Part shown: positions 1 to 64,000 of the stretch, in pieces
Numbering within the stretch: position 1 is the stretch's first letter
Layout: the number at the start of each line of letters is the position of its first letter
Origin: Planctomycetota bacterium
GTDB taxonomy: Bacteria; Planctomycetota; Phycisphaerae; SM23-33
Direction of reading: 5' to 3'
DNA: 64,000 nt
Assembly: GCA_009908915.1 (NCBI GenBank)
Contig: JAAAOJ010000062.1
Location: forward strand, 5,594-69,593
Notes under the pieces: model-generated
What the model was told of the DNA's origin: nothing
The model's input: the letters and a program-made list of their open reading frames with translations, nothing else
Databases searched by the model: none
Position numbers and translations under genes: made by a program

Positions 1-395
1 GGCATTACTGCCACAACTTCACCATCGTTGATGACGTGCCCATCGGCCCAGACTACGTTGTCGAATTGCCCTTCACGGCCCCCGAACCGCAGGACGTGAA
101 GAACGGCACGTTCGAGGACAACACGATCCGGCCCGCCGGCCCGCTCGCCGAGAAGTCTATCTGGGCGATACTCGAAGGCTGGCAACCGATCGCGGATCAC
201 AACGCCTTCGTCGTCCGCAACACGAAAACGGGCGTCGGGCTTGCCTACAACGGCGATGAGCCAATCGTGGACTACCGCGTCTACGCCGTGCCGTCGGCGA
301 TGTGCCCCGAGCCGTTTATCGCCATCGACCTCGACCCCGGCGAGTCGATGGACTGGGTCTCGACGTACCGCCTGATCACGCCCGAGACGGACTGA
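1..395 (+). CDS. aldose 1-epimerase (mutarotase) family protein, C-terminal fragment (5' end outside window)
   Basis: Frame is open from nt 3 with no upstream stop, so the gene begins outside the window. The C-terminal motifs ...CPEP...IDLDPGESMDW..TYRL resemble the mutarotase C-terminus (cLEpQ...L.PGE.....Y.f). Assignment from motif memory only. Confidence 0.45.
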   Translation, partial: HYCHNFTIVDDVPIGPDYVVELPFTAPEPQDVKNGTFEDNTIRPAGPLAEKSIWAILEGWQPIADHNAFVVRNTKTGVGLAYNGDEPIVDYRVYAVPSAMCPEPFIAIDLDPGESMDWVSTYRLITPETD

Positions 396-726
396 CGCAC
401 CGCGACGCCTCAGCCAGCCGGCCGCCGATGAACGTCACGCCCTCCTCGGCGAGCAGGGCGCGCTTGCGACGTAGTTCGGCGCCGTCGCGTTCGCCGGCAA
501 AGCCGCCGATCCGCAGATCGCCGCCGATGACCCGGTGACAGGGAACGGCCGGGGCCAGCGGGTTCCGCCGCAACGCCTGACCCACCGCCTGCGCGCTGTT
601 ACAGCCGATGGCCTCAGCCAGGCGGCCGTAGGTGGTTACACGTCCGGCCGGCACGCGCATCAGGGCGCGGTAGACGTTTCGCTGGAAGCCCGTGATGTCG
701 GCGTTGTCGAGGTCCATGTTGCTCAT
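376..726 (-). CDS. ogt: methylated-DNA--protein-cysteine S-methyltransferase
   Basis: PCHRVIG active-site motif and a helix-turn-helix region (TYGRLAEAIG). Start chosen at MSNMDLD: ATG is CAT at 724-726 on the plus strand. The longer upstream extension in the ORF track is rejected. Confidence 0.85.
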   Translation of the reverse strand: MSNMDLDNADITGFQRNVYRALMRVPAGRVTTYGRLAEAIGCNSAQAVGQALRRNPLAPAVPCHRVIGGDLRIGGFAGERDGAELRRKRALLAEEGVTFIGGRLAEASRCVSPSRA

Positions 727-985
727 GCATGGCATTGTAGTCCATCGACCCAAATGGGCAACACGCCGCCATGAGCGCAGGGTTCCAGGCACGCCCAGAC
801 ATGGGAAGCAGAAGTCGGCAGACAGGAGTCAGCATCCAGGAATAGCGGAAAAGGATTCGGTATGCAAAAGCCGCGAAGCGGCGACAGTGCTTAGCCGGGG
901 GGGGTGAGCCCCGGTCATGGTTGCCCAGGCAGTCAGAGCCCTGCAAGGGCGAACGAAACGACGCATGGATTGCTCGCATGCAGCC

Positions 986-2284
986 TCACAGCGCGCACAG
1001 CACGGTGCAGGCCAGCAGGCACAGCACGACGCGCAGCGTGCGGGGCAGCTTTCGACGTCGCGGCCAGGTGCCGAGCATCAGCAATCCCATTCCGACGCCC
1101 GCCATGGCCGTTTCACTGCGCAGGCCGGTGTCGGCAGCGGACATCTGTATGTAGTTGTCAATGTGCCGCCATTGGACGGGCACAAGCACGACATCGTGAT
1201 CCATGGTCGTGGGCGGCATGACGGTGCGGAGGCGCGTCAAATAGGCGGGCTTGGTCTCATCTGGCAGGGCGGCGGTGATTGTGTCGAGCATTTCGCGGAA
1301 CGTCTCCGCGTCGAAATGTCCGAAGCCACCTTCGTTGACGGGAAGCGCTGACTCGGTGATAAAGATGCGGCCGTCGCGGCTGTTGGTGGCTGTCTTGAAG
1401 TAGTATTCGTACGTCGTTCCGCTTGGCGTATTGTTGGCACGCTTGAACTCGTCATAGAACTTGCGTGCCTGCGCGTCCCTGTAAATGAGTTGGTCGACCG
1501 ACAGGTTCGGCCAGTTGGCGACGGCGTATCGGAAGGGAGCGAGGACATAGAGGAGGATTTCGTTTTCGAGGCCGGCCGAGATCTGCGAGATCACCAGCGG
1601 GAAGGTGAGCGTCTCGCTGTCATAGGTATAGGCGATGGGGTGGGGCACGAGTTTGCCGTCATCGTCTTTGTCAGCATCACTGAGGTCCTTCCGCAGGCGC
1701 ATGGCCAGCCAGTACCAGCCTTTCTCGACGTATCGGCCGAGGACGCGCTCGGCACCGATCGGCAGGGCGTAGCCGTTTTCGTTGAGCCATGTCGTGAGTT
1801 CGTCGCCGCCGGTGCTGGAGAGCACGACGAACTCGTAAATCCCGGCCGTGCCTTGCTCATGAACGGTGACGGCATTCCGCCACGTGCCCAGGCCCTTGCG
1901 TCGCATTGCCATGGAATTGCATCCGCACCCGAAGGGCCCCTTGGAGGATTCGACGGTGTAGAACGTCGGCGCGGTGGCCTGATCGAGGGCGGCGAAGAGT
2001 TCGCCGTCGGCCTTCTTGATGTCGCGGGGTTTGGCGGGGATGGGCACGACCCAGGCCATCTCAGGCGAGGGCGTTTCAAAGTGTGTGCGAAGGACCATGC
2101 GAACGGTCCTGCCGTCGGCGACCATCAGGCACTCCTGGCGGGGTGAGGTCACGCTGGACTTTTGGTTATCGTGGGCAACGCTGCCGATGGGCACGAACGC
2201 GCAGCCGTCGGCGAGGGCGGGCGTCGAGGCGAAAATGGCAAGACAAACAAGAGCGGCTGCAGTAGCGCGGGCGGTGCGGGTCAT
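986..2284 (-). CDS. secreted hypothetical protein (possibly DUF2330-like) with a C-terminal hydrophobic anchor
   Basis: Start chosen at MTRTARATAAALVCLAIFASTPALA (signal peptide; CAT at 2282-2284). C-terminus is GVGMGLLMLGTWPRRRK: a hydrophobic stretch followed by a basic tail. No catalytic motif recognised. Confidence 0.5.
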   Translation of the reverse strand: MTRTARATAAALVCLAIFASTPALADGCAFVPIGSVAHDNQKSSVTSPRQECLMVADGRTVRMVLRTHFETPSPEMAWVVPIPAKPRDIKKADGELFAALDQATAPTFYTVESSKGPFGCGCNSMAMRRKGLGTWRNAVTVHEQGTAGIYEFVVLSSTGGDELTTWLNENGYALPIGAERVLGRYVEKGWYWLAMRLRKDLSDADKDDDGKLVPHPIAYTYDSETLTFPLVISQISAGLENEILLYVLAPFRYAVANWPNLSVDQLIYRDAQARKFYDEFKRANNTPSGTTYEYYFKTATNSRDGRIFITESALPVNEGGFGHFDAETFREMLDTITAALPDETKPAYLTRLRTVMPPTTMDHDVVLVPVQWRHIDNYIQMSAADTGLRSETAMAGVGMGLLMLGTWPRRRKLPRTLRVVLCLLACTVLCAL

Positions 2285-2392
2285 GTCGCGTCCTTTCTGT
2301 CTCAGTACCCGTATGCGCGGCGGGCCGGACGTGCGGGCATCCCAGTTGCCCTGTCCCGACCCGCCGCACTGTCCGGCGTTGGCCAATGGGTG

Positions 2393-4045
2393 TCAATCGC
2401 GGGCGGCCGGGCCCGGCTTGTCGGCCAGCTTGCGGGCCTTGGCCACCAGCGCGACAAACTCCTTGCGATAGCCGTGGTGGTCCTTGCCGCGGGTGGCGCC
2501 GACGAGTTTCTCGACGGCTGCCAGCGTGTACGTGCCCGCATGGTCGCTCTCCCGCAGCAGCATACCGAAGGCCGCCACGCCCGCCGCGAAACGCATGTCC
2601 GTGCTGGCCTTGTCCAGCGATCGGCCGTCGTCACGGACGCGATGCGTCATCAGCGTCGAGGTTTCGCCCTCAGGCTGCTTGTATCGCAGCTTGAGCGTCA
2701 GCAGTTCGCCGCTGCCGGCCGCCGGGACGAGCGTCGGCTCGCTCTGGTAGCGGAGGTCGTCGACCTCGCCGCCGGGAATGTCCTGCCCGGCGGGCACCAC
2801 CTCGTACAGGGCCGTGACGGTATGGCCCGCTCCGATCTCACCGGCGTCCTTCGTGTCGTCGTTGAAATCCTCATCGTTCAGCAGCCGATTCTCATACCCG
2901 ATCAGTCGATAGCCGGCCACCTCAGCGGGATTGAATTCCACCTGGATCTTCACGTCCTTGGCGATGGTCACCAGCGTGGAGTTGATCTGATCGACCAGAA
3001 CCTTTTTCGCCTCCCGCTCGGAATCCACGTAGCCGTAATTGCCGTTGCCGCGATTGGATATCTCCTCCATCATCGCGTCTTTGTAGTTGCCCATGCCGAA
3101 GCCCAGCACCGTCAGGTACACGCCGTTACGCGTCTGCTTGCGGACCAGGCCGACGAGCCCGCTGCGGTCGGTCGTGCCGACGTTGAAGTCGCCGTCGGTG
3201 CAGAGGATCACCCGGTTGATGCCGCCCGTGATGTAGTTCTCCCGGGCCGTCTGGTAGGCCAGGTTGATCCCCGCGGCCCCGTTGGTCGATCCGCCGGCTT
3301 GCAGGCGGTCCAGGGCGGAGAGAATCTCGCGGCGATTGTCGCAGGTCGTGCTGTCCAGCACCCGGCCTGCCGCCCCGGCATAGACGCAGATGGCGATGCG
3401 GTCGCGCCCGTTGAGCGTCTTGGTGAGCATCGACATGGCCTTCTTGACCAGCCCCAGCTTGTTGCGGCTGTCCATGCTTCCCGAGACGTCCAGGAGGAAT
3501 ACAAGGTTGCACGGCGGTCGCTGCTCGAAGCTGACGTCCTTGCCCTTGATGCCAATCTTCACGAGGCGATGCTGCGGCGCCCACAGGCAACCCGCGACCT
3601 CGGCGTGCGCGGCGAAGGGGTGTTTGCTGTCGGCCGACGGCGGGGCGTAGTCATAGTCGAAGTAGTTCACGAGTTCCTCGATGCGAACGGCGCCGGCAGG
3701 CGGCAATTGGTCGCTGTTCAGGAAGCGGCGGACATTGGCATAGCTGGCGGTGTCGACGTCGATGCTGAACGTACTCAGCGGATGGTCCGCGACACGCTTG
3801 AAGCCGTTCTCCTCGATGTGGTCGTACGTCTCCGTGTTGTGCCCTTCGATGGGTGGCTCGGGCTCGCGGGGCATCGCCTGCACAAGCGGCGCGGGCGGAG
3901 CCGAGCGGGCGAGCGACCGATCCGCCGCGAGGAAGCGATACTCCCCGGTCCGCTGCGTGGGCTCCGACGCACAGCCGAGGAAGGCGGTCGCGATGATGCC
4001 GGTCAGGGCGGCCAGGCAGCAGGTGAAAGTGAGGATGCGTTTCAT
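2393..4045 (-). CDS. von Willebrand factor type A (VWA) domain lipoprotein, YfbK/DUF3520-like
   Basis: Lipoprotein signal MKRILTFTCCLAALTGIIATAFLGCAS with start CAT at 4043-4045. MIDAS-like DVSGSM motif, and CTDGDFNVG within the VWA fold. The C-terminal region is typical of YfbK-like proteins. Confidence 0.8.
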   Translation of the reverse strand: MKRILTFTCCLAALTGIIATAFLGCASEPTQRTGEYRFLAADRSLARSAPPAPLVQAMPREPEPPIEGHNTETYDHIEENGFKRVADHPLSTFSIDVDTASYANVRRFLNSDQLPPAGAVRIEELVNYFDYDYAPPSADSKHPFAAHAEVAGCLWAPQHRLVKIGIKGKDVSFEQRPPCNLVFLLDVSGSMDSRNKLGLVKKAMSMLTKTLNGRDRIAICVYAGAAGRVLDSTTCDNRREILSALDRLQAGGSTNGAAGINLAYQTARENYITGGINRVILCTDGDFNVGTTDRSGLVGLVRKQTRNGVYLTVLGFGMGNYKDAMMEEISNRGNGNYGYVDSEREAKKVLVDQINSTLVTIAKDVKIQVEFNPAEVAGYRLIGYENRLLNDEDFNDDTKDAGEIGAGHTVTALYEVVPAGQDIPGGEVDDLRYQSEPTLVPAAGSGELLTLKLRYKQPEGETSTLMTHRVRDDGRSLDKASTDMRFAAGVAAFGMLLRESDHAGTYTLAAVEKLVGATRGKDHHGYRKEFVALVAKARKLADKPGPAARD

Positions 4046-4181
4046 GGGTGGACTTCTCCTTTCGTTTGGTGTTGGCCCATGTTCCAGCCCTCCATATCGC
4101 CTGCTCGGCGGCTTGCGCAGAAAAATGCGATTGACCCGCGCGGCCCGGTGACGAACAATGGCCCCGGCGACCTGCTGAACG

Positions 4182-4727
4182 ATGAGCAAGGACAAGGACA
4201 TCATCGCGCGGTGCCTCGACGGCGAGGCCGCCGCCTTCGACGAGCTTTACGCAACCCACGCCGGCCGCGTGAAAGGCTTCCTGCTGCGCAGCGGCTTCGA
4301 CCCGGCCGACGCCGACGACCAGACGCAGGAAGTCTTCCTACGCGTCTACAAGTCGCTGAAGACCTACGACCCGCAGCGCGGCGGATTCCGCCCGTGGCTG
4401 GGAGCCGTCGTGAGGAACGTCGCGCGGCGGTACTGGTCGAAGCGTAAGCAACCCGAAAGCTTCGACCCGCAACTGGCGATGCAAATGTTCGAGGCCCCGG
4501 ACGGCCAGAGCGCCTCGCAGCGCGAGGAACTCAACGCGCTGCGGCAGGCGATATCGAAGCTCGACGGCGAGCGCGCCCAACTGCTGCGGCTGCGATACGT
4601 CGAGGGCCTGACCACCCGCGCCATCGCCAAGCGAATCAACATGCCCGAGTCGACCGTCCGCCTGCGGCTGGGCGAAGCGCGGTCGCAGCTGGCCGTCGCA
4701 ATGAGAAGTATGGGATTCCTGAATTAG
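4182..4727 (+). CDS. RNA polymerase sigma-70 factor, ECF subfamily
   Basis: Region 2 motif (QEVFLRVYKSL) and region 4 helix-turn-helix (LTTRAIAKRINMPESTVRLRL). About 180 aa, the typical ECF sigma size. Confidence 0.85.
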   Translation: MSKDKDIIARCLDGEAAAFDELYATHAGRVKGFLLRSGFDPADADDQTQEVFLRVYKSLKTYDPQRGGFRPWLGAVVRNVARRYWSKRKQPESFDPQLAMQMFEAPDGQSASQREELNALRQAISKLDGERAQLLRLRYVEGLTTRAIAKRINMPESTVRLRLGEARSQLAVAMRSMGFLN

Positions 4728-4798
4728 CATTCCATCGCGACGCGAAGAACAACGATTCCTGCGCCGCTGAGACCGAAGCGGGTATAGACAGGTGAACG

Positions 4799-5776
4799 AT
4801 GACTGAGACTGAGAACAACCAGCGACAACCCGACCGTCTCGAAACGTTGTTGGCCGTGTGGGGCGCCGAGACGGCCGCCAAAGAGCAGGAGCTGCCGCCG
4901 CCGCCGCGGGAGGTCCGCATCCGCCAGTTGCCGTGGATGTGGCGTTGTGCCGTGCCGGCTGCGGCTGTGCTGCTAATCGGACTCCTGGCGGTCTGGGGGC
5001 CGCTGCGCGGGCTGCGACGAGGCGACGCCCAGCACGCGGCCAAGGCGCCGTCGAAGACCGACTTGGCCGAGGTTGCCACGCTCCAGAGCGAACTGGACGA
5101 TCTGCGCACCAAGCATGCCGAGGAGGTCGCGGGCCTGCGAGGCGAACTGGTGAAGGTCCGTAAGCGTCGAGAAGCGGTGGAACTCGAGGCGAAGGAGTCG
5201 GCCCGACGCGTGGCGGAACTGACCGAGGCCAATGAGGACTATCGCCGCGATATCGCCAAGGTCGGTGAGGCTACGCGGCGACTGCACCGGTTCGAGCAGG
5301 AGGTCGGCGCCCTGCAGGGCAAGCTGGCGAAACTGCAGATTCAACTCGGCGAGCAGAGCCAGCAGGCCGAGGTCGCCACCAACGCGTTGAAGCAGCTTCG
5401 CGAAAGCCGGCAGACGTTATTGGCGCAGTTGGGTGAGTGGTACTTTGCGGCGTCGGCGCCGGGCGAGCGCGGTGTGACGGCTGCCCGCATCGCGGCCCGC
5501 AATAACCAGTTGCTCCGGCGGCTGGAGGTGCTGCGAGCCGACGGCGTGACCGTCGATGCTGAGGAGACCGTCGCGGCGGCCGAGACGTTGCTGCTGCGGC
5601 TGGCGATGCTGCCCGAAGGCGAGCCCGAGGCCACCGGCGCATGGATCAGCGCCGTTGAGCGAAGCGGCGTGATCGCAACCATCGACGAGGCGTTGCTGGC
5701 CGACCCGCCGGCTGGACTGGGCCGATGGCTGCTGGAAGCACGGATGATCCTTTCGGAGGGCGGCCATGTCAGCTAG
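4799..5776 (+). CDS. putative anti-sigma factor / membrane coiled-coil protein
   Basis: Lies immediately downstream of the ECF sigma gene. Has an AGGTGA ribosome-binding site, a single TM helix (AVPAAAVLLIGLLAVWGPL) and long coiled-coil heptads (LQSELDDLRTKHAEEVAGLRGELVKVRKRREAVELEAKE). Confidence 0.5.
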   Translation: MTETENNQRQPDRLETLLAVWGAETAAKEQELPPPPREVRIRQLPWMWRCAVPAAAVLLIGLLAVWGPLRGLRRGDAQHAAKAPSKTDLAEVATLQSELDDLRTKHAEEVAGLRGELVKVRKRREAVELEAKESARRVAELTEANEDYRRDIAKVGEATRRLHRFEQEVGALQGKLAKLQIQLGEQSQQAEVATNALKQLRESRQTLLAQLGEWYFAASAPGERGVTAARIAARNNQLLRRLEVLRADGVTVDAEETVAAAETLLLRLAMLPEGEPEATGAWISAVERSGVIATIDEALLADPPAGLGRWLLEARMILSEGGHVS

Positions 5777-6239
5777 AACGGTCATCCTGATTCTTCTGCC
5801 GTTGGCGGCGTGGCTTGGCGGGTGTTCGGCGAACGAGGCCTGGTTCAAGCCAGGCGAGCACCGTTTCCTCTCACCGGACAAGGCGGCCGCGGATCCGGAT
5901 GCTGCGCAGCCGAGGCCGGTCGTCACGCGGGGCGAGCCGCAGGCCGATGTCGAACCCGCAGGGCCAACCGAGGTCGAGGCCTTCGAAAGCGCCCTGACGC
6001 AGGTGACGGCCCTGCAGTACGAGCCGGCCCGTGAAACGCTCAAGCCGCTCGTCGCGCGATTCGCCGCGGCGGACCTGGACCGCTACGCGTCGGAGTCGCT
6101 GTTCTGGCTGGGCTTCTGCAGCGAACGTCTGAAGGACCCCGCCAAGGCGAAGGAATACTACATGCGTGCGGTGTACGGCTATCCGGATACGCCGGCTTCC
6201 CGCCAGGCCCGAGTCCGGCTGAAATCGCTTGGCCCGTAG
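5766..6239 (+). CDS. lipoprotein with TPR-like C-terminus
   Basis: Signal plus lipobox LAAWLGGCS, then a helical repeat (SLFWLGFCSERLKDPAKAKEYYMRAVYGYPDT). Overlaps the previous gene by 11 nt. Confidence 0.5.
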   Translation: MSARTVILILLPLAAWLGGCSANEAWFKPGEHRFLSPDKAAADPDAAQPRPVVTRGEPQADVEPAGPTEVEAFESALTQVTALQYEPARETLKPLVARFAAADLDRYASESLFWLGFCSERLKDPAKAKEYYMRAVYGYPDTPASRQARVRLKSLGP

Positions 6240-6309
6240 ATGTCTCGCCGCGGAGAGCCCGGCAGACGAAACGATGAGATGCGGGGGGCGGTGAGGTATA
6301 CTGTCGAGC

Positions 6310-7098
6310 ATGATTATGACATACCTGAAGACCACACACACGAGGCGAACACTATTGCTCCCGCTGCTAGTGGCCTCGGCAGGCTTGCTGTGCGGCTGCC
6401 CGATTACGCAGACGCAGGACACCCCCGCCCGCCACTTCTCTGAACGGGCGCCCGCGAGCGGCATGACGTACTGCATCTACGTGCCGAGCAATTACACCAG
6501 CGAGACAGCCTGGCCGCTCGTGATCACGCTGCACGGGACCTTCCCGTGGGACGTCGCAGAGTTTCAGATCCGCGAATGGAAGGCCCTGGCCGAGAAACGC
6601 GGGTTCATCGTCGTCGCGCCGAAGTGCGGATCGCTGAGTACGCAGGGCATTCTGCCGGTCAGCCAAAGCTGGCGGCTGAGCGACCTCGCCGAGGACGCGC
6701 AGGGCATCCTCGACGTGCTCGAAACCGTCTCGCGCAAGTACAACATCAAACGCAATCGCGTACTGCTGACCGGTTTCAGTTCCGGCGGTTATCCGATGTA
6801 TTACACCGGGCTGCGGAATCCCGAGACATTTCACGCCATGGTCGCCCGAGCGTGCAATTTCGAGCGGGCCGTCGTGGACGACGCGGAACTGACTCCGCAG
6901 ACGCGACGGATTCCGACGATGATTTTCGTCGGCAAGGATGACCCGGCGCTGCAGGGCGATTCCTGGGCGGCTTATCGTTGGCTGCATCGACACGGCTGGA
7001 ACAAGCACTCAGCCAAGCGGAAGGAAACGGACGGTGGCCATCTGCGTCGGCCGGAGACAGCCTATAACTACTGGGTGAACTACTTCGGCGGAGGATAG
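6310..7098 (+). CDS. alpha/beta-hydrolase esterase (PHB depolymerase / LpqC-like), lipoprotein
   Basis: Lipobox LLCGCP. Nucleophile elbow GFSSGG (G-x-S-x-G) and an LHG oxyanion region (ITLHGT). Confidence 0.75.
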   Translation: MIMTYLKTTHTRRTLLLPLLVASAGLLCGCPITQTQDTPARHFSERAPASGMTYCIYVPSNYTSETAWPLVITLHGTFPWDVAEFQIREWKALAEKRGFIVVAPKCGSLSTQGILPVSQSWRLSDLAEDAQGILDVLETVSRKYNIKRNRVLLTGFSSGGYPMYYTGLRNPETFHAMVARACNFERAVVDDAELTPQTRRIPTMIFVGKDDPALQGDSWAAYRWLHRHGWNKHSAKRKETDGGHLRRPETAYNYWVNYFGGG

Positions 7099-7115
7099 TC
7101 CGGCCGCTCTGTTGA

Positions 7116-8258
7116 CTATCGGTCGGTCGGTTTGTCTCGGAGGGCCTCGCCGTGAAGCGCGGCCGGAAAACCCTCTCTTATGCCTTCGACGGGCGCGCCG
7201 ACCGTTCGGCGGAACCAGCACTGCTTGGGCTGGGCGCCGGCGGGCAGTTCGTAGACCCAGTCGACCGTCAGCATGTCGGGATGCTCGCCCGTGTTGTTCT
7301 GCTGGATGACACTTGTCGGACGTTCGACGATCAGGCCGGCGGGGACGGCCTCGTCCTCGCCGTACCAGACGGCCTCGAGCTTGCGGCGCTTGCGGCTAGT
7401 GGTATTCCAGAACGTGTAGGCCACGGGATAGGCGTCGAAGGGTCGGCCCTGGGCGTCGAGGCACAGCAGGCGGAACTGCGTCGCCGGCAGCCGCCACCAG
7501 TTATCTTCAAGGTTGGCGGCATCCTGGCCGATACTCACGCGGACGATGCAGACGTCCGACTCGGCCGACCTGGCCACGAGCGGGTAGGGCGGCAGATCGG
7601 GCAGAAGCGTGTTGGCCTCGGCTTCGCTGAGTTTATAGACGGCATCGAGCAGGAAGTCGGCGGGCATGGCGTCGACGCGGCCGCCCCGGCCGGTAGTGTT
7701 GCGCCCGCAGAACTGCTCGAGAAGAAGATGTGGGTGGTGGTCGGCCAGACGCCGGCTGCCGCGCATCGAGCCGCCGGAGAGCATCTCGCCGAAGGCCAGC
7801 ACCGCTTCGTCCGGGTAGAACGGCAGGAGTCGTTGGGCGCGGGTGAGGTCGTCCTCAAACGGGCGCCAGATCAGGATGTTCCGTCCAAGCGGGGCCATCT
7901 GGATGACAATCATCAACACGCCGATGGCGAACATGCCGGTCAGCAGGCCGAACAGTCCGCCACCGATGCGGTCGATGATGACATTGAAGACAATGTCGCC
8001 CCGGATGAGGATGTTGCCCACCGTCCGCAGCAGCAGCAGCGGTACGATGAACAGCAGCATCAGAGCGACACCCTCGGCGATTTCAGGCTTCATCTGGTAC
8101 AGGCTGGCCGTGCTCGCCAGGCCTTCGTAGCACGTGATGGCCAGGCCGGCCGAGATGATCGTCCATGTCGCCAGCAGCAGGGCGGAGAACAGTCCCTGCC
8201 GCATCTGGAAATAGCCAATTCCGAGAATCAAGATGGCGGTCGCTGCGACGAGTATCAT
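7116..8258 (-). CDS. CvpA-like membrane protein with a large C-terminal domain
   Basis: Start chosen at MILVAATAILILGIGYF (CAT at 8256-8258). About four TM helices in the first ~160 aa resemble the CvpA N-terminus, followed by a ~220-aa soluble domain. The upstream 49 codons in the ORF track are rejected. Confidence 0.5.
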   Translation of the reverse strand: MILVAATAILILGIGYFQMRQGLFSALLLATWTIISAGLAITCYEGLASTASLYQMKPEIAEGVALMLLFIVPLLLLRTVGNILIRGDIVFNVIIDRIGGGLFGLLTGMFAIGVLMIVIQMAPLGRNILIWRPFEDDLTRAQRLLPFYPDEAVLAFGEMLSGGSMRGSRRLADHHPHLLLEQFCGRNTTGRGGRVDAMPADFLLDAVYKLSEAEANTLLPDLPPYPLVARSAESDVCIVRVSIGQDAANLEDNWWRLPATQFRLLCLDAQGRPFDAYPVAYTFWNTTSRKRRKLEAVWYGEDEAVPAGLIVERPTSVIQQNNTGEHPDMLTVDWVYELPAGAQPKQCWFRRTVGAPVEGIREGFPAALHGEALRDKPTDR

Positions 8259-8268
8259 ACGTGGATCC

Positions 8269-9930
8269 TCATGCCTTGGAGGCCTGGCCGGCCTTGAGTT
8301 GTTGGTTGACGCGGATGACTTCTTCCAGACTCGTCTCGCCCGCGACGACCTTTTGAATGGCCTGCTCCTGAATGAACCGCATCTTGTTCTTTTGGGCGGC
8401 GGCACGCATCGTCTCCCGCGTCGGGTTCGACATCATCACCTGCTTGAATGTGTCGTCTACGACGAGCAATTCGAACACGCCGGTCCGGCCGTAGTAGCCG
8501 CTGTCGCCGCACGTGGGGCAAGGGATGACCTCTCCGTTCTTGTCCTTGGGCTTGACCGTCGGCGGGTGGTAGAGCTGGCCGACGCGCTGCGGCGGCAGAC
8601 CGAGCTTCTTCAGCAGTTGCGGGTCCGGCTGGTAGGGTTCGCGGCAGTCGGGGCAGAGTTTGCGGACGAGCATCTGGCAGAGAACGCCGCGAAGGTTCGC
8701 GAGCCCCGACCGGATGTTGCCCACCGCCTTGAGCCACTTGACCAGGGCCGAAAAGCTGTCCTTGGCGTGCATGCCGGCCAGCACGTACTTGTCGTTGGCG
8801 AAGTCGCAGATCTGCTGGGCCGTCTGCTGGTCCGGCACCTGGTCGACGAGGATAACGTCCGGATCTCGCCGCATGGCGGTGGCGAGTTGCTTGGGCAGGT
8901 TTGGCGTCTCGCCGTACTCGTTCTGGGTGATGTTGTCTATATCGGTGATGCACGTGGCCTCAACCGTCGCCAGCAGCCGCATGAACGGATCCTGCCGTTT
9001 GAGCAGGGAATACTGCGTGCTGGTCACGCCGCTCTTGGGTGGGCCGCTGCAGATCAGGATGCCATTGGTCTGCATGAGCTGGTCGATCTGTTCGAGCATC
9101 GCCTCGCCCATGCCGAGGGTGTTGGCATTGGTCTGGACGAGTTCCTGGATGACGAGGATGCGCATCCGCTGGCCAGCGGGCGTGTGCGTGGTGGCCACTT
9201 CCATGTCCACGGGCGTGCCGGCGATGTCGATGGATATCTTGCCCTTCTGGACATCTTCGCGGTCCTCGGGGTCGATGCCGGCCTTGTCCTTGATGAACCG
9301 AATGGCCAGGTCCGCGTCGGCCAGCGGCATGGGGGGCTGCTCGGCAACGATGCCGTCGACCACGAACCGGACGGTCGCCTGTTGCTGGTTGCGCGGGGCG
9401 ACGTCGACCTCGCTGGCCCGGCCACTCGCGGCGGCATGCAGCAGGTCCTGGACGATGTTGTATTCGTTGACGGCGTCGGGGTCGAGTTGCTGGGCGTCGT
9501 TGAGCACGACCGGCCGCCCGTCGCGGCCGTAGATGCGGATGCGTTGGTGGACGGTTAGCACACCCTCGCCCTTGCGTTCCATGAGGCGGCGGAACCACTC
9601 GCCGTTAAATATCTTCATGTGGGGCGTCACGAGCCCGTTGCGGTGCGGCACGTACAGGCCGCCGGCCAGCAGCACGAGCAGGGGAAAGGCAATGACTCCA
9701 ATGGCGAAGTGCGGCGATAGCAGCCAGATTGCCAGGCCCAGCACGCCCGCTCCAACGTATAGTCCGCACCACATGTCGGACTTGGCGCCCGCCAGCAGTG
9801 TGTCGCGATAAAGCTTCGGGGCAACCCACAGCCAGCCCATCGCGAAAAGCGCCATCACGACGAACTTCACCGGCGAGCCATAGCCGCCGTCCGGCGTGGT
9901 CGCCGCGAGTTGCATGAGATGGAATGTCAC
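8269..9930 (-). CDS. GspE/PilB-family secretion-ATPase homolog, membrane-anchored, with degenerate Walker A, Walker B and His box (probable pseudo-ATPase)
   Basis: Three N-terminal TM helices. GspE N1-like segment (SEVDV...VRFVVDG). P-loop reads GPPKSGVTST instead of GPTGSGKTTT, so the P-loop lysine is lost. Asp box/Walker B reads DPDVILVDQVPD instead of DPD..MVGEIRD, so the catalytic Glu is replaced by Gln. His box reads HAK instead of HTN. The tetracysteine Zn motif is retained (CPDC...CPTCGDSGYYGRTGVFELL). GTG start at 9930. Confidence 0.75.
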   Translation of the reverse strand: MTFHLMQLAATTPDGGYGSPVKFVVMALFAMGWLWVAPKLYRDTLLAGAKSDMWCGLYVGAGVLGLAIWLLSPHFAIGVIAFPLLVLLAGGLYVPHRNGLVTPHMKIFNGEWFRRLMERKGEGVLTVHQRIRIYGRDGRPVVLNDAQQLDPDAVNEYNIVQDLLHAAASGRASEVDVAPRNQQQATVRFVVDGIVAEQPPMPLADADLAIRFIKDKAGIDPEDREDVQKGKISIDIAGTPVDMEVATTHTPAGQRMRILVIQELVQTNANTLGMGEAMLEQIDQLMQTNGILICSGPPKSGVTSTQYSLLKRQDPFMRLLATVEATCITDIDNITQNEYGETPNLPKQLATAMRRDPDVILVDQVPDQQTAQQICDFANDKYVLAGMHAKDSFSALVKWLKAVGNIRSGLANLRGVLCQMLVRKLCPDCREPYQPDPQLLKKLGLPPQRVGQLYHPPTVKPKDKNGEVIPCPTCGDSGYYGRTGVFELLVVDDTFKQVMMSNPTRETMRAAAQKNKMRFIQEQAIQKVVAGETSLEEVIRVNQQLKAGQASKA

Positions 9931-10028
9931 GGTCGTCTCTGCCTTTCCTGTCAGTACGGAACGGACGATAAATCATGCGGACTGCCGCAACGAAGGTCAA
10001 CCAGATAATGGCCGCTACGCCGGCGGGG

Positions 10029-11210
10029 CTACATCTGGCGGTTGACCAGCCCGGTCTTGGCCTGGCTGATGCCCTTCATCATCATCCGCAGTTCTTCGGC
10101 GTTGGGGGCTACGCTGTAGGCCGCCTTCGGGTCGATCAGGTCTTTTTCGATCAGGTCGAACAGGCTTCGCGAGAAGCACTGCATGCCGTCGCCTTCGCCG
10201 GAGCGGATCACGTCGGCGAGGTCGGCGTCTCGACCGTCCTCGAGCAGCCCGCGGACGGTGGCCGTGCTGAGGAGGATTTCGACGGCTGGCACGCGGTCGA
10301 TGCCGTCGGCCACGCTGGGCAGGAGCTTCTGGCAGATGATGGCCTGAAGGTTGTACGCGAAGGACTGCATGATGTTGTCCCGCGATTCCGGCGGGAACAT
10401 GTCGAGGATACGGCTGACGGTCTGGGGAGCCGTCGAGGCATGCACCGTGCCGAAGACCAGGTGACCGGTCTCGGAGGCCTGCAGGGCGGCCTCAAAGGTA
10501 TCGCGGTCGCGCATCTCACCGATGAGCACGATGTCGGGGTCCTCACGCAGCAGGCTGCGCAGAGCGTCCTGGAAGCTCTGGACGTCGATTCCGATTTCGC
10601 GCTGGCTGATCAAGGCCTTCTTGTCCTCGTAGAGGTACTCGATGGGGTCCTCGATGGTCACGATGTGGCAGCGTCGCTGGGTGTTGATGTACTCGATCAT
10701 CGAGGCGATGGTCGTACTCTTGCCGCAGCCGGTCGGGCCCGCCAGCAGGACCAGTCCGCCGCTGGCCTGCGTGACCTTCTCCAGTACAGGCGGCAAGTGC
10801 AGCTGCTCGAAGTTCGGGATGTTGCGCGTGACGCGCCGTACAGCGATGCTCGGCTCGCCGCGCTGCAGGAAGATGTTGATGCGGAAGCGGTCGCCGCCGG
10901 GTTCTTCGTGGGCGATGTCGACCTGGCCGTGGTGGACGAAGTAGCTGCGCTGTCCGCTGGTCAGCAGACTGTCGGCCATCTCCTCGACCTGCTGGCGGGG
11001 CAGAGGCTCTTCCTTCACCGGCCGCATCTGCGACTTGACCCGCACGTGCGTGACCGAGTCGGTCTTGATGTGAAGGTCGGAGGCCCCGACCTTGGCCATC
11101 AGCTCGAAGTAGGTCTGCAGCTTGGTGGGGATCTCGCGTTCGTTCCCCTGATGGCCAGCGTCGAGTGGCGGTGCGGCGTCTCTGGCGGGTGGGGGGGTTG
11201 GCTCGCTCAA
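10029..11210 (-). CDS. pilT: type IV pilus twitching-motility ATPase PilT
   Basis: Intact Walker A ([10 protein letters not shown]), Asp box/Walker B ([14 protein letters not shown]), His box ([10 protein letters not shown]) and an N-terminal GASDLHIK motif. Apparent TTG start; its start region overlaps the hisF stop by 4 nt. Confidence 0.85.
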
Positions 11211-12037
11211 CGTGAACTCCTCTGCTTGGGATGATCGCGCCTGTCCTCTCGCGTCAGCGGCGTGGGGGCCAAGCGACGGACGACCACGCCGTGGCGGGCG
11301 AGGTAGGCCTTGGTTTGGTCAATGGTGTACGTGCCGAAGTGGAAGATGCTGGCGGCCAGGGCGGCGTCGGCCCCGCCGCGCGTGACGGCCTGGACCATGT
11401 GCTCCGGGCTGCCCGCGCCGCCGGAAGCGATCACGGGGATATCGACGGCCTGTGCGACGGCCCGGGTGATGTCGAGGTCGTAGCCGTCCTGTGTGCCGTC
11501 GGCGTCCATGACGGTCAGGAGAATCTCACCGGCCCCGCGACGCTCGGCTTCGCGCGCCCAGCCGATGACATCCCGGCCGGTGGGGATCCGTCCGCCGTTG
11601 ATATGCACGTCCCAAAACATGCCGCTGGCACGTTTGATGCGTTTGGGGTCCATCGCTACGACGATGCATTGGCGGCCGAACTTACGGGCGGCGGCGGTGA
11701 TGACGTCGGGATTGCGAACGGCGGCGGAGTTCATCGCGACCTTGTCGGCGCCGGCCTTGAGCAGCTCGCGGACGTCGTCGACGGTTCGCACGCCGCCGCC
11801 GACGGTCAGGGGCATGAAGACCTCCTCGGCCGTGCGCCGGACGACGTCGAGGGTGATGTTGCGGCTCTCGTGGCTGGCGGTGATATCGAGGAAGACGAGT
11901 TCGTCGGCCCCGGCCAGTTCGTACTGGTGGGCGATCTCGACGGGGTCGCCAGCGTCGCGCAGGTCGACGAAGTTCACGCCTTTGACGACGCGTCCTTCGC
12001 GAACGTCCAGGCAGGGAATGATCCGCTTGGCAAGCAT
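11207..12037 (-). CDS. hisF: imidazole glycerol phosphate synthase cyclase subunit HisF
   Basis: RIIPCLDV...VKG N-terminus and the characteristic (beta/alpha)8 motifs (GADKV, ASGGAG). Start at MLAKRIIP (CAT at 12035-12037). Carries a ~22-aa C-terminal extension that overlaps pilT. Confidence 0.9.
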
Positions 12038-12392
12038 GGTCGTGTGGTTCCGGCAGGGCCGCCCGGCTGGACCCGCCAACGCGGCGGGAAACATCCGTAT
12101 AGGCCCGGCAGCCCGTTTCAAACGCTATCGCATCTGCAGCGGGGCCTTCTTGCCTACGCGTAGTCGTCGCGGAAACTTGATGAACTCACCAATTCATCGG
12201 CGCTTCCGCTCCTCGATGCTCGGCAAACGGCCCCGGCCTCGCGACGCGATCCATTTCTAGGCGGACGGCTGCGGCGGCGGCATGTGCAAAACGGCATTCT
12301 ACCAGCCGACGGCCTGCAAATCCAATCGGCGCGGCCGCTTCAGGGCGCTTTTTTGCTGACATTTCATACGGACGTCGATAAGCTCCTCAGCG

Positions 12393-13022
12393 ATGAGCGA
12401 ACCGACTCTCGACACACTGGTTTTCGGCGGCACGTTTGATCCGATCCATCACGGGCACCTGATCGTCGCCCGCGCCGTCGCCGAGACCATGGGCGTACCG
12501 CGCGTGCTGCTCGTTCCGGCCGCGGCGAATCCGCTGAAGGGCGGCGCCGTCGCCGACGGCCCGCAACGTCTGGACATGTGTCGCCTGGCCGTGGCCGAGG
12601 ACCCGTTGTTCAGCGTCAGTGACATTGAGATCGACCGCCAGCCGCCGAGTTACACCGTCGATACGGTCGAGCAGGTGCAGCGGCAAGGCGGCTGGGGACG
12701 GCTGGGCGTGGTCGTCGGGGCCGATATGCTCGACGAACTGCCCCAATGGCATCGCGTGGAAGAACTGCTGACGGCAGTGGATATCATCATCGTGCCTCGC
12801 CCGCCCCGCACCCCCGGCGACGTGAAGGACACGCTCGATGGTCTGCGCGAAACGCTTGGGACCGGGCCGGTTGCCCGCCTGAAGCAGGCAATCGTTCATG
12901 CACCGATGATCGACATATCGGCCACGCAGATCCGCCGGCGGATCGCCGAAGGGCGGTCCATTCGATATCTCACGCCACCCAAAATTGCCGGATTCATCAG
13001 TAAGCACAATCTTTACGCGTGA
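12393..13022 (+). CDS. nadD: nicotinate-nucleotide adenylyltransferase
   Basis: GGTFDPIHHGH nucleotidyltransferase motif and an ISATQIRRR C-terminal motif. Confidence 0.9.
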   Translation: MSEPTLDTLVFGGTFDPIHHGHLIVARAVAETMGVPRVLLVPAAANPLKGGAVADGPQRLDMCRLAVAEDPLFSVSDIEIDRQPPSYTVDTVEQVQRQGGWGRLGVVVGADMLDELPQWHRVEELLTAVDIIIVPRPPRTPGDVKDTLDGLRETLGTGPVARLKQAIVHAPMIDISATQIRRRIAEGRSIRYLTPPKIAGFISKHNLYA

Positions 13023-13122
13023 ACCGCGAGCTTCATAACCTTTGCGCCAAAAAAATGTTGTGAAACATGGCACCCCTGTCGAACGCGTGATAAAAAAGAT
13101 GCAGAAAAAAGTCATTTATGTC

Positions 13123-13150
13123 TTGATGCAGATTCGGCGTTTGGTATTAT
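13123..13150 (+). promoter_or_regulatory. sigma70-like promoter (TTGATG -N16- TATTAT) in a low-GC island
   Basis: -35 TTGATG at 13123-13128 and -10 TATTAT at 13145-13150, 16 nt apart. Local GC is well below the genome average. Confidence 0.4.
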
Positions 13151-13157
13151 GGTGGTG

Positions 13158-13241
13158 AGGCTCCTCGGTCATAGTTCCCTCTTTGACCGAGACACGCGGT
13201 GCCGGGCTCCCCTCCCCCGGCACCCTTTTTTTGCGCTCGTC
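13158..13241 (+). ncRNA. candidate small RNA (~80 nt) with two hairpins with C/U-rich loops and an intrinsic terminator
   Basis: Hairpin 1: CTCGGTCA-tagttccctctt-TGACCGAG. Hairpin 2: GTGCCGGG-ctcccctccc-CCGGCAC followed by CCTTTTTTT. Starts ~8 nt downstream of the -10. No ORF. Both loops are CCUC-rich and therefore anti-Shine-Dalgarno-like. Confidence 0.4.
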
Positions 13242-13317
13242 GAGCGCTCGTCGAGCGGGTGGGCGCGGACCTCAGGGGATCAAATGACGAGGCAGGGCAT
13301 CGCGAGCGAGCGTTTCT

Positions 13318-14007
13318 TTAGATGCAACCCTTAAGTCTCATCGCGTGATGGGCGGTCACGGCGATCTCGCTGAGGCTGAAGACGCTGGCGTCGAAGGTCA
13401 GATTAAACGCCGGCTTGCGGGGATACTTGCGTTCGTAGATTTTCCGCAGGTACTCGCGTCTCTCGGTTTCCTCGTTGATATGGATTTTGGCCTGCGTTTC
13501 GCTGAGGCCTTCGCGGAAGGCGATCTGCTTGACCCGCCAGTCCACGGGTGCTTCGAGACGAACGCTGATGCCGTTGGGAATGTCCGCCGTCGCGGCGGCC
13601 GAGCCCTGCCCGACAAGAATCGCGTGACCGTCGATGGCCAGTTCACGGATGATGGCCGTCATACGGTTGCGGATCTCCATGCCGCTCGGCACGCGCTCCT
13701 TCTGGCCGGAGATCGTGCGGAAGAAGTTCTTCAGCAGGCCGGGCTTGGCGCGGCGTTCGCGCTCGATGACCTCCAAGGCCACACCCGTTTCGCCGGCAAG
13801 GTTATCGAGGATCTCCTTGTGGTAGATGTGCCATGTCTTGCCTTCATCGGCATCGTCGTTGAGAAGGTCCAGCAGTAGCAGGCCCAGCGAGAATCCACCG
13901 CAGCCGTACTGGCGCGAGATCGCCACAAACGGTCCCGCCTCGGAGAGATCCTCGTCGCAGGCCGTTCGAGGCTGCCGCATCTGTCTTGCCAGTGAATTCT
14001 CTGTCAT
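13318..14007 (-). CDS. cytidylate kinase-like family protein
   Basis: P-loop-like ISRQYGCGG and overall resemblance to the cytidylate kinase-like family (~230 aa). Co-directional with, and immediately downstream of, the PIN/TRAM gene. Confidence 0.6.
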   Translation of the reverse strand: MTENSLARQMRQPRTACDEDLSEAGPFVAISRQYGCGGFSLGLLLLDLLNDDADEGKTWHIYHKEILDNLAGETGVALEVIERERRAKPGLLKNFFRTISGQKERVPSGMEIRNRMTAIIRELAIDGHAILVGQGSAAATADIPNGISVRLEAPVDWRVKQIAFREGLSETQAKIHINEETERREYLRKIYERKYPRKPAFNLTFDASVFSLSEIAVTAHHAMRLKGCI

Positions 14008-14086
14008 GAATCCCGTGTCCCGTAGGTTTCCATGCTACGCAACGGCGAGCCGCGCGGCCCGTGCCCTGGTTCACCGGGCCGGCCGG

Positions 14087-15166
14087 TCACGTTCGCTCGG
14101 ACGTTTCGGCCTCGCGGGGTGGCCGGGACTTCTCCGCCCTGTCCACGCGGCCGAAGATCATGCGGCCGGCCGAGGTCTGCAGTACGCTGGTGACGGTGAT
14201 CTCCACCTGCGAGCCGATGTGTTCGCGACCATGCTCCGTGACAACCATCGTGCCGTCGTCGAGATATCCCACGCCCTGTCCTGGTTCCTCGCCGGGACGG
14301 ATCACCTTGACGGTCATCTTCTCACCCGGCAGGACCACGGGCTTTAGCGCGTTGGCGAGATCGTTGATGTTGATCACGTCAATGCCTCGCAGGCCGGCAA
14401 CTTTGTTGAGGTTGTAATCGTTGGTCATGATCCGCCCGTTGAGATGCTCGGCGAAGGCCACAAGTTTGGCGTCCACGGCGGCTTCGGCGGCGACGTTCGG
14501 CACGTGAACTTCCAGAATCTTGATATCCGCGGCCGGATCGTTCTGGAGCTTGTGCAGGACGTCAAGGCCCCGGCGGCCGCGGTTACGCTTCAGTTTGTCG
14601 CCGCTGTCGGCAATGCTCTGCAGTTCGCTGAGCACGAAGCGCGGGACGATCATCTCCGCATCGAAGATGCCTGTTTCCACCATGTCGGAGATACGGCCGT
14701 CGATGATGACCGAGGTGTCCAACAGGATCGGGCGGGCGCCCTTGGCCTGTTTGGAGAACTCGACGTAGGGGATGACGAAGCGGAATTCATCCTTGGTCTG
14801 CATGACGATGGTTACGCACAGGAAGACCAGGACGGCCCCGGTGAGGTTCTTTATGAGTACGATGACCGTTGAGTACTGGTCATACTGCGGGACGATGGCA
14901 ATGACCATGTCGATCAGCGCGGTGAAAATCCACGCCATGAACAGACCGGCCAGCAAACCGAAAAACAGGCCGCTGAGTGTGTTCAACTGTTTGCGGCGCC
15001 AGAACATGTCCACAAAGACCAGCGCCACCCCCAGCATCGCCGGGATGATGATGTAGGCGTAGATGTTCTCGCGGTGCTCGTTGACGAAATCCTGATTCAG
15101 CAGGATGGATGAAGTCAGACCCAGCACCGCAACGATGAAGACGGCCCGGATAAGATGAATGATCAT
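14087..15166 (-). CDS. PIN/TRAM domain membrane protein (YacL-like)
   Basis: N-terminal TM helices, a PIN domain (ILLDTSVIIDGRI...D) and a C-terminal TRAM-like beta barrel (GEKMTVKVIRPGEEPGQGVGYLDDGTMVV). Confidence 0.75.
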   Translation of the reverse strand: MIIHLIRAVFIVAVLGLTSSILLNQDFVNEHRENIYAYIIIPAMLGVALVFVDMFWRRKQLNTLSGLFFGLLAGLFMAWIFTALIDMVIAIVPQYDQYSTVIVLIKNLTGAVLVFLCVTIVMQTKDEFRFVIPYVEFSKQAKGARPILLDTSVIIDGRISDMVETGIFDAEMIVPRFVLSELQSIADSGDKLKRNRGRRGLDVLHKLQNDPAADIKILEVHVPNVAAEAAVDAKLVAFAEHLNGRIMTNDYNLNKVAGLRGIDVININDLANALKPVVLPGEKMTVKVIRPGEEPGQGVGYLDDGTMVVTEHGREHIGSQVEITVTSVLQTSAGRMIFGRVDRAEKSRPPREAETSERT

Positions 15167-15499
15167 GGCATTACGCCTTCTTCTGTCGCGAATTCAGCGA
15201 AAGAGGTTCGTGGGGTGTCGCAGCACTTCGGCTGTGCAAGCCGCACGCGCCGTCCGTCGTTGGGAAATATATCACGCCTCCCGAGACATTGCCAGTGACT
15301 TTCTCCGTCATTGCTTGCGCAAATAGTGTTTGATTTGCTCGGTCCTGGCGCGCATCATGGAACGTGCGGGCGTTGCGATCGATGCGTCAGTACGGATACG
15401 ATGGCGATCCGGGAACGACACGCCGACTGCGCAGAGCATGCCAGGGCTCGCGTGGCCGGGGCGGCCCCGACGATCGTTCTATCTCATGGAGGTAACGGG

Positions 15500-16894
15500 A
15501 TGCGAACTGCAACAAGCTGCCTGCTGCTGATTCCAGCGGTTCTGCTGCCGGCCGCCCGCGGCTGGGCTCAGCCCCCCGGCGTAACACCCGCCGCGCGGGC
15601 CGAACTCAAACCCACCTGGTTCAACCCCCAGACGCCCCAGCCCGGCCAGCAATATCCTCTCGCCGTCGTTCTCGAAAGCGGCGAATTCAGCGGCCCGGCC
15701 CACACGTTCTGGGTCTCGGCGCTTTTCACTCGCAACTACTGCCAGTGCATCGTGAAGAACACCTCCGAGGATTGGTCCGCCCTGAGCGTCAACGACGTGC
15801 TCGGGCTTATCGACCCGCTGCCGGGCAACGTGCCCGCCGACGGCAAGCGACTGCTGCTGGTGGCCGATCGCAAGACCGGGCCCCTCGCCATGCGGATGCT
15901 CGATGGCTTTCCGGATCGCATCGCCGGCATGGTCCTCGTCAGTGCCCGGCCGGTCGAACTGACCCGCGACGGCCAAGCCACCGTCTGGCTGCCACGACCG
16001 GCTGCCCGCGGCGTGCCCCTGTGGGTCGTCATCGGCACGAGCCCCGGCCCGGCCGCCCGAACGCTCAAAATGTGGCGGACGTTCGAGAGTCTTATGCCCG
16101 CCGACGCCAGTATCACCATCGACACACGACTCGGCCGCGGTGCCGAAGCGCTTCTGCCGGACAAGGCCGTCGCCGCCTGGCTGGAGGCCGTCGCCGCGGG
16201 CAAGACACCCGCCGAAGGACCCGACGCACAGGCACGGCAGCACAAACAGACCTACGCCGCCGCCAGCCAGGCCATCGACCGCCTGCTGCAGAAGCAGGGC
16301 TTCGCCGCGCCGGCCGGGCAGAAACTCATCAAGTCCGAAGGCCCCATGACCGTTTCCATCATTGCACCGCAAGGCTGGATACGCGTGCCGCGCATCGAAC
16401 TGCCCTACAACCCGCGCGGCACGGCTATCGGCGACGACGGCCAGTCGCAGGACGTTCCGCCGAATCCGTTCCTGCAGATCGGCATCAGCCCTACGCCGCC
16501 GGATCCGAAGAACCCCGGACCGCTGCACGGGCTCGTGTTGGCCACCGAGTGGCGTCGATCGGCCGGCGACCTGCTGGCCTACTCAAACAAACGGTTGACG
16601 AGCAAGGGGTACATCCCCTTTGTTGTCAAGCAGTGGACATCGAGCGGCTGGACGATTGAGCTGTCGGTCATCGCTTACGTCTACGAGGAACGCTGGCAGA
16701 GCTGGCTGGCACTTTCGGCGGCACGGGCCGGCACGAACGACAACCCCGCAGCCCCGATGGTCATGATCTTCAACCGCTCCGACCGCCCCGACGCCAATGC
16801 CATGGTCGCCGCGATGAACCGCCTGCGGCAGACCGTTCAGGCCGACTGGACCGGACCGCTTCGACCCGATGCGCCCACGCCGATTGAAGAATAG
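15500..16894 (+). CDS. secreted hypothetical protein
   Basis: Start chosen at MRTATSCLLLIPAVLLPAARGWAQ (signal peptide; ATG 15500). GGAGG ribosome-binding site 8 nt upstream. The 63 upstream codons in the track are rejected. No recognised motif. Confidence 0.55.
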   Translation: MRTATSCLLLIPAVLLPAARGWAQPPGVTPAARAELKPTWFNPQTPQPGQQYPLAVVLESGEFSGPAHTFWVSALFTRNYCQCIVKNTSEDWSALSVNDVLGLIDPLPGNVPADGKRLLLVADRKTGPLAMRMLDGFPDRIAGMVLVSARPVELTRDGQATVWLPRPAARGVPLWVVIGTSPGPAARTLKMWRTFESLMPADASITIDTRLGRGAEALLPDKAVAAWLEAVAAGKTPAEGPDAQARQHKQTYAAASQAIDRLLQKQGFAAPAGQKLIKSEGPMTVSIIAPQGWIRVPRIELPYNPRGTAIGDDGQSQDVPPNPFLQIGISPTPPDPKNPGPLHGLVLATEWRRSAGDLLAYSNKRLTSKGYIPFVVKQWTSSGWTIELSVIAYVYEERWQSWLALSAARAGTNDNPAAPMVMIFNRSDRPDANAMVAAMNRLRQTVQADWTGPLRPDAPTPIEE

Positions 16895-16896
16895 GC

Positions 16897-17862
16897 TTAC
16901 GCAAACATCAGGCTGCGGAACGCCATGAGCATGATGAAGGCCACGGGCGCCGACAGCAACACCGAGTCCAGCATGTCCAGGACGCCGCCGAACTCCGGAA
17001 CGAGCGAACCGCTGTCCTTTGCACCCGCCGCCCGCTTCAGCAGCGATTCGCACAGGTCCCCGAACTGACCGGCCAAGCCTACGACGGGGCCGAAGATCAG
17101 CCACGCCCACAGCGGCGGCTGCTCGCCGTCCAGCAGCAGCCACGCCAGCAGCACACTGGTGCCCGCGGAGGTGGCCAGCCCGCCGACGAGCCCCTCCCAG
17201 CTCTTGCCCGGGCTCAGCCAGGGGATCATCCGGTGCTTGCCGACAAGCGCGCCGGTGAAGTACGCCCCGATGTCCGTGAACTTGGCGGCAGCAAGGAAAA
17301 TGACCAGCACCGACGTACTCGACTCCAGGCGGAGAAGCACGATAGCGGAACCACCCAGGCCCAGCCACATGATACCCAACAGCGTCGTACCCAGACGCTC
17401 AAAAGGCTTGTCCAATCGCCCCCGTATCATCTGTCCGGCGAAGACCGCCATGACGACCAGCACAGGCAGTACGGCCAGGGCCGCAAAGGACGCCATCAAC
17501 CATGTCGGGGCGGACGTCGCAAAGGGGCCGTAAATACCCGTCAACGAGTCACGCAGAAACACGCCCAGCACCAGCACGCTCACGGCAAACAGTCCTGTGC
17601 GACGCAGGGCGGTACGGCCGGCCTGGCGGGCGAGGTCGCCGAATTCCAGCCATCCGACGAGTACCAGCGTCAACACCACGGCCGTCACGGGTAGGGCGGG
17701 GAAGCGGTCCGCAAATGCAGCGCTGCGATCAATGGACCAGTCGCGGTATGTCCACGGGCTCTTCTCCGCCCGGTGGTCGAGGTAGCCGTCGAGGACCAGG
17801 ATGCCCACCATGGCCGACAGCAGCAGCGAGCCGAACACGATGCGTTTCTGCATTGTCGTCAT
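16897..17862 (-). CDS. cdsA: phosphatidate cytidylyltransferase
   Basis: Multi-TM protein with CTP-transferase signature motifs (SWEG...GGVLD..DS). Start MTTMQKR confirmed on sequence. Confidence 0.85.
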   Translation of the reverse strand: MTTMQKRIVFGSLLLSAMVGILVLDGYLDHRAEKSPWTYRDWSIDRSAAFADRFPALPVTAVVLTLVLVGWLEFGDLARQAGRTALRRTGLFAVSVLVLGVFLRDSLTGIYGPFATSAPTWLMASFAALAVLPVLVVMAVFAGQMIRGRLDKPFERLGTTLLGIMWLGLGGSAIVLLRLESSTSVLVIFLAAAKFTDIGAYFTGALVGKHRMIPWLSPGKSWEGLVGGLATSAGTSVLLAWLLLDGEQPPLWAWLIFGPVVGLAGQFGDLCESLLKRAAGAKDSGSLVPEFGGVLDMLDSVLLSAPVAFIMLMAFRSLMFA

Positions 17863-18003
17863 AGCCGACAGTAGAACCGATCTACCGGGCGATTGCTACC
17901 CATTGACGCAGCCGGGCGAACGTGCTTTAGTGGAGAATTCCTTTGCCTGCGAGGGCCCGCGACGGCGAGACGCACGGCCGACGCCGCCGGGAGGCGAGTT
18001 ATC

Positions 18004-19752
18004 ATGACGCTTGCACAACTCAACATTCATCACCTGCCGATCCTGCTGATCGTCGGCTTTGCGCTGTTCGCCGGTGGGCTGGGAGCCCGACTGTTCCAGC
18101 GGCTGCGTATCCCGCAGGTGGTCGGGTACATCATCATTGGCGTGATCCTCGGCCGCAGCGGCTTCGGCCTGGTCAGCGACGAGGCCATCGCGCAGATGCG
18201 GCTGTTCAACCTCGTCGCCCTGGGGATGATCGGTTTCATGATCGGCGGCGAGTTGCGACTGGACGTCTTCCGGCGGCACGGGCGACGGTTGATGACGATT
18301 CTGCTGGCCGAGGGCCTCTCGGCGTTCGTGCTGGTCAGCCCGCTGACCTTCGGCGTGACGTTCCTGTTCACGCGCGACCTCGCCGTCTCGTCGGCGCTGG
18401 GCATCGTGCTGGGTGCCATCTCCTCGGCGACCGCGCCGGCGGCGACCGTCGACGTGCTGTGGGAGTACAAGACGCGCGGACCGGTCACGACGGCCGTCTT
18501 CGCCATCGTGGCCCTGGACGACGGCCTGGCGCTGGTCCTGTACGGCATGGCCAGCAGCGTCGCCGGGCTGCTCATCGGCAGCAACGGCGGGCGGAGCCTG
18601 GCCGAGTCGCTGGGCTGGACGGCGTGGGAACTCCTCGGGGCGGTGCTGCTGGGCGTGATTGGCGGGTTTGTGCTCAACAGCGTCCTCCGCCTGGCCCGCG
18701 ACCACGACAAGGCCCTGACGTTCATTCTCGGAGCGCTCGTAGTCGTTCTCGGCGTGGCAATGGCGGCCGCGCTGGACGTCATTCTCGCCGCGATGGCGTT
18801 GGGCATGACGGTGGTGAACCTGGCACCGCGCCGCACGCGTGAGACGTTCAACATCGTCGAGCGGTTCGCACCGCCAATCTACGTGCTGTTCTTCGTGATC
18901 GTCGGCGCACGCCTGTCGGTGGGCGACATGAAGGGCTGGATGTGGGCGCTGGCGGCGGCCTACGTGCTGGGGCGGACGGGCGGGAAGATGCTGGGGGCGT
19001 ATCTCGGCGCGCGATGGGCCGGCGCCGCCGAGACGCTACGGCAGTACCTCGGCCTGTGCCTCTTCAGCCAGGCCGGCGTCGCCATCGGTCTGGCGATCAT
19101 GGCCTCTGAAACCTTCCCGCCGGCTATCGGCAATGCCGTGGCACTGATCGTCACGGCCACAACGTTCCTCGTGCAGCTCGTCGGGCCGCCGTGCGTGAAG
19201 GTCGCTGTCAGCCGGGCCGGCGAGGTCGGCATGAATGTCACCCGCGAGAACCTCGTCAAACTCTACAACGTCGGCAACGTGATGAGCCGCGAGCCCGTCT
19301 GCATCACCGAGAACGCACCGTACCATAACGTCTGCCTCAAGGTCCGCGAAACCGACGCGACGGTCTACCCGGTCGTCGACGCCGAACAGCGTCTGCTCGG
19401 CGTAGTCACCGTCGACGGCCTTAAGGCCAGCCTCGGCCGCGACGGGATGGCCGACCTGGTGGTGGCCTCTGACCTCATGCAGCCGGTGGACGACACCGTC
19501 GCCGCCGATACGCCGCTCGCCAATGCGATGCAGCGCATGAGCGAGCGCGAACTGGACTATCTCGCCGTCATTGAACCGACCGACGACGGACCGCCGCGAC
19601 TGCTCGGTCTGCTGGAACGTCGGGCGGCCGACCGCTTTCTCAGCCGCGAGCTTCTGCGGCGCGAAGAGGCCGCCGTCGACCAGGAACAGTCGCAACTGCT
19701 CCGCGACGCCATCCGCCGCAAGTCCGGCCGAAAGCCCAGGGCGCCGAGCTGA
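18004..19752 (+). CDS. cation:proton antiporter (CPA family) with C-terminal CBS-pair domain
   Basis: About 11 TM helices plus tandem CBS domains (VMSREPVCI...VYPVVD / LMQPVDDTV...LDYLAVIE). Start at MTLAQLN (ATG 18004). Confidence 0.8.
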   Translation: MTLAQLNIHHLPILLIVGFALFAGGLGARLFQRLRIPQVVGYIIIGVILGRSGFGLVSDEAIAQMRLFNLVALGMIGFMIGGELRLDVFRRHGRRLMTILLAEGLSAFVLVSPLTFGVTFLFTRDLAVSSALGIVLGAISSATAPAATVDVLWEYKTRGPVTTAVFAIVALDDGLALVLYGMASSVAGLLIGSNGGRSLAESLGWTAWELLGAVLLGVIGGFVLNSVLRLARDHDKALTFILGALVVVLGVAMAAALDVILAAMALGMTVVNLAPRRTRETFNIVERFAPPIYVLFFVIVGARLSVGDMKGWMWALAAAYVLGRTGGKMLGAYLGARWAGAAETLRQYLGLCLFSQAGVAIGLAIMASETFPPAIGNAVALIVTATTFLVQLVGPPCVKVAVSRAGEVGMNVTRENLVKLYNVGNVMSREPVCITENAPYHNVCLKVRETDATVYPVVDAEQRLLGVVTVDGLKASLGRDGMADLVVASDLMQPVDDTVAADTPLANAMQRMSERELDYLAVIEPTDDGPPRLLGLLERRAADRFLSRELLRREEAAVDQEQSQLLRDAIRRKSGRKPRAPS

Positions 19753-19895
19753 TCGCTCTGAGTCGCAGCGGCCGACGCGCCGATATGCCTTCGGCTTGAC
19801 AGCAGGGGGCAAAAAGCCAACTATATGTCTGTATCTGCGGCGGCGTCCGGGCAACGCGCACCGGCCGACCGCCACGCTGACCCACGAGGCCACCC

Positions 19896-21245
19896 ATGCA
19901 TCGATACCTGCTGCTGTTGCTGTTGTGTGGTACCGTCTGTCTTGCCGTGCCCGCAGCGGCACAGGACGGCGAGCCGCCCATCGAGCCGCCCACACCCGTC
20001 GAACCTATCGCTGGCGAGCCGGCTCCCCCGGACCCCGCGCCGTCCGACGCGGAGCTCGCCCGCACGGCCGGCCGCGCCGAGGCCATCGCGAAACTCGCCG
20101 TGGCGATGAAGGATCTGCAACTCGGCGATATTGGCACGCTGGATATGCTGGTGGGCGATGCCTGGCCGATGCTGCTGGCAGCGATGGCCGTCGACCCCAT
20201 CACCCAGCCCGCCGACGCCGACGGGGCCGTCACCGTCGTAGCCGACCGGTCGGCCGTGCTGCGATGGCTGCAGGCCGCCAAAGCGTGCGATGCCGCGACG
20301 AAGGACCTCGCAGCCGCGTCACTGGAGGACCTGACGCTCGACGAGCCACTCAGCGTGTCGGTTACCGCCAAGGTCCCCGGGGCCTTGACGTTGAGCCCGC
20401 TGATAACGGATCCGAACGCGAAGGTTCCCGAGCCGCCGCTGTGGAAGAAGCACGTGGTAGGGCAGGGGCGTCTGCTCGCCGAGCGGGCCGCTCGCGCCGA
20501 TGCCATGAAACGCCTGGCCGAACGGTTGCGGGACATCGCCGTGAACGACACGCTTCGCGTCCAGGACTTCATCGCCAACAGCGACCAGCCGGACGTCGAC
20601 CCGCAGCGATTCCTCCGTGGCGCGAAGACGCTCGGCCTGCGGTGCCGCGAGGATGCCCTGGTTGTTGAGGTCGTCGTGCAGGGCTCGCGGCGGGCCATGC
20701 TCGCCAGCCTGACCGGCTGGGCCGACGCTCACTACAAGGGCGAGGCGAAGGACCTGATGGCGCTGCGAGCGTCGGTGGAGCAGGGCGAGGAACGACTGTT
20801 CCACGAGACCGGCACGGCCATGCCGCCGCGATCGTCGCTGCGCGGACTTGATCCGGAGACCATTGTCCGACTCGGCGCGGTGACGGGCGAGGCCGTGCCC
20901 GCGTGGGCAACGCTGCAGTATTGTACCGAGGCAGCCGCGGTCGACCCGGCCGCCGGGATTCTCGACCGGGCGATACTGGCTGATTGCATCGGCCAAGCCT
21001 GGAACACCCATACGGACAACGACACGCCACTGAGCAGGTTGGCCCTGGATCGCCCCGCGGTCGGCAAGGCGCTGATACTGGCGGCCCTGATGCGGCAGCA
21101 GGAGTCGCGCAGCGGCGACGACAGTCGCACCGTCCGGGCCTCGGCCGTCATGCCGATGCAGCCGGCCTGGCGACTGATCGCGGCCTACGTTCTCAGCAAT
21201 GGGCCGCTGCCGGGCATGACCGCCGTAGACCAAGCGAAGCCGTGA
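19896..21245 (+). CDS. secreted hypothetical protein (Pro-rich N-terminal linker)
   Basis: Signal peptide MHRYLLLLLLCGTVCLAVPAAAQ followed by a Pro/Glu-rich linker. No recognised catalytic motif. Confidence 0.5.
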   Translation: MHRYLLLLLLCGTVCLAVPAAAQDGEPPIEPPTPVEPIAGEPAPPDPAPSDAELARTAGRAEAIAKLAVAMKDLQLGDIGTLDMLVGDAWPMLLAAMAVDPITQPADADGAVTVVADRSAVLRWLQAAKACDAATKDLAAASLEDLTLDEPLSVSVTAKVPGALTLSPLITDPNAKVPEPPLWKKHVVGQGRLLAERAARADAMKRLAERLRDIAVNDTLRVQDFIANSDQPDVDPQRFLRGAKTLGLRCREDALVVEVVVQGSRRAMLASLTGWADAHYKGEAKDLMALRASVEQGEERLFHETGTAMPPRSSLRGLDPETIVRLGAVTGEAVPAWATLQYCTEAAAVDPAAGILDRAILADCIGQAWNTHTDNDTPLSRLALDRPAVGKALILAALMRQQESRSGDDSRTVRASAVMPMQPAWRLIAAYVLSNGPLPGMTAVDQAKP

Positions 21246-21348
21246 TGGCACCGAAGGGCGCTTTGCAAGCGGCAAACGCGTCATAGGATCGGGCGTGCAG
21301 CCAGGCGACGGGCAGGCAGGCGGGAGGCTACACGCCGCAGAGCCGGCG

Positions 21349-22716
21349 TCAGTCCGAGGGCTGAACGGTGTCGCTCGCGCGCCTGCCGCTGGGCGTACGA
21401 GCCGGGGCCTCGGGCAACGGAGGCTTCTGGGCGGGGTCGCGGAACAGCAGCACGTTGTCCCAGAGGTACTCGCCCGGCGGCCAGTAGCTGTAGATCTGGA
21501 TCTGCAGAAATTCCACGTCTTCGGGCAGGCCGCCACGGGGGGGGAAGGGTGCCGCGAAGTGCTCCCACTCGCCATGCGTCACCCGACAGGCGAGGTACCA
21601 CCGATAGCACTCGCGAACGTACCGCATCGGATGCTTTTCGGTATCGGCGGCGATGAGTTCCTTGCGGCGTTCGACCGGCAGTGCGGCGAATGTCCGGGGC
21701 GTCAGGTCCAGCTCGGCAAGCGAACTGTCCGGCAGGCCATCGTGGGCATGCAACGTGCGTTTGAAACCCTTGACGAACACCTTGGGGAAGAACACGCTCT
21801 CGGGATTCGACCTCGCCGTCGACGGGCAGCAGTCGGCGAGCAGCCAGTAGCGGCTCCCCGGCTCGGCCGGGATCCAGTCGCTGCGGTAGTGTACGCCTTC
21901 CAGGGCGGCAACGCTGCCGTAGCTGGTATCGCGGGCGACGTCTGGCGGATTGGCGGTGTCGGACTGACCCGCGCGGAGGGCCTTGCGATACGCCAGCCAG
22001 GGCTCTCGCTGGAGGTCGGTTCGCACACGCAGGATTCGGCCTCGCCCCTCGGGGCCGTCGACGATGAACGTGCTGAGGTTGTCCGGCGCGTCCCAGCCTT
22101 TCGCGCCGGCCTCGAACGTGCCGTTGACGTGGAGGGCCTCGCCGAGCTGCTTGCGCGTCGGCTCGGGTTCGTCGCCGTACTCGGGCGGCTTCCAGGCGGC
22201 CTGGCCGGTGACGGCCTCGACGATGCCGGTTGCGATGACCGCGCGGGATCGTTCGGTGTCGTCGGTGAAGACCTTCCGCCACATCGGCGTCTCGCTGCCT
22301 TGGCGGAGATCGATGCAGATGATGTCCGCACGGACATCGCCGTCGAGAGTCTGCACTGTGCCGAACAGACCTACGTCGCAGGCAAGCGTCTCGCCGAGCA
22401 GTCTGCGCACGGTGGCCGGGTCGGTCTCCGCAGCGACAGGCCCGGACGCCTCGGCGGTGCTGAGACGGTCGAGCACGTCCCACTGCTTGCCCTGCTTGCG
22501 CAGTTTCAGGCGCACGCTGTCTGCCAGTTGCACGCCGCAGGGTCGACCCTTCAGGGCCGTCGCGTTGCCCGCCTCTTTGCCCGCGGTGGCAAAGTCAAAG
22601 ACCGCGACGAAGACCTTCTGGGCGGGCTTTTCGGTCGTTATCGACTCGGCTGCGCGGGCACAGGTGACGGACGCCGCGATCACAGCCAGAACGCACAGCC
22701 GACTCGCAAGCAACAT
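21349..22716 (-). CDS. secreted hypothetical protein
   Basis: Start chosen at MLLASRLCVLAVIAASVTCARA (CAT 22714-22716). The 90 upstream codons are rejected. Trp/Tyr-rich C-terminus. Confidence 0.5.
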   Translation of the reverse strand: MLLASRLCVLAVIAASVTCARAAESITTEKPAQKVFVAVFDFATAGKEAGNATALKGRPCGVQLADSVRLKLRKQGKQWDVLDRLSTAEASGPVAAETDPATVRRLLGETLACDVGLFGTVQTLDGDVRADIICIDLRQGSETPMWRKVFTDDTERSRAVIATGIVEAVTGQAAWKPPEYGDEPEPTRKQLGEALHVNGTFEAGAKGWDAPDNLSTFIVDGPEGRGRILRVRTDLQREPWLAYRKALRAGQSDTANPPDVARDTSYGSVAALEGVHYRSDWIPAEPGSRYWLLADCCPSTARSNPESVFFPKVFVKGFKRTLHAHDGLPDSSLAELDLTPRTFAALPVERRKELIAADTEKHPMRYVRECYRWYLACRVTHGEWEHFAAPFPPRGGLPEDVEFLQIQIYSYWPPGEYLWDNVLLFRDPAQKPPLPEAPARTPSGRRASDTVQPSD

Positions 22717-22892
22717 GCCTGCATGCCGGCAGGCACGTTGTTCTCTGCGCGAATGCCGGGCTCGGATGGCGATACGATCCCATAGGGCACGTGACGTGTT
22801 ACGTCCCATCTCTTCCGCGCTGGCGTAGATAGTGATGTGAGGCAGCATGCTGCCATTATAGCCGCACCAGGCGGGCATTGCCGGCGATGTTT

Positions 22893-23948
22893 TCAGGCAT
22901 GCAGGGCAACCTGACGCTTGAAGAAGTCTTCGAGAACGATGGCGGTCATGGCCTCGACGACGGGAACGATGCGCGGACAGATACACGGGTCGTGTCGGCC
23001 TTCCGTGCGGATGGTCGTCTCCGCGCCGTCGACGGTAGCGGTCTGCTGCTCGACGCTGACGCTGCTGGTCGGCTTGACGGCCAGGCGGAACAGGAGGGGC
23101 TCGCCCGTGGAGATACCGCCGATGACGCCACCGGCATGGTTTGTAGCGAAGCCGTCGGCGCGCATCGCGTCGTTGTGCTCGCTGCCCCGCATGTTGGCTG
23201 CATCGAAGCCCATCCCGAACTCCACGCCCTTAACCGCGCCGACGGAGAGGATGGCCTTGGCCAGTTGGGCATCGAGCTTGTCGAAGACCGGCTCGCCGAG
23301 GCCGGCGGGCAATCCGACGGTAACGCATTCGACGATGCCGCCGGCACTGTCGCCCGCGTCGCGAAGCTCGGACACGCGCCGGGCCATCTCCCCGGCCGCC
23401 TGCAGGTCGCACGCCCGCATGGGGTTCTGCTCGATGACGTCGGTGTCGACCGACTCGCACGTCACACCGGCGGCGGCCCGCGTGTAGGCGAAAATGCTCA
23501 CGCCGCGACGGGCCAGCAGCTTCTTGGCCACGGCGCCGGCGGCGACGCGACCGGCGGTCTCGCGGCCGCTGGCGCGCCCGCTGCCGCGCCAGTCTCGCAG
23601 GCCGTACTTCCTGAGGTACGTGAAGTCGGCGTGGCCGGGACGGAACTTGTTTTTGATGTCGTCGTAGGCGCCGGGTCGCGCGTCGCGGTTGTGCAGCAGC
23701 ATGAGGATCGGCGTGCCGGTCGTCTTGCCCTCGAACACGCCCGATCGCAGCGAGACCTCGTCGGCCTCCTGGCGCGGGGTGGTCAGGTCGCTCTGGCCGG
23801 GCTTGCGGCGGTCGAGGTCCTTCTGGACGTCGGCCTCGCACAGATCGACGCCCGGCGTGACGCCGTCGACGACCACGCCCACGCCGCCCCCATGCGACTC
23901 GCCGAAGGTAGTGATCCGAAATTCCGTGCCGAATGTGCTGCCTGCCAT
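22893..23948 (-). CDS. aroC: chorismate synthase
   Basis: MAGSTFG...TTFGESHG N-terminus, plus GRxSxRET and RHDPC motifs. Start CAT at 23946-23948. Confidence 0.9.
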   Translation of the reverse strand: MAGSTFGTEFRITTFGESHGGGVGVVVDGVTPGVDLCEADVQKDLDRRKPGQSDLTTPRQEADEVSLRSGVFEGKTTGTPILMLLHNRDARPGAYDDIKNKFRPGHADFTYLRKYGLRDWRGSGRASGRETAGRVAAGAVAKKLLARRGVSIFAYTRAAAGVTCESVDTDVIEQNPMRACDLQAAGEMARRVSELRDAGDSAGGIVECVTVGLPAGLGEPVFDKLDAQLAKAILSVGAVKGVEFGMGFDAANMRGSEHNDAMRADGFATNHAGGVIGGISTGEPLLFRLAVKPTSSVSVEQQTATVDGAETTIRTEGRHDPCICPRIVPVVEAMTAIVLEDFFKRQVALHA

Positions 23949-24091
23949 GTCTGTCTCCTCGGGCGACATCGTAGCGACTTCCCGCCGCCATGCCAAGTCA
24001 CCACCGGTGCGGATGCCGCTGCGGGGAGACGCATACTGGCGAAGCCCCCGCTCGACCACTACAATACTCGCCTGCACGAGAAGGAGATACC

Positions 24092-25057
24092 ATGGACGTC
24101 TATCCACTGACATTTGTGCCCATCTATAAAGAGAAGATCTGGGGCGGCCGCAACCTCCAGCGCCTCTTCGACCGCGATCTGCCGCCACAGGTCCCCATCG
24201 GCGAGAGCTGGGAACTGGCCGATCTCCATGAGGGCGTGAGCATCGTGGCCAACGGCCCGACCGAGGGACGAACGCTCACCGACGTGACGGCCGAACTCGG
24301 TGAGACGCTGCTGGGCCGCAGCCGGCCCATGCCGAACGGCCGCTTCCCGCTGCTGCTGAAGATTCTCGACGCCACGGATATTCTCTCGCTGCAGGTACAT
24401 CCCGATGACGCCGTCGCCAAACGCATCCCGGACGCCGATCCGAAAACCGAGTGCTGGTACATTCTCGAAAGCCGCGACGGATACATCTACAAGGGCATGG
24501 ACGGCGAGGTCTCACCGGAGGCGTTTCGCAAGGCCATCGAAAGCGACAGCGTCGCGCAGTATGTCCGGCGGATCGACCTGCAGGACGGCGACTTCCACTT
24601 CCTGCCGGCCGGCACGGTTCACGCGATCGGTCCGGGCCTGGTGATTGCCGAGGTTCAGACGCCGAGCGATACGACCTACCGCGTGACCGACTGGGGCCGC
24701 GGCCGCGAGATCCACGTCGAGCGGTCGATGGAATGCATCCACTTCGAGCCGGCGTCGGACGAAGCGCCGGGCGCCGATGGCGAGACGCTGCTGGTGACGG
24801 ACTATTTCACCGTTGCCAAGCGAACGGCTGGGGCGAATACGTGCATTCGGCTTCCCGGGGACCACTGCAGCGTGGTGATGTTCCTGGAGGCCGACGGCGT
24901 GACGATCTGCCACGACGGCGAGGTTGAGCCGCACGTATCAGCCCGGGCGGGCGATACCGTCCTGTTGCCGGCCGCATTGAGCGGCGCGCGTCTCTCGACG
25001 ACCGGCGGGGCAAGCTGGCTTGAGATCACGCTTGCGGAGACGGGGGCAATGGAATAG
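24092..25057 (+). CDS. manA: mannose-6-phosphate isomerase, class I
   Basis: YPL.F.PIYKEKIWGG and QVHPDD cupin metal-site motifs. AAGGAG ribosome-binding site upstream of ATG 24092. Confidence 0.85.
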   Translation: MDVYPLTFVPIYKEKIWGGRNLQRLFDRDLPPQVPIGESWELADLHEGVSIVANGPTEGRTLTDVTAELGETLLGRSRPMPNGRFPLLLKILDATDILSLQVHPDDAVAKRIPDADPKTECWYILESRDGYIYKGMDGEVSPEAFRKAIESDSVAQYVRRIDLQDGDFHFLPAGTVHAIGPGLVIAEVQTPSDTTYRVTDWGRGREIHVERSMECIHFEPASDEAPGADGETLLVTDYFTVAKRTAGANTCIRLPGDHCSVVMFLEADGVTICHDGEVEPHVSARAGDTVLLPAALSGARLSTTGGASWLEITLAETGAME

Positions 25058-25060
25058 GCG

Positions 25061-25831
25061 ATGGCCAAACGACGAGACAGGACATCGCGTGGCGGCGGGC
25101 AGGGCGGGAAAGCACGCATACAGAAGGTCCTCGCCCATGCCGGCGTTGCCTCGCGCCGGACCATCGAGGCAATGGTCGAGCAGGGGCGCGTGCGCGTCAA
25201 CGGCAAGGTGATGACGGACCTGCCGATCTTCGTCGACCTCAAGACGGACGACATTCGCGTGGACGCTCGGCGCATCCGGCAGCGCGGGGAAACACCGGCG
25301 TACTACCTGCTGAACAAGCCGCGCGGCGTGGTGAGTACCACCAGCGACCCCACGGGCCGGCCGACGGTGGTCGACCTGCTCGGCGACGTGCCGCAGCGCG
25401 TCTATTGCGTCGGACGACTGGATACGGAAAGCACCGGCCTGATCCTGCTGACCAACGACGGCGATCTGACGCAGCATCTGACGCATCCCAGCCACGAGGT
25501 GCCCAAGACATACGTCGTCAACGTGCAGAGCAAAGTCGACGGCCCGGCCATCGCACGGATGAAGCAGGGCCTGCACATCGACGGCAAACGGACGCGCGGC
25601 GCGGGCGTGAAGGTCCTTCGCCGCGGCACAACCAGTACGCTGCTGGAAGTCACGCTGCGGGAAGGGCGGAACCGCGAAATCCGCCGTCTGCTGGCGCGGC
25701 TGGGCTTCAAGGTCCGGCGGCTGAGGCGGACGGCTATCGGGCCGATCACCGACCGCGGGCTGAAGACCGGCAAGGCCCGGCACCTGTCGCCGCGCGAAGT
25801 GGACATGCTCCGCGATGCCGGCCGGGACTGA
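25061..25831 (+). CDS. rluB: pseudouridine synthase (RsuA/RluB family) with S4 domain
   Basis: S4 RNA-binding motif (RIQKVLAHAGVASRR) and the catalytic VGRLDxxSTGLILLTNDG motif. Confidence 0.85.
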   Translation: MAKRRDRTSRGGGQGGKARIQKVLAHAGVASRRTIEAMVEQGRVRVNGKVMTDLPIFVDLKTDDIRVDARRIRQRGETPAYYLLNKPRGVVSTTSDPTGRPTVVDLLGDVPQRVYCVGRLDTESTGLILLTNDGDLTQHLTHPSHEVPKTYVVNVQSKVDGPAIARMKQGLHIDGKRTRGAGVKVLRRGTTSTLLEVTLREGRNREIRRLLARLGFKVRRLRRTAIGPITDRGLKTGKARHLSPREVDMLRDAGRD

Positions 25832-25873
25832 ATACGAAGACACGAATCACACACAAGGACTCTGGAGACTGAT

Positions 25874-27337
25874 ATGCATCATTTTCTTGCACTGGACCTC
25901 GGGGCCGAGAGCGGCCGCGGCATGATCGTAACGCTGGACGGCGGAACGATGACGGAGGAGGAAATCCACCGTTTCCCCAACCGGACGGTGCCCATGGCCG
26001 GCACGCTGCACTGGGATTTTCCCGGTCTGATGGCCGAGATCCACGAGGCGATCCGCATCTGTGCGCATCGGGGCATTGAGCTGACGTCAATTGGCGTGGA
26101 CACCTGGGGCGTCGACTTCGGCCTGCTGGGCGCCGATGGCAAACTGCTGGGCAACCCGGTGTGCTATCGCGATACCCGCACGGTGGGCATCCACGCTTAC
26201 GCCGATGCAAAGCTCGACCGCAGGGAGATTTTCAAGCTTACGGCCTATGAACCGTGGCCGATCGCGTCGCTGTTCCAATTGCTGGCGATGCAGCGCGACG
26301 GCTCGCCGATTCTACCGGTGGCCCAGGGTTTTCTGAATATGCCGGACCTGATCAACTACTTCCTTACCGGCGAACAGCGGTCGGACAAGGCCATCGCCAA
26401 CACGACCAACGTCATGGACATCGACGGCCACTGGTCGCGACGGATTATCAACGCATGCGGCCTGCCGGATATGTTTGTGGACCTCGTCGAGCCGGCGACG
26501 GTGATGGGTACGTTGTCGAAAGAGGTGCAGGATGAGACGGGCCTGTTTGTGGACGTGCCGGTCGTCGCGGCCTGCGGGCACGATACGTCAGCGGCGATGG
26601 TGGCCGTTCCGGCCCAGCCCGACACGCGATGGGCCTTCCTGAGCTGCGGGACATGGAGCATTCCGGGCATGCTCATTGACTCACCGATTACGACCGACCG
26701 CGTGCTGGAGCTGAGCTTCACCAACGAGTACACCGTCGAGGGCTGGTACGTCGCCCAGAATATTATCGGCCTGTGGCTCGTCCAGCAGCTGCGACGCAAA
26801 TGGAACACGCCGGAAGCGCCGCTGGATTACGCCCAGATGACGGCCAAAGCCGCCGAGGCCGGCCAAGGCCCGATCATCAACGCCGCGGACGATTCGCTGA
26901 TGGCGCCGGCGGACATGGAGGCGGCGTTGCTGGCGCTGGTCAAGCAGGGCGGCCAGGTCGAGCCGGCCGGTCGAGGTGAGCTGGTTTACGGCGTGCTGCA
27001 GAGCCTAGCGCTGCAATACAACGTGGCGATCAACGCCATGGAAGAACTCACCGGCGAGCGGCCCGAGGCGCTGTACATGGTCGGCGGCGGCACCCGCAAC
27101 ACGTTGCTGTGTCAGTTGACGGCCGACGCGTGTGGCATGCCGGTTCAAACCGGCGTCGAGGAATGCACCTCGCTGGGCAACGCCTGCTGCCAGGCACTGG
27201 CCACGGGCGTGCTGAGAAGCGTCGAGGAGGCCCGCGAGGTTATGCGGAACAGCTACGACGTCCGTTCGTTCGAGCCGAAAGACCAGGACGCCTGGGCCAA
27301 GCGACGCGAGACCTACGCCGGCTTGCAGCAGGGATAG
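25874..27337 (+). CDS. FGGY-family sugar kinase, rhamnulokinase-like
   Basis: LDLGAESGRG N-terminal motif, GVDTWGVDF, and the FGGY C-terminal GGG motif (MVGGGTRN). Confidence 0.8.
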   Translation: MHHFLALDLGAESGRGMIVTLDGGTMTEEEIHRFPNRTVPMAGTLHWDFPGLMAEIHEAIRICAHRGIELTSIGVDTWGVDFGLLGADGKLLGNPVCYRDTRTVGIHAYADAKLDRREIFKLTAYEPWPIASLFQLLAMQRDGSPILPVAQGFLNMPDLINYFLTGEQRSDKAIANTTNVMDIDGHWSRRIINACGLPDMFVDLVEPATVMGTLSKEVQDETGLFVDVPVVAACGHDTSAAMVAVPAQPDTRWAFLSCGTWSIPGMLIDSPITTDRVLELSFTNEYTVEGWYVAQNIIGLWLVQQLRRKWNTPEAPLDYAQMTAKAAEAGQGPIINAADDSLMAPADMEAALLALVKQGGQVEPAGRGELVYGVLQSLALQYNVAINAMEELTGERPEALYMVGGGTRNTLLCQLTADACGMPVQTGVEECTSLGNACCQALATGVLRSVEEAREVMRNSYDVRSFEPKDQDAWAKRRETYAGLQQG

Positions 27338-27380
27338 CTGTCGAAACGGGCTGATGGGTCCGACGCGTTTGGCGAACGCG

Positions 27381-27420
27381 CAAAAAAGATCGCCCACCGG
27401 CGCCGAAACGCCGATGGGCG
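27381..27420 (-). terminator. minus-strand intrinsic terminator (hairpin then U-run)
   Basis: Plus strand reads AAAAAAG + CGCCCACCGGCG-ccgaaa-CGCCGATGGGCG (11 of 12 bp stem). On the minus strand this is a hairpin followed by a U-run. Confidence 0.45.
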
Positions 27421-27535
27421 TGCTCTGCTCTCTGCTCGTCGGCAAAGAGAACGAAACGGTTGCTCAGACCGCCTCGCAGGGGAAAGTTCCGGCAAGTGCT
27501 CAGTTTACCGGTGTGCTCAAAGAGGCTTGTTGCGG
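27420..27535. repeat. ~115-bp direct repeat, copy 1
   Basis: Near-identical to 27942-28054. The two copies differ by clustered substitutions and a 2-nt indel, so the repeat is not coding-conserved. Confidence 0.85.
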
Positions 27536-27941
27536 TGAGTTGCCCGGCGATGTGGCGGCCCCGCCGGCCGGAGCGACCGGCGGGACCTCCCGTGTTTTCG
27601 CTTCTGTCGGCAAGCAAGACGGTGGCCGGCCATCAGCGGGCCCGGCCTCGCCCGTCGGAGCACAATGTCGAGCATGCTCCAGCGGACTCACCTGTAAACA
27701 ATCTGGGCGAGGTTCACCGCCAAGGCATCCGGCCCGTCGGAAAGGGATGGCGGGCCGGTGCCTCGGTTCGGCTCTCTCTCGTCAGGCCCCGGGGCTGCGA
27801 ACATCCGGGTAGGATCGCGCCGCGAGGCGGCGTCGGCCACGGCTCAATGCGGCCGACTCATTCATCTTGAAGGCGGTGGTTGTAAAGGTTGTGCGGGCGT
27901 TAGGCCCGGCGGAATGAGCTTCCACCGGGCCTGTGCCCGTT

Positions 27942-28054
27942 TGCTCTGCTCTCTGCTCGTCGGCAAAGAGAACGAAACGGTTGCTCAGACCGCTTCGGGG
28001 GAGAGTTCCGGCAAGTGCTCAGTTTACCGGTGTGCTCAAAGAGGTTCGTTGTGG
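27942..28054. repeat. ~115-bp direct repeat, copy 2
   Basis: See copy 1. The copies are spaced 522 bp apart within a 966-bp convergent intergenic region. Confidence 0.85.
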
Positions 28055-28303
28055 CAGCGGTCAGCGGGCGGACCCGGCCGCCGGGTCGGGGTGACTCGGC
28101 GGCTCGGGCCTCGCTGATCTATATGGATCGCGTGTGGCTCGCGGGCGCGGCCCGCTGTGGCCGGGGCTGCCCGGCGGGGCGTTCGCTGCCTGATGCGAGG
28201 GCAACGCGTCTGCTGCGTGCGTCGAGGTCGCTATCCGGTTGTGACGGCCGTCCGCTGCAGGCCCTTTCGGCCTGGACGTTTCGTGGCGTCTGCGCTGGTT
28301 GCC

Positions 28304-29746
28304 TTAAGCGGCCTTGCGGGCCTTGCGGCGGCGGGCGAGTATGCCCAGCCCCCCCATTCCGAGGACCGCGAGGATACCGGGCTCGGGGACTTCCGCCGTC
28401 GGGGCAATGTAGATGCGGTTCTCGGGGAACCAGGTCCGCTCGCCCGTGATGGGATCTTCGTAGTAGACCTGCCCGTGGGCCAGCGTCTGCGTGTTGTCTA
28501 CGCCGAGGATAATCGGGGTTGCATCAACCTGGGCGTTGTTGCCGGGCTCAAAGCCCCAGTCCGTGCCGAAGTCCCAGACAACGAGCATTTCGATGTCATC
28601 GAGGGTCGTTTCGGCGAGGTCGATGCGGATGACCTGCTGATCGACCCAGAAGGGGACGTCGCCGCCGCTCGTGCCGGCCTGACCGGCCAGGCCGCCGATG
28701 ACGCCGCCGTCGCTCGACCGCTCGGTGTACTCGCTGCGGGTCTGGAAGGCGTCCTGGTACTCGTAGCCGAGGACCGCCAGGATCTCGGCGGCCGTGCGGT
28801 CGCTCAGCCCGTTGACCCAGCCTGCCAGCGTCTGTGGGTCGACTTCTTCGGACTCCATCGAGGCAATGATCGTATCAATCTCCGCGTCGGTGAGGTTCTC
28901 CGGCAGGTTGGCCGTGTACCAGTCCTTGCGTTCCTGGTTGGCAGCGTAGGTGTACTGCTTCAGGGCGTCGTCGAACTTCACCGGGTAACGCAGGCCTGTC
29001 GTCGGGTCAGCCGCCAGGTGGCTGATGTCGTTGGCCTGTGTGATCTGCGGGTTCGAGACGTTCTCGCCAAAGCCGTCGATCGTACCGGTGTACTGGCCGT
29101 TGTGGACCAGGATATCCATATCGACCCGGCCGGCCGGATCGCCGCTGCCGCCATTGCCGGGCTGGACAGCATTACTGGTCCAGCCGAGAGCCCAGCCGTT
29201 CGTGCCGGCGTACTTCTCGACGTAGTAGTCGCTGCGGGCCTGTTCATAGCCCGAGTCGCCGAAACTGGTGTCCCAGTACGTGGACGTGTTGTTGTCCGAC
29301 TGGCTGTAGGTCATGTAGAACGACAGCGTGTTCTCGTACTGCTTCGGCCCCCAACTGACAACGTCGGTGCCGGGATAGGTCTTGTCGGCGTAGTTCCCGG
29401 GCGAAACAGGGATATCGCCGTCGCCATCCTCGCCGCCGCCGAAGACCGTATCGTCCATCTCGTGCCACGCGTTCATCTGCGTTCCGCTGGAAACGGGCGT
29501 CCACCAGTTCTCAAAGGTAGCGACCCTCGTATCGCCGGGGTTGAGGATACCTTCGGTGGTGCTGCTACCTTCAGCGAACATATACCACGTCTTGACGGCA
29601 TCGCTCCGCAAGGGGCGATAGCCGTGTTCGGTGACCATGTAGTTCGGGTCCGGCTCGACGACGGTTCCGGCCAGGCCGGTTGTCGCCGTGAGCATGACCA
29701 GGAGCAATCCCAGGCCGATCAGATTGTTGAGCATTGTACATTTCAT
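28304..29746 (-). CDS. PEP-CTERM sorting-domain protein (secreted, exosortase substrate)
   Basis: N-terminal signal peptide and a C-terminal VPEPGILAVLGMGGLGILARRRKARKAA, matching the PEP + TM helix + Arg-rich layout of a PEP-CTERM domain. Asp/Gly/Thr-rich body. Start at MKCTML. Confidence 0.8.
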   Translation of the reverse strand: MKCTMLNNLIGLGLLLVMLTATTGLAGTVVEPDPNYMVTEHGYRPLRSDAVKTWYMFAEGSSTTEGILNPGDTRVATFENWWTPVSSGTQMNAWHEMDDTVFGGGEDGDGDIPVSPGNYADKTYPGTDVVSWGPKQYENTLSFYMTYSQSDNNTSTYWDTSFGDSGYEQARSDYYVEKYAGTNGWALGWTSNAVQPGNGGSGDPAGRVDMDILVHNGQYTGTIDGFGENVSNPQITQANDISHLAADPTTGLRYPVKFDDALKQYTYAANQERKDWYTANLPENLTDAEIDTIIASMESEEVDPQTLAGWVNGLSDRTAAEILAVLGYEYQDAFQTRSEYTERSSDGGVIGGLAGQAGTSGGDVPFWVDQQVIRIDLAETTLDDIEMLVVWDFGTDWGFEPGNNAQVDATPIILGVDNTQTLAHGQVYYEDPITGERTWFPENRIYIAPTAEVPEPGILAVLGMGGLGILARRRKARKAA

Positions 29747-30909
29747 GATGAGCAATCTCCCTTCACCTCACTCGGCGAGCAAGCCGTGTGGGCAAAACGT
29801 GTACCCAGAGCAGCAAGCGATGCTTTGGCGTGTGATGAGCGTTCATCTTCCGGTGGTCAGACATATCCCAGAGATCGTCTGGCTGACCGGACAACACGCC
29901 ACGTGCTGCTGCTCGAACGTCCCGGCCGGCGAGTAGGCTGATTGAGCGTCAGCCGCGGCGCCCGCAGGCCAGGTCAGGGTTCTGCAAACGTGCAGGTATT
30001 CACTTGTGTGACTCAGCAAACAAGGCTAAGTAACGTTCTAAAAGGCGGTTACACGTTTCTCCTTTGAGCAAGAGAGCCTTTCGTCCTTAGCATTGTCGGT
30101 GAGCCCGGGAGGAGCTCGCTATTGTATAGCACACTTCCTTTCTTCCGGCAGGGTGGTGCAAACTGGGAAGCAGTAAGGCGGGATTGAGCGATCCCGTTTG
30201 CCTGACCAAGCCGTTGCTGCATCCTCCAAAGGCGCGCAACGTAAGCACGCTTAGTCAGTTACCGCATATCCGAGCAGAGCATCGAGCCGGATCTTTGGCC
30301 CCGTGGGGCCGGTCCCGTCCAGATCTTCGGTGAGCGCCGAAGCCTGAACCTTACAAGCACAAACTCTCTCTGACCTCTCTCGTCGTCAAACCAAGGCGAA
30401 GAGCGTTTTTGCTTTTCAACCGTTGTTACCCTAGAACTACAGCAGGGCGGTCAGCGGTTTCGTCGGGACGTCTTACGGTCCAATCGAATGTGAAAAGCCA
30501 ATTTGCCGTTCGTGACATCTGCCTGGCAGGCCCCAGCCTCATAGCCGGTTGAGCACAAACCCATCATGCAGGTGAACAGTCACGAACTGCGGAGAGAAAG
30601 GGAGCCATGGTCCAGAGCCATCGAGCAGAGCTGTTCGGTTTCACTGAGCACATGAGCAATATCTTTCTCTGAGCACTCATCAGTCTATACCGAATCGACA
30701 CCGGCGTCAAGGCAAAAAACAGCATCCAGAGGAAATTTTCAACAGGGCGGACTGGCAGGGCGGCAACCACATTATCAGCCCGTTTGGAAATTGGTCGCAT
30801 CCCCGACCCGACGTCGCGGCACTCTCAACATGTATGGCCCTGCTACAGCACGATGATTGCGCTACCCAACGTCCGAAGGTGTTGAGCCAGCCAGGTGGCC
30901 ACGTATCCT

Positions 30910-31029
30910 GACGCCTCCCTCAGACATCCGAGGACGTGCCGATCAGCACCGTTTTCGTGACATAACGTCTTTGTTTGCGTTGCAAAATCGTTCTGGTTTT
31001 CCGCCCGCCTGACTTTTGAGGGAGGCGTC
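30910..31029. mobile_element. MITE-like 120-bp element with 13-bp perfect terminal inverted repeats and a 6-bp TSD
   Basis: Terminal inverted repeats GACGCCTCCCTCA ... TGAGGGAGGCGTC. Flanked on both sides by TATCCT (30904-30909 and 31030-31035). No ORF. Confidence 0.6.
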
Positions 31030-31063
31030 TATCCTGGTCAATTGCCGCGGCATTTTTCTCTTT

Positions 31064-31187
31064 GACGGCTCCCTCAATACTCCGGGGTAGTACCCCTCAG
31101 CTCCATTGTCGTGACGTAACGTCTTCGTTTTCGCTTGCATCACAGGAACAGTTTGCTTTTCCGGCCATCTGACTTTCGCGGGAGGCT
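31064..31187. repeat. decayed second copy of the MITE-like element
   Basis: Left end GACGGCTCCCTCA, shared internal CGTGACGTAACGTCT core, degenerate right end (..CGCGGGAGGCT). No target-site duplication. Confidence 0.45.
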
Positions 31188-31342
31188 TTTTGGGTTTTTT
31201 GGGGTTTTGGACCCTCCCTAGTCCCAGAATTCCAATAAGTCCGATAATATATATTATGTGGCGCTAGGGGGTTTATTGCAGCGAACGCTGTCGGGAATTG
31301 CTCGAAATGGCCGTGTAGCGGTCACATTCTCACAGATGTCGG

Positions 31343-31384
31343 CACAAAAACTGGCCTCCGAAGGACCGCTGCTCTCCGGAGGCC
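31343..31384 (-). terminator. minus-strand intrinsic terminator downstream of the small-protein operon
   Basis: On the minus strand: GGCCTCCG-gagagcagcggtcctt-CGGAGGCC followed by AGTTTTTG. Confidence 0.5.
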
Positions 31385-31413
31385 GTGTTTCTGCCTTAAC
31401 GTTTCGTCCCGGC

Positions 31414-31704
31414 TCAGCGGGCAAAGATTCGCCCAAGGTCAACGCGGTCGTCGACAACCTGGACTGTATTGCGCGACGGGTCTGTCGCGTACACGAGCAG
31501 TTTCTGCTTCGGGATGTCGATGACGTACAGCAGCGATGACGAGTCTGAAATCTGGCCCGTGGCCATAATGTAGTCGCCGGTCATGGTGCGACTGGTTGTG
31601 GCCGCCTGGGCGGACTGGCTCTTCCAGGAGCCGACGACAAGGACGCCGAGGACAACGGCTGTGACCATCAGCATTGCGATCAGTGTATTCTGGTTCGTCT
31701 TCAT
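31414..31704 (-). CDS. small secreted protein, paralog A (~96 aa)
   Basis: Signal peptide and an AGGTGA ribosome-binding site. Clear paralog of the next gene: DYIMATGQISDSSSLLYVIDIPKQKLLVYATD aligns with DYVAAVGEISSDYDALFITDLASRRMVALKWD. Confidence 0.55.
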   Translation of the reverse strand: MKTNQNTLIAMLMVTAVVLGVLVVGSWKSQSAQAATTSRTMTGDYIMATGQISDSSSLLYVIDIPKQKLLVYATDPSRNTVQVVDDRVDLGRIFAR

Positions 31705-31756
31705 GGTTTCACCTTACGGGTTGAGTGTCGGGGGTTAATCTCGCGAGGGTCGCCGT

Positions 31757-32035
31757 TCAGCGCCCGCCGAAGTCGCTTTCGAGGTCGTGCGGACCGAAGG
31801 CGACCATTCGTTGGGCGTTCTTGTCCCATTTGAGGGCGACCATGCGTCGACTGGCGAGGTCGGTGATGAACAGTGCGTCGTAGTCGCTGGAGATCTCTCC
31901 CACGGCGGCGACGTAGTCCGTGCTTTTGAAGCTCTGGGCCTGTGCGGGCGCCATGTTCAGGTGGATCAGGCCGGCCAGCAGAGCGCCGTTGAGGACGATC
32001 AGGCCGACGATCATCATGCGTTTCATCTCGGTCAT
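31757..32035 (-). CDS. small secreted protein, paralog B (~92 aa)
   Basis: Start at MTEMKRMM, with a GGGAGA ribosome-binding site 7 nt upstream. Signal peptide. Paralog of 31414-31704. Confidence 0.55.
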   Translation of the reverse strand: MTEMKRMMIVGLIVLNGALLAGLIHLNMAPAQAQSFKSTDYVAAVGEISSDYDALFITDLASRRMVALKWDKNAQRMVAFGPHDLESDFGGR

Positions 32036-32186
32036 TGGATTCTCCCGTCTGTGTAGTCTGTCTAATCTGTCTAGTCCGTGTGGCCAAAGTCGAGGCGGCA
32101 ACGAGCCGTCCCGACCGGGTTATCGGCAATGCGTCACACGAATGGACACACGAGTGAGCCCGTGGTTTGCGAGCCAGGCCGGTTTC

Positions 32187-32399
32187 TCACTCGTCTTCCA
32201 GGTGCGACCGCCTGGGATTGTGGAACACGGCAAGAAGTACGGCGATGAGCGAAAGCCCCGCCAGGGCGATACCAACGTATGGCACGCCGTTTTCAACGTC
32301 CGGTGCTTGGTAGTTGTCGCCGGCCTTCGCGAGTGCTGTTGTCGCCAGCACCGACAGAGCAGCGGCGACCCGTCGTGTCCAGGAGCGTGTGAGTGTCAT
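32187..32399 (-). CDS. small (70 aa) protein with N-terminal signal and C-terminal TM anchor plus basic tail
   Basis: MTLTRSWTRRVAAALSVLATTALA signal, then ...VPYVGIALAGLSLIAVLLAVFHNPRRSH. Weak ribosome-binding site, so low confidence. Confidence 0.35.
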   Translation of the reverse strand: MTLTRSWTRRVAAALSVLATTALAKAGDNYQAPDVENGVPYVGIALAGLSLIAVLLAVFHNPRRSHLEDE

Positions 32400-32850
32400 G
32401 GACGAATTCTATCCGCAACCGAGAGGCGAATGCAACACCACCCTGCCAGAGCGATTTTCACAAGAGGCGGGTGATGTCCGTCGCCGCGGCGGAGAAGTCC
32501 TAGACCCCATTGCCAGCGTCTACCATTTCTAGCTGCGCGGGCTGGCCATGGCGACCCGGCCAGACATGCCGTTTCGTAATGCACGCTTCGCTGGGCCATG
32601 ATCCCCGATCTCGACCTGTTGCATATATGTGTTGCCTTACACATGTTGCCAATGCCATATGTTCCATCTGTTGCCGCGACAGTGCTGCGTATGTGCGCGG
32701 TTCAGCACCTGCTGGACCGCGCTTTGGGAAACACCGGTTCGGCACTTCCCCCGGAATGCCGTTGGCACGGCTGGACCGCGTGATCCTGAAATTTGCTGGT
32801 GCAGCAGGTGCTGCGCCAGCCACGTGACGGTTACCGCACTCACGTGATGA

Positions 32851-34143
32851 TTACTGCAGCCACTTGCCCGGATCGTCCAGGAACGTCGTGGCGTCAATGT
32901 CCGTTTCCTCGCCGCTGGCCATCGTCTTGATCCGGAGGTCATTTCCGCTAAGCAGCACCGAACAACGGGCGCCACGTTTATCCGCCTGCTTGAGTTGCTT
33001 GCCGACGTTCTGCCGCCTGGTGTGGCAGTCCGCGGAAAAGCCGCCCTTCCGCAGCCGGGCCACCAGGTCCAGCACCTTTGGAAACACGCCCTCGACGGCG
33101 TCGATAACAAAGAAATTCAGGCTCTCGCTGGCCAGGTCGGCCGGCAGCAGGCCCTTCTCGTCCAAGAGGATGCCCAGCACCACATCACCCATGCCGAAGC
33201 CCGTTGCCGACTCGGCCGGCCCCCCTACCACCTGCAGAAGATTATCGTACCGCCCTCCCCCGGCGACGGCCCGCTCGCCGGCAGCGATGGCCTCGTAGAC
33301 CACGCCCGTGTAATACGCCAGGCCGCGGACGACCCGCAGGTCAAGCACGCACCACTCGGCGATGCCGTAGGCCTCAAGGTAGCCAAGCAACTGTGAGAGG
33401 CGCTCGACGGTCTGGCCGATATCGACGCGTCCGCTGTAGTCGGTGAGCAACTGCTCGACGGTCACGTTCTCGTGACTGAGCAGGTCGCGGATGACGGAGG
33501 TCTGCTCGTCGTTGAGAAAACTCTCGGCGAGCAGTTTATCGAAGGCGTCTTCGGGCAGCTTGAAGCGTTTGTCGACCAGTGCCAGCACGTCGTCGCGACG
33601 CTCGGTCGGCACGGCCAGGCTGTCCAGCACAGCCGTCCACAGCGGCCGCGAGCCGATGCGCATTTCCACGTCGGCGGGCGTGAGGCCGAATTCTCGAAGC
33701 GCCTCGACGCAGGCGAAGATGCACTCGGCATCGGCAAGGATATCGTCCACGCCGATGACGTCGACGTTCCACTGGAAGAATTCGCGCAACCGTCCCCGCT
33801 GGGGCCGTTCGGCCCGGCAGAGGCGCGGAACGCTGAACCACTTGACCGGGCGCGGCAGTGCGTTGATCTTCTCGGCAACCATGCGGGCCAGCGACGGCGT
33901 GATCTCCGGGCGGATGGCCAGGTCGCGCCCGCCGCGATCGGTGAAGCTGAAGAGCTGCTCGGCGATCTCCTCGCCGCTCTTGACCGTGAACAGGTCGAGG
34001 TACTCGAAGATCGGCGCGTCGTATTCCTCGAAGCCGCAGCGCAGCGAGACCCTCCGCCAGGTGTCGATGATGTAGTTGCGCAGGCGCATCTCTTGCGGGT
34101 AGAAGTCGCGCGTGCCCTTGACGGCCTGGAAGTTGCTCGCCAT
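32851..34143 (-). CDS. hisS: histidine--tRNA ligase
   Basis: KGTRDFYP near the N-terminus, class II motifs (GGRYD), and an anticodon-binding C-terminus. Start MASNFQA (CAT 34141-34143). Confidence 0.9.
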   Translation of the reverse strand: MASNFQAVKGTRDFYPQEMRLRNYIIDTWRRVSLRCGFEEYDAPIFEYLDLFTVKSGEEIAEQLFSFTDRGGRDLAIRPEITPSLARMVAEKINALPRPVKWFSVPRLCRAERPQRGRLREFFQWNVDVIGVDDILADAECIFACVEALREFGLTPADVEMRIGSRPLWTAVLDSLAVPTERRDDVLALVDKRFKLPEDAFDKLLAESFLNDEQTSVIRDLLSHENVTVEQLLTDYSGRVDIGQTVERLSQLLGYLEAYGIAEWCVLDLRVVRGLAYYTGVVYEAIAAGERAVAGGGRYDNLLQVVGGPAESATGFGMGDVVLGILLDEKGLLPADLASESLNFFVIDAVEGVFPKVLDLVARLRKGGFSADCHTRRQNVGKQLKQADKRGARCSVLLSGNDLRIKTMASGEETDIDATTFLDDPGKWLQ

Positions 34144-34280
34144 GTCGGTCAATCCTTGGTGCCCGTTATGAGTAATGCGTTATGAATTCAGGGCAGTCGC
34201 GAATGTAAATGAGGACAGCGATGGTGCCTGCCGCTTTCCATTCATAACTCCGAATTCTTAAATTCGAATTCACGGTCGAT

Positions 34281-34871
34281 TTACTTTTTCTTGTTCTTTC
34301 TACGTTTCGCGGCCTTGCGGTCTTTTTTGATGACGCCGCGAGCAACGAGGCGGGCCCGCATGTCCTTCTTCTTCATGCCCTCAGCCTTTGCGCGGAACTT
34401 GACGAGCTGCTTCTCGAACTCCTCGTCGCCGAGCGTCTTACGGGCGTAGTCCATGATGCTCTCGGGTGCGGTGAACTCCGCCTGGTAGTTGTAGTCCTCA
34501 CCGACGTACTCGCACTCGTCGCCGTAGTTACGGCAGATGATCGGCCGGTCGTCGTAGATCGTGCAGCGGCCGTCCTTGCCGAGCATATTGCACGGGTTCA
34601 TGATCTGGATGTACCAGCGGCCGTCCTCGTCGATATGCACGCTGACGCCTTCGTGGCAGATATACCAGCGAATATCGTCGAACTCCCCGAAGTCGTCCGG
34701 CTCGTCGATCTCGAAGCAGAAGTACTTGCAGCACAGGCCCTTGCATTTGTCACAGGGAAGCGTCAACTCAGTGCACTCCAGTGGCTTTCGCCGGGGATCA
34801 TGACCGCGGGCCTCCACGACGGCGGCCCCGCGGCGGTCGATTATAGGCAAGCGGCCACAAAAAACAAACAT
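34281..34871 (-). CDS. YkgJ-family cysteine-cluster protein (UPF0153 / zinc-iron chelating domain)
   Basis: CDKCKGLCC...C...C cysteine cluster with a Lys-rich C-terminal tail. Start chosen at MFVFCGR. The upstream 28 codons look non-coding: a TTGATT/TATAT promoter-like sequence sits there. Confidence 0.6.
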   Translation of the reverse strand: MFVFCGRLPIIDRRGAAVVEARGHDPRRKPLECTELTLPCDKCKGLCCKYFCFEIDEPDDFGEFDDIRWYICHEGVSVHIDEDGRWYIQIMNPCNMLGKDGRCTIYDDRPIICRNYGDECEYVGEDYNYQAEFTAPESIMDYARKTLGDEEFEKQLVKFRAKAEGMKKKDMRARLVARGVIKKDRKAAKRRKNKKK

Positions 34872-35190
34872 CGCCCCGCTTGTGTTTGCCGCCTGCCGAC
34901 ATATAATCAACAGGCATCTGAAGGTACGTGAGTCGAGGACCCATGCGGACGACATGCCACATGCCGAGCGAGACGCGAGCGCGCCAGGCAGTCATGGTCC
35001 GCGCCCGCATGATTGGGGTCATTGTTATCCGCCACGTGCCCTAGGGCCCTGCGAGAACCGACAACCATCGCGAGCCCCGGGGCCTGTTGCCCCGGGGTTC
35101 TTTTTTGCTCGCACCGCGCGGTGCGGGCCGATACCGTGACAAAACTGCAATTGAATATCGCCCGCTGAGACGGGCAAGCACATAGGCTAT

Positions 35191-36792
35191 ATGATGAACA
35201 CAAACGATACGAATCGACGCGTCGAAGTTTACGACACCACTCTCCGCGACGGCACGCAGGCCCAGGGCGTCAGCCTGTCGGTCAAGGACAAGCTCGAAAT
35301 CGCCGCCCTGCTGGACAGCCTCGGCGTGGACTACATCGAGGGCGGCTATCCCCTGAGCAACCCCAAGGACGCCGCGTTCTTCGAGCAGGTCAAGACCCTC
35401 GACCTCAAGCACACCAAGATCGCGGCCTTCGGCATGACGCGGCGAAAGGGCATCGGGGCGGCCGACGATACGGGTATGCAGGCGCTGCTCAAGAGCGAGG
35501 CCACGGCGATCACGATCGTCGGCAAGACCTGGGACCTGCACGTACGGGAGGTCCTGCGCGTTAACGAGGACGAGAACCTCGCGATGATCGCCGACTCGGT
35601 GAAGATCATGGCCGATGACGGTCGCGAGGCGATCTACGACGCCGAGCACTTCTTTGACGGCTGGCGGGCAAACCCCGATTACGCGCTGAAGACGCTGCAG
35701 GCGGCGGTCGACGCCGGCGCGACCTGCCTTGTGTTGTGCGATACCAATGGCGGCTCACTGCCAGAGCAGATCGTCGACATCCTCGGCCAGGCGCGGGCCG
35801 CCTTGCCGAATGCACGGTTCGGCATCCACTGCCACAACGACGGCGAACTGGCCGTGGCCAATACGGTGGCCGCGGTCACGGCGGGCGCAGTGCAGGTCCA
35901 GGGCACGATCAACGGCATCGGCGAGCGGTGCGGCAATGTCGACCTCATCAGCGTCGTGGCCAATCTGTCGCTGAAGTATGGCTACGACATCCTCGGCGAG
36001 GGCGCCGTCGAGAAGCTCACCGACCTCAGCCGCCACGTCTACGAACTGGCGAACCTGAACATCCGCGAGCACCAGCCGTTCGTCGGGCCCAGCGCGTTCG
36101 CCCACAAGGGCGGCATGCACGTCCACGCCGTGCAGCGCAACGTCAGCACCTACGAGCACATCGATCCGGCCAGGGTAGGCAACAAGCGACGCATCCTCGT
36201 CAGTGAACTCGGCGGACGCAGTAACATCGCCGCCGCCGTGGGGGCGAAGTTCAACGTCGCTGACGATCGCGAGGCCCAGGCGAAGATCCTCGAACGCGTC
36301 ATGGAAATGGAACACGAAGGTTACCAGTTTGAGGAGGCCGAGGCGAGCTTTGAGATGCTCGTTCGCAAGACCCTCGGCGACGGTTGGTATCGCCAGCTCT
36401 GGGCCCTCGACCACTACCGCTGCGTGATCCTCAAGACCGACGGCGGTGAGCCGAGCACCGAGGCCATCGTCAAGTTGCAGGTCGACGGCGAGACGCGGCA
36501 CACGGTGGCCGAGGGCGACGGTCCGGTCGACTCACTCGTCCAGGCGATGCGGTTTGCGTTGACGGAGAACCACCGCGGCCTGGAGGATCTGCACCTGATG
36601 GATTATCGCGTCCGCGTGGTGAACACGCAGGCGGAGACGGCCGCCAAGGTTCGTGTGGTGATCGACTGGCGCGACGCGGCGAGCGACGCGTTCTTCGGCT
36701 CGGTCGGCGTGAGCGAGAACATCATTGAAGCGAGTTGGCAGGCGGTCAGCGACGCCATCGAATACAAGCTCCTGGGCGATATGGAGTCGTGA
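35191..36792 (+). CDS. cimA: citramalate synthase / 2-isopropylmalate synthase family (CimA-like)
   Basis: [17 protein letters not shown]-like N-terminus, H.HNDxGxAxAN metal site, C-terminal LeuA dimerisation/regulatory domain. About 530 aa, typical of CimA. Confidence 0.8.
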
Positions 36793-36795
36793 GCG

Positions 36796-36832
36796 AGGCC
36801 GCGGCCGTCTGGACCACCGACGTTTTTTTGCG
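36796..36832 (+). terminator. putative intrinsic terminator after cimA
   Basis: GAGGCCGCGGCCGTCTGGACCACCGACG followed by TTTTTTT. Confidence 0.35.
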
Positions 36833-37094
36833 AGACGCCTGGCATGGTCAGCCAACGCAAGGCCGATGGCTGCGTGGCCGGTGGACATGAAATGCTCGGC
36901 GTTCCGTGCGGTCGCGGCGTTCCGGGGCGTGTTGTTGCTGTATGCCGGCGACAGCCTGGCCAGCGACGAGTGGGCCTTGCGAGGCTCACGCGGCCGGGCG
37001 GCCATCCGCGAGACACTGCTTGAACTGGCGATCGAGGCCTGCTTGCGGTTATAGTACCGATCCGCCTTATCCCCCACACCTGAAGGTTACGCCT

Positions 37095-40000
37095 ATGTCG
37101 ACTGAATTGGCGAAGGTTTACGAGCCGCAGAACATCGAGCAGGACATCTACAATCGCTGGATCGAGGCCGGCGCCTTCCATGCCGAATGCGACGCCGACT
37201 ACGACGGCGATACGTTCGGCATGGTCATTCCCCCGCCGAACGTCACGGCCGCCCTGCATCTCGGCCATGCGCTGAACAACGCTCTGCAGGACGTCCTGAT
37301 CCGGTGGCGGCGAATGCAGCAGTACAACACGCTGTGGATGCCCGGCACGGACCACGCGGGCATCGCCACGCAGACCGTCGTCGAGAAACGCCTGCTGGCC
37401 GAGGAAGGCAAACGCCGCACGGAATACGATCGCGACGAGTTCGTCGCTCGCGTGCAGGACTGGAAGGACGAGTACGAGGCCCGCATCCTCAATCAACTCA
37501 AGACGATGGGTTGCAGTTGCGACTGGGACCGCACGAGATTCACCATGGACGAGGTCTGCGCCAAGGCCGTCCGCGAAACGTTCTTCCGCCTGTTCGCCGA
37601 CAGGCTGATCTATCGTGGCAAGCGGCTGGTGAACTGGGACCCGGCCACGCAGACCGTGTTGGCCGACGATGAAGTCGAGCACGAGGAAATCCGCGGCCAC
37701 TTCTGGTATCTCCAATACCCCCTCGTCGAGCCGGTGACCCTGCCTAGTGGCACGGACGTCCTGCCCGTGTCTGATACTCATGGGCGGGATGCCCATGCCA
37801 CGACAATCACGCACATTACCGTCGCCACCACCCGGCCGGAGACCATGCTGGGCGATACCGCCGTGGCGATGAACCCCAAGGACCCCCGGGCTGAGGCGCT
37901 GGCGGGCAGGAAGGTGCGGCTGCCGATTGTCGGGCGCGAAATCCCGATCATCGCCGACGACCACGTGGTGGCCCCCGACCCCGACAGCGACGACGAGAAG
38001 GCCAGGTTCTCCACCGGCTTCCTGAAGGTCACCCCCGCCCACGACCCGGACGACTACCAGATCGGCCAGCGGCACGACCTGCCGATGATTAACGTGATGG
38101 CCCCCGACGGCAGCATCAGCAAGGACCACGGCTGGGACGACTGGGACGCCATCGCCAACCCCGACGTCGAGAACATTATCGGCATGGACCGCTTCGAGGC
38201 CCGCGAGGCCATCGTTGAATTCTTCCGCCAGGAGACGCTGCTGGAAGACGTGCGCGACTACACGCATCAGGTCGGCCACAGCTACCGCAGCCACGTGCCG
38301 ATCGAACCGTACCTCTCCGACCAGTGGTACGTCGCCGTCAAAAAGCCGATTGCCGATGTCGGGTTCGAGATCGCGGATTTCGAAACACTCCGTAGCGACG
38401 GCACAGTCGAAACGAAAGACGGCGTGGAGTTCATCAAGGACACGGACGTGCCGCTGGCTAGCCTGGCCGGGCTGGCCCTGGCCCCCCTGCTTGCCGACCG
38501 CCTGACATTCACGCCGGAGCGTTACACCCGCAATTACCAGACCTGGCTGGAAAACCTCCGCGACTGGCCGATCTCTCGACAGCTCTGGTGGGGCCACCAG
38601 ATTCCGGTCTGGTCCAAGGCGATCGAAAACGTGGACGATCTGAAGGAGGCCAGTTCTGTCTTCTTCGCCCTTCTTGACGAGAACCTCTCGAACCCGAATC
38701 TCATGTTCACCGCCTATGAGATTGAGACGCAGATGACTTTGGATCATTCGAGAATGAGAGAATGTCTCCAATCTGATAAACTGAGTCGGCCTTTCTACGC
38801 ATTTGCCTGTCTGCGTTCTGATTGTGCGAACGATATCCAAGCATTGGAAGCCGCCGGCTTCGTTCGCGACCCCGACGTTCTCGACACGTGGTTCTCTTCG
38901 GCGTTGTGGCCGTTCAGTACACTCGGCTGGCCGGATGAAACCGACGCCCTCAAAACGTTCTATCCCAATGATGTCCTCTCGACGGCCCGGGAGATCATCA
39001 CGCTGTGGGTCAGCCGCATGGTGATGATGGGCCAATATTGTCTGGGCGACATCCCCTTCTGCGACGTGTTCATCCACGCGATGATCCAGGACGGCGAGGG
39101 CCGAAAAATGTCCAAGAGCCTTGGCAATGGCGTGGACCCGCTGGATATCATCGCCAGTCACGGCAGCGACGCCATGCGTTACACGCTGGTGAGCATGACC
39201 ACGCAGACCCAGGACGTCCGCATGCCGCTGGAGACGATGACGCTGCCCGACGGCCGCGAGGTCAACAGCAGCCCGAAGTTCGACATCGGCCGAAACTTCG
39301 CCAACAAGCTCTGGAACGCCGCGCGCTTCGCCATGATGAAGCTCCAGCGCGTCCCGGGCTGGGACCACATCCGCCCCGGCGACAGTCTGCCCGACCAGTG
39401 GATCCTCAGCCGCCTCAACAACACCGTACGCGACGCGACGGCCGCCCTCGACGGCTACCGCTTCAACGAGCTGGCCGAGCGGCTGTACCACTTCGTCTGG
39501 GACGATTTCTGCGACTGGTACCTTGAGATATCCAAGGTGCGAATCGCCGACGGGGAGAGCCAACCCAAGGCCGTCGTCGCCTACGTGCTCGATGCGATCC
39601 TGCGGCTGCTGCACCCGATCATGCCCTACATCACCGAGGCCATCTGGCAGCAGCTTAATCACGTTGTCCCTGCGCGCGGGCCGGGCGATATCGAGGCCGA
39701 GACCCTGCTTGTCACCGCCGAGTGGCCGCGGGCGGACGGCGAGATGATCAACCCCGGCGCGGAAGGCGCGTTCAACCTATTTGCCGACTGCGTGCGGGAC
39801 ATTCGCAACGTGCGGACGCAGCACAACGTCCCTCCGAGCGAGAAGGTCAGCGTGACGGCCGAGGTCGTCGAGGGCCATCCCTCGGCGGACATCCTGCGGG
39901 AGAACGTCGAGGTGCTCAAGGCGCTGGCGGGCATCGGCGAGTTGACGATCTCCGGCGAGGCCGTTCAGCAGCCGGGCAACGCCGCGGCGATCAATGTCGG

Positions 40001-40241
40001 CGGCATCCGTCTGTATGTCCTGGACATCATCGATGTCGAGGCCGAGCGGCAGCGGCTCGAGAAAGAGAAGGCCACAATCCAGAAAGGCCTCAAGGGCATC
40101 GAGGGCAAACTCGGCAACGAGAACTTCCTCAACAAGGCCCCGGCCGAGGTCGTCCAGCGCGAGCGCGACCGGCTGGACGGTCTGCAACGCGACCTCGGTG
40201 CCGTGAACGACGCGCTGGCCGCTTTGCCAAGCGAGGGCTGA
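37095..40241 (+). CDS. valS: valine--tRNA ligase
   Basis: HIGH-type motif (PPPNVTAALHLGHAL), KMSKS, editing domain and C-terminal coiled coil. Start MSTELAKVYEPQ (ATG 37095). The upstream 63 codons in the track are rejected. Confidence 0.95.
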   Translation: MSTELAKVYEPQNIEQDIYNRWIEAGAFHAECDADYDGDTFGMVIPPPNVTAALHLGHALNNALQDVLIRWRRMQQYNTLWMPGTDHAGIATQTVVEKRLLAEEGKRRTEYDRDEFVARVQDWKDEYEARILNQLKTMGCSCDWDRTRFTMDEVCAKAVRETFFRLFADRLIYRGKRLVNWDPATQTVLADDEVEHEEIRGHFWYLQYPLVEPVTLPSGTDVLPVSDTHGRDAHATTITHITVATTRPETMLGDTAVAMNPKDPRAEALAGRKVRLPIVGREIPIIADDHVVAPDPDSDDEKARFSTGFLKVTPAHDPDDYQIGQRHDLPMINVMAPDGSISKDHGWDDWDAIANPDVENIIGMDRFEAREAIVEFFRQETLLEDVRDYTHQVGHSYRSHVPIEPYLSDQWYVAVKKPIADVGFEIADFETLRSDGTVETKDGVEFIKDTDVPLASLAGLALAPLLADRLTFTPERYTRNYQTWLENLRDWPISRQLWWGHQIPVWSKAIENVDDLKEASSVFFALLDENLSNPNLMFTAYEIETQMTLDHSRMRECLQSDKLSRPFYAFACLRSDCANDIQALEAAGFVRDPDVLDTWFSSALWPFSTLGWPDETDALKTFYPNDVLSTAREIITLWVSRMVMMGQYCLGDIPFCDVFIHAMIQDGEGRKMSKSLGNGVDPLDIIASHGSDAMRYTLVSMTTQTQDVRMPLETMTLPDGREVNSSPKFDIGRNFANKLWNAARFAMMKLQRVPGWDHIRPGDSLPDQWILSRLNNTVRDATAALDGYRFNELAERLYHFVWDDFCDWYLEISKVRIADGESQPKAVVAYVLDAILRLLHPIMPYITEAIWQQLNHVVPARGPGDIEAETLLVTAEWPRADGEMINPGAEGAFNLFADCVRDIRNVRTQHNVPPSEKVSVTAEVVEGHPSADILRENVEVLKALAGIGELTISGEAVQQPGNAAAINVGGIRLYVLDIIDVEAERQRLEKEKATIQKGLKGIEGKLGNENFLNKAPAEVVQRERDRLDGLQRDLGAVNDALAALPSEG

Positions 40242-40462
40242 GGGCAGAAGGCCAAGGTCCGAGAGCTCCAGAAAAAGACAAAGACCCTCACCCGGCCTCT
40301 CCCAGAGGGAGAGGAGTAGAAACCCCTCCCCTCTTGGGGGAGGTGGCGAGTCTTCGAGCCGGTACGGGGGCTCTTCCGGAAGGGCAGAGAGCCCCGGCTG
40401 CCAGGCGGCAGGATTTCCATATCGGCCACGCCTCTCGGCGCATTTCGCGATACAATGTGCCA

Positions 40463-41068
40463 ATGGACATTCCCGTTGAACTATCTCGTATCATGATCAC
40501 CGAGCTGGGCGAGCAGCAGGTGATCTTCCTGAAGGAGCGCGACGGCGATCGCAACTTCCCGATTCTTATCGGCATTGCCGAGGCGATGGCCATCGACCGA
40601 CGCCTCAAGGGCGTGGCGACCCCCCGGCCGATGACGCACGAATTGCTGGCCAACGTCATCGGCGCCCTTGGCGGCGAGGTGGAGAAGATCGTCGTCGATG
40701 ACCTGCGGGAGCACACCTTCATCGCCACGCTCTACATTCGCCGCAATGGCCAACTCATCGAGATCGACTCCCGTCCGTCCGATGCCATCGCCCTCGGCTC
40801 GGCCCTGGATACGCCGCTGTACGTGGCGGATCATGTGTTCGACGCCGTGACGTCGCAGGAGCCGTCAACGCGCGAGGAGCGAATCCAGATGCTGCGCGAC
40901 CGGCGCGCGATGCTGGCGACGGAGATCGAGGCCCTGAGCGAAATTCTGGAGGATCCGGAGTTCCTTTCCGATGCGCCTGATGGCGTGATCGAGGAACAGC
41001 GGCGACGCCTGGAAGCGATGCAGAACGAACACGACAGCATCGACGACGTCCTGCGAAAATTGGGGTAG
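40463..41068 (+). CDS. bifunctional nuclease (BFN/DUF151) family protein with UVR-like C-terminus
   Basis: FPILIGIAEAMAI...HTFIATLYI...IDSRPSDAIALG core motifs. The ORF-track extension back into valS is rejected. Confidence 0.7.
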   Translation: MDIPVELSRIMITELGEQQVIFLKERDGDRNFPILIGIAEAMAIDRRLKGVATPRPMTHELLANVIGALGGEVEKIVVDDLREHTFIATLYIRRNGQLIEIDSRPSDAIALGSALDTPLYVADHVFDAVTSQEPSTREERIQMLRDRRAMLATEIEALSEILEDPEFLSDAPDGVIEEQRRRLEAMQNEHDSIDDVLRKLG

Positions 41069-41312
41069 CCGAAGCTTCAAATATGAAGAAGCAAGCTCCA
41101 ACAAAGATTCACCTACGGCAGATCATTTCTGAAACGAGGCGCTCTGACCAAGCATACGAAGCTCGTGCATGGTGGAGCACTCCCGAAGGGATGCCGCCGG
41201 CACGGCTCCACCATGCTATTTCATGGTATATGCGTTCGTGACTCCCCGGCGGGGCGGGTCCTACACCGCGCAAGAACTTATCGTATTCCGTATTACTCTT
41301 CCTTGAGCTTTC

Positions 41313-42812
41313 TTACCGGAGGGGAAACTTCCCGAGCGAGGCCACCACGCCTTGGGGGTTGTAGTAGTGGGCGACGAAGGCGTCTGCCCCGGTGCGTGTG
41401 AGGATCAGTCCGTAGTAGTTGCCATTCTCGGCGTCGGCGAGTTCGCGTGCGGTCGGCCCGACGCGGTCGGCGTTGTCGACCTTCTCGAAATGCCCGATGA
41501 ACCGGCAGAGCGAGTCGCGGCTGTCAGTGACGAGGCGCCGCGTTGGATGGTAGACGAGATCGTCGCCCTTGACGCGCGGGTCCGGCGGGTAGAGGATCGC
41601 TTCGGCCTGGCCGTTCTGGTAAAAGACCAGCCCGCCCCACGCACTGTCCCGGTCGGCCATGTCGCCGTTGGCCATCAGCCGCAGCGAGACCTGGACGCGC
41701 GGGCGGGACAACATTTCATTCAGCAGGTAGATGTTCCACAGATCAGCCATCGACAGCTTCTCGACCTGTAGCCAGAACTCGTCCTTATAGTCGGCGTCGC
41801 CCGACGGTTTGTGACGGATGTGCTTGCGTCGCTGCAGGGCCTTGCCGATATGAAGCACGAGTTGCGTCCGCGTCAAGTTCGCGCGGAGGGGGTCGCGGCT
41901 GAGGCGGCTAAGTAGGTGGAAGTCGCGAATGTTGAACTGGTATTCGTGGTTGCGGCTCCAGTCGATGCTCAGGCGGGCCGCGTCGTTGAGCATATCGCGG
42001 CGGACCTTGTAGATGATGACGGTCGTGAGGAACTGCTCGCGCGTTGTCGGCAGATAGCCGAACTGCTCGAGCATGCCCTGGACGGCGCGGATGGCGTCGG
42101 TGCGGGCGGGTTCGGCCATGATTCGCCGGTAGAGTTCCTTGCGGTCGATGCGTGCCTGAAGAACCTCGAGAGCCGAGCCGCGTGCATCGAAGGTCGGCGA
42201 GTTGATCGCGCTGAGCAGTGCGCCGTCCCACTGCTGCCGGGTAATCTTCTGTACCATGTCGCGATAGCGATTTTCGGTGGCCTCGTCCGGGTTGCGGATG
42301 GCAGCCCAGTTCTGGACGATGCTGGCCAGAAGTTCCGGCACGGGGTTCTGGGCGACCCATTCCTCGGCCAGTTGTCGAACCTCGGGATCCGCGTCGGGGT
42401 CCTGGATGGTCTCGACGGCAAAGCTGATCAGGTCGGGGTAGTTCTGGCGGAAGAGGAACTTCAGGACGGCGACCTTCAGCTTGCGCGGGGTCTGCGGGTC
42501 GCGCCGCATACTGGCGAGGTCGGCCAGGGCGACGCGATCGTTCAGCCCGAGTTCCTCAACGAGTTCAAGCGAGTTGATCCGCTCCTGGACGGTCAGGTCC
42601 GGGTTCTGCACGCGCGTCAGATTGATCTGCACGATCGAGTGTGTCGGATAGCTGTCGCGCGAGGCAGACGGCATCTGGCGATAGGCCGCGATGCTCGTGG
42701 GGGCCTCGCTGGTGGAGACCTGCTCGCAGCCGACGGCCACGATTAGTGCCAGCACCGCGCATACGCTCAGGGCGAGTGCGGCGGTTCCGTGATGTCGCTT
42801 CTGCCATACCAT
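41313..42812 (-). CDS. hypothetical lipoprotein
   Basis: Start MVWQKRHHGTAALALSVCAVLALIVAVGCEQ (lipobox; CAT 42810-42812). Helical repeat body. Immediately upstream of the GT39-ABC operon. Confidence 0.5.
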   Translation of the reverse strand: MVWQKRHHGTAALALSVCAVLALIVAVGCEQVSTSEAPTSIAAYRQMPSASRDSYPTHSIVQINLTRVQNPDLTVQERINSLELVEELGLNDRVALADLASMRRDPQTPRKLKVAVLKFLFRQNYPDLISFAVETIQDPDADPEVRQLAEEWVAQNPVPELLASIVQNWAAIRNPDEATENRYRDMVQKITRQQWDGALLSAINSPTFDARGSALEVLQARIDRKELYRRIMAEPARTDAIRAVQGMLEQFGYLPTTREQFLTTVIIYKVRRDMLNDAARLSIDWSRNHEYQFNIRDFHLLSRLSRDPLRANLTRTQLVLHIGKALQRRKHIRHKPSGDADYKDEFWLQVEKLSMADLWNIYLLNEMLSRPRVQVSLRLMANGDMADRDSAWGGLVFYQNGQAEAILYPPDPRVKGDDLVYHPTRRLVTDSRDSLCRFIGHFEKVDNADRVGPTARELADAENGNYYGLILTRTGADAFVAHYYNPQGVVASLGKFPLR

Positions 42813-42966
42813 GCGAAGGCCAAATTCTACCAGCCCCGCCACAACCGGTTCAAGCGGCAAACGACAAGTTGGATTTGGTGGCGTCGGTCATGTCGCGGAT
42901 GTTTTCTCGGCAACGGGGCGAAATCGCCCACAAGACGTTCTCGCGGCTCGCGCCTACGCGGGCGCA

Positions 42967-45348
42967 TCAGCCGTCTATTGCCTGCCCTGCCGGTGCGGTG
43001 GCTTTTGGGACAGATGTCTCCGGCGTATCGGACGGTTCGGGTGATGCGTCAAAGGGCTCGGCCTGCTCGGGGGCAAACTTGTTGCCCGTCGCGTCCGGGA
43101 ACTCGCGGATAATCGGCTCGGGCTGCCAGTCGCTCGGCGCGTCGACCGGCGGGATGGCATAGACCGACAAGACAGGCCAGCCCACAGGGGGATGCTTCCA
43201 TCTCCATTCCGTGCGTTTCGGCTTCGGCACGTCCGGTCGATACGTCGTGCCCGGGACGGGCACGAGACCATCGTCAGTTGTCACAAGGAACGGCACGGGC
43301 CTGGCGTTGAGGGCTTCGAGGAGCGGCAGGCTGGGCGGCTGGCCTTGCTGCCAGCGGTTGTAAAGGCCCTCGGTGAATGTCGGTGTCACGCCATAGGTTG
43401 CCGCCAGCCGCCGCAGTTCGAACCAGTTGACGAACAGGTGTGTGACGCCAAGGTCGCGGACGCGCCGGCGGTACTCCTCGGGCGTGGCGTCCGGCATGTC
43501 GAGCGGGTGGGTGTCGAAGGCGGTGGCGTAGAGCGTATCAGGCGGGTAGTAGAAGGCTCGTGCCTCACCGATCAGGGCCAGTCGCGATCCTTCGGGAAGC
43601 TGACGGCTTGCGTGTAAATCGGGAAAGGTCAGCAAGACCTCATCGGCCGGTAGCGGGGGCACGGGCCGCTCGAACCGCTGGGCACTGCTGAAGAGGTTCA
43701 CAATTGCCGTCACGCCGGTAATCAGGGCCGCCAGCAGGATCGCGATGGTGGCCACGCGACCCCAGCCGGGCGGGTCAGTTTCAGCGGCCCGCTTCTTCAA
43801 TGGGTTGTACTTCACCGCCGCCAGTCGCGCCAGACCCCATCCGGCCAGCAGCGCCACCGGCACAACGGCCGGGGCGATAAACCGCACCGGCATGCCGCGG
43901 GTGGCCGTCGCCCAGGCACCCGCCTGAAGAACCGTCACGCCAACCAGCGCATACTCCCAGCGGTAGGTCCGCAAGGAGTTCCGCATGGAGACCAGCGCGC
44001 AGATGCTGACGACGGCCAGAAAGACCATCGTCGTGTTGAGCGTCCCGGAAATCACGAATGCCCCCCAGAACTGCTCAAGCGTGCCTGGCGCCTCCCGCGC
44101 AGCCCAGCCGGGCGGCTCGGGCACGGGCGGATGCTGGATCGGCGCGTGGCCGGCGCGCCAGCGATGCGCCTGCATGTCCGTCCAGTAGCCCTGCCCCAGA
44201 ACGTCCGTCGCCAGCGGGAAGACCGGATTGCCCGTTAAAACAGCGTTGCGCACGAGCCACGGCGAAAACAGACCCAGCGCCAAAACGCCCACCAGCAGCA
44301 TGTGTCCCAGGCGTTGGCCACTCCGGACGGAAGCGACCAGCACGACGGCCAGGACCGGACCGGCGACGAAACCGACGGACAGGTACTTCGCTGCGCACGC
44401 CGCGCCGAGCAGACAGCCGATGCCCGCCGCCGTCTGCCAACGGGCCTCGCGCAACCAGGCGCGCAGCCAGATCAGCCCCAGCGCCAGGTAACAAATCATT
44501 GCCAGTTCGGAAAACGCCAGCCAGGACAGGTAGATCACGATCGGACACGTCGCCAGCAAGGCCCCGCTGATGCGCCCGCGCGAGTCCTCGCCGTCTCGCA
44601 GGCCGAGGATCACGCCGACGACGGCCAGTGCCCCGAACGCGCCGTGCAGCAGCGTCGCGAGATACATGCCCTCGTACGCCCCGCCGCGAAGGCACATCGC
44701 CATCAGCGAGAGCATCTCCACGCCGAGCGGGTAGTGGCTGTAGACATTGTGCGTCAGTTGGCGGATGCCTCCACCGTTGTAGAACTCGCGCGGCAGTTGC
44801 AGGTGGTACTCCAGAACGTCGTAGGCGTCGCCGCCGACATCGATCAATCCGGGCGGATGCAGCGCACCGCCCAGCCACATGCCGACCGCGGCCCCGCAGA
44901 CCACCCAGATCAGGGCCCGACCGTCTGCGGTGCTGCCGGCAGTCGATTCGCGGCTCAGCCGGCCACGGGCGGCCCAGCCGGCCGCCAGCACGCCCAGCAG
45001 CAGAATGCTCCACCACAGCCACGCGTGCAACAGTCCGAGCGAACCCAGAAGCAGCATCAGGGTCGAGAGGATCCAAAGACCGAGGGCTGCCGCGCAGACG
45101 GCGACGAAGTTCCGAGGCATGGACGGCGGCGCGAGCCGGCTGACGATCGGCCAGGCGAGGCCTCCACCGGCCAGGACGATCATCGCGGCCGCGGCCAGTT
45201 CCATCCCCCCCACCGGTACAGAGAAGATCATCGTGCCCACGCTGGTCGTGGCGTACATGAAGATCAGAGCCATCAGCACCGCCCCGACCGGCGGGACGGA
45301 CGCCGGCATGGCATTCAGACGGGCTAGCGGCGTGTCGGGCTGGCTCAC
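42967..45348 (-). CDS. GT39/ArnT-like lipid-carrier-dependent glycosyltransferase (membrane) with a long C-terminal extracytoplasmic domain
   Basis: About 12 TM helices with the periplasmic loop pattern typical of ArnT/PMT-family C-type glycosyltransferases. GTG start with a GGAGAC ribosome-binding site. Overlaps the upstream ABC gene by 4 nt. Confidence 0.65.
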   Translation of the reverse strand: MSQPDTPLARLNAMPASVPPVGAVLMALIFMYATTSVGTMIFSVPVGGMELAAAAMIVLAGGGLAWPIVSRLAPPSMPRNFVAVCAAALGLWILSTLMLLLGSLGLLHAWLWWSILLLGVLAAGWAARGRLSRESTAGSTADGRALIWVVCGAAVGMWLGGALHPPGLIDVGGDAYDVLEYHLQLPREFYNGGGIRQLTHNVYSHYPLGVEMLSLMAMCLRGGAYEGMYLATLLHGAFGALAVVGVILGLRDGEDSRGRISGALLATCPIVIYLSWLAFSELAMICYLALGLIWLRAWLREARWQTAAGIGCLLGAACAAKYLSVGFVAGPVLAVVLVASVRSGQRLGHMLLVGVLALGLFSPWLVRNAVLTGNPVFPLATDVLGQGYWTDMQAHRWRAGHAPIQHPPVPEPPGWAAREAPGTLEQFWGAFVISGTLNTTMVFLAVVSICALVSMRNSLRTYRWEYALVGVTVLQAGAWATATRGMPVRFIAPAVVPVALLAGWGLARLAAVKYNPLKKRAAETDPPGWGRVATIAILLAALITGVTAIVNLFSSAQRFERPVPPLPADEVLLTFPDLHASRQLPEGSRLALIGEARAFYYPPDTLYATAFDTHPLDMPDATPEEYRRRVRDLGVTHLFVNWFELRRLAATYGVTPTFTEGLYNRWQQGQPPSLPLLEALNARPVPFLVTTDDGLVPVPGTTYRPDVPKPKRTEWRWKHPPVGWPVLSVYAIPPVDAPSDWQPEPIIREFPDATGNKFAPEQAEPFDASPEPSDTPETSVPKATAPAGQAIDG

Positions 45349-47492
45349 GGGGTCTCCAGGAATTGCGTACGGTGCAGGTGGGCGTAAAGTTCACAGCGTT
45401 CGAGCAGTGCCTTGTGCGGACCGGCGTCGACGATGCAACCGTCGTCCATGACGGCGATGGTGTCGGCCGAAGCGACCGTCCAGAATCGGTGGGCAATCAT
45501 GAAGGTCGTTCGGCCTTGCATGAACTCGTCCATGGCCTGATGGATGCGGCGTTCGCTGTCGGCGTCGACCTGGCTCGTGGCTTCGTCGAAGATCAGGATC
45601 GCCGGATCGCGCAGGATTGCGCGGGCGATAGCGATGCGCTGCCGCTGCCCGCCGGAGAGGGTCGCGCCGCGCTGGCCGACCATCGTATCGAAGCCGTCCG
45701 GCATGTCGTTGACGAATTCGTCGACGAACGCCTTGCGGGCCGCTTCCAGGACCTCCGCGCGGGAGGCCTTCCGCTGGCCGTAGGCGATGTTTTCGGCGAT
45801 CGTGGCATTGAAGATGATTGTCTCCTGCGTCACGATGGCGATCTGGCGCCGCAGCGACCGCAGCGAATGCATCATCACGTCCCGGTCGTCAAGTTCCATG
45901 CGTCCGCCGGTTGGCTCGAGCAGCCGCGGGATCAGCGAGACCAGCGTCGTCTTGCCCGAGCCGTTGGGCCCGACGATGGCCACGCTGCGGCCGGCCGGTA
46001 CGTCGAAGTCGATGTCGCGCAGCGAGTCTTCGTTGACGTTGGGATATCGGAAGCTGACGCCCACGAAGCGGAAGTTCTTGGCCAGACGCGGCAGCGATGG
46101 CGCACCCGGTGTGCGGTGTTCCTGTTCACGGTCGCGGAGTTCGAAGATTCGTGTGGCGGCGGCCTCGCCCCGCTGGAAGCGCGTGATGACCTTGCTGAGC
46201 TTGCGGACGGGGTCAAACATGGCCGCCAGCAGCACCATCCAGGCCAGGAACACGTCCGGATCCATCTCGCCGTAGAAGACTTCCTTGCCGGCCCAGCCCG
46301 CCGCCAGCAGGGCCGCCACGATGCCCAGGACTTCGATCGTCGGGCTGACGGCGGCATCGACGCGGGCGATGCGACGCTTCTGCTTGTAGAGCTGGCGATT
46401 GACGCGGTAGAAGCGCTTTCGCTCGGCGGCCTCCATCGTGTAGGCCTTGACGACCCGAATGCCCTGGAGCGTCTCTTCGAGCACCGCCAGCATGTCGGCC
46501 CAGCTTTCGAGCGCCCGCTTGGTCGACTTCTTGATGGCCTTGCCGAATATGCGAATGATCCAGTAGCAGATCGGACCGCCGACCAGGGCCACCAGCGTGA
46601 GCTTCCAGTCGAGCACGAGCGCACCGACAACGGAGGCGAGGCACTTGGCGGGCTCGACGAGCGTCTTGCCGAACAGCGTGGTCTGGGCGCGGGCCAGTTC
46701 GCCGGTGTCCTGCATGAAGCGGCTCATCGTATCGCTCGTGCCGGATTGGGCAAAGTACGTGATCGGCTGGCGAAGCGCGGTGTTGTAGCACTCGCGGCGG
46801 AGGTCCCAGATGCCCTTGAGTACGGCCGTCTCGACGAGGTACTCCTGCGCGAAGCGAAAGACGTTGCGCACGACGGTGGCCACCAGGGCGATGACCAGCA
46901 GCCAGACGAACATCGGGTATCGGTCTTCGCGGGTCGTCGGCTCGGGAATTGTCGTGACGACATCGCCAAGCAGTTCCGTGCCGAATTCCAGATTCCGCAG
47001 CTTGATCGGCCGGGCGCTTAAGGTGTCGGAACTCGGGTTCCATGCCAGCAGCGTCACACGCCGGTCTTCGCGATCCCACGTGGCCAGGCGTCGGGCCAGG
47101 ACATCGCCGCGGAGGAACTCCGACTGGTTGTCCACGCGCAGACCAACGAGCCATTCCCCGGCGACCAGGTCGCTTTCGGCTCCGCGGCCGTCCAAGTCAA
47201 GCGCTTCCAGGCCGAGGACGAGTGACGTCGGTTGCCCCTGGACCTGTGTCCCGGCCGGCGTGATGCGGACGGAGACCTTCCCGTCGATGCGGTCGCCCGT
47301 CATCGTGTTCCACGCCCAGCCGTGCAGGCCTTCGGTGCTCAGCAGGATCTTCGAACCCGGCAGCGCCAGGCCCAGACCGCCACCCCAGAGCACCGCGATG
47401 CCAAGGACCAGCGCGAACGAAAGGATCAGCCAGCCCCTGTAGGGACGCAGGTACCTCAGGGACCGCCTGAAATGTGGGAGCTTCTGGGCCAT
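45345..47492 (-). CDS. ABC exporter (fused TMD-NBD, MsbA-like) with a ~160-aa extracytoplasmic insertion between TM1 and TM2
   Basis: Walker A GPNGSGKT, ABC signature LSGGQRQR, Walker B ILIFDEATS, H-loop MIAHR. Six-TM core plus a large loop after TM1. Confidence 0.85.
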   Translation of the reverse strand: MAQKLPHFRRSLRYLRPYRGWLILSFALVLGIAVLWGGGLGLALPGSKILLSTEGLHGWAWNTMTGDRIDGKVSVRITPAGTQVQGQPTSLVLGLEALDLDGRGAESDLVAGEWLVGLRVDNQSEFLRGDVLARRLATWDREDRRVTLLAWNPSSDTLSARPIKLRNLEFGTELLGDVVTTIPEPTTREDRYPMFVWLLVIALVATVVRNVFRFAQEYLVETAVLKGIWDLRRECYNTALRQPITYFAQSGTSDTMSRFMQDTGELARAQTTLFGKTLVEPAKCLASVVGALVLDWKLTLVALVGGPICYWIIRIFGKAIKKSTKRALESWADMLAVLEETLQGIRVVKAYTMEAAERKRFYRVNRQLYKQKRRIARVDAAVSPTIEVLGIVAALLAAGWAGKEVFYGEMDPDVFLAWMVLLAAMFDPVRKLSKVITRFQRGEAAATRIFELRDREQEHRTPGAPSLPRLAKNFRFVGVSFRYPNVNEDSLRDIDFDVPAGRSVAIVGPNGSGKTTLVSLIPRLLEPTGGRMELDDRDVMMHSLRSLRRQIAIVTQETIIFNATIAENIAYGQRKASRAEVLEAARKAFVDEFVNDMPDGFDTMVGQRGATLSGGQRQRIAIARAILRDPAILIFDEATSQVDADSERRIHQAMDEFMQGRTTFMIAHRFWTVASADTIAVMDDGCIVDAGPHKALLERCELYAHLHRTQFLETP

Positions 47493-47624
47493 AGGTAAGA
47501 GGGCTCTTATACGTTCAAAGAGGCCGCGAGGTCAAGGTCTTGGCCGTCCGTTTGGAAATGGATCACGACGGGAAGCCGAGAGCAAGCGCCTTGCCGTAGC
47601 AGCGAGAGCTTCCTGGACGGGCGG

Positions 47625-48746
47625 CTAAACATTCAGCGTCGCGGCCGAGGCGCAGGTCAGAACGACGTTGTCCCAGACGGTCTTGGCGGCCACGTTCCGC
47701 CACAGCAGGCGTTCGTAGCGGCTGAGCTGCTGGAGAATTTCGGCGATCTGGTCGGGATCGTGACGAGCGGCGAGGTCGGCCACGGCGGCGGCCTGGTCGG
47801 CGTTGATGAGAACACGCTCGGCGCCGGTGGCGACGGTCATGGCATCGCGGTAGGCGGCCGCGATTAGCTGAAGCATCACCGCGGCGGCCCGGCGGGTGGC
47901 GAGGGTCTTGGCGAGGTCGGCCCCGGCGGATTTCTTGATGCGCTTAACCTCCGCCTCGGCGAGGGTGTCGCTGGTCGTGGCGAGGGACTCGCCGAGCGTG
48001 ACGTCCCCGGCCGGACCGAGCGCGGCCAGCCGGCCCAGTATGTCGCACTTGATGTCGTACAGGCCGGCCGCGGCGTGGTCGAGCGCCCCCCCGACGCTGC
48101 CGTCGGTGAAGGCGGCCCAGAAGGCGGCTTCGGTGGGCTGGACCTCGGCGGCGGCGAGTTTTTCAATCACGAAATCGTGCGGCAGGGCCCCGAAGCGGAT
48201 GAGCGCGCAGCGGCTTCGCGTCGTCGGCAGGAGCATATCGGCCTTGCCGCAGACGAGGATGATCGTGGTCTTTGGGGGCGGCTCTTCGAGGATCTTCAGC
48301 ATCGAGTTCTGGGCCTCGATCGTCAGCAGCTCGGTTTCCAGGACGATGAAGACCTTGCCCTGGCCCTGTGTGGAGGCCCGCCCGGCCGGGGCCAGAAGGA
48401 AGCTGCGAATCACCTCAATGCCGAGCGACTGCATCTTGCGGTTGCGGATGTCGGCGTTCTCGTGGTAGCGGGCGAGTTCTTTGTAGATCCGGTGGACGTC
48501 CGGGTGGTTACCGCCGGCGATCAGGCGGCAGCTCTGGCACGATCCGCAGGCCGTTCGCTGGCCGGCGAGGTCCGTCTGGGGGCTCTCGCACAGCAGCAAG
48601 GCCGCCAGGGCCAATGCGGTCGTCTCCCGGCCGACGCCGTCGGGCCCGGCGAACAGGAACGCATGCGGCATGCGGTCGGCAGCCAGGCAGGTCCGCAACC
48701 GCCCTGTCGCCTCCTGTTGACCGATGATGTCCTGCAAGTGAATCAT
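47625..48746 (-). CDS. holB: DNA polymerase III subunit delta prime
   Basis: AAA+ clamp-loader fold: HAFLFAGPDGVGRET, CxxCxxC zinc module (CGSCQSC), SRC motif (TRSRC). Confidence 0.85.
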   Translation of the reverse strand: MIHLQDIIGQQEATGRLRTCLAADRMPHAFLFAGPDGVGRETTALALAALLLCESPQTDLAGQRTACGSCQSCRLIAGGNHPDVHRIYKELARYHENADIRNRKMQSLGIEVIRSFLLAPAGRASTQGQGKVFIVLETELLTIEAQNSMLKILEEPPPKTTIILVCGKADMLLPTTRSRCALIRFGALPHDFVIEKLAAAEVQPTEAAFWAAFTDGSVGGALDHAAAGLYDIKCDILGRLAALGPAGDVTLGESLATTSDTLAEAEVKRIKKSAGADLAKTLATRRAAAVMLQLIAAAYRDAMTVATGAERVLINADQAAAVADLAARHDPDQIAEILQQLSRYERLLWRNVAAKTVWDNVVLTCASAATLNV

Positions 48747-49398
48747 GCGGACTCCGCTCCAAATGCTACCGATCTCACTTCGTCTGCATGCTCTCGAAGG
48801 CTTGTTCGAAGGTTCACGCCCATCGGAACGAGTGATACTTGCGTGCCTTCGCGTCTCGCGAATTTCATGGCAGGAATGAAGTCTGTGTCAGCAGTGACAA
48901 GGACAATTCTGTCGACAATTCGCTTTGAAGCCATCCATGCAACATCGAGTCCGATCTTCATGTCGACTCGTTTCTGAATCAGTTCGGGGGGCAAGATCGT
49001 CCATGTCCAGCGGGCGAGGTTCCGCGACGAGATTGTCAAGTGCCCTCGACGAGACGGCCCAACCTTTGAAGAGCAACTCTCCCTTTCGGTAGGCCACATT
49101 GTCCATCAAAGCAAGCTCGTCCTGAAACGCCTTCATTCGTCGTGCGGTGTCAGACTCACCAAGGTGTACATTATGCGCACGGTCGAGTGGATGGCGAACG
49201 CTCGATCCATAGGGGGGGACAATCATAGTCATAGATTCGAAAGAGTTCTTCTCTTGGCCCGACACACATAAGAGCGAACTGATATACCGCTCTGACAGAC
49301 GGATGTTTGTTCCCGAGCAGCCGATAAAGCCGTTTCAAGACAAAGCCCCCATCCAACAAGACGGCCACACTTTTGCTCACTACGAATCCTTCCTGCAT
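48743..49398 (-). pseudogene. NYN-domain (LabA-like) nuclease gene split into three frames; low-GC island
   Basis: Fragment 1 (49398 down to 49171): VAVLLDGGFVLKR. Fragment 2 (49265 down to 48888): RMKAFQDELALMDNVAYRKGELLFKGWAV. Fragment 3 (49099 down to 48743): IVLVTADTDFIPAMKFARREG. The frame changes coincide with a G7 tract at 49212-49218 and a G6 tract at 48977-48982. Confidence 0.6.
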
Positions 49399-49576
49399 TC
49401 ACAGGCTACAAAAATTGACCCTGCCACGCATTGGATAATAAGCGCATGACAGGGCCTTTTTTCTACATGCCGGCCTACCGGCGTTCGGATTCTGCTTACA
49501 GGAATACTACGACCTGTAGCACTCGAATGATCACTGTTATTTTTCGGACAATGAGGCATGTTCTCAACCCATAAAG

Positions 49577-50215
49577 CTATATTTTCTGGATGTGACTTTC
49601 CAAGGCTTTAACAATACGCTCATGGACCTGCTCCGGCGTGCCGGCAGCGTCGACCAGCGCCACCGGGGCCGGGTAGCAGCCCGGCAGGGCCTGGAAGTTC
49701 CGCCGCACCTGCTCGTGGTAATCGTCGGTGCGGCTTTCCATGCGGTCGCGCACCTTGCCGACGCGCGAGAGGCCCTCGCCACTGGGCAGGTCGAGTACGA
49801 GCGTCAGGTCCGGCCAGAGTTTCTCGATGGCCATGTCTGCCGCAACGATGATGGCCTGGGGCTCGATGCCGAGAGCGCCCTGGTAGGCGAGTGTCGCTGA
49901 GATGAAGCGATCGCACAGCACGACGCGGCCGCCTTCGCTGGCTGGCCGGATGACCTCGGCCACTAGTTGGGCGCGACTGGCCATGAACAGCATGGTCTCG
50001 CACATCGGGGCGAGGTCGAGGTCCTCGTGATGTAGGAGAATGTCGCGGATCTGCTGGCCGGCGGGCGTGCCGCCCGGGTCGACGGCTCGGGCGACGTCAA
50101 GCCCCGCCTGCTGCAGCGCCTCGGTCAGCAGGTCGAGTTGCGTGGTCTTGCCGGCTCCGTCCGGGCCGTCCATCACGAGGAAGCGGCCTTTGAGTTTCGA
50201 GAAGCTTTCGTCCAT
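49577..50215 (-). CDS. tmk: thymidylate kinase
   Basis: P-loop GPDGAGKTT, DRF motif (CDRF), and the lid region. Start MDESFSKLKGRF (CAT 50213-50215). Confidence 0.9.
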   Translation of the reverse strand: MDESFSKLKGRFLVMDGPDGAGKTTQLDLLTEALQQAGLDVARAVDPGGTPAGQQIRDILLHHEDLDLAPMCETMLFMASRAQLVAEVIRPASEGGRVVLCDRFISATLAYQGALGIEPQAIIVAADMAIEKLWPDLTLVLDLPSGEGLSRVGKVRDRMESRTDDYHEQVRRNFQALPGCYPAPVALVDAAGTPEQVHERIVKALESHIQKI

Positions 50216-50303
50216 GGTCCCGCTAGTATGGCCGCGGGAACCTGCCGAGGCAAGCCGGGATTTCACTGGCTCGGAAGCAAGGCCATGCCTACAGTAATCG
50301 GCC

Positions 50304-51863
50304 ATGACTTCTACAGCCGCATCAGGTCACGATGTTCAGCCGTCGCGCGAGGCCCGCACCCCGCGCTGGGCGTACGTGGTGGCGTTGCTGCTGGTCGCCT
50401 TTGGCATGGCGGCGCGGGTGCGTCACTATGCTCTCGATATGTCGTTCTGGTGGGACGAGGCGATGCTGGCCGATAACCTCGTTCGGCGTGACGCCGGCGA
50501 GATGCTCGAGCCACTGGATAACCGGCAGGCGGCCCCGGCGGGGTTTCTGCTGCTGACCAAGACGGTCGGCTCGACGTTCGGTTACGACGCGCGGACATTG
50601 CGGAGCGTTCCGTTTGCAGCCTCGCTGGCGGGCCTGCTACTGTTTGGACCATTGGCCTGGCGAGTACTCGGTTGGCGATGGGCGCTGCCGGCGTTGGCGC
50701 TGCTGGCGGTGAACATGCATCAGATCGGGCACGCCGCCGAACTCAAGCAATACAGCGGTGATTCAGCGCTGGCGATCGGGCTGCTTGTCATCGCCGCCGG
50801 GATTCACCGTCACGGATGGCATCCGCGGCTCGCGGTCGGGTTGGCGGGGCTTGGCGCGGCAGCGGTATGGTTCTCGCACCCGGCCGTGTTTGTCCTCGCC
50901 GCGATCGGCAGCGCATTGTTTCTCGTGACCCGCCATGAGCTGCCGCCTGGAAAACGTCGCGAGCATCTGCGGTGGCTGGCACTGATTTCAGTGGCGTGGT
51001 GCGTCAGCTTCGGCCTGCATTTCTGGTTTTTCGTCCGGCCGGTTGCCGCCAACAGCGACCTGCGGACGTGGTGGCACTTCGCGTTCTGGCCGATCGTACC
51101 ACGAAGCGGCCAACATCTGATGTGGTACCGCGATATCCCGATCCGGATGTTCCGCTACCCGGGCGGGATCAGCATGCTCGGCCTCGGTGCGTTGACATTC
51201 CTGGCCGGTTGTGTGGGTTTTTTCCGGCGCGACCGGGCGATGCTCGTGCTGCTGGCCGGACCGCTGGCGTTGGCGCTGCTGGCCTCGGCGCTGGGCCAGT
51301 ACCCCTTCTTCGAGCGTATGCTGATGTTTGCGACGGCACCGATGATCCTGCTCATCGTCGCCGGGGCACGACTGCTGGCACGCAGCACGCGGTCTCGGGT
51401 CGTCGCGGTGGGCGCGGTGCTCCTGTTGCTGGCCGGCCCCGCGTACCGGGCGGCCGAGGGGCTGGTCCTGCCGCAGGGCAAAGGCCGGGCCGACGTGATG
51501 CCCACACTCAAGCACATCGCGGCCAACTGGCAGACGGGAGACGCGCTCTACCCGCACTGGGGCCTGCACTTCACCGTGCAGTACTACGTTCGATACACCG
51601 GCATCCTGCCCGACGAGGCCAAACTGGTGCCGGAAGGCAGAACCGTCGTCACCATGCCGGGCTCCGACCCCGGCTGGACGGAGCAACTCACCGACATCCT
51701 GCCGACGCTGCGGGGCCGGTATGACCGGGTGTGGGTCATCTACGGCAACCTCGCCTCAGGCGAGCCCCATGCCGTTGCCGGTCTGCGCCTTATTGAAACG
51801 TTCTCGCACCGCCGCGGAGCTTGCGCGAAACTTTACGAGGTGCTCCAGGAACCGGCACGCTGA
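50304..51863 (+). CDS. GT39/ArnT-like membrane glycosyltransferase (second copy)
   Basis: Multi-TM protein with a YkcB/ArnT-like topology and a C-terminal soluble domain. Divergent from tmk. Confidence 0.55.
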   Translation: MTSTAASGHDVQPSREARTPRWAYVVALLLVAFGMAARVRHYALDMSFWWDEAMLADNLVRRDAGEMLEPLDNRQAAPAGFLLLTKTVGSTFGYDARTLRSVPFAASLAGLLLFGPLAWRVLGWRWALPALALLAVNMHQIGHAAELKQYSGDSALAIGLLVIAAGIHRHGWHPRLAVGLAGLGAAAVWFSHPAVFVLAAIGSALFLVTRHELPPGKRREHLRWLALISVAWCVSFGLHFWFFVRPVAANSDLRTWWHFAFWPIVPRSGQHLMWYRDIPIRMFRYPGGISMLGLGALTFLAGCVGFFRRDRAMLVLLAGPLALALLASALGQYPFFERMLMFATAPMILLIVAGARLLARSTRSRVVAVGAVLLLLAGPAYRAAEGLVLPQGKGRADVMPTLKHIAANWQTGDALYPHWGLHFTVQYYVRYTGILPDEAKLVPEGRTVVTMPGSDPGWTEQLTDILPTLRGRYDRVWVIYGNLASGEPHAVAGLRLIETFSHRRGACAKLYEVLQEPAR

Positions 51864-51931
51864 GCGGGCTCAGTGACGGTCGCGTTCTGCAGCGATGCCA
51901 GAGAGCCCCGGGCTAGAAAAGACCGAGGCCA

Positions 51932-54526
51932 TTACGTCTCGGTGGCGTCGTCGCCGGTCGTCTCGAGTTCAGGGGCTTCACCCGTTAGCGTCTGGGGCGT
52001 GTACTCGTCGCCGACGACCTCGCCGCCGACGGTCTTGACCGGCGAGACGGGGTTGGCAGCCTCGTGCTTTTCGAGGTCCGCTTCGAGCTTCTTCTTGAGT
52101 TCCTCGTCCAGCTTCGTCCAGGCGGCCCGGCCTCGGCATTTGGGATAGCGGGCACAACTGATCCAAGGGCCGCGCTTGCCGCGACGCAGGTTCATCGTCG
52201 CGTTTTCGCACTTGGGGCATTCCATCTCGATTTCCAGCGGCGGCGGTGAGGGGTGCTTGACATGGCCCTTGCGGTCGAGGTTCACCACGCCGTCACAATC
52301 CGGGTAGTTCGGGCAGCTCAGAAACGGGCCGAATCGCCCTTTTCGCTTCGTCATCGCTTCGCCGCACTTCGGGCAGGCAATATCGGTGCTCTCCTGGCCG
52401 ACGGGCTTGCCCTCCCGGTCGATCGGCAGGGCCGACTTGCAGTCCGGGTATCGCGTGCAGCTGAGGAACCGCCCGTTCTTGCCGAAGCGATACTCCATCG
52501 GGGCCTCGCACTCGGGGCACTTGTAGTCGCTCGGCTGGGTGTCCTGCTTGGCGTGGACCATCTCCTCGCGGGCCTTCTCCAGTTGGCTGACGAAGGGCCC
52601 GTAGAATTCGCGCAACACTTCGACCCAGTCGGCCAGGGCCTCCTCGACGCGGTCGAGTTCGTCTTCCATGTGGGCGGTAAACCGCACCTGGAAGATCTCG
52701 GGGAAGTGCTTGACCAGCTTGTCGGTGACCACCATGCCCAGGTCCGTCGGGCGGAAGCTGCGGCGTTCAAGCTCCACGTACTTGCGGTCCTGGATGGTTT
52801 GGATGATGGCGGCGTACGTGCTCGGCCGGCCGATGTTGTCGGCTTCCAGCGCCTTGACCAGCGAGGCCTCGGTGTAGCGAGGCGGCGGCTGGGTGAAATG
52901 CTGTGTCGGGTCGATTTCCACGGGGCCGACCGGCTCGCCTTCGGTAAACTCGGGCAGGATCTGCTCGCCGCTTTTCGGCATGCCGGTGACGCGCAGATGG
53001 CCGTCGAATTTCAGCGTGCGGCCCATGGCGCGGAAGCTGGCCTTGCCGACGGATGTATCCGCAACGATGTCGGCTTCGGTGACCGTCCAGACGGCGGGCA
53101 TCATCTGGCAGGCGACGAAGCGTGTCCAGATCAGCTCGTACAGCCGGAACTGCTCGTCGTTGAGGCAACTCTTGAGGTTCGTCGGATGGCGGCCACAGTC
53201 GGTCGGGCGAATGGCCTCGTGGGCTTCCTGCGCGCCGGAGCCGCTGCTGTAGCGGTTGGGGCTGTCGGGCAGATACGGCGGGCCGAACTGCTTGCCGATC
53301 ATGTCGCGGGCGACGTTGACCGCCTCGTTGCTGAGGTTGCGGCTGTCGGTACGCATGTAGGTGATCAGGCCGACCGTGCCCTCGCCCGGCACATCGATGC
53401 CTTCGTAAAGCTGCTGGGCGACGCGCATCGTCCGCCGGGCGGTGAACCGCAACTGGACGGCCGCCGACTGCTGCAGCGTGGCGGTCGTGAACGGCGCGTA
53501 GGGCTTGCTGCGCGTCTCGCGCTGCTTGAGCTGGTCGATGGTGTAGGTCGGGGCATCGCCTCCGATGCGACCGACGACCGTCGCCGTGTGCTGGGCCGGT
53601 CCTTTGGCGTCCGGGTGGTCTTCGCGCTGGATTTCGTCAACTTCCACGCCGAGAGCCCGGGCGACGTCGATCGCGCGGGCTTCGTCGTCGGCCTTGAACC
53701 GCTCGCCGTCAAGTTTGGCCAGCTCGGCCTGGAACGCGCCGTGCTTGGTCAGCCACTGCTGCCGGGCCTGCTTCGTCGGGCCCTTGCCGTCGGCGTCCTT
53801 CTGGGCGAGAAACGCCCGCCACTTCTCCGCAACGCCAGGTGCAGCGGCCGGGTCCGGCGTGAAGATCCCGCCGATCCGCCAGTACTCCTCCGGCATGAAC
53901 GCGTCGATCTCGCGCTCGCGGTCGACGATCAGTCGCACCGCCACCGACTGCACCCGCCCTGCCGACAGGCCGCCGGCAACCTTCTTCCACAGCAGCGGGC
54001 TGACTTGATAGCCGACGATGCGGTCCAGGATCCGCCGTGCCTGCTGCGCGTTGACCATGTTCATGTCGATGTCGCGCGGATGCTGGAACGCATCCCGGAT
54101 CGCGGTGCGGGTGATCTGGTTGAAGACCACGCGACGGGTCGTCTCGGGCTTCAGCCCCAGCGCCTCGGCGACGTGCCACGCAATCGCCTCGCCTTCGCGG
54201 TCCAGGTCGGTTGCGAGGTAGACCTTCGGGGCATTCCGGGCGATCTTGCGAAGCTCGGCGAGGACTTTTCGCCCTCGGCTCAGCGGCTGGTAGGTCGGCT
54301 CGAAATCATGGTCGAGGTCCACGCCCGGGACGGGTTGGTCCACGCCCTTGGGGTTGCGGGCAGGCAGGTCGCGGACGTGCCCCATGGAGGCCTTCACGAC
54401 GTAGCCCGGCCCGAGATACTTGTTGATGGTCTTGGCCTTGGCGGGCGATTCGACGACGACGAGACTCTTGCCCTTGCCGTTTCCGCCGACCTTAGCCTTG
54501 CTGGATGTGCTGGATGTCTTTGCCAT
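51932..54526 (-). CDS. topA: DNA topoisomerase I
   Basis: TOPRIM domain (LVVVESPAKAKTI), active-site Tyr region, and several C-terminal CxxC zinc ribbons. Confidence 0.95.
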   Translation of the reverse strand: MAKTSSTSSKAKVGGNGKGKSLVVVESPAKAKTINKYLGPGYVVKASMGHVRDLPARNPKGVDQPVPGVDLDHDFEPTYQPLSRGRKVLAELRKIARNAPKVYLATDLDREGEAIAWHVAEALGLKPETTRRVVFNQITRTAIRDAFQHPRDIDMNMVNAQQARRILDRIVGYQVSPLLWKKVAGGLSAGRVQSVAVRLIVDREREIDAFMPEEYWRIGGIFTPDPAAAPGVAEKWRAFLAQKDADGKGPTKQARQQWLTKHGAFQAELAKLDGERFKADDEARAIDVARALGVEVDEIQREDHPDAKGPAQHTATVVGRIGGDAPTYTIDQLKQRETRSKPYAPFTTATLQQSAAVQLRFTARRTMRVAQQLYEGIDVPGEGTVGLITYMRTDSRNLSNEAVNVARDMIGKQFGPPYLPDSPNRYSSGSGAQEAHEAIRPTDCGRHPTNLKSCLNDEQFRLYELIWTRFVACQMMPAVWTVTEADIVADTSVGKASFRAMGRTLKFDGHLRVTGMPKSGEQILPEFTEGEPVGPVEIDPTQHFTQPPPRYTEASLVKALEADNIGRPSTYAAIIQTIQDRKYVELERRSFRPTDLGMVVTDKLVKHFPEIFQVRFTAHMEDELDRVEEALADWVEVLREFYGPFVSQLEKAREEMVHAKQDTQPSDYKCPECEAPMEYRFGKNGRFLSCTRYPDCKSALPIDREGKPVGQESTDIACPKCGEAMTKRKGRFGPFLSCPNYPDCDGVVNLDRKGHVKHPSPPPLEIEMECPKCENATMNLRRGKRGPWISCARYPKCRGRAAWTKLDEELKKKLEADLEKHEAANPVSPVKTVGGEVVGDEYTPQTLTGEAPELETTGDDATET

Positions 54527-55052
54527 AGGTTTTGTGGCCTGCCATGCCCGATGCCGTCTGCTTCAACATAATAAGTAACGATCCGATTCATACGTCGGCA
54601 TCGGTGGGGGCAATATTTTTTGGCCAAACGGCAATCTGTCAAGAAGAAAGATTTTGGCCAGTGTCGGGCACCTGCCGCAAACTCGGGAAAACGCGCGTGT
54701 TATGGCTGGTTAGGCGACATCGACCTGGCAACCGAGGTGTTCGCCCTGCCACAACGTTCGGTTTCGCTATATGTAAGATCCTGTCGCACAGTATCTTATC
54801 GCGTTGCGACAAGGGTCGCTATATCGCTGTCCGTGCCCTGCACGTCCGCGCCGCTATCCCGGTTGGCATGCAAGGCCAAGTTGTGGTATGAGTCGTTTAT
54901 AGTAAAGGGTTTATGATGACACACGGAGACGCGAGCAGTGGCGAGCCACCTGAGGCCATGAAAAAAAGAGCAAAGAAATCTCGAAAATCGCGCCGGCAAG
55001 CTTGGCGGGTGACCCCAAACTTCCGCGCGCGATGCCCCGACGAGTCGGTACA

Positions 55053-55970
55053 ATGGAGCCCGAGATGGGTGAATCACGCGACGAAAAGCTGCGCAGGCTC
55101 ACACGCGACCTGGCCCGTGGTCGGCTGAAAACCGCACGCGAGTTCTTTGCCGACGGCAAACGGTCCGCCTCCGGTCAGCCGCGACAGCCTCAGACCGCCG
55201 CAGAGACTCCCCCGTCGTTGCCGCTGGGGGAAGCATGTTCCGGAGCCGAGCATCGCATCGCCACACCGCTGGGTGAGATGCCCTGCTGGCTGGTCCGCCG
55301 CAGACTGGCCGAGCTTTCGCCGGACGACCTGGCCGCCCAGAGCGACTACGTGTCCGTCCTGCGAGGAGCGCGGCAGCGATTCGACGAAATCGAAGCCCCG
55401 GCCGCTCTCTGTCACGTGGCCGACGGCGGCCCCGAGGATGTGCTGTTCATGGACACGGAAACGTGCGGCTTCTCCGGCTGCCCGATCTTCCTCGTGGGCG
55501 TGATGTTCTGCCGCAACGGTCAGTTGATCTTCGAGCAGTTCCTCGCGAGGGATTACGCCGAAGAGCCACCCATCCTCCAGGCCTTCGCGGACCACCTCGC
55601 CAGCCATCGCGTGCTGGTGACGTTTAACGGCAAGAGCTACGACATGAATATGATCCGCGATCGGTCCGTCTTCCACGGGCTGTCGCTGCCGGAGGAACCG
55701 CCGCACCTCGACCTGCTGCACGCCTCGCGCCGGCGGTGGAAGCGCGATCTGCCCAACTGCAGACTCCAGACGCTCGAGCGTTTCATCTGCGGCCGCAGGC
55801 GACAGGGCGACATCCCCGGCTCGCAGATTCCCGACGCCTACCACCAGTTCGTCCAGACCGCCGACGCATCGGCCGTCCGCGATATCCTCCATCACAACCT
55901 CCTGGACCTCCTGACGATGGTTGAGCTTCTCACCGCCCTGCTGACCAACACGCAACGCGACACGCCGTAG
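55053..55970 (+). CDS. RNase H-like superfamily exonuclease (YprB-like)
   Basis: DTETCGFSG...FLVG acidic motif and the downstream ...FNGKSYD motif. The start is uncertain: ATG 55053 is preferred over the TTG at 55002. Confidence 0.55.
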   Translation: MEPEMGESRDEKLRRLTRDLARGRLKTAREFFADGKRSASGQPRQPQTAAETPPSLPLGEACSGAEHRIATPLGEMPCWLVRRRLAELSPDDLAAQSDYVSVLRGARQRFDEIEAPAALCHVADGGPEDVLFMDTETCGFSGCPIFLVGVMFCRNGQLIFEQFLARDYAEEPPILQAFADHLASHRVLVTFNGKSYDMNMIRDRSVFHGLSLPEEPPHLDLLHASRRRWKRDLPNCRLQTLERFICGRRRQGDIPGSQIPDAYHQFVQTADASAVRDILHHNLLDLLTMVELLTALLTNTQRDTP

Positions 55971-56241
55971 CAGCCCGTTTGGAAATGGATCGCGCCGGGA
56001 GCATCAAGGAGCGGAGAGGCAGGCGAATTGGTTAATGGGTGAACGGGTTCGTTGGTTCGTTGGTTAATTGGTTGATTCGCAAGAGACCGAGTTTTCGGGA
56101 CGATGACCCGCAAGCAAAAGGCCCGGCCGCAGCAGCGACGGCTTTCCAAACGCACTGCCAAACGGACTGGTAGGCCGCGACGCGGAATCGCAGGCCTCGA
56201 ACCGCGAAACCTTTGCGGTTGATTAGCGCCGCGCGACGAAT

Positions 56242-56247
56242 CTATAA
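56242..56247 (+). promoter_or_regulatory. consensus -10 hexamer TATAAT upstream of the lipoprotein gene
   Basis: Perfect TATAAT 17 nt upstream of ATG 56264. Preceded by a TTGGTT microsatellite. Confidence 0.35.
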
Positions 56248-56263
56248 TCAGGCCCGATTGGAG

Positions 56264-56794
56264 ATGCCCTTGCCTGCTAGCCTGCGACCGATATGTCTGA
56301 CGCTTCTGGCCGTGACGCTCTGCAGCGGATTGAGTTGCACGGAGGACGTCTACGTCCGGCCGAAAGGCTCGGGGATGGCCGTCGACGAAGTACCGCACCC
56401 GATCAACCTCCTGCTGCCGAAGGAAATTGAGATCCACCCCTTCACGCGGATCAGCAGCTTTGGCGGCGGCAACGGGGGCGTGCATGCACGCGTGAAGGCC
56501 CTGGATTCGTTCGGAGCCGAAACGCGGGCCTTCGGCAACTTCCGCTTCGAGCTCTACGAGGTCCAGCAGCAGAACCTTCAGCGGCGGGGCCGTCGTCTGG
56601 CCGACTGGGAGGTCAACCTCGCCGAGCCGGACCAGAACCTCCTGCACTGGGATCGCCACACGCGGAGCTACGAGTTCAAGCTCGGCTGGAACCACAACCT
56701 CCCGCCCGGCCGCGAGGTCATTCTTACCGCGAGCTTCACCAGCCGTTTCACCCCGCGCCTCAACGACCACCGCGACATCACCGCCGGCCAATAG
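56264..56794 (+). CDS. hypothetical lipoprotein
   Basis: MPLPASLRPICLTLLAVTLCSGLSC lipobox. Mature protein is ~150 aa. Confidence 0.5.
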   Translation: MPLPASLRPICLTLLAVTLCSGLSCTEDVYVRPKGSGMAVDEVPHPINLLLPKEIEIHPFTRISSFGGGNGGVHARVKALDSFGAETRAFGNFRFELYEVQQQNLQRRGRRLADWEVNLAEPDQNLLHWDRHTRSYEFKLGWNHNLPPGREVILTASFTSRFTPRLNDHRDITAGQ

Positions 56795-56900
56795 CGGGAC
56801 ATCGAGGACAACGGGGACTCCATACTGCAAACCTCCCTCCCGATAGACACCGAACGTGCTTCACAGGGCCAGCCGCGGGCATGCTGGTGAACGCCGAACG

Positions 56901-58625
56901 CTACTGCCCTGTCTGCTGAGCCTTCTGCGCGGGGGCGGTCTGCACGTCGCGGGCCTCGTCCGGCGCGGCATTCGGTGCTTGCTGCGTCGGCTGCAACTGC
57001 TCTTCGAGCACGCGGAGGTTGGTCTGCTGCAGCGTGTTGAGGCGGCTTGTCGGGGGGCGGCGCCGCAGCGTGATGACCATCGCCTCGGCGGGCGCTTCGG
57101 CGAGGATTTGCTGCAGGGCTTCGGCGGAGAGGCCGGCCTGAATCCTTTGAGCAGCGCACCTGGCCTGCTCCTTCAGAACGCTCTCTTGCGCGGCGGCGAC
57201 TTCCCGCAGCGGCAGCGGCGGCGCGGCGGCCTGGCGTCGTCGCGTCTGGACGGGCGTCGTATCGCCGGCTGACGGACGAGCGCCGTTGGCGGGGGCAGCT
57301 TTGCCGTTCAGTTCCTCGGCGGTGGGTTCGACTTCGGCCGACGAGGCAAGCGCTTCGGGCTGCTCGGCCTGTTTTCCGTCGTTCGGCGGCGATGCCTGCG
57401 GCGCGGTCGGCGCGCCGGCTGGGGCGATCTCCGGCCGTCGCGCGGAGGTGGTCGGGGGAGCTTCTTGTGCCGCACGTGGCGCCGGGGCCTTGCTCTTGGC
57501 GATTTCGGCTTCCGCTCGGTGGGGCAAATCACTCGCCGGCGCGTCCTGCCGGGCGCCGGCATAGTCGCCCTGCGACACTTCCTTCTTGTATCGTCGAACT
57601 TCATCGGCCTCCGCGAGTGCAAGTCCGGGATCCTCGATGGCCTGGCGGAACAGCGGCTCGGGAAGCTGCGAGACGCGCTGTTGTCGGACGACCTTGCTCT
57701 CCAACGCCGCGGCGAGGTCGGCCAGCTGCTCCTGCGAACCGTAGACGAGGTACTGCACTTCCTCGGTTTCCGGCTGGGGCTGCCGCTGCTGAGCCTCGTT
57801 GAAGAAGAAGTTTCGGTTGAGGTTGACGGCCTGGCTGGGCAGGACGACGGCCTGGTCGTCCGGCGCCAGGGCAATACCGTTGGCCACAAGAATCGTCTCG
57901 ACCGTATCCTGGTTGGTCGGTACGTCGTCGACGAAAATGCTCAACTCGTTGCCGCCGTTAAGTGTTCGGAGCTTGCCCAGCGCGCTGTCACGCGCGTCGG
58001 CGACGTTGGACGCCCAGTCGTAGGCATCGGGGCCTTTGCGGCCGACAACGCCCTCGGCGTCGTCATCCGGCCGCCCGCTGTCGCCGCCCTTGGCAACCAC
58101 GGCAGCACCTCGCCCGTCCCAGCCGGCTTCGCCCGCGACCACGTCGGGTCGGTCTGCCGGACCGGACGGCTGTCGCCCCGCCCGCGCGGGTGTCTCTCGC
58201 GCGTCTGATGTGTCGGTCATGGCAATGGTTTCACTCCTGCCGTAGTCGTCGACAGCGAGCGAGTGCGGCCCTTCCACATCGCCGGTGGTCAGCCACATCT
58301 GCGAGACCAGCACGCCGAGCCCGATAGCGGCAACGAGAACGGCGGCTGCTCCGGCGTATCGAATCCAGCGAGGTCCGGCTGTGGGCGACGTAGCCCCGCG
58401 CTGCCTTTGGCCGGCCTGGGCGGCGATGCGTTCGGCAAAGCCTTCCGGCGCCGAAGCCCGCGCAAGCCCCTTCAGCAGGTCGCGCGTGGCGCGAAGTTGC
58501 TGCAACTCCTCGGCGAGGCTTTCGTCCTCCGCGACAGCACGCTCGACCCGGGCCGCCTCGTCGGCGGTCAGTTCACCGTCGAGGTAGGCCGAGAGTTGCT
58601 CTCGGATTGTGTCGTTACCGTTCAT
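56901..58625 (-). CDS. anti-sigma factor (zf-HC2-like N-terminus, one TM helix, long Ala/Pro-rich extracytoplasmic domain)
   Basis: LSAYLDGEL motif typical of anti-sigma N-termini, TM helix (AAAVLVAAIGLGVLV), and position 4 nt downstream of the ECF sigma gene. Confidence 0.6.
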   Translation of the reverse strand: MNGNDTIREQLSAYLDGELTADEAARVERAVAEDESLAEELQQLRATRDLLKGLARASAPEGFAERIAAQAGQRQRGATSPTAGPRWIRYAGAAAVLVAAIGLGVLVSQMWLTTGDVEGPHSLAVDDYGRSETIAMTDTSDARETPARAGRQPSGPADRPDVVAGEAGWDGRGAAVVAKGGDSGRPDDDAEGVVGRKGPDAYDWASNVADARDSALGKLRTLNGGNELSIFVDDVPTNQDTVETILVANGIALAPDDQAVVLPSQAVNLNRNFFFNEAQQRQPQPETEEVQYLVYGSQEQLADLAAALESKVVRQQRVSQLPEPLFRQAIEDPGLALAEADEVRRYKKEVSQGDYAGARQDAPASDLPHRAEAEIAKSKAPAPRAAQEAPPTTSARRPEIAPAGAPTAPQASPPNDGKQAEQPEALASSAEVEPTAEELNGKAAPANGARPSAGDTTPVQTRRRQAAAPPLPLREVAAAQESVLKEQARCAAQRIQAGLSAEALQQILAEAPAEAMVITLRRRPPTSRLNTLQQTNLRVLEEQLQPTQQAPNAAPDEARDVQTAPAQKAQQTGQ

Positions 58626-58628
58626 GTG

Positions 58629-59261
58629 TCACTTGCTGATCAAGGCGGCGAGTTTGTCTTTCAGTATATTACGTCCGCGGTGGATGCGACTTTTGACGGT
58701 CCCCACCGGTACGTCGAGGATCTCGGCGATATCGGCGTAGTCCAGTTCTTCAATATCACGCAACACGATGGCGGCCCGGAACTCTTCGTCGAGTGCATCG
58801 AGGGCGGCCTCGATCTGCTGCGACGTTTCGCGTGCCATGACGTTAGCCTCCGGGGCCGGCGTCCGCTGGCGCGACAGATCGGCAGTGACGGTGTCGGTGA
58901 AGCTCTGGCCCTGCTCGTCGTCGCCGGTCGCGTTCATGGACAGGAACTTGACCTTCGCGCCGCGCCGACGCCGCGAGATCGCCAGGTTCATCGCGATACG
59001 AAACAGCCACGTGTAAAACCGGCTGCCCCCGCGGAACTGATCGATCTTCTCAAAGGCCTTGAGGAACGCCTCCTGGGCGAGTTCCTCGGCGTCGTCGGGA
59101 CCGGCCATCCGTCTCATCACATTGTAAATGCGATCCTGGTAACGGATTACCAGTTCGCCGTAGGCGGCAGTATCGCCGTCCTGGCATCGACGAACCACCG
59201 CCACCTCGTCAAACGAGATCGTGCGGGCCGGCCGTGTCGGCTCGGCCGATTCGTCGGCCAT
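58629..59261 (-). CDS. RNA polymerase sigma-70 factor, ECF subfamily
   Basis: Region 2 (ELAQEAFLKAFEKI, FYTWLFRIAMN) and region 4 (DYADIAEILDVPVGTVKSRIHRGR). Start at MADESAEP, because a TATACT -10 lies just upstream of the alternative TTG. Confidence 0.8.
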   Translation of the reverse strand: MADESAEPTRPARTISFDEVAVVRRCQDGDTAAYGELVIRYQDRIYNVMRRMAGPDDAEELAQEAFLKAFEKIDQFRGGSRFYTWLFRIAMNLAISRRRRGAKVKFLSMNATGDDEQGQSFTDTVTADLSRQRTPAPEANVMARETSQQIEAALDALDEEFRAAIVLRDIEELDYADIAEILDVPVGTVKSRIHRGRNILKDKLAALISK

Positions 59262-59627
59262 CAGATTGGACGCTTGTTCCTGCAAAGGGTTCCCGAAATA
59301 TCCGAGTCCTGTCGACAACTGCTTCGCCCACAGTATAACGCGCCCCTCGCCGACGGGTAGTGCCTGGATTTTATCAGCTCCTCACGGGCCGACTTTCGAG
59401 TGGAAGGCCTTCACGCCAGCCACGCCCGGCCGCGCGCGATAGATCGCGCCCGCCGTCGGCGGTCGTGGGCCTCGCCGGCTTCATACAACGGGTCCCAGGA
59501 TCCGGCCGCGGGGCCGCAGGCGCACCGCCGACCGGACGTGATGTCCATCCAGTCCGAGCGGTGGCGATCGAGGTCTCACAGCGGCTTCTCGTCGCAGCCG
59601 CAACGGGCCACGGCGATGCATTCGGGG

Positions 59628-60518
59628 TCATTTCCGCGCCTCGCTACTCTCGTCGGTGACGTCTTCGGTCGGCAGTCTCTCGGCGGCTGCTTCATGGGTT
59701 TCCTCGGCCTGCTCCACTTCCTGATGAGCCTCTCGCTTGCGTTCGTGTTCGGCTTCCTGGATATCCTGTTGCTGGAGGCGTTGCTCTTCGTCCGCGGTGG
59801 CCTTGCGATGGGCGGCATCGCCGGCTCCGCCGGTGCGTCGCTGCCCCAGTTCCTGCAGCAGAACCGACTGGCCGTAAAGGATCAGCGTATCGCCGGCGTG
59901 AATCCTCGTCTTGCCGCGAGGCGCGCCGACGTAGCTGCCGTCTTCGCGGTTGATGCCGAGGACGGTCACCCCTTCCTCGGGCAGGTCGCACTCGGCCAGC
60001 GTCTTCTCCGCCAACCAGTCATCCTCCTCGACGTGGACCTCGTTGACGGCATATTCGCCGGCCAGTTTCAACAGGCCGAGGTAATCGCGCACGTCCAGGT
60101 CGGTATAGCGTTTGAGCAGGTGCGCCATGGCTGCCTCGATCAGCCGTGTGACGGTCTGACTGATCGTCAGCAGCCATAGCACGATGATGCCGCCGACGAG
60201 CCAGGCCAGGCGGATAAGCTTCGTGACGTCCTCGGCCGGACCGATGAAGGACAGGATGACGGAGATGATGATCGTGATAACGCCGGCGCTGCGGACGATC
60301 ATCAGCCACATGATGATCTGCCGGCGGATGGGATGGGCGACGATGTCCTCGCTTTCGGCTGTCGTGAAGCCCGTGCCGGTAAATGCGCTGCGCGCCTGGA
60401 AGCGGGCCACCTGCCGGCTCAGGCCGGTCAGAGTAAGGGCCATCGTGGCCAGACGGGTAATCAGAAGTGAGAGGAACAGGACGGTCAGCGATGTCACGAT
60501 GCCGATAATGCCGATCAT
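59628..60518 (-). CDS. ion-channel family membrane protein with C-terminal TrkA-C (RCK_C) domain
   Basis: Two-TM pore-like region (TGFTTAESEDIVAHP in place of the canonical TVGYGD) and an RCK_C-like domain (LAECDLPEEGVTVLGINRE..IHAGDTLILYG). Acidic tail. Confidence 0.6.
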   Translation of the reverse strand: MIGIIGIVTSLTVLFLSLLITRLATMALTLTGLSRQVARFQARSAFTGTGFTTAESEDIVAHPIRRQIIMWLMIVRSAGVITIIISVILSFIGPAEDVTKLIRLAWLVGGIIVLWLLTISQTVTRLIEAAMAHLLKRYTDLDVRDYLGLLKLAGEYAVNEVHVEEDDWLAEKTLAECDLPEEGVTVLGINREDGSYVGAPRGKTRIHAGDTLILYGQSVLLQELGQRRTGGAGDAAHRKATADEEQRLQQQDIQEAEHERKREAHQEVEQAEETHEAAAERLPTEDVTDESSEARK

Positions 60519-60701
60519 ACGAACGCTCCGCGGAAAAGGTCGATCCGGTGGGCCCGCGTGAAGTCTACCGGCTCTGGCGGTCGGTCTCAACGGCAAGAGC
60601 TGGCGCCGAATATAAAGCGGCGGCCCGGAACCGCGTCCGGACCGCCGCGTTCACGTCCAACATGTCAGGCAGTGTTCTTTCTCTGCCCTCGGCCCTTCGT
60701 G

Positions 60702-63242
60702 TTACGTGCCTTCCGGTACGCTTGCGGCCGCCTCGGCGGGCTGGGGTTTCTCACCTGCACCTTCGAAGTACAGGTGCTTCTTTTCCTCGCCCTCGTCGTC
60801 GGTGTCGGTACGGACGGAGACGTTGATCTGCGCGTCGTCCTTGTAACTGCCGCGAAGGATTTCCTCGCTGATCGCGTCTTCGACGTGCTGTTCGATGGCC
60901 CGGCGAAGCGGGCGGGCGCCGAAGTCCGGGTTGTACCCCTTGTCGATCAGGAATTCTTTGGCCTCGTCGTCCAGGACCAGCTCCAGGTCATGCTCGGCCA
61001 GGCGGTTACGGACGTTTCGCAGCTCGTAGTCGACGATCGTCTGCAGGTCCTCGCGGTTGAGGGCCTTGAAGACGATGATGTCGTCCAGACGGTTGATGAA
61101 TTCCGGTCGGAAGTGGCGTTCGATTTCCTTGTGGAGCATATCCTTCATCTTCTCGTAGGACGTGTGCTCATCGCGCTTGCCGAAGCCGAATCCGCCACCG
61201 GACTTGATCATCTCGGCGCCGATGTTCGTCGTGAGGATCAGCACGGTGTTGCGGAAATCGACCCGGCGGCCGAAGCTGTCGGTGAGGTGACCTTCCTCCA
61301 TCACCTGCAGCAGCATGTTGAACACGTCCGGGTGGGCCTTCTCGATTTCGTCCAGCAGCACCACGGCGTAGGGCCGACGGCGGATGCGCTCGGTGAGCTG
61401 GCCGCCCTCTTCGTAGCCGACGTAGCCCGGAGGCGCGCCGACCAGGCGGCTGACGTTATGCTTCTCCATGTACTCGGACATGTCGATCTGGATGAGGGCT
61501 TCCTCGTCGCCGAACATGAATTCTGCGAGGGCCTTGGAAAGCAGCGTCTTGCCCACGCCGGACGGCCCGGAGAAGATAAAGCTGCCCATCGGCCTACGCG
61601 GATCCTTCATGCCGCTACGGGCACGCCGGATGGCTTTGGAGACGGCGACGATAGCTTCTTGCTGGCTGACGACGCGTTTGTGAAGCTCGTTCTCCAGTTC
61701 CAGCAGGCGCTGGGCTTCTTCCTTCTCCAGACGGGTCAGCGGCACGCCGGTCATCTTGCTGACGACCTCGGCGACCACGTCCTCGTCCACCACGCCGGAG
61801 GCCTCGGAGGATTGCTCCTTCCAACTCTTCTGGAGCTTCTCCTTCTCGTCTCGAAGCTGTTCGGCCTTGTCGCGCAGCTCGGCGGCCCGTTCGTAGTCGG
61901 CATTCTTGACGGCCTCGTCCTTTTCGATCTGCAGGCGTTCGACCCGGTCCTCGATGCTGGCGAGGTCCGGTGGCTTGGTCATATTCTTGAGACGGATGCG
62001 CGCGCCGGCCTCGTCGATGACGTCGATGGCTTTGTCCGGCTGGACGCGGCCGGTGATGTAGCGGTTGGACAGTTCGACGGCCTGTTCAATGGCCTCGTCG
62101 GTGATTCGCACACGGTGGTGCGCCTCGTAGCGGTCCCGCAGGCCACCGAGGATGTCGATGGTCTGCTCTCGCGTGGGCGGGTTGACGATGATCGTCTGGA
62201 AGCGGCGTTCCAGCGCGCCGTCCTTCTCGATGTGCTTGCGATACTCGTCCATCGTCGTCGCGCCGATGCACTGGATCTCGCCGCGCGAGAGGCTCGGCTT
62301 GAGGACGTTGGCGGCATCGATGGCGCCCTCGGCCCCGCCGGCGCCGACCAGCGTGTGTAGTTCGTCGATGAACAGGATGACGTTCTTGGCTCGCTTGACC
62401 TCGTTCATGACGGCCTTGATGCGTTCCTCGAACTGGCCGCGGTATTTCGTTCCGGCGACCATCATCGCCAGGTCGAGCGCCACGATGCGGCGGTCGTGGA
62501 GGAGATCCGGCACGTCCTTGCTGACGATGTTCTGGGCCAGACCTTCGACGATGGCGGTTTTGCCGACGCCGGCTTCGCCTAGCAGCACGGGGTTGTTCTT
62601 GGTCCGGCGGCAGAGCACCTGGATGACGCGTTCGATTTCGTCGACGCGGCCGATGACGGGGTCGAGCTGGCCTTCGCGGGCCAGTTCCGTCAGGTCGCGG
62701 CCGAAGTTGTCCAGCGCCGGCGTCTTGCTCTTGCCGCGCCGCTGGCCGGACGTCGAACTGCTGGCACCTTCGCTCGCGCCGGCCGTGGCCTCTTCGGGAT
62801 CCACGCCGGCACCGAGCAGCTTCAGCACTTCCTCGCGGACCTCCTCGAGCTTCAGCCCGAGGTTCATCAGCACTTGGGCGGCCACGCCGTCGTGTTCGCG
62901 CAGCAGCCCGAGCAGGATGTGCTCCGTGCCGACGTAGTTATGGTTGAGATTGCGCGCTTCCTCGATGGAGTACTCGATGACCTTCTTGGCACGGGGAGTC
63001 TGGGGCAGCTTGCCCATGGTGACCATGTCCGGCCCGGCCTTCACGAGCTTCTCGACCTCCATGCGGACCTTGTGCAGTTCCACGCCGAGGTTTTTGAGCA
63101 CGTTGGCGCCGACGCCCGTGCCTTCTTTGACCAGCCCAAGCAGAATATGCTCCGTTCCGATGTACTCGTGGTTGAAGCGCTGGGCCTCCTGGTTCGCCAG
63201 GGCAATGACCTTTCGCGCCCGTTCCGTAAAGCGTTCAAACAT
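60702..63242 (-). CDS. clpC: ATP-dependent Clp protease ATP-binding subunit ClpC
   Basis: Double Clp_N repeat, NBD1 (GEAGVGKTA), UVR linker motif, NBD2 (GPSGVGKT), and a C-terminal D2-small domain. Confidence 0.9.
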
Positions 63243-63548
63243 TCGACTTTCGCTCCCGTCGTCAGGGTCGTGGTTTGCGGTGACGTCTTACAGTATCGAT
63301 CTGTCTGTACGTTACGTTTCAGCCCACGGCTGGGCTCACCGTCGAGCCTGATTGTAGACAATCCGGGCCAGCGCATTCAAGCATCGTCAGCGCCGCTCCC
63401 GCTCTATATGCCTTATCGGCCCGGCGACTGCAGAAGTTGACCGGCGCGCCGTTTATCCACAAACGGCCGCTCCGTCTGCCTGATGGTGCATGCTATGCCG
63501 CCTGGGTGTCCCGATGCCGTCACAGGTAAATGCTTCAGGCTTGGATAT

Positions 63549-64000
63549 TTACTCCACCGTCACGCTCTTGGCGAGATTGCGGGGTTTGTCGACGTTGCAT
63601 CCGCGTGCCACGGCGGCGTGGTAGGCCAGCAGCTGCAGCGGGATGACCGTCAGCAGCGGCGCCAGCGGCACGGGGCAGTCGGGGACGTAGATCACCTCGT
63701 CGGAGTATGTCTCTATCTCCGTGTCGGCCTCGGTGGCGATGGTGATCGTGTAGCCCTTGCGGGCGCGGACTTCCTCGATATTGCCCACGACCTTGTCGTA
63801 CGTCCCCATCCGCGTGGCGATAAACACCACCGGCATACCATCGGTGATCAGGGCGATCGGGCCGTGTTTCATCTCCGCCGCGGGCAAGCCCTCAGCGTGA
63901 ATATAGCTGATTTCCTTGAGTTTCAGCGCGCCCTCCAGCGCGATGGGGTACTGGTAACCGCGGCCAAGAAACAGCCAGTTTTCACGGTTGCAGCAGCGTT
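63549..64000 (-). CDS. glmS: glutamine--fructose-6-phosphate aminotransferase, 3' portion (5' end outside window)
   Basis: SIS-domain C-terminus ending ...[11 protein letters not shown], the canonical GlmS terminus. The frame stays open to the window edge. Confidence 0.85.

Follow-up and report, generated by a model that had tools for sequence, protein, structure and literature searches.

Does the 295-bp gap that separates nadD from a convergent cytidylate-kinase-like gene hold a small RNA gene of its own, or only the 3′ end of nadD? The initial annotation of the 64,000-nucleotide stretch analysed here (the window) had proposed a stand-alone plus-strand sRNA of about 80 nt inside this gap. 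The upstream neighbour, nadD (nicotinate-nucleotide adenylyltransferase; 12393–13022, plus strand), was identified by TIGR00482 with 161 bits (cutoff 112). The downstream gene (PF13189, Cytidylate_kin2; 13318–14007, minus strand) occupies the place where most relatives have coaD. The NadD protein of the window was identical to the annotated protein of the 'Planctomycetes bacterium' MAG GCA_018335055.1, and its nearest named relatives were Phycisphaerae MAGs. The gap had been described as far more AT-rich than its surroundings. This was true of the promoter part (13023–13155), which has 42.9% GC, a value as low as that in just 0.17% of 133-nt windows, but not of the RNA itself (63% GC) or of 13233–13317 (68% GC).

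A sigma70-type promoter is located at 13123–13150 on the plus strand, with the −35 hexamer TTGATG (13123–13128), a 16-nt spacer, the −10 hexamer TATTAT (13145–13150) and an extended −10 TG at 13142–13143. The initial annotation had placed the promoter at the same positions. TTGATG-16-TGnTATTAT was the sole sigma70-like site that the promoter scan found between 12000 and 14500, one compared with 0.5 expected, which is not significant alone. Upstream of the −35 hexamer there is an A-tract resembling an UP element (GTGATAAAAAAG...GAAAAAAG; 13087–13111, plus strand), and we infer that it acts as one. The 5′ end of the sRNA was predicted (±2 nt) from the position of the −10 hexamer alone, and the 3′ end was placed in the U-run. 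Because only 4 nt lie between the end of the −10 hexamer and gUGAGG (13155–13160), with which the conserved block begins, transcription is predicted to start at about 13157 and to give an RNA of about 76 nt (13157–13232, plus strand).

The predicted transcript begins with a conserved single-stranded segment, (G)AGGCUC (13157–13163), which runs into the invariant lower stem CUCGG of hairpin 1 (13164–13191). The arms of hairpin 1, CTCGGTCA (13164–13171) and TGACCGAG (13184–13191), form the perfect 8-bp stem that had been proposed and enclose a 12-nt loop, UAGUUCCCUCUU (13172–13183). The second hairpin belongs to a Rho-independent terminator (13198–13232, plus strand), with arms GGTGCCGGG (13198–13206) and CCCGGCACC (13216–13224), the loop CTCCCCTCC (13207–13215; CUCCCCUCC in the RNA), and C followed by T7 (13225–13232). 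A terminator hairpin followed by U7 had been recognised in the initial annotation, but its geometry needed correction: the stem has 9 bp and the loop 9 nt, rather than unequal arms of 8 and 7 nt around a 10-nt loop. The automatic terminator scan overlooked this hairpin, as its loop limit was 8 and the actual loop is 9 nt. A bidirectional terminator was ruled out because the minus strand lacks a U-run behind the hairpin. The 78-nt unit folded at −34.2 kcal/mol, with z = −4.75 compared with dinucleotide shuffles, and none of 200 shuffles was as stable.

Six further copies were located by nadD synteny alone, next to NadD proteins 48–63% identical to that of the window. The closest public NadD proteins were 59–63% identical, and directly after their genes there is a near-identical unit (contigs L083, L084/L085 and the truncated L086). 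Alignment of these contigs with the window showed three conserved blocks amid diverged flanks: the A-tracts, the −35 region CTTGAWGCA together with the −10 region TTTG-N-TAYTAT, and the transcribed block, beginning at gUGAGG and ending in the U-run. Within the first block, TGATAAAAAA and a second A-run (AAAAAA) were invariant in all of these loci. Within the transcribed block, one terminator pair had changed from G-C to A-U. A covariance model (R1) built from the window and the closest-clade copies found a copy beside a nadD of 53% identity (L092/L093, 72 bits), in which loop 2 was identical and the terminator stem was rewritten. A second, later model (R2) found a copy with 85.8 bits on the contig of a nadD named 'Phycisphaerae bacterium SM23_33' (L215, 48% identity). 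The family covariance models matched 13155–13238 of the window at 98–116 bits. A search with covariance models had been suggested as a check of the proposed sRNA, and it recovered copies behind diverged nadD genes with the promoter, the hairpins and the loop motifs conserved.

Both C/U-rich hairpin loops, on which the initial proposal had centred, are present at the locus and their motifs are conserved among relatives. Loop 2, CUCCCCUCC, was identical in every synteny-found copy, and the UCCCUC core of loop 1 was kept in these copies. Of the five distinct copies found by synteny, four carry the 5′ sequence GUGAGGCUCCUCGG unchanged; the fifth, L215, reads GAGAGG. In these five sequences, which are independent of any search pattern, 85 of 85 stem cells were paired compared with 25–48% when the partners were slid, and five pairs showed double changes; four of the nine terminator pairs had changed on both sides. 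The doubled palindrome that had been noted just downstream is also present (GCGCTCGTCGA twice plus GCG, 13233–13257, plus strand), as an exact 11-nt tandem duplication (13233–13243 and 13244–13254). However, it is strain-specific: relatives share the first GCGCTC and nothing past it, and the palindrome was therefore excluded from the element.

The covariance-model search found no RNA in three other nadD neighbourhoods (L094, L216 and L217); a 23.7-bit match in L217 was discarded as it had no loop motifs. No copy was found by covariance model in 80 nadD loci from GTDB representative genomes (L001–L080; nadD identity of 45% or less, mostly other phyla), and no paralog of the sRNA was found in the 64-kb window.

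Metagenome loci were collected with a pattern that required blocks of the 5′ segment and of the two loops (GAGGCTC / TCCCTC / TCCCCTCC) and matched at least 120 stretches. Of the 80 loci listed, 46 were true covariance-model matches of 42–84 bits, and more members exist beyond those listed. The other 34 were C/T-rich low-complexity chance matches, and five viral-contig matches to a 16-base pattern were all rejected by the covariance model. Family members come from uncultured sediment and saline-habitat Phycisphaerae. Among the matches listed, 99.9% of 782 stem cells were paired across 46 distinct sequences, compared with 30–44% when the partners were slid, and double changes occurred in seven pairs over 39 cells, a level reached by none of 500 shuffles. 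Compensatory changes were seen in six of the nine terminator pairs in the 46 sequences listed, and one of the eight pairs of stem 1 covaried (U-A in 27, C-G in 13, U-G in 5 and G-C in 1). In stem 1 the five lower pairs (CUCGG/CCGAG), like the 5′ GAGGCUC, did not vary in these 46 sequences; GAGGCTC, TCCCTC and TCCCCTCC were demanded by the search pattern, and the conservation of these blocks is thus partly forced in the metagenome copies. Because the pattern fixed the loops, the unbiased evidence for loop conservation comes from the five distinct synteny-found sequences. The RNA was assigned to the plus strand because it has many G-U and U-G pairs, each of which would turn into an A-C mismatch in a minus-strand transcript; the U-run and the promoter also belong to the plus strand.

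The promoter is a feature of the family as well. Among the matches listed, 38 of 47 distinct upstream regions contained a perfect TTGACA at 16–18 nt from a −10-like hexamer, 43 of the 47 scored at least 9 of 12 against the promoter consensus, and most of the other members likewise have A-runs ahead of the −35. The −10 ends 12–29 nt before the conserved gUGAGG in most clades, so the RNA would have a short 5′ leader there, compared with 4 nt in the clade of the window. This clade departs from the family consensus in having the loop 1 sequence UAGUUCCCUCUU (consensus AACUCCCUCCUU), TTGATG as the −35 hexamer, and no 5′ leader.

Whether the element is a gene of its own can be judged from its genomic contexts. 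nadD lies directly upstream on the same strand in at least about 35 loci, with 39–60% identity to the window NadD, and a convergent coaD (TIGR01510, 166 bits) lies 2–320 nt downstream in at least about 38 loci. In the window the coaD position is taken by the kinase-like gene and the RNA is retained. In L128, L147 and L104 the RNA and its promoter follow a gene other than nadD, for an RND pump, an oxidoreductase and a transposase, respectively, and some nadD–coaD pairs have no RNA, such as L217 with a gap of 22 nt. As the RNA occurs without nadD and nadD–coaD pairs occur without the RNA, the element is neither a mere 3′ UTR of nadD nor an obligatory insulator. The initial annotation had itself raised the possibility that the region is just the 3′ UTR or terminator of nadD, and the three loci without nadD argue against it. 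An element that serves only as the intrinsic terminator of nadD or as an insulator between convergent genes, neither transcribed by itself nor active in trans, would agree with its position on the nadD strand immediately downstream in at least about 35 loci. It would also agree with the result of sequence inspection and the terminator scan, which revealed no separate nadD terminator in 13023–13122; nadD read-through transcripts therefore probably end at the sRNA terminator. Yet nearly all copies have a conserved, near-consensus promoter with A-tracts that separates the element from nadD, and element and promoter persist in L128, L147 and L104. A terminator has no need of a 9-nt loop that never varies, of another conserved hairpin or of a conserved 5′ segment, and pairs such as L217 manage without the element. 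We consider this explanation very improbable.

A coding function has less in its favour still. The initial annotation had stated that the gap has no ORF. In the literal sense this is incorrect, since the ORF listing contains a 61-codon ATG ORF (13149–13334) and a 40-codon GTG ORF (13199–13321) that mechanically span the unit; neither is supported. The 61-aa product had no Pfam match, and its ATG falls within the −10 hexamer, ahead of the transcription start predicted here. The ORF would cross the terminator hairpin and the non-conserved DNA downstream of it. The linker between the hairpins is 4, 5, 6, 7, 8, 9, 10, 11 or 12 nt long among relatives, so that no reading frame is preserved, these lengths not varying in multiples of three. 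Among the matches listed, stop codons were found in one frame in 46 of 46 distinct sequences and in the other two frames in many, and substitutions track base-pairing rather than codon positions. On account of the linker indels, the stops and the absence of a family match, a small protein encoded by the 61-codon ORF or by another short ORF was rejected as hardly credible. The proposal of a stand-alone plus-strand sRNA has thus been borne out as far as sequence comparison goes, with the promoter, hairpins and loops conserved, the stems covarying, and the promoter kept in loci without nadD; its expression is a prediction. Very probably, 13157–13232 on the plus strand is an independently transcribed structured sRNA.

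Comparison with known sRNAs showed resemblance without membership. Neither the window nor any of 12 homologous loci gave a family match at the gathering thresholds of Rfam 15. At permissive E-values, the window copy and L100, a typical family member, gave sub-threshold matches only: mmgR (17.2 bits), SorY (14.1 bits), αr14 (26.3 bits) and 6C (20.9 bits). The best Rfam resemblance of the typical member was to αr14/cuckoo (RF02344), with 26.3 bits and E = 0.002 compared with a gathering score of 58.8, and αr14 was not among the permissive matches of the window copy. 6C (RF01066) reached 20.9 bits in L100, with E = 0.75 and a gathering score of 47. For the window copy, the best sub-threshold match was to the mmgR/αr8 model (RF00519 'suhB'), whose gathering score is 41; it reached 17.2 bits, and E was 0.79 in a search of 800 nt. 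This match lies mostly in the terminator and U-run and is compatible with chance.

The αr14/cuckoo group, with the named members NfeR1 and CcsR/RSs0680, comprises sRNAs with two to four hairpins that carry anti-SD (aSD) motif loops on stems dominated by compensatory changes, and NfeR1 occludes the ribosome-binding site of ntrB via such loop motifs (PMC4615179, PMC10746234). The Phycisphaerae family is similar to this group in its adjacent hairpins, C/U-rich anti-SD-like apical loops, compensatory stem changes, putative promoter of its own, Rho-independent terminator and preserved genomic context (PMC4615179, PMC10746234). It differs in belonging to Planctomycetota (Phycisphaerae) rather than Alphaproteobacteria, in having a single copy per locus rather than clustered copies, and in a nearly invariant stem 1. 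The loop motif that defines cuckoo RNAs, CCUCCUCCC (CCTCCTCCC), was found in none of the 46 distinct sequences, in which the loops read CUCCCUCC(UU) and CUCCCCUCC. Stems of the cuckoo type, with compensatory changes, are seen in the terminator hairpin (six of nine pairs) and only in part in hairpin 1 (one of eight).

The 6C sRNA of Actinobacteria (B11/6C) is likewise short, comes from high-GC hosts and presents C-rich loops on two hairpins. These loops bind G-rich mRNA sites by G-C pairing with no chaperone, and panD of the CoA pathway is a validated target (PMC6486639). 6C loops, however, contain runs of at least six C, whereas the longest C-run in the loops of the new family is four (CUCCCCUCC). 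The new family has mixed C/U loops, uses its terminator as the second hairpin, and occurs in an unrelated phylum and context. mmgR/αr8 is similar in length (about 77 nt) and in having a C/U-rich CCUCC-type motif ahead of the terminator hairpin. In RoxS/RsaE and other UCCC-motif sRNAs, unpaired C-rich motifs target G-rich ribosome-binding sites. These sRNAs of Firmicutes differ from the Phycisphaerae family in architecture and taxon (for the context of RoxS, see PMC8216469), and no sequence or structure match of the RoxS/RsaE type was found in Rfam for the window copy or L100. Because all scores were below gathering thresholds and CCUCCUCCC was absent, the family resembles known sRNAs in its presumed way of working and is a member of none; by this comparison, αr14/cuckoo, 6C and mmgR are analogues, not relatives.

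How might such an RNA act? It has the features of a base-pairing sRNA, namely a predicted promoter of its own, an intrinsic terminator and no conserved ORF. The five sequences found independently of any pattern share an identical loop 2 and retain the UCCCUC core of loop 1 while their stems change, as would be expected of conserved unpaired seeds. We propose, with somewhat better than even confidence, that it is a trans-acting repressor of multiple targets that pairs with G-rich ribosome-binding sites via two redundant loops, a mechanism drawn from the pattern of conserved loops on variable stems and from analogy with αr14/cuckoo, 6C and RoxS-type sRNAs. The sRNA would be transcribed from its own strong sigma70-type promoter after nadD and end at its own intrinsic terminator, where read-through transcripts from nadD would probably halt as well, the RNA being independent of nadD. 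It folds into two hairpins, and their apical loops present C/U-rich, anti-Shine-Dalgarno-like sequences, which are UCCCUC(C)UU for loop 1 and CUCCCCUCC for the terminator hairpin. Both loops could then serve as redundant seeds that pair in trans with GGAG/GGGAG-type ribosome-binding sites of several mRNAs, and occlusion of these sites would lower translation and/or mRNA stability. A chaperone may be unneeded because the loop–target pairs are G-C-rich.

Complementary sites that could be targets do exist, since many starts of coaD and nadD in the genomes that carry the RNA are preceded by GGAG/GGGAG-type SD-like sequences. A duplex scan of the whole 64-kb GC-rich window was dominated by generic G-rich sites and did not discriminate a specific target, and near-exact complements of the loops, searched across all loci, were dispersed and did not recur at a conserved site. 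The regions around the translation starts of coaD and nadD paired with the loops only marginally better than random segments (p ~0.03). Two loop complements in the window may be of interest: GGAGCGGAG at 48752–48760 (minus strand), upstream of the ATG of the gene at 47625–48746, and GGAGGCGAG at 17990–17998 (plus strand), upstream of an ATG.

Other functions can be envisaged for a real RNA. It may mainly bind or titrate a protein or the translation machinery instead of pairing with mRNA as an antisense RNA, the candidate partners being a protein that binds pyrimidine- or C-rich RNA or factors that recognise the 16S rRNA 3′ tail, which the loops mimic. The family consensus of loop 1 contains CCUCCUU(U), identical to the usual 3′-terminal anti-SD sequence of 16S rRNA. 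A protein partner could account for the invariance of the 5′ GAGGCUC and of the lower stem, features that pairing through the loops leaves unexplained. The invariance of GAGGCUC and of the CUCGG/CCGAG stem in the 46 sequences listed is more typical of a protein-recognition site, although that of GAGGCTC was partly imposed by the search pattern. The duplex scan and the start-region comparison, which singled out no specific mRNA target, would also suit titration. On the other hand, no protein presents itself as a candidate, the repeated motifs of CsrB/RsmZ-type sponges are missing, and experimentally studied sRNAs with aSD-like C-rich apical loops all pair with mRNA (PMC10746234, PMC6486639). 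Titration as the main function is therefore considered unlikely.

The position of the RNA could also reflect its function, either as a cis or neighbour regulator tied to nadD and coaD or as a preferred substrate for 5′ capping with NAD or CoA. The order nadD → sRNA ← coaD is kept down to about 40% nadD identity, the nadD and coaD start regions pair slightly better than random, and the analogous 6C targets panD of the CoA pathway (PMC6486639). However, the effect at p ~0.03 is what would be expected of any SD-containing start region, the RNA overlaps neither gene, and it is retained both in the window without coaD and in other loci without nadD. Because the upstream T2SSE and hisF-like genes are syntenic too, plain gene-order conservation suffices to explain the position, and a regulator tied to its neighbours appears improbable. 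A bolder idea, to which we give little credence, is that the RNA, with CCUCCUU(U) in loop 1 and CUCCCCUCC in loop 2 of most members, mimics the 3′ tail of 16S rRNA as a single-copy housekeeping RNA throughout the clade. It would act as a global SD competitor or be recognised by a protein via GAGGCUC-CUCGG, and would be functionally coupled to nadD and coaD, between which it has kept its place over deep divergence. If true, the RNA would be a governor of global translation or cofactor metabolism and not an ordinary stress sRNA. The trans-acting, loop-mediated repressor is the reading that we prefer.

Small-RNA regulation in Planctomycetota is almost uncharted: a 2022 survey counted 8 annotated sRNAs in the whole PVC group compared with 345 in Proteobacteria (PMC9029176, Table 1), and our literature search found no publication on sRNAs of Phycisphaerae. 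Judged from its sequences, the putative sRNA family described here is uncatalogued so far, widespread in Phycisphaerae-type Planctomycetota, supported by covariation and, in its presumed mechanism, of a familiar type. It counts at least 50 members and, with its covariation and an architecture of promoter and terminator mapped by sequence, is fit for submission to Rfam. It would represent another independent origin of anti-SD-like C-rich loops on variable stems, next to αr14/cuckoo, 6C and RoxS, and such repeated origins suggest that this design is a general solution in high-GC bacteria. The fixed position between nadD and coaD, a synteny that is unusually stable, makes the sRNA easy to locate in new genomes and offers a testable hypothesis that links it to cofactor metabolism. 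The value of the family would thus lie in opening riboregulation in Planctomycetota to study rather than in a new principle.

The predicted ~76-nt small RNA (sRNA; 13157-13232, +) lies in a conserved gene order. As found in the window (10029-13022) and at the related loci L083, L085, L092, L100, L117, L122, L126, L133 and L146, a T2SSE-family ATPase gene (-), a HisA/HisF-family gene (-), nadD (+), the sRNA (+) and coaD (-) follow one another, and this order was kept down to ~45% nadD identity. In the genome of the window, the usual position of coaD is occupied instead by two other genes, one cytidylate-kinase-like and the other PIN-TRAM (14087-15166, -).

Directly 3' of the sRNA terminator, an exact 11-nt tandem duplication of GCGCTCGTCGA was identified, and the overlapping palindromes at this site (13233-13257) are the product of that duplication. 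The relatives share only its first GCGCTC with the window. GCGC was located directly 3' of the U-run in about half of the sRNA family members.

In clades other than that of the window, the predicted 5' leader of the sRNA frequently starts with GGCG(C/U), such as GGCGCAAUA or GGCGUUUCA. This start was located 15-25 nt upstream of gUGAGG, the beginning of the conserved transcribed block, in, for example, L100 (5100-5121), L139, L121 and L147; the sRNA copy in the window has no leader of this type. GGCG(C/U) repeats the first bases of the terminator 5' arm (GGCGU...) and could compete with that arm for the 3' arm; alternatively, it may be no more than a favoured initial transcribed sequence.

The covariance model of the sRNA family gave a weak match (23.7 bits) in L217 (4750-4837, -), close to a nadD-coaD pair without the sRNA, to a unit of two hairpins with a U8 terminator. 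The C/U motifs are absent from the loops of this unit, which may represent an unrelated terminator or small RNA.

Two G-rich Shine-Dalgarno-like sites in the window, GGAGCGGAG (48752-48760, -) and GGAGGCGAG (17990-17998, +), are each an 8/9 complement of loop 2, the C/U-rich apical loop of the terminator hairpin. They lie 5-9 nt upstream of the ATG of the genes at 47625-48746 (-) and ~18007-19752 (+), respectively, and are candidate sRNA targets only, without statistical support. CU-rich/GA-rich palindromes, first CCTCTCCCagaGGGAGAGG and next CCCCTCCCCTCTTGGGGGAGG, are clustered at 40290-40345 (+), 3' of the stop codon of a 1111-codon gene, and the minus strand of this cluster carries AGAGGGGAG, also an 8/9 complement of loop 2.

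Within a divergent intergenic region, a strong terminator-like hairpin, GAGCCCCGGGGC-CTGTT-GCCCCGGGGTTC followed by T6 (35072-35106, +), is placed upstream of a plus-strand gene starting at ~35191 and could be a further small RNA or a 5' attenuator. The window has a GC content of 64% overall, and four more short islands of ≤45% GC (31124-31260, 34151-34338, 38713-38849 and 49453-49640), comparable to the sRNA promoter region, may mark additional promoters or non-coding genes.

Follow-up and report, generated by a model that had tools for sequence, protein, structure and literature searches.

What are two near-identical repeats doing between two genes whose stop codons converge on them? In the 64-kb stretch of DNA that we analysed (the window), the stop of an FGGY kinase gene and that of a PEP-CTERM protein gene are separated by a gap of 966 nt (27338-28303). 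The initial annotation had described this convergent gap, its two ~115-bp repeats and a minus-strand terminator adjoining the first copy, had taken the repeats to be non-coding and had proposed that they act as RNA on the minus strand, either as tandem sRNA genes or as a 3' UTR of the PEP-CTERM mRNA. This description was borne out, apart from a small correction to the motif, and the predicted transcript anatomy leans to the 3' UTR among the two roles proposed.

The direct repeats lie at 27421-27535 and 27942-28054 and are 92-94% identical. They were detected as blocks of 63 and 57 nt (94% and 93% identity), spaced by 521 and 519 nt because of a 2-nt indel between the copies. Two probes from the core, a 32-mer and a 40-mer, each occur exactly twice in the window, and matches were seen in 0 of 100 dinucleotide shuffles. 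The analysis identifies the repeats as paralogous copies of a previously undescribed, conserved structured RNA module of ~115 nt, encoded on the minus strand. Rfam 15 gave no match at gathering thresholds over the whole window, and a search of 27200-28450 with E up to 10 returned sub-threshold noise (21.7 bits at best, where the gathering scores are 45-100); tRNA and tmRNA searches were negative.

A three-hairpin RNA module with co-varying stems

The module contains three hairpins, and the stems of hairpins 1 and 2 (hp1 and hp2) co-vary: (i), single-sequence folds of the minus strand gave z = -2.9 and -4.5, those of the plus strand z near 0. (ii), RNAalifold, run on an unbiased MAFFT alignment of four copies, returned 26 pairs with 4 compensatory. 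(iii), in an alignment of 10 distinct copies fitted to the model, 97.6% of cells pair, as against 38-55% when the partners are slid, and both sides have changed in 13 pairs (7 of 7 in hp1, 6 of 9 in hp2); the observed pairing values were reached in 0 of 500 shuffles. (iv), 23 G-U cells fit the minus strand only, and pairing drops to 90.2% on the opposite strand. The evidence for structure comes from five to six independent lineages, all metagenome-derived. Compensatory changes, which the initial annotation had suggested looking for in folds of the copies, are therefore found, and together with the minus-only folding and the G-U cells they support action at the RNA level.

Read from its 5' end, copy 1 (unit B) consists of UUGAGCAC, hp1 (7 bp, loop ACUGAGCAC), an anti-SD-like linker (AACUUUCCCC), hp2 (9 bp, loop CUGAGCA), hp3 and a GAGCAGAGAGCAGAGCA tail, and copy 2 (unit A) has the same architecture. 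The minus-strand motif takes the forms UUGAGCAC, CUGAGCAC and CUGAGCAA, which amounts to three YUGAGCA(C/A) per unit; the number given in the initial annotation stands while the form of the motif needed a small correction, and the shorter GAGCA occurs six times per copy, several times in loops or single-stranded segments. The unpaired segments (5' UUGAGCA, loop UGAGCA, linker CUCUCCC, loop CUGAGCA and the GAGCAGAGAGCAGAGCA tail) are near-invariant, and in the alignment of units these motifs are the most conserved part and the stems drift. Unit copies differ from one another by indels of 1, 2, 6 and 8 nt.

The remainder of the gap is also structured (Table 1). Unit B is closed by an intrinsic terminator whose stem of 13 pairs, 10 of them G-C, carries a loop of 4 and is followed by U6, and unit A by a nested GC-rich hairpin, an architecture common to the relatives L011, L012 and L013. 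Between the two units lies a diverged one, made of a 9-bp hairpin (~27832-27857, loop AUUGAGCC) and a CCGGCCCG...CGGGCCGG hairpin, with CCUGACGAGAGAGAGCC between the two; compensatory changes affect 4 of the 9 pairs of its 9-bp stem across four lineages. The insert that follows is missing from L012 and L013 in the alignment. The CCAUAUAGAUCAGC box was found in four lineages, with a variant form in L017; it may represent a weak -10-like element or a site of processing. The closing hairpin of unit A, the diverged middle unit and the complementary array of the leader (see below) go beyond the initial annotation. A second repeat pair is present at 30.9-31.1 kb; its core is missing from relatives and its fold is strand-ambiguous.

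Table 1. Features of the repeat locus and the adjoining PEP-CTERM gene (positions in the window)
Feature	Position	Strand	Basis or remark
FGGY kinase ORF	25874-27337	+	stop borders the gap
Intrinsic terminator closing unit B	27381..27420	-	stem 27420-27391 then AUCUUUUUUG; fold
Unit B (copy 1)	27417..27534	-	covariance-model match 127 bits, covariation, fold
Window-specific insert of ~190 nt, middle unit to unit B	27536..27730	-	alignment
Middle, diverged unit	27722..27862	-	alignment; weak model matches in relatives
Nested GC-rich hairpin closing unit A, without U-tail	27894..27939	-	fold
Unit A (copy 2)	27938..28053	-	covariance-model match 126.5 bits; 92% identity to unit B
Conserved box (U)CCAUAUAGAUCAGC	28115..28129	-	alignment; ~60 nt upstream of unit A
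Small conserved hairpin CAGGCC-GAAA-GGGCCUG, without U-tail	28258..28274	-	directly past the PEP-CTERM stop codon
PEP-CTERM protein gene, 480 aa, AUG at 29746	28304..29746	-	PF07589 / TIGR02595
Conserved ~930-nt 5' leader with (Y)GCUCA array	29747..30675	-	
Sigma-70-like promoter TTGACG-N17-TAGACT (predicted)	30682..30710	-	conserved in L012 and L013

Association with the PEP-CTERM gene and predicted extent of its transcript

Five to six related lineages of uncultured Phycisphaerae carry the same unit, mostly as two copies in tandem, and always downstream of an ortholog of the PEP-CTERM gene and on its strand (protein identities of 87%, 76%, 73%, 73%, 46% and, for a remote homolog, 40%). The protein, for which 53 homologs were found, is a conserved, syntenic, exosortase-sorted surface protein of unassigned fold. 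The gene on the far side of the units varies by lineage (kinase, dprA or leuA), and in the closest relative by kinase (77% identity) the kinase gene is followed by pheS across a gap of 47 nt without the element, which argues that the element travels with the PEP-CTERM gene and not with the kinase. The distance to the stop codon is variable: a single unit lies 400-540 nt past it in L040 and L017, and the unit of L023, which belongs to a remote homolog, starts right at it.

Several predictions bear on where the transcript may begin and end. The start predicted from the conserved promoter lies just ahead of the first GUGCUCAG. From the stop codon to the first unit, scans and folds of the window, L012, L013 and L017 predicted no terminator, and equivalents of the terminator closing unit B are found past the last unit, and there only, in L012, L013, L040, L017 and L023. 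Read-through of the unit A hairpin is likely since it lacks a U-tail. The lack of a terminator before the first unit, the position of the sole canonical one past the last and the start of the L023 unit at the stop codon together make it most likely that the PEP-CTERM mRNA carries the units as its 3' tail, and the terminator at 27381..27420 probably ends this whole transcript. The predicted anatomy is that of sRNAs derived from a 3' UTR, i.e. the units share the strand and the terminator of the mRNA and no terminator intervenes.

Complementary motifs in the leader and the modules

The leader of ~930 nt contains 8-15 UGCUCA. In the window the lowest coordinates of these sites are 29749, 30065, 30550, 30645, 30653 and 30670; UGCUCA is also present at 29689 and 29728, within the first codons, and CUCUGCUCG is found in the leader at ~30630 and 30279. 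A de novo count over seven leaders returned TGCTCA as the top hexamer (53 observed vs 3.1 expected, p = 1e-45, in 7 of 7 lineages) and not a single TGAGCA, while the top hexamer of the units is TGAGCA (26 observed vs 0.54 expected), TGCTCA being absent from them. The UGCUCA of the leaders is the exact reverse complement of the UGAGCA of the units. None of 470 control segments contains as many 7-, 8- and 9-mers complementary to the units as the window leader, and the strongest cluster of complementary sites in the 64 kb is this very leader, that of the adjacent gene. Leader GCUCA sites are ~2.5 times as accessible as composition-matched pentamers (p about 1e-6); their display in hairpin loops is marginal (25% vs 17%, p = 0.055), so that we claim accessibility and make no claim for loop display.

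The complementarity extends to the initiation region, which reads GAAGGGAGA-U-UGCUCA-UC-AUG. In the window clade, which carries tandem units (window, L011, L012 and L013), one UGCUCA is placed between SD and AUG. The linker, UCUCCC(UUC), is complementary over 6-9 nt to the gene's own SD, GAAGGGAGA, and the UGAGCA(A) that adjoins it to the (U)UGCUCA between SD and AUG. Linker/SD matches are better within than across lineages: the linker of L017 matches 8 nt of its own SD type vs 5 of the window type. The linker of L023 is not anti-SD-like. More generally, any purine-rich SD will be matched to some extent by anti-SD-like runs of C and U.

Complementarity is conserved at the level of 6-8-nt motifs only. 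An 11-bp pairing between the 5' ends of the unit and of the leader was found in the window and dropped as evidence, as it is conserved in neither L012 nor L013. Full-length RNAduplex runs of the units against the initiation region gave long, unrealistic duplexes (z only -1 to -3) and were uninformative; motif statistics and linker/SD runs were used in their place. In L016 the leader array is present with no unit within 866 nt downstream, which indicates that a unit in cis is not an absolute requirement for the array; the array may serve another factor.

We propose, as a reading that we give an even chance of being correct, that the units lie in the 3' region of the PEP-CTERM transcript and that RNA pairing of its tail with its head sets translation and/or mRNA decay. 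Judging from the anatomy, one transcript of ~3.3 kb would start from the conserved TTGACR-N17-TAGACT promoter, extend over leader, coding sequence and units and stop at the only canonical terminator; the units may in addition be freed by processing. The UGAGCA motifs and the anti-SD-like linker would pair, within or between molecules, with the many accessible UGCUCA sites that the gene carries in its own leader, the initiation region being the presumed key target, and the outcome would be feedback on PEP-CTERM translation and/or on the decay of its mRNA. A bolder version, which we put forward tentatively and hold to be possible rather than probable, is that this mRNA forms a self-contained multivalent riboregulatory device based on many weak motif/anti-motif contacts: accessible (Y)GCUCA sites, 8-15 in number and distributed from the extreme 5' end to the ribosome-binding site, would face a 3' tail of 2-3 modules, each with three UGAGCA and an anti-SD, and contacts within or between mRNAs would determine translation and decay or lead to RNA-RNA assemblies of higher order. 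We know of no description of such a multivalent leader/tail architecture in a bacterial mRNA.

Could the units instead be independent, trans-acting tandem sRNA genes with promoters of their own, whose main targets are other mRNAs with UGCUCA and/or SD sequences and whose linkage to the PEP-CTERM gene reflects co-regulation or history only? We consider this unlikely, though a contender to be taken seriously. Each unit has a closing hairpin, the last being a full terminator, the conserved CCAUAUAGAUCAGC box precedes unit A, the U-runs that follow unit A in L012 and L013 are, like the box, compatible with separate transcripts, and both the lone distant units of L040 and L017 and the L016 array without a nearby unit would fit. 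However, no sigma-70-like promoter was scored ahead of any unit in the window or its relatives (planctomycetal promoters being poorly defined), the alignment shows nothing conserved upstream of unit B, the L023 unit begins at the stop codon and the top complementary cluster of the 64 kb is found in the leader of the adjacent gene; on the predicted anatomy, the evidence leans to the 3' UTR. The persistence of the L016 array would equally suit a protein-binding sponge or assembly platform in the manner of CsrB/RsmZ, in which about six GAGCA per unit, near-invariant and in several cases exposed while the stems vary, would be offered to an RNA-binding protein. The leader GCUCA array would then bind a different factor, or its complementarity would be incidental. 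We attach a low probability to this explanation: the two independently obtained top hexamers match as reverse complements, which has a prior of ~1 in 4096 if they are unrelated, loop motifs of the CsrA type (GGA) are absent, and we know of no protein that recognises GAGCA.

It is very unlikely that the units are passive 3' structures without sequence-specific regulation, which would either protect the mRNA from 3' exonucleases or serve the two convergent genes as a compound terminator. Such structures would fit the GC-rich hairpins and the terminator in the convergent gap, and long structured 3' UTRs are common (PMC3868564), but the conservation of unpaired motifs over drifting stems is the reverse of the pattern expected from a purely structural role, the complementarity of leader and unit motifs would be left unexplained, and L020 and L003 do with gaps of 93 and 47 nt. 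An element acting as DNA, whether a mobile or REP-like repeat, a set of transcription factor sites (TGAGCA/TGCTCA) or decayed coding sequence, is extremely improbable and largely refuted. In double-stranded DNA TGAGCA and TGCTCA are one site, so that a DNA-binding protein could explain both arrays, and the two copies of the window have been homogenised (92% identity); against this, compensatory changes preserve RNA helices, G-U pairs fit one strand only and the orientation bias is strict (53 vs 0 in leaders, 0 vs 26 in units). The two possibilities that the initial annotation had named as fatal to its reading, a dispersed high-copy repeat and a decayed gene, likewise found no support. The window holds two full copies in 64 kb, in place of the many scattered copies of REP or MITE families, the units keep a fixed place with respect to the gene in every lineage, and plasmid blastn gave no match. 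Gapped motif scans returned matches in 3 genome, 13 metagenome and 2 viral contigs, all attributed to chance because there was neither similarity outside the pattern nor a covariance-model match there; the source genome and the relatives' JGI samples evidently lie outside the scanned collections, so that absence from these is weak evidence. Decayed coding sequence is hard to reconcile with the frame-breaking indels between copies, and protein homology was not detected: the ORFs of the gap had no Pfam match, tblastn of 173 flanking-family proteins gave noise (at most 26 bits) and the antisense ORF matched only itself among 5.8 billion proteins.

Relation to known systems and significance

The proposed pairing of the PEP-CTERM mRNA tail with its own leader has a precedent in the icaR mRNA of Staphylococcus aureus, whose long 3' UTR carries a UCCCCUG anti-SD motif complementary to its own SD region, 5'-3' UTR pairing being proposed to block initiation (Ruiz de los Mozos et al. 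2013, PMC3868564). Here too a C-rich anti-SD motif of the 3' region (CUCUCCC) is complementary by sequence to the SD of the same mRNA, and both genes are related to the envelope or the biofilm matrix. The differences are that 2-3 repeated structured modules stand in place of one motif, that the contact would be multivalent (three UGAGCA per unit vs 8-15 UGCUCA in the leader), and that there is no sequence homology, the phylum is another and the duplex is predicted from sequence alone. In Rhodobacter sphaeroides, the CcsR1-4 'cuckoo' RNAs are tandem structured RNAs in the 3' UTR of an upstream gene, transcribed from its promoter and freed by RNase E processing (PMC8034643). Our units resemble them as tandem homologous structured RNAs 3' of a gene with a conserved motif in hairpin loops, yet that motif is CCUCCUCCC in CcsR1-4 and (A)CUGAGCA(C) or CUGAGCA here, the upstream gene encodes a small DUF1127 RNA-binding protein there and a 480-aa PEP-CTERM protein here, and the target of CcsR1-4, flhR, is encoded elsewhere while the leader of their host mRNA has no complementary array, whereas the units find such an array in the leader of their own gene. 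With neither CCUCCUCCC in two loops, nor linkage to DUF1127, nor an Rfam match, the units do not belong to the CcsR family.

PrrF1/PrrF2, AbcR1/AbcR2 and OmrA/OmrB are adjacent, near-identical sRNAs with their own regulated promoters in true intergenic regions. The units are likewise near-identical neighbours of about the same size (~100-150 nt) with intrinsic terminators, kept similar within a genome, but they have no evident promoter and track the 3' end of one gene family. CsrB, RsmY and RsmZ sequester proteins through many copies of a short motif in loops and single-stranded linkers. The units share with them the many exposed short motifs in a non-coding RNA; however, the motif is GAGCA and not GGA (no GGA or ANGGA was found in unit loops), and the complementary array in the neighbouring leader points to RNA-RNA recognition.

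We found no literature on sRNAs or UTR elements associated with PEP-CTERM genes in Planctomycetota, a phylum whose regulatory RNAs are essentially uncharted, and we know of very few cases of 5'-3' UTR communication in bacteria (icaR, hbs). The module would be a new, covariation-supported RNA family for Planctomycetota. If the proposed pairing is true, the conserved, repeated motif/anti-motif pair would extend the idea of 5'-3' UTR communication from single to multivalent contact, and the element may mark a tightly dosed envelope component of the Phycisphaerae.

A structured RNA repeated downstream of the PEP-CTERM gene

The tandem minus-strand units downstream of the PEP-CTERM gene are a real, conserved and structured RNA module that had not been described before. 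The initial annotation had singled out an unusually long convergent gap, and 966 nt indeed separate the stop of an FGGY-family kinase gene from that of the PEP-CTERM gene. A repeat search recovered the two near-identical direct repeats reported there, at 93-94% identity, together with the 2-nt indel between them, which is why the start-to-start spacing reads 521 or 519 nt. Within the 64-kb window, core 32- and 40-mers of the repeat each have exactly two occurrences; 100 dinucleotide shuffles gave none. In minus orientation, copy 1 (unit B) runs into the terminator already noticed (a 13-bp stem with 10 G-C pairs, then AUCUUUUUUG), and copy 2 (unit A) is followed by a strong, nested GC hairpin without a U-tail.

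Location of features in the window and, where a locus is named, in fetched related loci with their own coordinates
Feature	Position	Strand
FGGY-family kinase gene	25874-27337	+
Convergent gap	27338-28303	
Terminator stem adjoining copy 1	27420-27391	-
Direct repeats (copies 1, 2)	27421-27535; 27942-28054	
GC-rich insertion	27536-27730	
PEP-CTERM gene	28304-29746	-
Leader with promoter	29747-30710	-
GGGUACACGUUUUGCCCAC block	~29820-29840	-
GGGUACACGUUUUGCCCAC block, other locus	L013 5922-5936	
Sigma-70-like promoter	30710-30682	-
Second direct-repeat pair	30909-30979; 31063-31133	
Syntenic block	31414-34152	-
Syntenic block, other loci	L013 1382-4389; L020 2678-5413; L016 388-1965	
Region without unit or array	L020 6001-7504	
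Region with array, without unit	L016 3275-5568	

Folding agrees with the suggestion that the element works at the RNA level on the minus strand: single copies reach z = -2.9 and -4.5 against shuffles, and plus-strand folds of both are no better than shuffles (z = 0.0 and -0.3). Given four copies in a plain MAFFT alignment, RNAalifold predicted three hairpins (hp1 to hp3) with 26 pairs, 4 of them compensatory. Compensatory changes, proposed as a check, were found at 13 pairs altered on both sides in 10 distinct copies (7/7 in hp1, 6/9 in hp2), and standard pairing held in 97.6% of cells vs 38-55% with slid partners, values reached by 0/500 shuffles; these counts come from few lineages and from an alignment that had been fitted to a covariance model. 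Owing to 23 G-U cells, pairing on the opposite strand falls to 90.2%. The unpaired segments (UUGAGCA, UGAGCA, UCCC, CUGAGCA and GAGCAGAGAGCAGAGCA) are at least 88% conserved; the stems drift.

When the downstream regions of four lineages are aligned, conservation falls into blocks, which in the minus-strand RNA read: a small post-stop hairpin, a box CCAUAUAGAUCAGC, unit A, a diverged middle unit, and unit B, whose block ends in the canonical terminator. In the middle unit, a 9-bp hairpin with four compensatory pairs presents AUUGAGCC, and CCUGACGAGAGAGAGCC and a further GC hairpin follow on its 3' side. A GC-rich insertion of ~190 nt, absent from L012 and L013, separates the middle unit from unit B in the window alone. 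Units A and B of the window are 92% identical, above the 83% between unit A and the single unit of L011, which suggests that the two were recently homogenised; the L012 B copy is nearer to the window B copy than to the L012 A copy.

Association of the units with the PEP-CTERM gene

The unit pair goes with the PEP-CTERM gene. L007 (kinase identity 71%) repeats the layout of the window (kinase, terminator, copy, ~340 nt, hairpin, copy, PEP-CTERM gene), with diverged copies. A covariance model, R1, built from the RNAalifold alignment of the four copies, and its refined version, R2, were both used on further loci. By PEP-CTERM identity, one unit is present in L011 (87%) and L040 (76%), a pair in L012, of the L007 lineage, and in L013, L014 and L015 (73% each), and one unit in L017 (46%; 36.7 bits, 59.5 with R2); L023 (40%) holds a remote match of 19.6 bits with the element order of the other units, plus a terminator. 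The far neighbour varies (dprA in L013, leuA-like in L017), and in the closest relative by kinase (77%) the kinase gene is followed by pheS after a 47-nt gap, without a PEP-CTERM gene. In L020, 93 nt separate the PEP-CTERM and kinase stops, with neither a unit nor the leader's GCUCA array; in L016 the leader has the array and no unit lies within 866 nt after the PEP-CTERM gene. This natural presence/absence variation is potentially exploitable.

The PEP-CTERM protein itself yields a confident AlphaFold model (pLDDT 81.7, pTM 0.84) for which Foldseek found no neighbour in solved structures (best E = 0.11, TM <=0.15), and its only family match is the C-terminal sorting signal; it is a conserved surface protein whose fold is uncharacterised. 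Across Phycisphaerae, synteny is kept for hisS, a ~172-aa, a 71-aa and two ~95-aa proteins, then the leader and the PEP-CTERM gene; the two ~95-aa neighbours are paralogous, with an N-terminal hydrophobic segment and without a family match.

Predicted transcription and complementary motifs in leader and units

Most probably, the units form the 3' tail of the PEP-CTERM mRNA. On the gene's strand a single conserved sigma-70-like promoter, TTGACR-N17-TAGACT (TTGACG in the window), is predicted, ~930 nt 5' of the AUG; L012 and L013 have it too. No terminator is predicted in the window leader or from the stop codon to unit A, and the sole canonical one comes after the last unit; the remote L023 unit starts directly at the stop codon. 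No promoter scored upstream of the units, which may nevertheless be transcribed independently. Promoter conservation, terminator positions, the L023 unit and the lack of predicted unit promoters together favour a ~3.3-kb mRNA, possibly processed, in which we infer the units to be co-transcribed. Further 5' of the leader promoter lies a second direct-repeat pair (76% identity over 71 nt, 154 nt apart), in which a long-range stem, GCCUCCC...GAGGGAGGC, closes each ~130-nt unit; its fold is significant in one unit only, and there on both strands, and none of the fetched relatives yielded its core GACGTTAYGTCACGA.

Many UGCUCA motifs crowd the leader on the gene's strand, at -929, -912, -904, -809, -324, -8, +13 and +52 from the AUG in the window, so that 8/27 of the strand's sites in 64 kb fall inside this ~1 kb; CUCUGCUCG, the complement of the units' CGAGCAGAG, occurs there twice. 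De novo, TGCTCA is the top hexamer of seven diverged leaders (6.3 kb; 53 vs 3.1 expected, p = 1e-45), present in 7/7 lineages, and TGAGCA is that of the units (26 vs 0.54 expected): the two are exact reverse complements, and each is entirely missing from the other set. Complements of the units' 7-, 8- and 9-mers are also more numerous in the window leader than in any of 470 control segments. This motif/anti-motif relation, statistically strong at the sequence level, appears to link the units to the leader of their mRNA. GCUCA sites are predicted to be ~2.5x more accessible than composition-matched pentamers (p ~1e-6), and some of them fall within hairpins that have a hexaloop and a co-varying stem, overall loop display being marginal. 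The window leader has at least 12 accessible (N)GCUCA motifs, and the array also occurs in L012, L013, L016, L018, L039 and L023. About 80 nt 5' of the AUG, a conserved block, GGGUACACGUUUUGCCCAC, scores in L013 as a weak hairpin plus U-run and may serve as a pause site or attenuator in the leader.

In the tandem-unit clade (window, L011, L012, L013) the initiation region reads GAAGGGAGA-U-UGCUCA-UC-AUG, and the unit linker CUCUCCC(UUC) is predicted to pair over 6-9 nt with its Shine-Dalgarno (SD) sequence. Linker-SD matches are better within lineages than across them; the L017 linker CCUUCCCU matches 8 nt of its own SD AGGGAAGG and only 5 nt of the window type. Based on the array statistics, the accessibility, the start-codon site and the anti-SD linker, we propose that the 3' units, acting in cis or in trans, may pair with their own gene's leader and its initiation region. 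Against this proposal stand the array kept in L016 without a nearby unit, the L023 linker, which is not anti-SD-like, and the longer pairings, which are not conserved.

Relation to known elements

No Rfam family matches the units. A dispersed repeat, which the initial annotation had named as a finding that would undo its reading, is rejected: scans for gapped motifs gave chance matches only, in 185,579 species-representative genomes, in metagenome contigs from JGI and in IMG/VR, and a plasmid search gave nothing. A decayed gene can likewise be set aside, as none of the gap's ORFs matches a Pfam family, tblastn found no trace of the flanking protein families, and an antisense ORF called over the units in a relative found only itself in a search of 5.8 billion proteins. 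Also rejected were a REP or MITE element and, because GGA motifs are absent, a CsrB-type RNA.

Two described systems come closer. In icaR, an anti-SD UCCCCUG in the 3' UTR pairs with the SD (PMC3868564); here too an anti-SD in the probable 3' UTR matches the SD, in a pairing predicted from sequence, but the contacts recur and are organised in modules. The CcsR1-4 RNAs, homologous and arranged in tandem, carry loop motifs and arise by processing of an upstream gene's 3' UTR (PMC8034643), an arrangement that the units resemble, in their case with possible processing; however, motif, host gene and target logic differ, and the units lack an Rfam match. Literature searches turned up nothing on sRNAs or UTR elements tied to PEP-CTERM genes in Planctomycetes. 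We rate the units as belonging with 3'-UTR-borne riboregulation and 5'-3' UTR pairing, both known kinds, and pairing between units and leader would tune the translation and stability of the PEP-CTERM mRNA.

Follow-up and report, generated by a model that had tools for sequence, protein, structure and literature searches.

A probable MITE family that shares its termini with an IS1182-like insertion sequence at a Planctomycetota locus

Bacterial MITEs are in general non-coding, multi-copy elements of 70-300 bp with terminal inverted repeats and target-site duplications, and they are mobilised in trans by a transposase able to recognise those repeats (PMC3733652). REP sequences are stem-loops of 20-40 bp with an unpaired GTAG or CGTC tag, the CGTC-tagged kind occurring in many phyla (PMC3733652). 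In the IS1182 family of insertion sequences (IS), IS1272 inserts in place of target stem-loops without leaving a duplication (PMC5678879), and the repeats made by ISPse1 are 4 bp long (PMC3281130).

The 120-bp element that we describe here has the structure by which MITEs are recognised and can be likened to Correia/NEMIS of Neisseria, RUP of Streptococcus pneumoniae, Nezha of cyanobacteria and ERIC/YPAL. As far as tested its sequence is unrelated to any of these, from which it also differs in its short terminal repeats (13-16 bp), its 6-bp duplication, its IS1182-like partner and its hosts, which are Planctomycetota and a metagenome-assembled genome (MAG) labelled as Verrucomicrobia. Like REP/REPIN sequences it is short, hairpin-forming, intergenic and repeated, but those are much shorter, have no target-site duplication and are tied to a tyrosine transposase, none of which applies to the 120-bp element. 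The partner IS resembles the IS1182 family, to which IS1272 and ISPse1 belong, in its DUF772 and DDE_Tnp_1_6 domains, its single open reading frame (ORF) and its terminal inverted repeats, whereas the 6-bp duplications made by both MITE and partner differ from the absent duplication of IS1272 and the 4-bp repeats of ISPse1. The terminal 13-mer, GACGCCTCCCTCA, occurs in none of the indexed papers, and the few indexed papers that treat MITEs, insertion sequences and Planctomycetes together, in the portions available, do not appear to describe the element. It is an ordinary MITE of a well-known kind, belonging to a family for which the indexed papers yielded no description.

The window, by which we mean the whole 64-kb stretch of DNA that was analysed, is identical to contig JAGXKU010000177 of GCA_018335055.1. 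It contains two copies of the element, both in 1.6 kb of gene-free sequence that separates two minus-strand genes:

28304-29755, minus strand: gene for a PEP-CTERM protein
31414-31704, minus strand: gene for a 96-aa protein

The first and better preserved copy has the following parts, the two flanking hexamers having been read directly and the terminal repeats found by an inverted-repeat search:

30904-30909, no strand: left TATCCT of the 6-bp target-site duplication of copy 1
30910-31029, plus strand: MITE copy 1 (subfamily 1), 120 bp, both ends intact
30910-30922, plus strand: left terminal inverted repeat of copy 1, GACGCCTCCCTCA
31017-31029, minus strand: right terminal inverted repeat of copy 1, reading TGAGGGAGGCGTC on the plus strand
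31030-31035, no strand: right TATCCT of the 6-bp target-site duplication of copy 1

The original prediction had placed here a 120-bp unit whose 13-bp terminal inverted repeats are perfect, with TATCCT on both sides and no coding capacity, and all three properties were recovered. The two arms, of 13 nt each, are 100% complementary and lie 94 nt apart; TATCCT is present at both flanks; and stop codons occur in five of the six reading frames, with no gene-like ORF. With the element taken out, the empty site would read CCACGTATCCTGGTCAATTG, with a single TATCCT.

On the window alone, chance is one possible account: a fortuitous 13-bp inverted repeat beside a fortuitous 6-bp flank, together with a local duplication in a fast-evolving intergenic stretch, might give the same pattern. 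By our own arithmetic, 64 kb should contain ~0.2 perfect 13-bp inverted repeats with a spacing of at most 200 bp; the 13-mer is not enriched in the window when up to two mismatches are allowed (3 found against 3.1 expected). The adjoining direct repeat, matching at six of six positions, lowers the chance expectation by a factor of ~1/4096 (again our own arithmetic). The window by itself leaves chance open and gives moderate statistical support only. An nhmmer profile built from both copies found no third copy in the 64-kb window. Chance is refuted by copies outside the window that have the same ends and different flanks: full-length copies 90-97% identical to one another lie at unrelated loci in other assemblies, each between its own hexamers, and the same termini bound 14 full-length IS copies. 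After these comparisons we give coincidence next to no weight.

Two routes led to the external copies. A scan for the core pattern across one genome per species had a single match, at locus L011, and did not return the window itself. Protein databases also served to find copies that had been mis-called as ORFs: translations of copy 1 in six frames retrieved the proteins P0005 and P0006, and an exhaustive search among representatives with the one open frame, on the minus strand, retrieved P0128 and P0130. Locus L012 is the contig of P0005 and locus L045 that of P0130. The copies outside the window are as follows:

L011, 3576-3695: full 120-bp copy at 94% identity to copy 1, the 13-bp ends unchanged and CGGAAA on both sides
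L012, 10429-10548: copy L012B, with AAAATG on both sides
L012, 13347-13466: copy L012A, a full copy adjoining a half copy
L045, 4610-4740: copy L045b, with flanks CGCATT/CACATT
L045, 5099-5218: copy L045a, inside a (TGGATTTT)n array

The loci examined hold seven full copies and one half copy in total, with unit lengths of 120-131 bp, and four of the full copies and the half copy lie on two contigs of metagenome sample 3300039107. Two more copies, P0006 and P0128, are visible solely as translated ORFs. At the loci examined the element is multi-copy with different 6-bp flanks, which speaks against the single-copy element with chance flanks that would have undone the original reading. Target-site duplications agree at six of six positions for TATCCT, CGGAAA and AAAATG and at five of six for CGCATT/CACATT; the duplication is absent or ambiguous in copy 2, in L012A, which adjoins the half copy, and in L045a, which sits in a microsatellite. 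The 13-bp terminal repeats are perfect in copy 1, L011 and L012A, with one mismatch in L012B and L045a and two in L045b. A metagenome search that combined terminal repeat and core had no match, because the core varies between copies, and neither a scan of viral contigs nor a plasmid blastn search with the element returned one.

The L011 locus belongs to the Verrucomicrobia-labelled MAG, but coverage of its contig is very low (0.67x), which makes the binning uncertain. About 340 bp from its MITE copy lies an IS4-like element (~1900-3237) with a 401-aa transposase and the ends CACTACTGTCCGG and CCGGACAGTAGTG; we rejected it as the partner, its ends (CACTACTGTCCGG) being unrelated. On L012, the ‘protein’ P0005 (10001-10765) is a mis-called repeat region made of tandem coding-like repeats of ~38 aa and a MITE copy, and a REP-like hairpin, CCGTGGGCGCAAGCCCACGG, occurs at 10001-10765 and ~13300-13350, beside both MITE copies and in opposite orientation. 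P0006 (NBB96190.1) is annotated as a helix-turn-helix (HTH) protein, and its C-terminus is replaced by the element, read through in frame. Its accession lies 65 numbers from NBB96125.1, the 96-aa protein of the window, and both are labelled as a Planctomycetes MAG, so the P0006 copy is probably the third one in the source genome. Adjacent accessions thus place it, in all likelihood, in the same genome as the window, which would give that MAG the two window copies and P0006.

The second window unit begins 34 bp past the first:

31064-31187, plus strand: MITE copy 2 (subfamily 2), with a 6-nt internal insertion and a degraded right terminus
31188-31230, no strand: T/G-rich simple repeat (T5G3 T6G4 T4GG...) adjoining the right end of copy 2

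The left end of this unit reads GACGGCTCCCTCA, which aligns with AAAAGCCTCCCGC, the reverse complement of the right arm, in a way that marks that arm as degraded, and its flanks hold no recognisable target-site duplication. Both units contain the core CGTGAC(A/G)TAACGTCT, which has two exact matches in the window against 0.17 expected there at up to two mismatches. Copies 1 and 2 are 72% identical in a gapped alignment, with ungapped blocks at 76% and 70%. In an alignment of seven copies (copy 1, copy 2, L011, L012A, L012B, L045a and L045b), copy 1 and the L011, L012A and L012B copies are 90-97% identical among themselves, L012A matching copy 1 at 91% and L012B at 92%. Copy 2 matches L045a at 84% and copy 1 at 72%, and the same C-to-G change marks the left ends (GACGGCTCCCTCA) of copy 2 and of L045a. 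Because L045a, and not copy 1, is the nearer of the two to copy 2, the two window units represent independent insertions. The earlier description of a ‘decayed tandem copy’ holds in part: a second unit with the common core does lie 34 bp downstream at 31064-31187, with a degraded right end and no duplication, but the identities (84% to L045a, 72% to copy 1) speak against the word tandem. As far as sequence comparison can tell, copy 2 is an older, separate insertion from a sister subfamily and not a local tandem duplicate.

T/G-rich simple repeats adjoin the subfamily-2 copies, at 31188-31230 in the window and at 5030-5098 and 5219-5250 on L045, where the (TGGATTTT)n array stands on both sides of L045a. 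The repeat may be either a target preference or a slippage-prone tail of the element. Clustering is seen at several loci: the window copies are 34 bp apart, a full and a half copy abut on L012 (13347-13520), a second element end follows 6 bp after the IS on L044 (2192-2199) and two copies lie ~360 bp apart on L045 (4610-5218). The pattern hints at local hopping or at a preference for landing beside existing copies.

The predicted fold of copy 1 raises another account, touched on in the original prediction as possible expression as a small RNA. On this account copies 1 and 2 would be paralogous small-RNA genes in tandem, or else a structured RNA that regulates in cis, produced by local duplication and kept by selection on a terminal helix. 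On both strands copy 1 has a much better fold than shuffled sequence (z -5.2 and -3.6), T-runs follow copy 2, and the interior core is well conserved between the copies. Any long inverted repeat, however, folds better than its shuffles, and copy 2 has no such advantage over shuffled sequence (z +0.61 and -0.6). Rfam gave no match across the whole window at gathering thresholds and nothing relevant in 29900-31800 at E values up to 10, and a consensus scan found no promoter-like or terminator-like site inside either unit. Across the seven copies, none of 35 predicted pairs was kept through a change on both sides (covariation term +0.41); in the terminal stem all changes are one-sided and six cells are broken, as would follow if the two arms were each maintained on their own for binding by a protein. 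The greater similarity of copy 2 to a copy from another metagenome than to copy 1 argues against the local duplication, and an RNA gene would leave unexplained the unrelated loci with their differing 6-bp duplications and the ends shared with an IS. Expression as a structured small RNA consequently finds no support in Rfam or in compensatory change, and we consider this account very improbable, the mobile-element reading being strongly preferred.

That reading called for an autonomous partner, and one was found. A scan of metagenome contigs for the left end (GACGCCTCCCTCAGANNTCC) returned 18 loci, 12 of which are chance matches in GC-rich coding sequence. The reference copy is:

L028, 173-2057: IS of 1885 bp with the same perfect 13-bp terminal repeats and one 575-aa ORF

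The first 23 nt at the left end of this IS are identical to those of the MITE, the right end differs at one of 18 positions, and the last 17 nt of the MITE recur at the left end of the L034 IS. More broadly, the left terminal repeat of copy 1 is identical to the termini of ~1.88-kb IS copies in L028 and L034-L044. Thirteen further full copies measure 1879-1885 bp and mostly end in GACGCCTCCCTCA(G/A)AA, the right terminus being degraded in L031 and L032, with a single ORF of 567-575 aa between the terminal repeats. L016, L019 and L021 have one further element end in common, with three different flanks, and a 55-64% identical transposase is encoded by L018 and L020.

The L028 protein matches DUF772, DDE_Tnp_1 and DDE_Tnp_1_6, all above Pfam gathering scores. 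Its best NCBIfam match is the IS1182 family (NF033551; E 1e-51, model positions 34-486 of 488), the next-best family reaching E 2e-13, and its NF033551 score of 176.3 bits lies below the curated cut-off of 270. A length of ~1.88 kb falls within the range of the IS1182 family. On these profile matches the partner is best described as IS1182-like, a distant branch. More than 4,263 homologues of the transposase were found, mostly on ~2-kb contigs, in keeping with a repeat that breaks metagenome assemblies. Flanks of single full-length IS contigs are inconsistent as duplications, which we attribute to chimeric assembly of multi-copy elements in metagenomes. Pairing of left and right flanks across contigs recovered the hexamers AAGAGT and TGTCTT, against 0.06 matches expected by chance, so the full-length IS also makes 6-bp duplications.

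Only the ends are common to the two kinds of element. The MITE interior (~70 nt) has no similarity to any of seven sampled IS sequences, and an origin of the MITE by internal deletion is left unsupported on that ground. Palindrome targeting in the manner of IS1272 was rejected: of four reconstructed target sites, that of L011 (z -2.6) alone has a notable hairpin character.

The same termini bear on a further possibility, that the units are REP/REPIN palindromes mobilised by an IS200/IS605-like tyrosine transposase (RAYT), with the GACG...CGTC ends serving as the CGTC tag. The element does begin with GACG and end with CGTC, and it can fold as a long hairpin. Against this, the unit is 120 bp long with 13-bp terminal repeats, four copies have 6-bp duplications, and the same ends bound an IS with a DDE transposase and not a tyrosine-transposase gene. 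REP/REPIN movement is not known to leave a target-site duplication. We regard a REP origin as exceedingly unlikely.

We conclude with high confidence that 30910-31029 is a non-autonomous MITE that probably borrows the transposase of an IS1182-like IS. The claim of a non-autonomous mobile element family is upheld by multiple copies, by varied 6-bp duplications and by a partner IS with the same termini, and it is the combination of the same ends with differing 6-bp duplications at unrelated loci that carries the MITE reading beyond what the window offers. The MITE would keep just the 13-25 bp at each end that are recognised by the DDE transposase, which would be encoded elsewhere by the ~1.88-kb IS1182-like IS with the same ends and would mobilise the MITE in trans. 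The transposase would excise or copy the MITE and join it to target cuts staggered by 6 bp, and gap repair after insertion would then produce the flanking TATCCT duplication. Copy 2 would be an earlier insertion whose right end has since decayed, leaving it probably immobile; copy 1, with its ends intact, could move. No copy of the partner IS turned up in the 64-kb window, and we infer its presence elsewhere in this particular genome.

A bolder version of the MITE reading holds that the family is more than passive, combining a functional interior, landing by older copies and movement across phyla; we think this rather unlikely, though less so than the RNA or REP accounts. The interior (CGTGACRTAACGTC) is unlike any sampled IS, and copies are 72-97% identical overall across the subfamilies. 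Together with the adjacent T-rich block, CGTGACRTAACGTC could be a subterminal site for a host factor or the transposase, or else a hairpin RNA that is expressed. Landing of new copies seems to favour places beside or inside older ones, and the family may move between phyla (Planctomycetota and the Verrucomicrobia-labelled MAG), at 94% identity.

What the two copies do where they now lie can be judged from the sites around them:

30682-30710, minus strand: sigma-70-like promoter, TTGACG-17-TAGACT, ~200 bp from copy 1 and pointing away from it, towards the PEP-CTERM gene
31353-31384, minus strand: terminator-like hairpin after the 96-aa gene, found as an inverted repeat and followed by a T-run on the minus strand

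Conservation with relatives starts exactly at TAGACT, the -10 of this promoter, and locus L005 has TTGACA-17-TAGACT at the matching place. The hairpin, which has a 10-nt loop and was not flagged by the consensus terminator scan, would act as the terminator of the 96-aa gene. Both copies lie ~200-480 bp upstream of the conserved promoter (30710-30682) and beyond the hairpin, and this position between terminator-like hairpin and promoter makes them probably untranscribed and neutral. Both are therefore most likely neutral passengers in an untranscribed gap. An insertion outside the neighbouring transcription units points to no regulatory consequence, and nothing indicates an effect on neighbouring genes.

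Two records, NBB96125.1 and MBS3821183.1, correspond to the 96-aa protein; both come from Planctomycetes/Phycisphaerae MAGs. Homologues of this protein led to loci L002-L010. Relatives in which it is 70-77% identical keep the gene order and the long spacer, with no trace of the element at the syntenic locus. They offer no clean empty site, the ~500 bp around the insertion point being too diverged to align, and the contig of the closest relative, 95% identical, ends before that point.

Three other features of the region were observed in passing. Upstream of the PEP-CTERM gene lies a long conserved non-coding leader (29756-30710, minus strand), ~650 nt of which (30042-30687) show ~70% identity to relatives in which the 96-aa protein itself reaches only 70%. 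Its mismatches have no 3-base periodicity, its indels are not multiples of three, and repeated GCTC/TGAGCAC motifs abound in it, without a match in Rfam; the stretch may represent a large structured 5' leader or a non-coding RNA, and could prove of greater interest than the MITE. At 31239-31267 an AT-rich motif of 29 nt (GTCCGATAATATATATTATG...) is ~90% conserved in L003 and L005-L009 within surroundings that are not conserved; relatives carry its inverted partner, ATTATCGGACC, 67-72 nt away, and the window has no such partner. Finally, a secondary BLAST hit revealed a ~110-bp direct repeat (27421-27532 and 27942-28051), ~95% identical and ~520 bp apart, downstream of an FGGY kinase gene.

As a piece of biology the element is mechanistically unsurprising selfish DNA and adds no new mechanism. 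For annotation, it explains a repeat that gene callers translate, P0005, P0006, P0128 and P0130 all containing the translated element, and it accounts for the breaking of metagenome assemblies into ~2-kb contigs by the partner IS. The terminus GACGCCTCCCTCA(G/A)AA with a 6-bp duplication is a usable diagnostic for a very abundant, poorly named IS1182-like group of Planctomycetota and marine metagenomes.

Follow-up and report, generated by a model that had tools for sequence, protein, structure and literature searches.

The locus considered here raises the question of what is made by three short genes, called C, B and A in the order in which they are read, which follow hisS (32851-34152) on the minus strand of the window, i.e. 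the whole 64-kb stretch of DNA analysed. Gene C (32187-32399, minus strand) encodes a protein of 70 amino acids, gene B (31757-32035, minus strand) one of 92 amino acids when counted from its ATG, and gene A (31414-31704, minus strand) one of 96 amino acids; downstream, an ORF-poor gap of 1.66 kb separates gene A from a PEP-CTERM gene (28304-29755, minus strand). The longest ORF of B begins at a TTG at position 32101, and its homologues begin at the ATG. A preliminary description of this DNA, made from the sequence, had reported the ORFs of all three genes, and all are found on the minus strand where it placed them; GenBank calls them as well (GVY16_10365, GVY16_10370 and GVY16_10375), with the annotation of hypothetical proteins from a Phycisphaerae/Planctomycetes MAG. 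Their coding status, for which conservation in relatives had been named as the test, is beyond doubt: synteny and conservation across many lineages, together with the GenBank calls, identify A, B and C as genuine coding genes. No tRNAs were found, and a search of the window with Rfam gave nothing at the gathering threshold and, at E<=1 over 29700-32500, one chance-level match.

The genomic contexts of relatives were collected from contigs encoding family members and by scanning the GTDB species genomes with a degenerate DNA pattern, and the loci were then scanned with HMMs built in this analysis. The pattern scan gave 19 loci, of which 13 are in Planctomycetota and 6 are chance matches in other phyla without the family genes. 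In every Planctomycetota locus recovered, one B-type gene is followed directly by one A-type gene, and C lies upstream of B-A wherever sequence is available. With the C family HMM, the C gene is detected directly upstream of B-A in 14 independent loci with E-values of 1e-33 to 1e-11 (the window, L001, L005, L007, L009, L013, L014, L017, L018, L021, L023, L026, L027 and L028), and a weak match is present in L011. The trio, which the preliminary description had proposed to look for in related genomes, recurs there in the order C-B-A in about 14 independent lineages. The wider order, composed of a CxxCxxCC gene, hisS, a HYExAFE gene and C-B-A, recurs where HisRS is only 45-80% identical, and in L009 the trio is found in another neighbourhood.

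Two neighbours deserve separate description. The HYExAFE gene (NF038001) precedes C in nearly all relatives, its L007 orthologue matching NF038001 with an E of 2.3e-61, and a full-length match is not found in the window. At its place (32458-32599) the window carries a remnant of about 142 nt, in which the first ten or so codons are joined to the last 35 or so and which contains an in-frame TAG; it is the product of a deletion. As HYExAFE is reduced to this remnant, C-B-A persists without it. A literature search for HYExAFE found no paper. The PEP-CTERM gene is found downstream in the window and in L001-L004, with weaker homologues in L014 and L021, and is absent from L005, L007, L009 and others; as a neighbour it is limited to the subclade of the window. 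A separate conserved promoter (30710-30682) precedes this gene, together with a leader of about 930 nt which contains perfectly conserved blocks and for which Rfam gave no match.

Upstream of C there is a sigma-70-type promoter on the minus strand (32406-32435), with a -35 box TTGCAT (32435-32430), a spacer of 18 nt and a -10 box TAGAAT (32411-32406). It is close to consensus and predicted to be strong. The promoter block is conserved in L001, and a TTGCAn / TAtAAT promoter is located 5-10 nt before the start of C in L001, L005, L007, L009, L013, L014, L018, L026 and L027; in L023 the promoter is present and is followed by a leader. As the -10 box ends 6 nt before the ATG of C, a leaderless mRNA is predicted from the putative transcription start site; a literature search on leaderless mRNAs in Phycisphaerae gave nothing on the A/B family. 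B and A carry Shine-Dalgarno sequences, and the ribosome-binding sites earlier described as strong are visible as AAGGTG and GGGAGA. Past A, an intrinsic terminator on the minus strand (31346-31384) is formed by a GC-rich hairpin (31384-31353) and a UUUUU tract (31350-31346), with a folding energy of -34.9 kcal/mol and a z of about -2.75 for a segment of 84-86 nt; with a loop of more than 8 nt, it escaped a simple consensus scan. A hairpin with a U-tract also follows A in L007 (z -6.7) and L026 (z -4.0), and such terminators were recognised by eye in L010, L027 and L028. Both the terminator and the terminator-delimited mini-operon of the preliminary description are therefore borne out, with a promoter 5' of C and a hairpin and U-tract 3' of A, and these data support A, B and the membrane protein C being one transcription unit from its own promoter to its terminator. 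The same description had pointed to tandem 9-bp repeats in front of B as a possible site for a regulator. The repeats do exist in the C-B spacer (32047-32076; TRF period 9, 3.3 copies, score 46), and the regulatory part of the proposal is not supported: 17 arrays with a TRF score of at least 40 are present in the 64-kb window, and L001, a relative with 70% identity, lacks the repeat, only the ribosome-binding site ACAGAYGGGAGA being conserved there. On both grounds the repeats are judged to be background and due to chance.

The proteins A and B had been described as homologous, and they are: BLASTP aligns them with 29% identity over 68 residues (E=3e-6), and the HMMs of the A and B subtypes each match members of the other subtype. 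The hydrophobic N-terminus ending in AQA and the motifs DY..G.IS and L(Y/F)(V/I).D listed for them are present in both. A is composed of an N-terminal hydrophobic helix, the AQA site and one four-stranded beta-meander (GDYIM..LLYVID..KLLVY..VQVVD..DLGRIF), and B of an N-terminal hydrophobic helix with a conserved Asn (VLNG), the AQA site and one four-stranded beta-meander ending in DF. Scans of A, B and C with Pfam and NCBIfam gave sub-threshold noise and no model match, so that the absence of a known family, stated earlier for A and B, holds for the curated models of both collections. Word-indexed searches with the single proteins returned four and one relatives, and the family surfaced only in an exhaustive profile search, with 530 cluster representatives at E<=1e-3 and 103 at E<=1e-10 (clusters being defined at 50% identity). 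The profile search that had been recommended thus shows that A and B are not orphans, and leaves them still without a family model. Nearly all members are 90-100 amino acids long and align end to end, they fall into two subtypes, A-type and B-type, and those which are named are annotated as 'hypothetical protein' of Phycisphaerae or Planctomycetes MAGs, without a Pfam domain. The A/B family is a large, uncharacterised family from Phycisphaerae/Planctomycetota, and a search of the literature, covering also single-bladed propellers in nature, gave no paper that deals with it.

The N-termini of A and B have the organisation of a predicted Sec signal peptide with a signal peptidase I site, i.e. 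an n-region, a hydrophobic core and then AxA, the site being taken as a small-x-small motif (AxA) located 5-8 residues beyond the core. AxA occurs in 122 of the 130 A-type and 14 of the 17 B-type members; in the A-type it lies at a median of 8 residues past the uncharged stretch, and the hydrophobic core is long, with a median of 21 residues. The near-invariance of AxA argues for cleavage of the helix. The helix of the A-type also has conserved positions (I9, L12, A16 and L19) and that of the B-type has its Asn conserved at 90%, and helices which are long and carry conserved positions may stay uncleaved as transmembrane anchors. A and B are predicted to be exported, and both a cleaved and a retained helix can be argued from the sequence.

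In the AlphaFold2 model of A, an N-terminal helix and a disordered linker with the AxA site are followed by four antiparallel strands (residues 44-50, 56-62, 67-74 and 79-88) and a short helix, with a pLDDT of about 85 over the domain. A second line of evidence comes from family members in which two domains are fused. Four such proteins of 147-156 amino acids are known (P0094, P0119, P0148 and P0154); in P0094, P0148 and P0154 a B-type domain is joined by a linker of 5-10 residues to an A-type domain, without a second hydrophobic segment, and P0119 has the same two-domain layout, but its second domain could be of either subtype, A or B. The order of the domains is that of the genes, B then A. 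By the Rosetta-stone argument, fusions of B and A imply that the two proteins act together, and the lack of a second hydrophobic segment implies that A can do without its N-terminal segment when it is joined to B. On the short contigs of the fusion genes the C HMM detected no C gene. A further member, P0081, has four family domains separated by long Pro-rich linkers and is encoded directly behind an ECF sigma gene, an architecture which shows that the domain can also serve outside the setting of A and B.

The AlphaFold2 model of the fusion P0094 has two four-stranded sheets packed on each other, with a pLDDT above 90 over residues 40-149 and a pTM of 0.68. The models of A and of the fusion thus both contain what is predicted to be a blade, a four-stranded antiparallel beta-meander of about 40-50 residues, and of the structure predictions earlier advised for the paralogues those made, for A and for the fusion, gave blade-like sheets. 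In Foldseek the best PDB matches of the P0094 model are almost all beta-propellers, with probabilities of 0.97-1.00, a best E of 6.7e-3 and none at or below 0.001. The top match is the lactonase-like 3hfq (probability 1.00, E 6.7e-3), and other propeller matches include the LGI1 EPTP domain, Sec13, 6-phosphogluconolactonase, and sialidase and GH43 propellers. Against the whole subunit of the lectin RSL, the P0094 model aligns over about 95 columns with a TMt, the TM-score normalised to the target, of 0.53-0.59 and an rmsd of 3.5-4.3 A. For the model of the A monomer the matches of best probability are again propeller blades, none of them significant and none at E<=0.001. The distribution of conservation, highest in strands 1-3 and variable in strand 4, is also like that of propeller blades.

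From the sequence point of view the link to known propellers is less firm. The motif LLYVID..KLLVY resembles NHL blades, and the NHL, SGL and lactonase propellers (PF01436, PF08450 and PF10282) have in common with A and B the four-strand meander and a strand 2-turn-strand 3 signature, which reads hydrophobic-Y-V-x-D ... + -hydrophobic-x-V-Y; they differ in having 6-7 repeats per polypeptide, whereas A and B have one each, with its own export signal and with scores below the Pfam thresholds. Pfam NHL and SGL matches of family members are below threshold (P0094 against PF01436: E 0.05, 14.1 bits for a cut-off of 20), and A and B themselves give no match to PF01436 at its gathering score. A profile search of the PDB with the family matched only the NHL-derived Pizza designs, and one of a large library matched an NHL protein of 778 amino acids; the low E-values of these two matches are due to the summing of near-identical repeats, each NHL or Pizza blade scoring only about 3 bits against the broad family profile, and are not proof of homology. 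An hhalign comparison with NHL blades gave P=0.002 at a probability of only 12.9%. The sequence similarity of A and B to true propeller blades is thus weak, and as a consequence the case for a propeller is carried mainly by the structure predictions, the fusions, the motif and the pattern of conservation.

The third protein, C, has the signal peptide, transmembrane helix and basic tail which the preliminary description gave for the 70-aa ORF. Its predicted layout begins with a signal peptide, after which come a short motif on the periplasmic side (D-x-Y-[EQ]-A-P-x-V-E), a single transmembrane helix and a cytoplasmic tail (FHNPRRSHLEDE), the sequence of this part reading VPYVG...FHNPRRSHLEDE and the tail in the window including NPRRSHLEDE. 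C and its L001 orthologue are 39% identical. The signature of the C family is a signal peptide, DG[YF]E[AP]PxxE, a transmembrane helix and AFKN[SP][KR][RK][ST]HL[DE], and this last tail motif is conserved in every lineage (14 loci). After cleavage of its signal peptide, C would be a bitopic protein of about 45 amino acids with the N-terminus outside and the C-terminus inside, and a likely membrane partner or anchor of an assembly of A and B.

Taken together these features suggest that C-B-A is an envelope operon of one-blade subunits which pair as B-A, possibly within a ring, with C as their membrane partner, a reading to which we would assign a probability of about one half. The operon, of Phycisphaerae-type Planctomycetota, would probably be constitutively expressed, and A and B would be exported by means of their N-terminal hydrophobic segment and AxA signal-peptidase motif. 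Each would supply one blade of a beta-propeller, in the form of its four-stranded antiparallel beta-meander, and A would bind B side by side as adjacent blades do. A propeller is closed by four to twelve blades, and several B-A pairs would probably complete such a ring as a hetero-oligomer with an even number of blades (4, 6 or 8), located on the periplasmic side of the cytoplasmic membrane. Most propellers serve as binding platforms, and the A/B assembly may likewise be a binding platform in the cell envelope, whatever its ligand. In its most specific form, a closed hetero-oligomeric membrane beta-propeller in which the single blades of A and B alternate and C is the anchor, this proposal is tentative, and we consider it rather less than probable.

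The fusions and their models are also compatible with A and B forming a 1:1 heterodimer only, a two-sheet beta-sandwich acting as a periplasmic adaptor or sensor that is tethered by its own helices and/or by C, and that might signal through the conserved cytoplasmic tail of C. The fusions hold exactly two domains and are modelled as a compact unit on their own, and a two-sheet dimer fits the data as well as a ring does. In the N-terminal helices, the heptad-spaced conserved residues and the Asn point to transmembrane segments which are retained and interact, whereas the near-invariant AxA argues that the helices are cleaved. A sensor would be in keeping with the four-domain P0081, which occupies an anti-sigma position after its ECF sigma gene, and with a weak match of protein A to an anti-sigma model (E 0.005). 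Closed propellers and the oligomerising RSL subunit, however, give the best structural matches, and blade faces and edges left exposed are normally unstable unless a ring closes. We hold the heterodimer to be possible, though on the doubtful side.

Two other proposals, both going back to suggestions in the preliminary description, fare considerably worse than the operon of paired blades. One takes the trio as an accessory of PEP-CTERM/exosortase sorting, of a pilus or of a secretion apparatus, with C as an anchor of the sorting-signal type and A and B as pilin-like proteins, in view of the PEP-CTERM gene downstream in the window and of the end of C, where, as in a PEP-CTERM signal, a transmembrane helix is followed by basic residues. 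Unlike such a signal, C has a passenger of only about 15-20 residues, no P-E-P motif and no match at E<=10 to the PEP-CTERM models TIGR02595 and PF07589 (NCBIfam, Pfam), and it ends in a conserved tail of its own, FKNxKRxHL[DE], with acidic residues last; the PEP-CTERM gene has a promoter and long leader of its own and is missing as a neighbour in L005, L007, L009 and others. Type IV pilins and pseudopilins are recognised by a prepilin leader with a final G before F/M-T-L-I/L-E. The prepilin motif G|F..E is absent from the N-termini of the A-type (MKNxQNITIxLL) and of the B-type (MK..IV.L.VLN), no pilin family is matched, no pilus or secretion genes are nearby, and the predicted fold is that of a propeller blade. 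This proposal is already largely refuted, and what probability it keeps is very small. The other places A and B in a conflict system, interbacterial or directed against phages, as immunity or effector-like proteins; that they are small, duplicated and exported would fit, as would one weak Foldseek match to the immunity protein Tni2 (TMt 0.40, E 0.11). Against this stand the single-copy, vertically inherited position by hisS in lineages with HisRS 45-80% identical, within a conserved housekeeping neighbourhood (the CxxCxxCC gene, hisS and HYExAFE), the absence of any adjacent toxin, Rhs, T6SS or defence gene, the predicted blade fold, and a strict 1:1 pair with a conserved promoter architecture, unlike fast-evolving conflict loci. 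Housekeeping synteny, single copy and a consensus promoter argue at once against the conflict system and the pilus, and a role in conflict must be judged highly improbable.

Among known systems, the nearest parallel is the lectin RSL of Ralstonia solanacearum (PDB 2bt9/2bs6), a small exported protein with fewer blades than a full propeller, which completes its toroid by oligomerisation and on whose whole subunit the model of the B+A fusion can be superposed. RSL has two blades in one chain and forms a homotrimer with six blades, whereas A and B have one blade per gene, are co-encoded with a third, membrane protein, and have no detected sequence homology to RSL. As A and B are separate products of diverged paralogues (24-29% identity), any ring of theirs would be hetero-oligomeric. 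Blade-sized units like A and B are also found in the engineered Pizza2/Pizza3 (from an NHL propeller), in WRAP and in fragments of tachylectin-2. Pizza is the only PDB sequence-profile match of the A/B family, over the strand 2-3 motif and with a per-blade score that is not significant alone, and these engineered fragments of one to three blades are laboratory constructs which form homo-oligomeric propellers with 5 to 9 blades, in distinction to the natural A and B. Engineered fragments of 1-3 blades can form propellers, the blades of natural propellers are 'almost always' within one chain (PMC6805158), and natural oligomeric propellers are 'a minute fraction' (PMC6805158, PMC9218822).

Since no paper on the A/B family was found, a natural and widespread heteromeric system with one blade per gene would be new within a known fold class. 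One-blade propeller assemblies are, to our knowledge, known from protein engineering only, and beta-propellers are thought to derive from the amplification of a single ancestral blade. If the proposal is correct, the A/B family would be the first natural family of wide distribution to have each propeller blade on a polypeptide of its own, and a living counterpart of the postulated ancestral 'blade peptide' stage, until now reproduced only with engineered fragments. Together with its natural two-blade and four-domain relatives, C-B-A would allow the study of how blades recognise each other, how they become fused and why oligomers are rare. For the Planctomycetota, the trio would add an unannotated three-protein envelope module conserved across Phycisphaerae, whose envelope and division machinery is poorly understood.

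Just downstream of A, on the minus strand at 31268-31240, lies an element of about 29 nt, AGCGCAACATAAYATATATTATCGGAC, which is a candidate dif-like site. The GC skew shows no clear switch at the element, so that a terminus is not confirmed there, and no tyrosine recombinase was found among the ten mid-sized window ORFs tested. Prediction of dif in Planctomycetes failed in the study from which the dif sequences for comparison were taken (PMC3025954). The layout of the element, 11-6-11 with ATAA-N6-TTAT, matches that of Xer dif sites, and ten other lineages carry the element downstream of A with a conservation of at least 90%.

A non-coding element of about 29 nt, AGCGC(A/C)ACATAAYATATATTATCGGAC, lies on the minus strand of the window at 31240-31268 and is present in a single copy in the whole 64 kb. 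Further copies are found in related loci from other genomes, namely in L001 (around 10462-10490), L010 (around 828-857), L014 (around 7056-7087), L021 (around 7337-7369) and L026 (around 7087-7116), as well as in L013, L023, L027 and L028. Its position is constant, since it is found downstream of gene A, one of the two paralogous genes of the C-B-A operon, and in the same orientation every time. Lineages that share only 40-60% identity in their proteins retain at least 90% identity in this element. By its sequence the element resembles the dif sites of Xer recombinases, with an 11-6-11 layout and an ATAA-N6-TTAT core. Of 28 positions, 17 agree with E. coli dif and 16 with B. subtilis dif. In a published survey, no dif was found in Planctomycetes (PMC3025954). 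The GC skew displays no clear switch at the element, and none of the ten ORFs tested is a Xer gene.

At the other end of the operon, the mRNA for gene C, encoding the 70-aa membrane protein, appears from the sequence of its start region (window 32397-32435) to be leaderless. The start codon is located 5-10 nt past the end of the -10 hexamer, and no Shine-Dalgarno sequence precedes the gene. This arrangement is kept across distant lineages, the equivalent start position being found in L001, L005, L007, L009, L013, L014, L018, L026 and L027.

In nearly all related loci an intact gene of the HYExAFE family (NCBIfam NF038001; about 172 aa) is present between hisS and C. Its product carries a D...D-x-K motif which looks like that of PD-(D/E)xK nucleases. 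The window harbours a remnant of this gene on the minus strand (32458-32599), in which the first 10 or so codons are fused to the last 35 or so, with an in-frame TAG; this reflects either gene loss in the window's lineage or an assembly artefact.

The PEP-CTERM gene (window 28304-29755) is preceded on the minus strand by a region (29756-30710) with a sigma-70-like promoter, TTGACG-17-TAGACT, at 30710-30682, conserved in L001, which is followed by a predicted untranslated leader of about 930 nt. Several blocks of the leader are perfectly conserved, including GATCCGGCTCGATGCTCTGCTCGGA and AAGGCTCTCTTGCTCAAAGGAGAAACGTGTAAC. The leader is matched by no Rfam family and may be either a non-coding RNA or a long structured 5' UTR.

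Relatives with several A/B domains in one chain include P0081 (383 aa; L030 722-2498), composed of four such domains separated by long proline-rich linkers. Its gene directly follows one for an ECF sigma factor, a place usually occupied by an anti-sigma factor. Adjoining the gene for the two-domain fusion P0119 is a 67-aa ORF (L033 86-289) that combines a signal peptide with one TM helix and a short basic tail, as C does. The FKNxKRxHL motif of the C tail is missing from this ORF, and our C HMM does not match it; it may represent a remote analogue of C.
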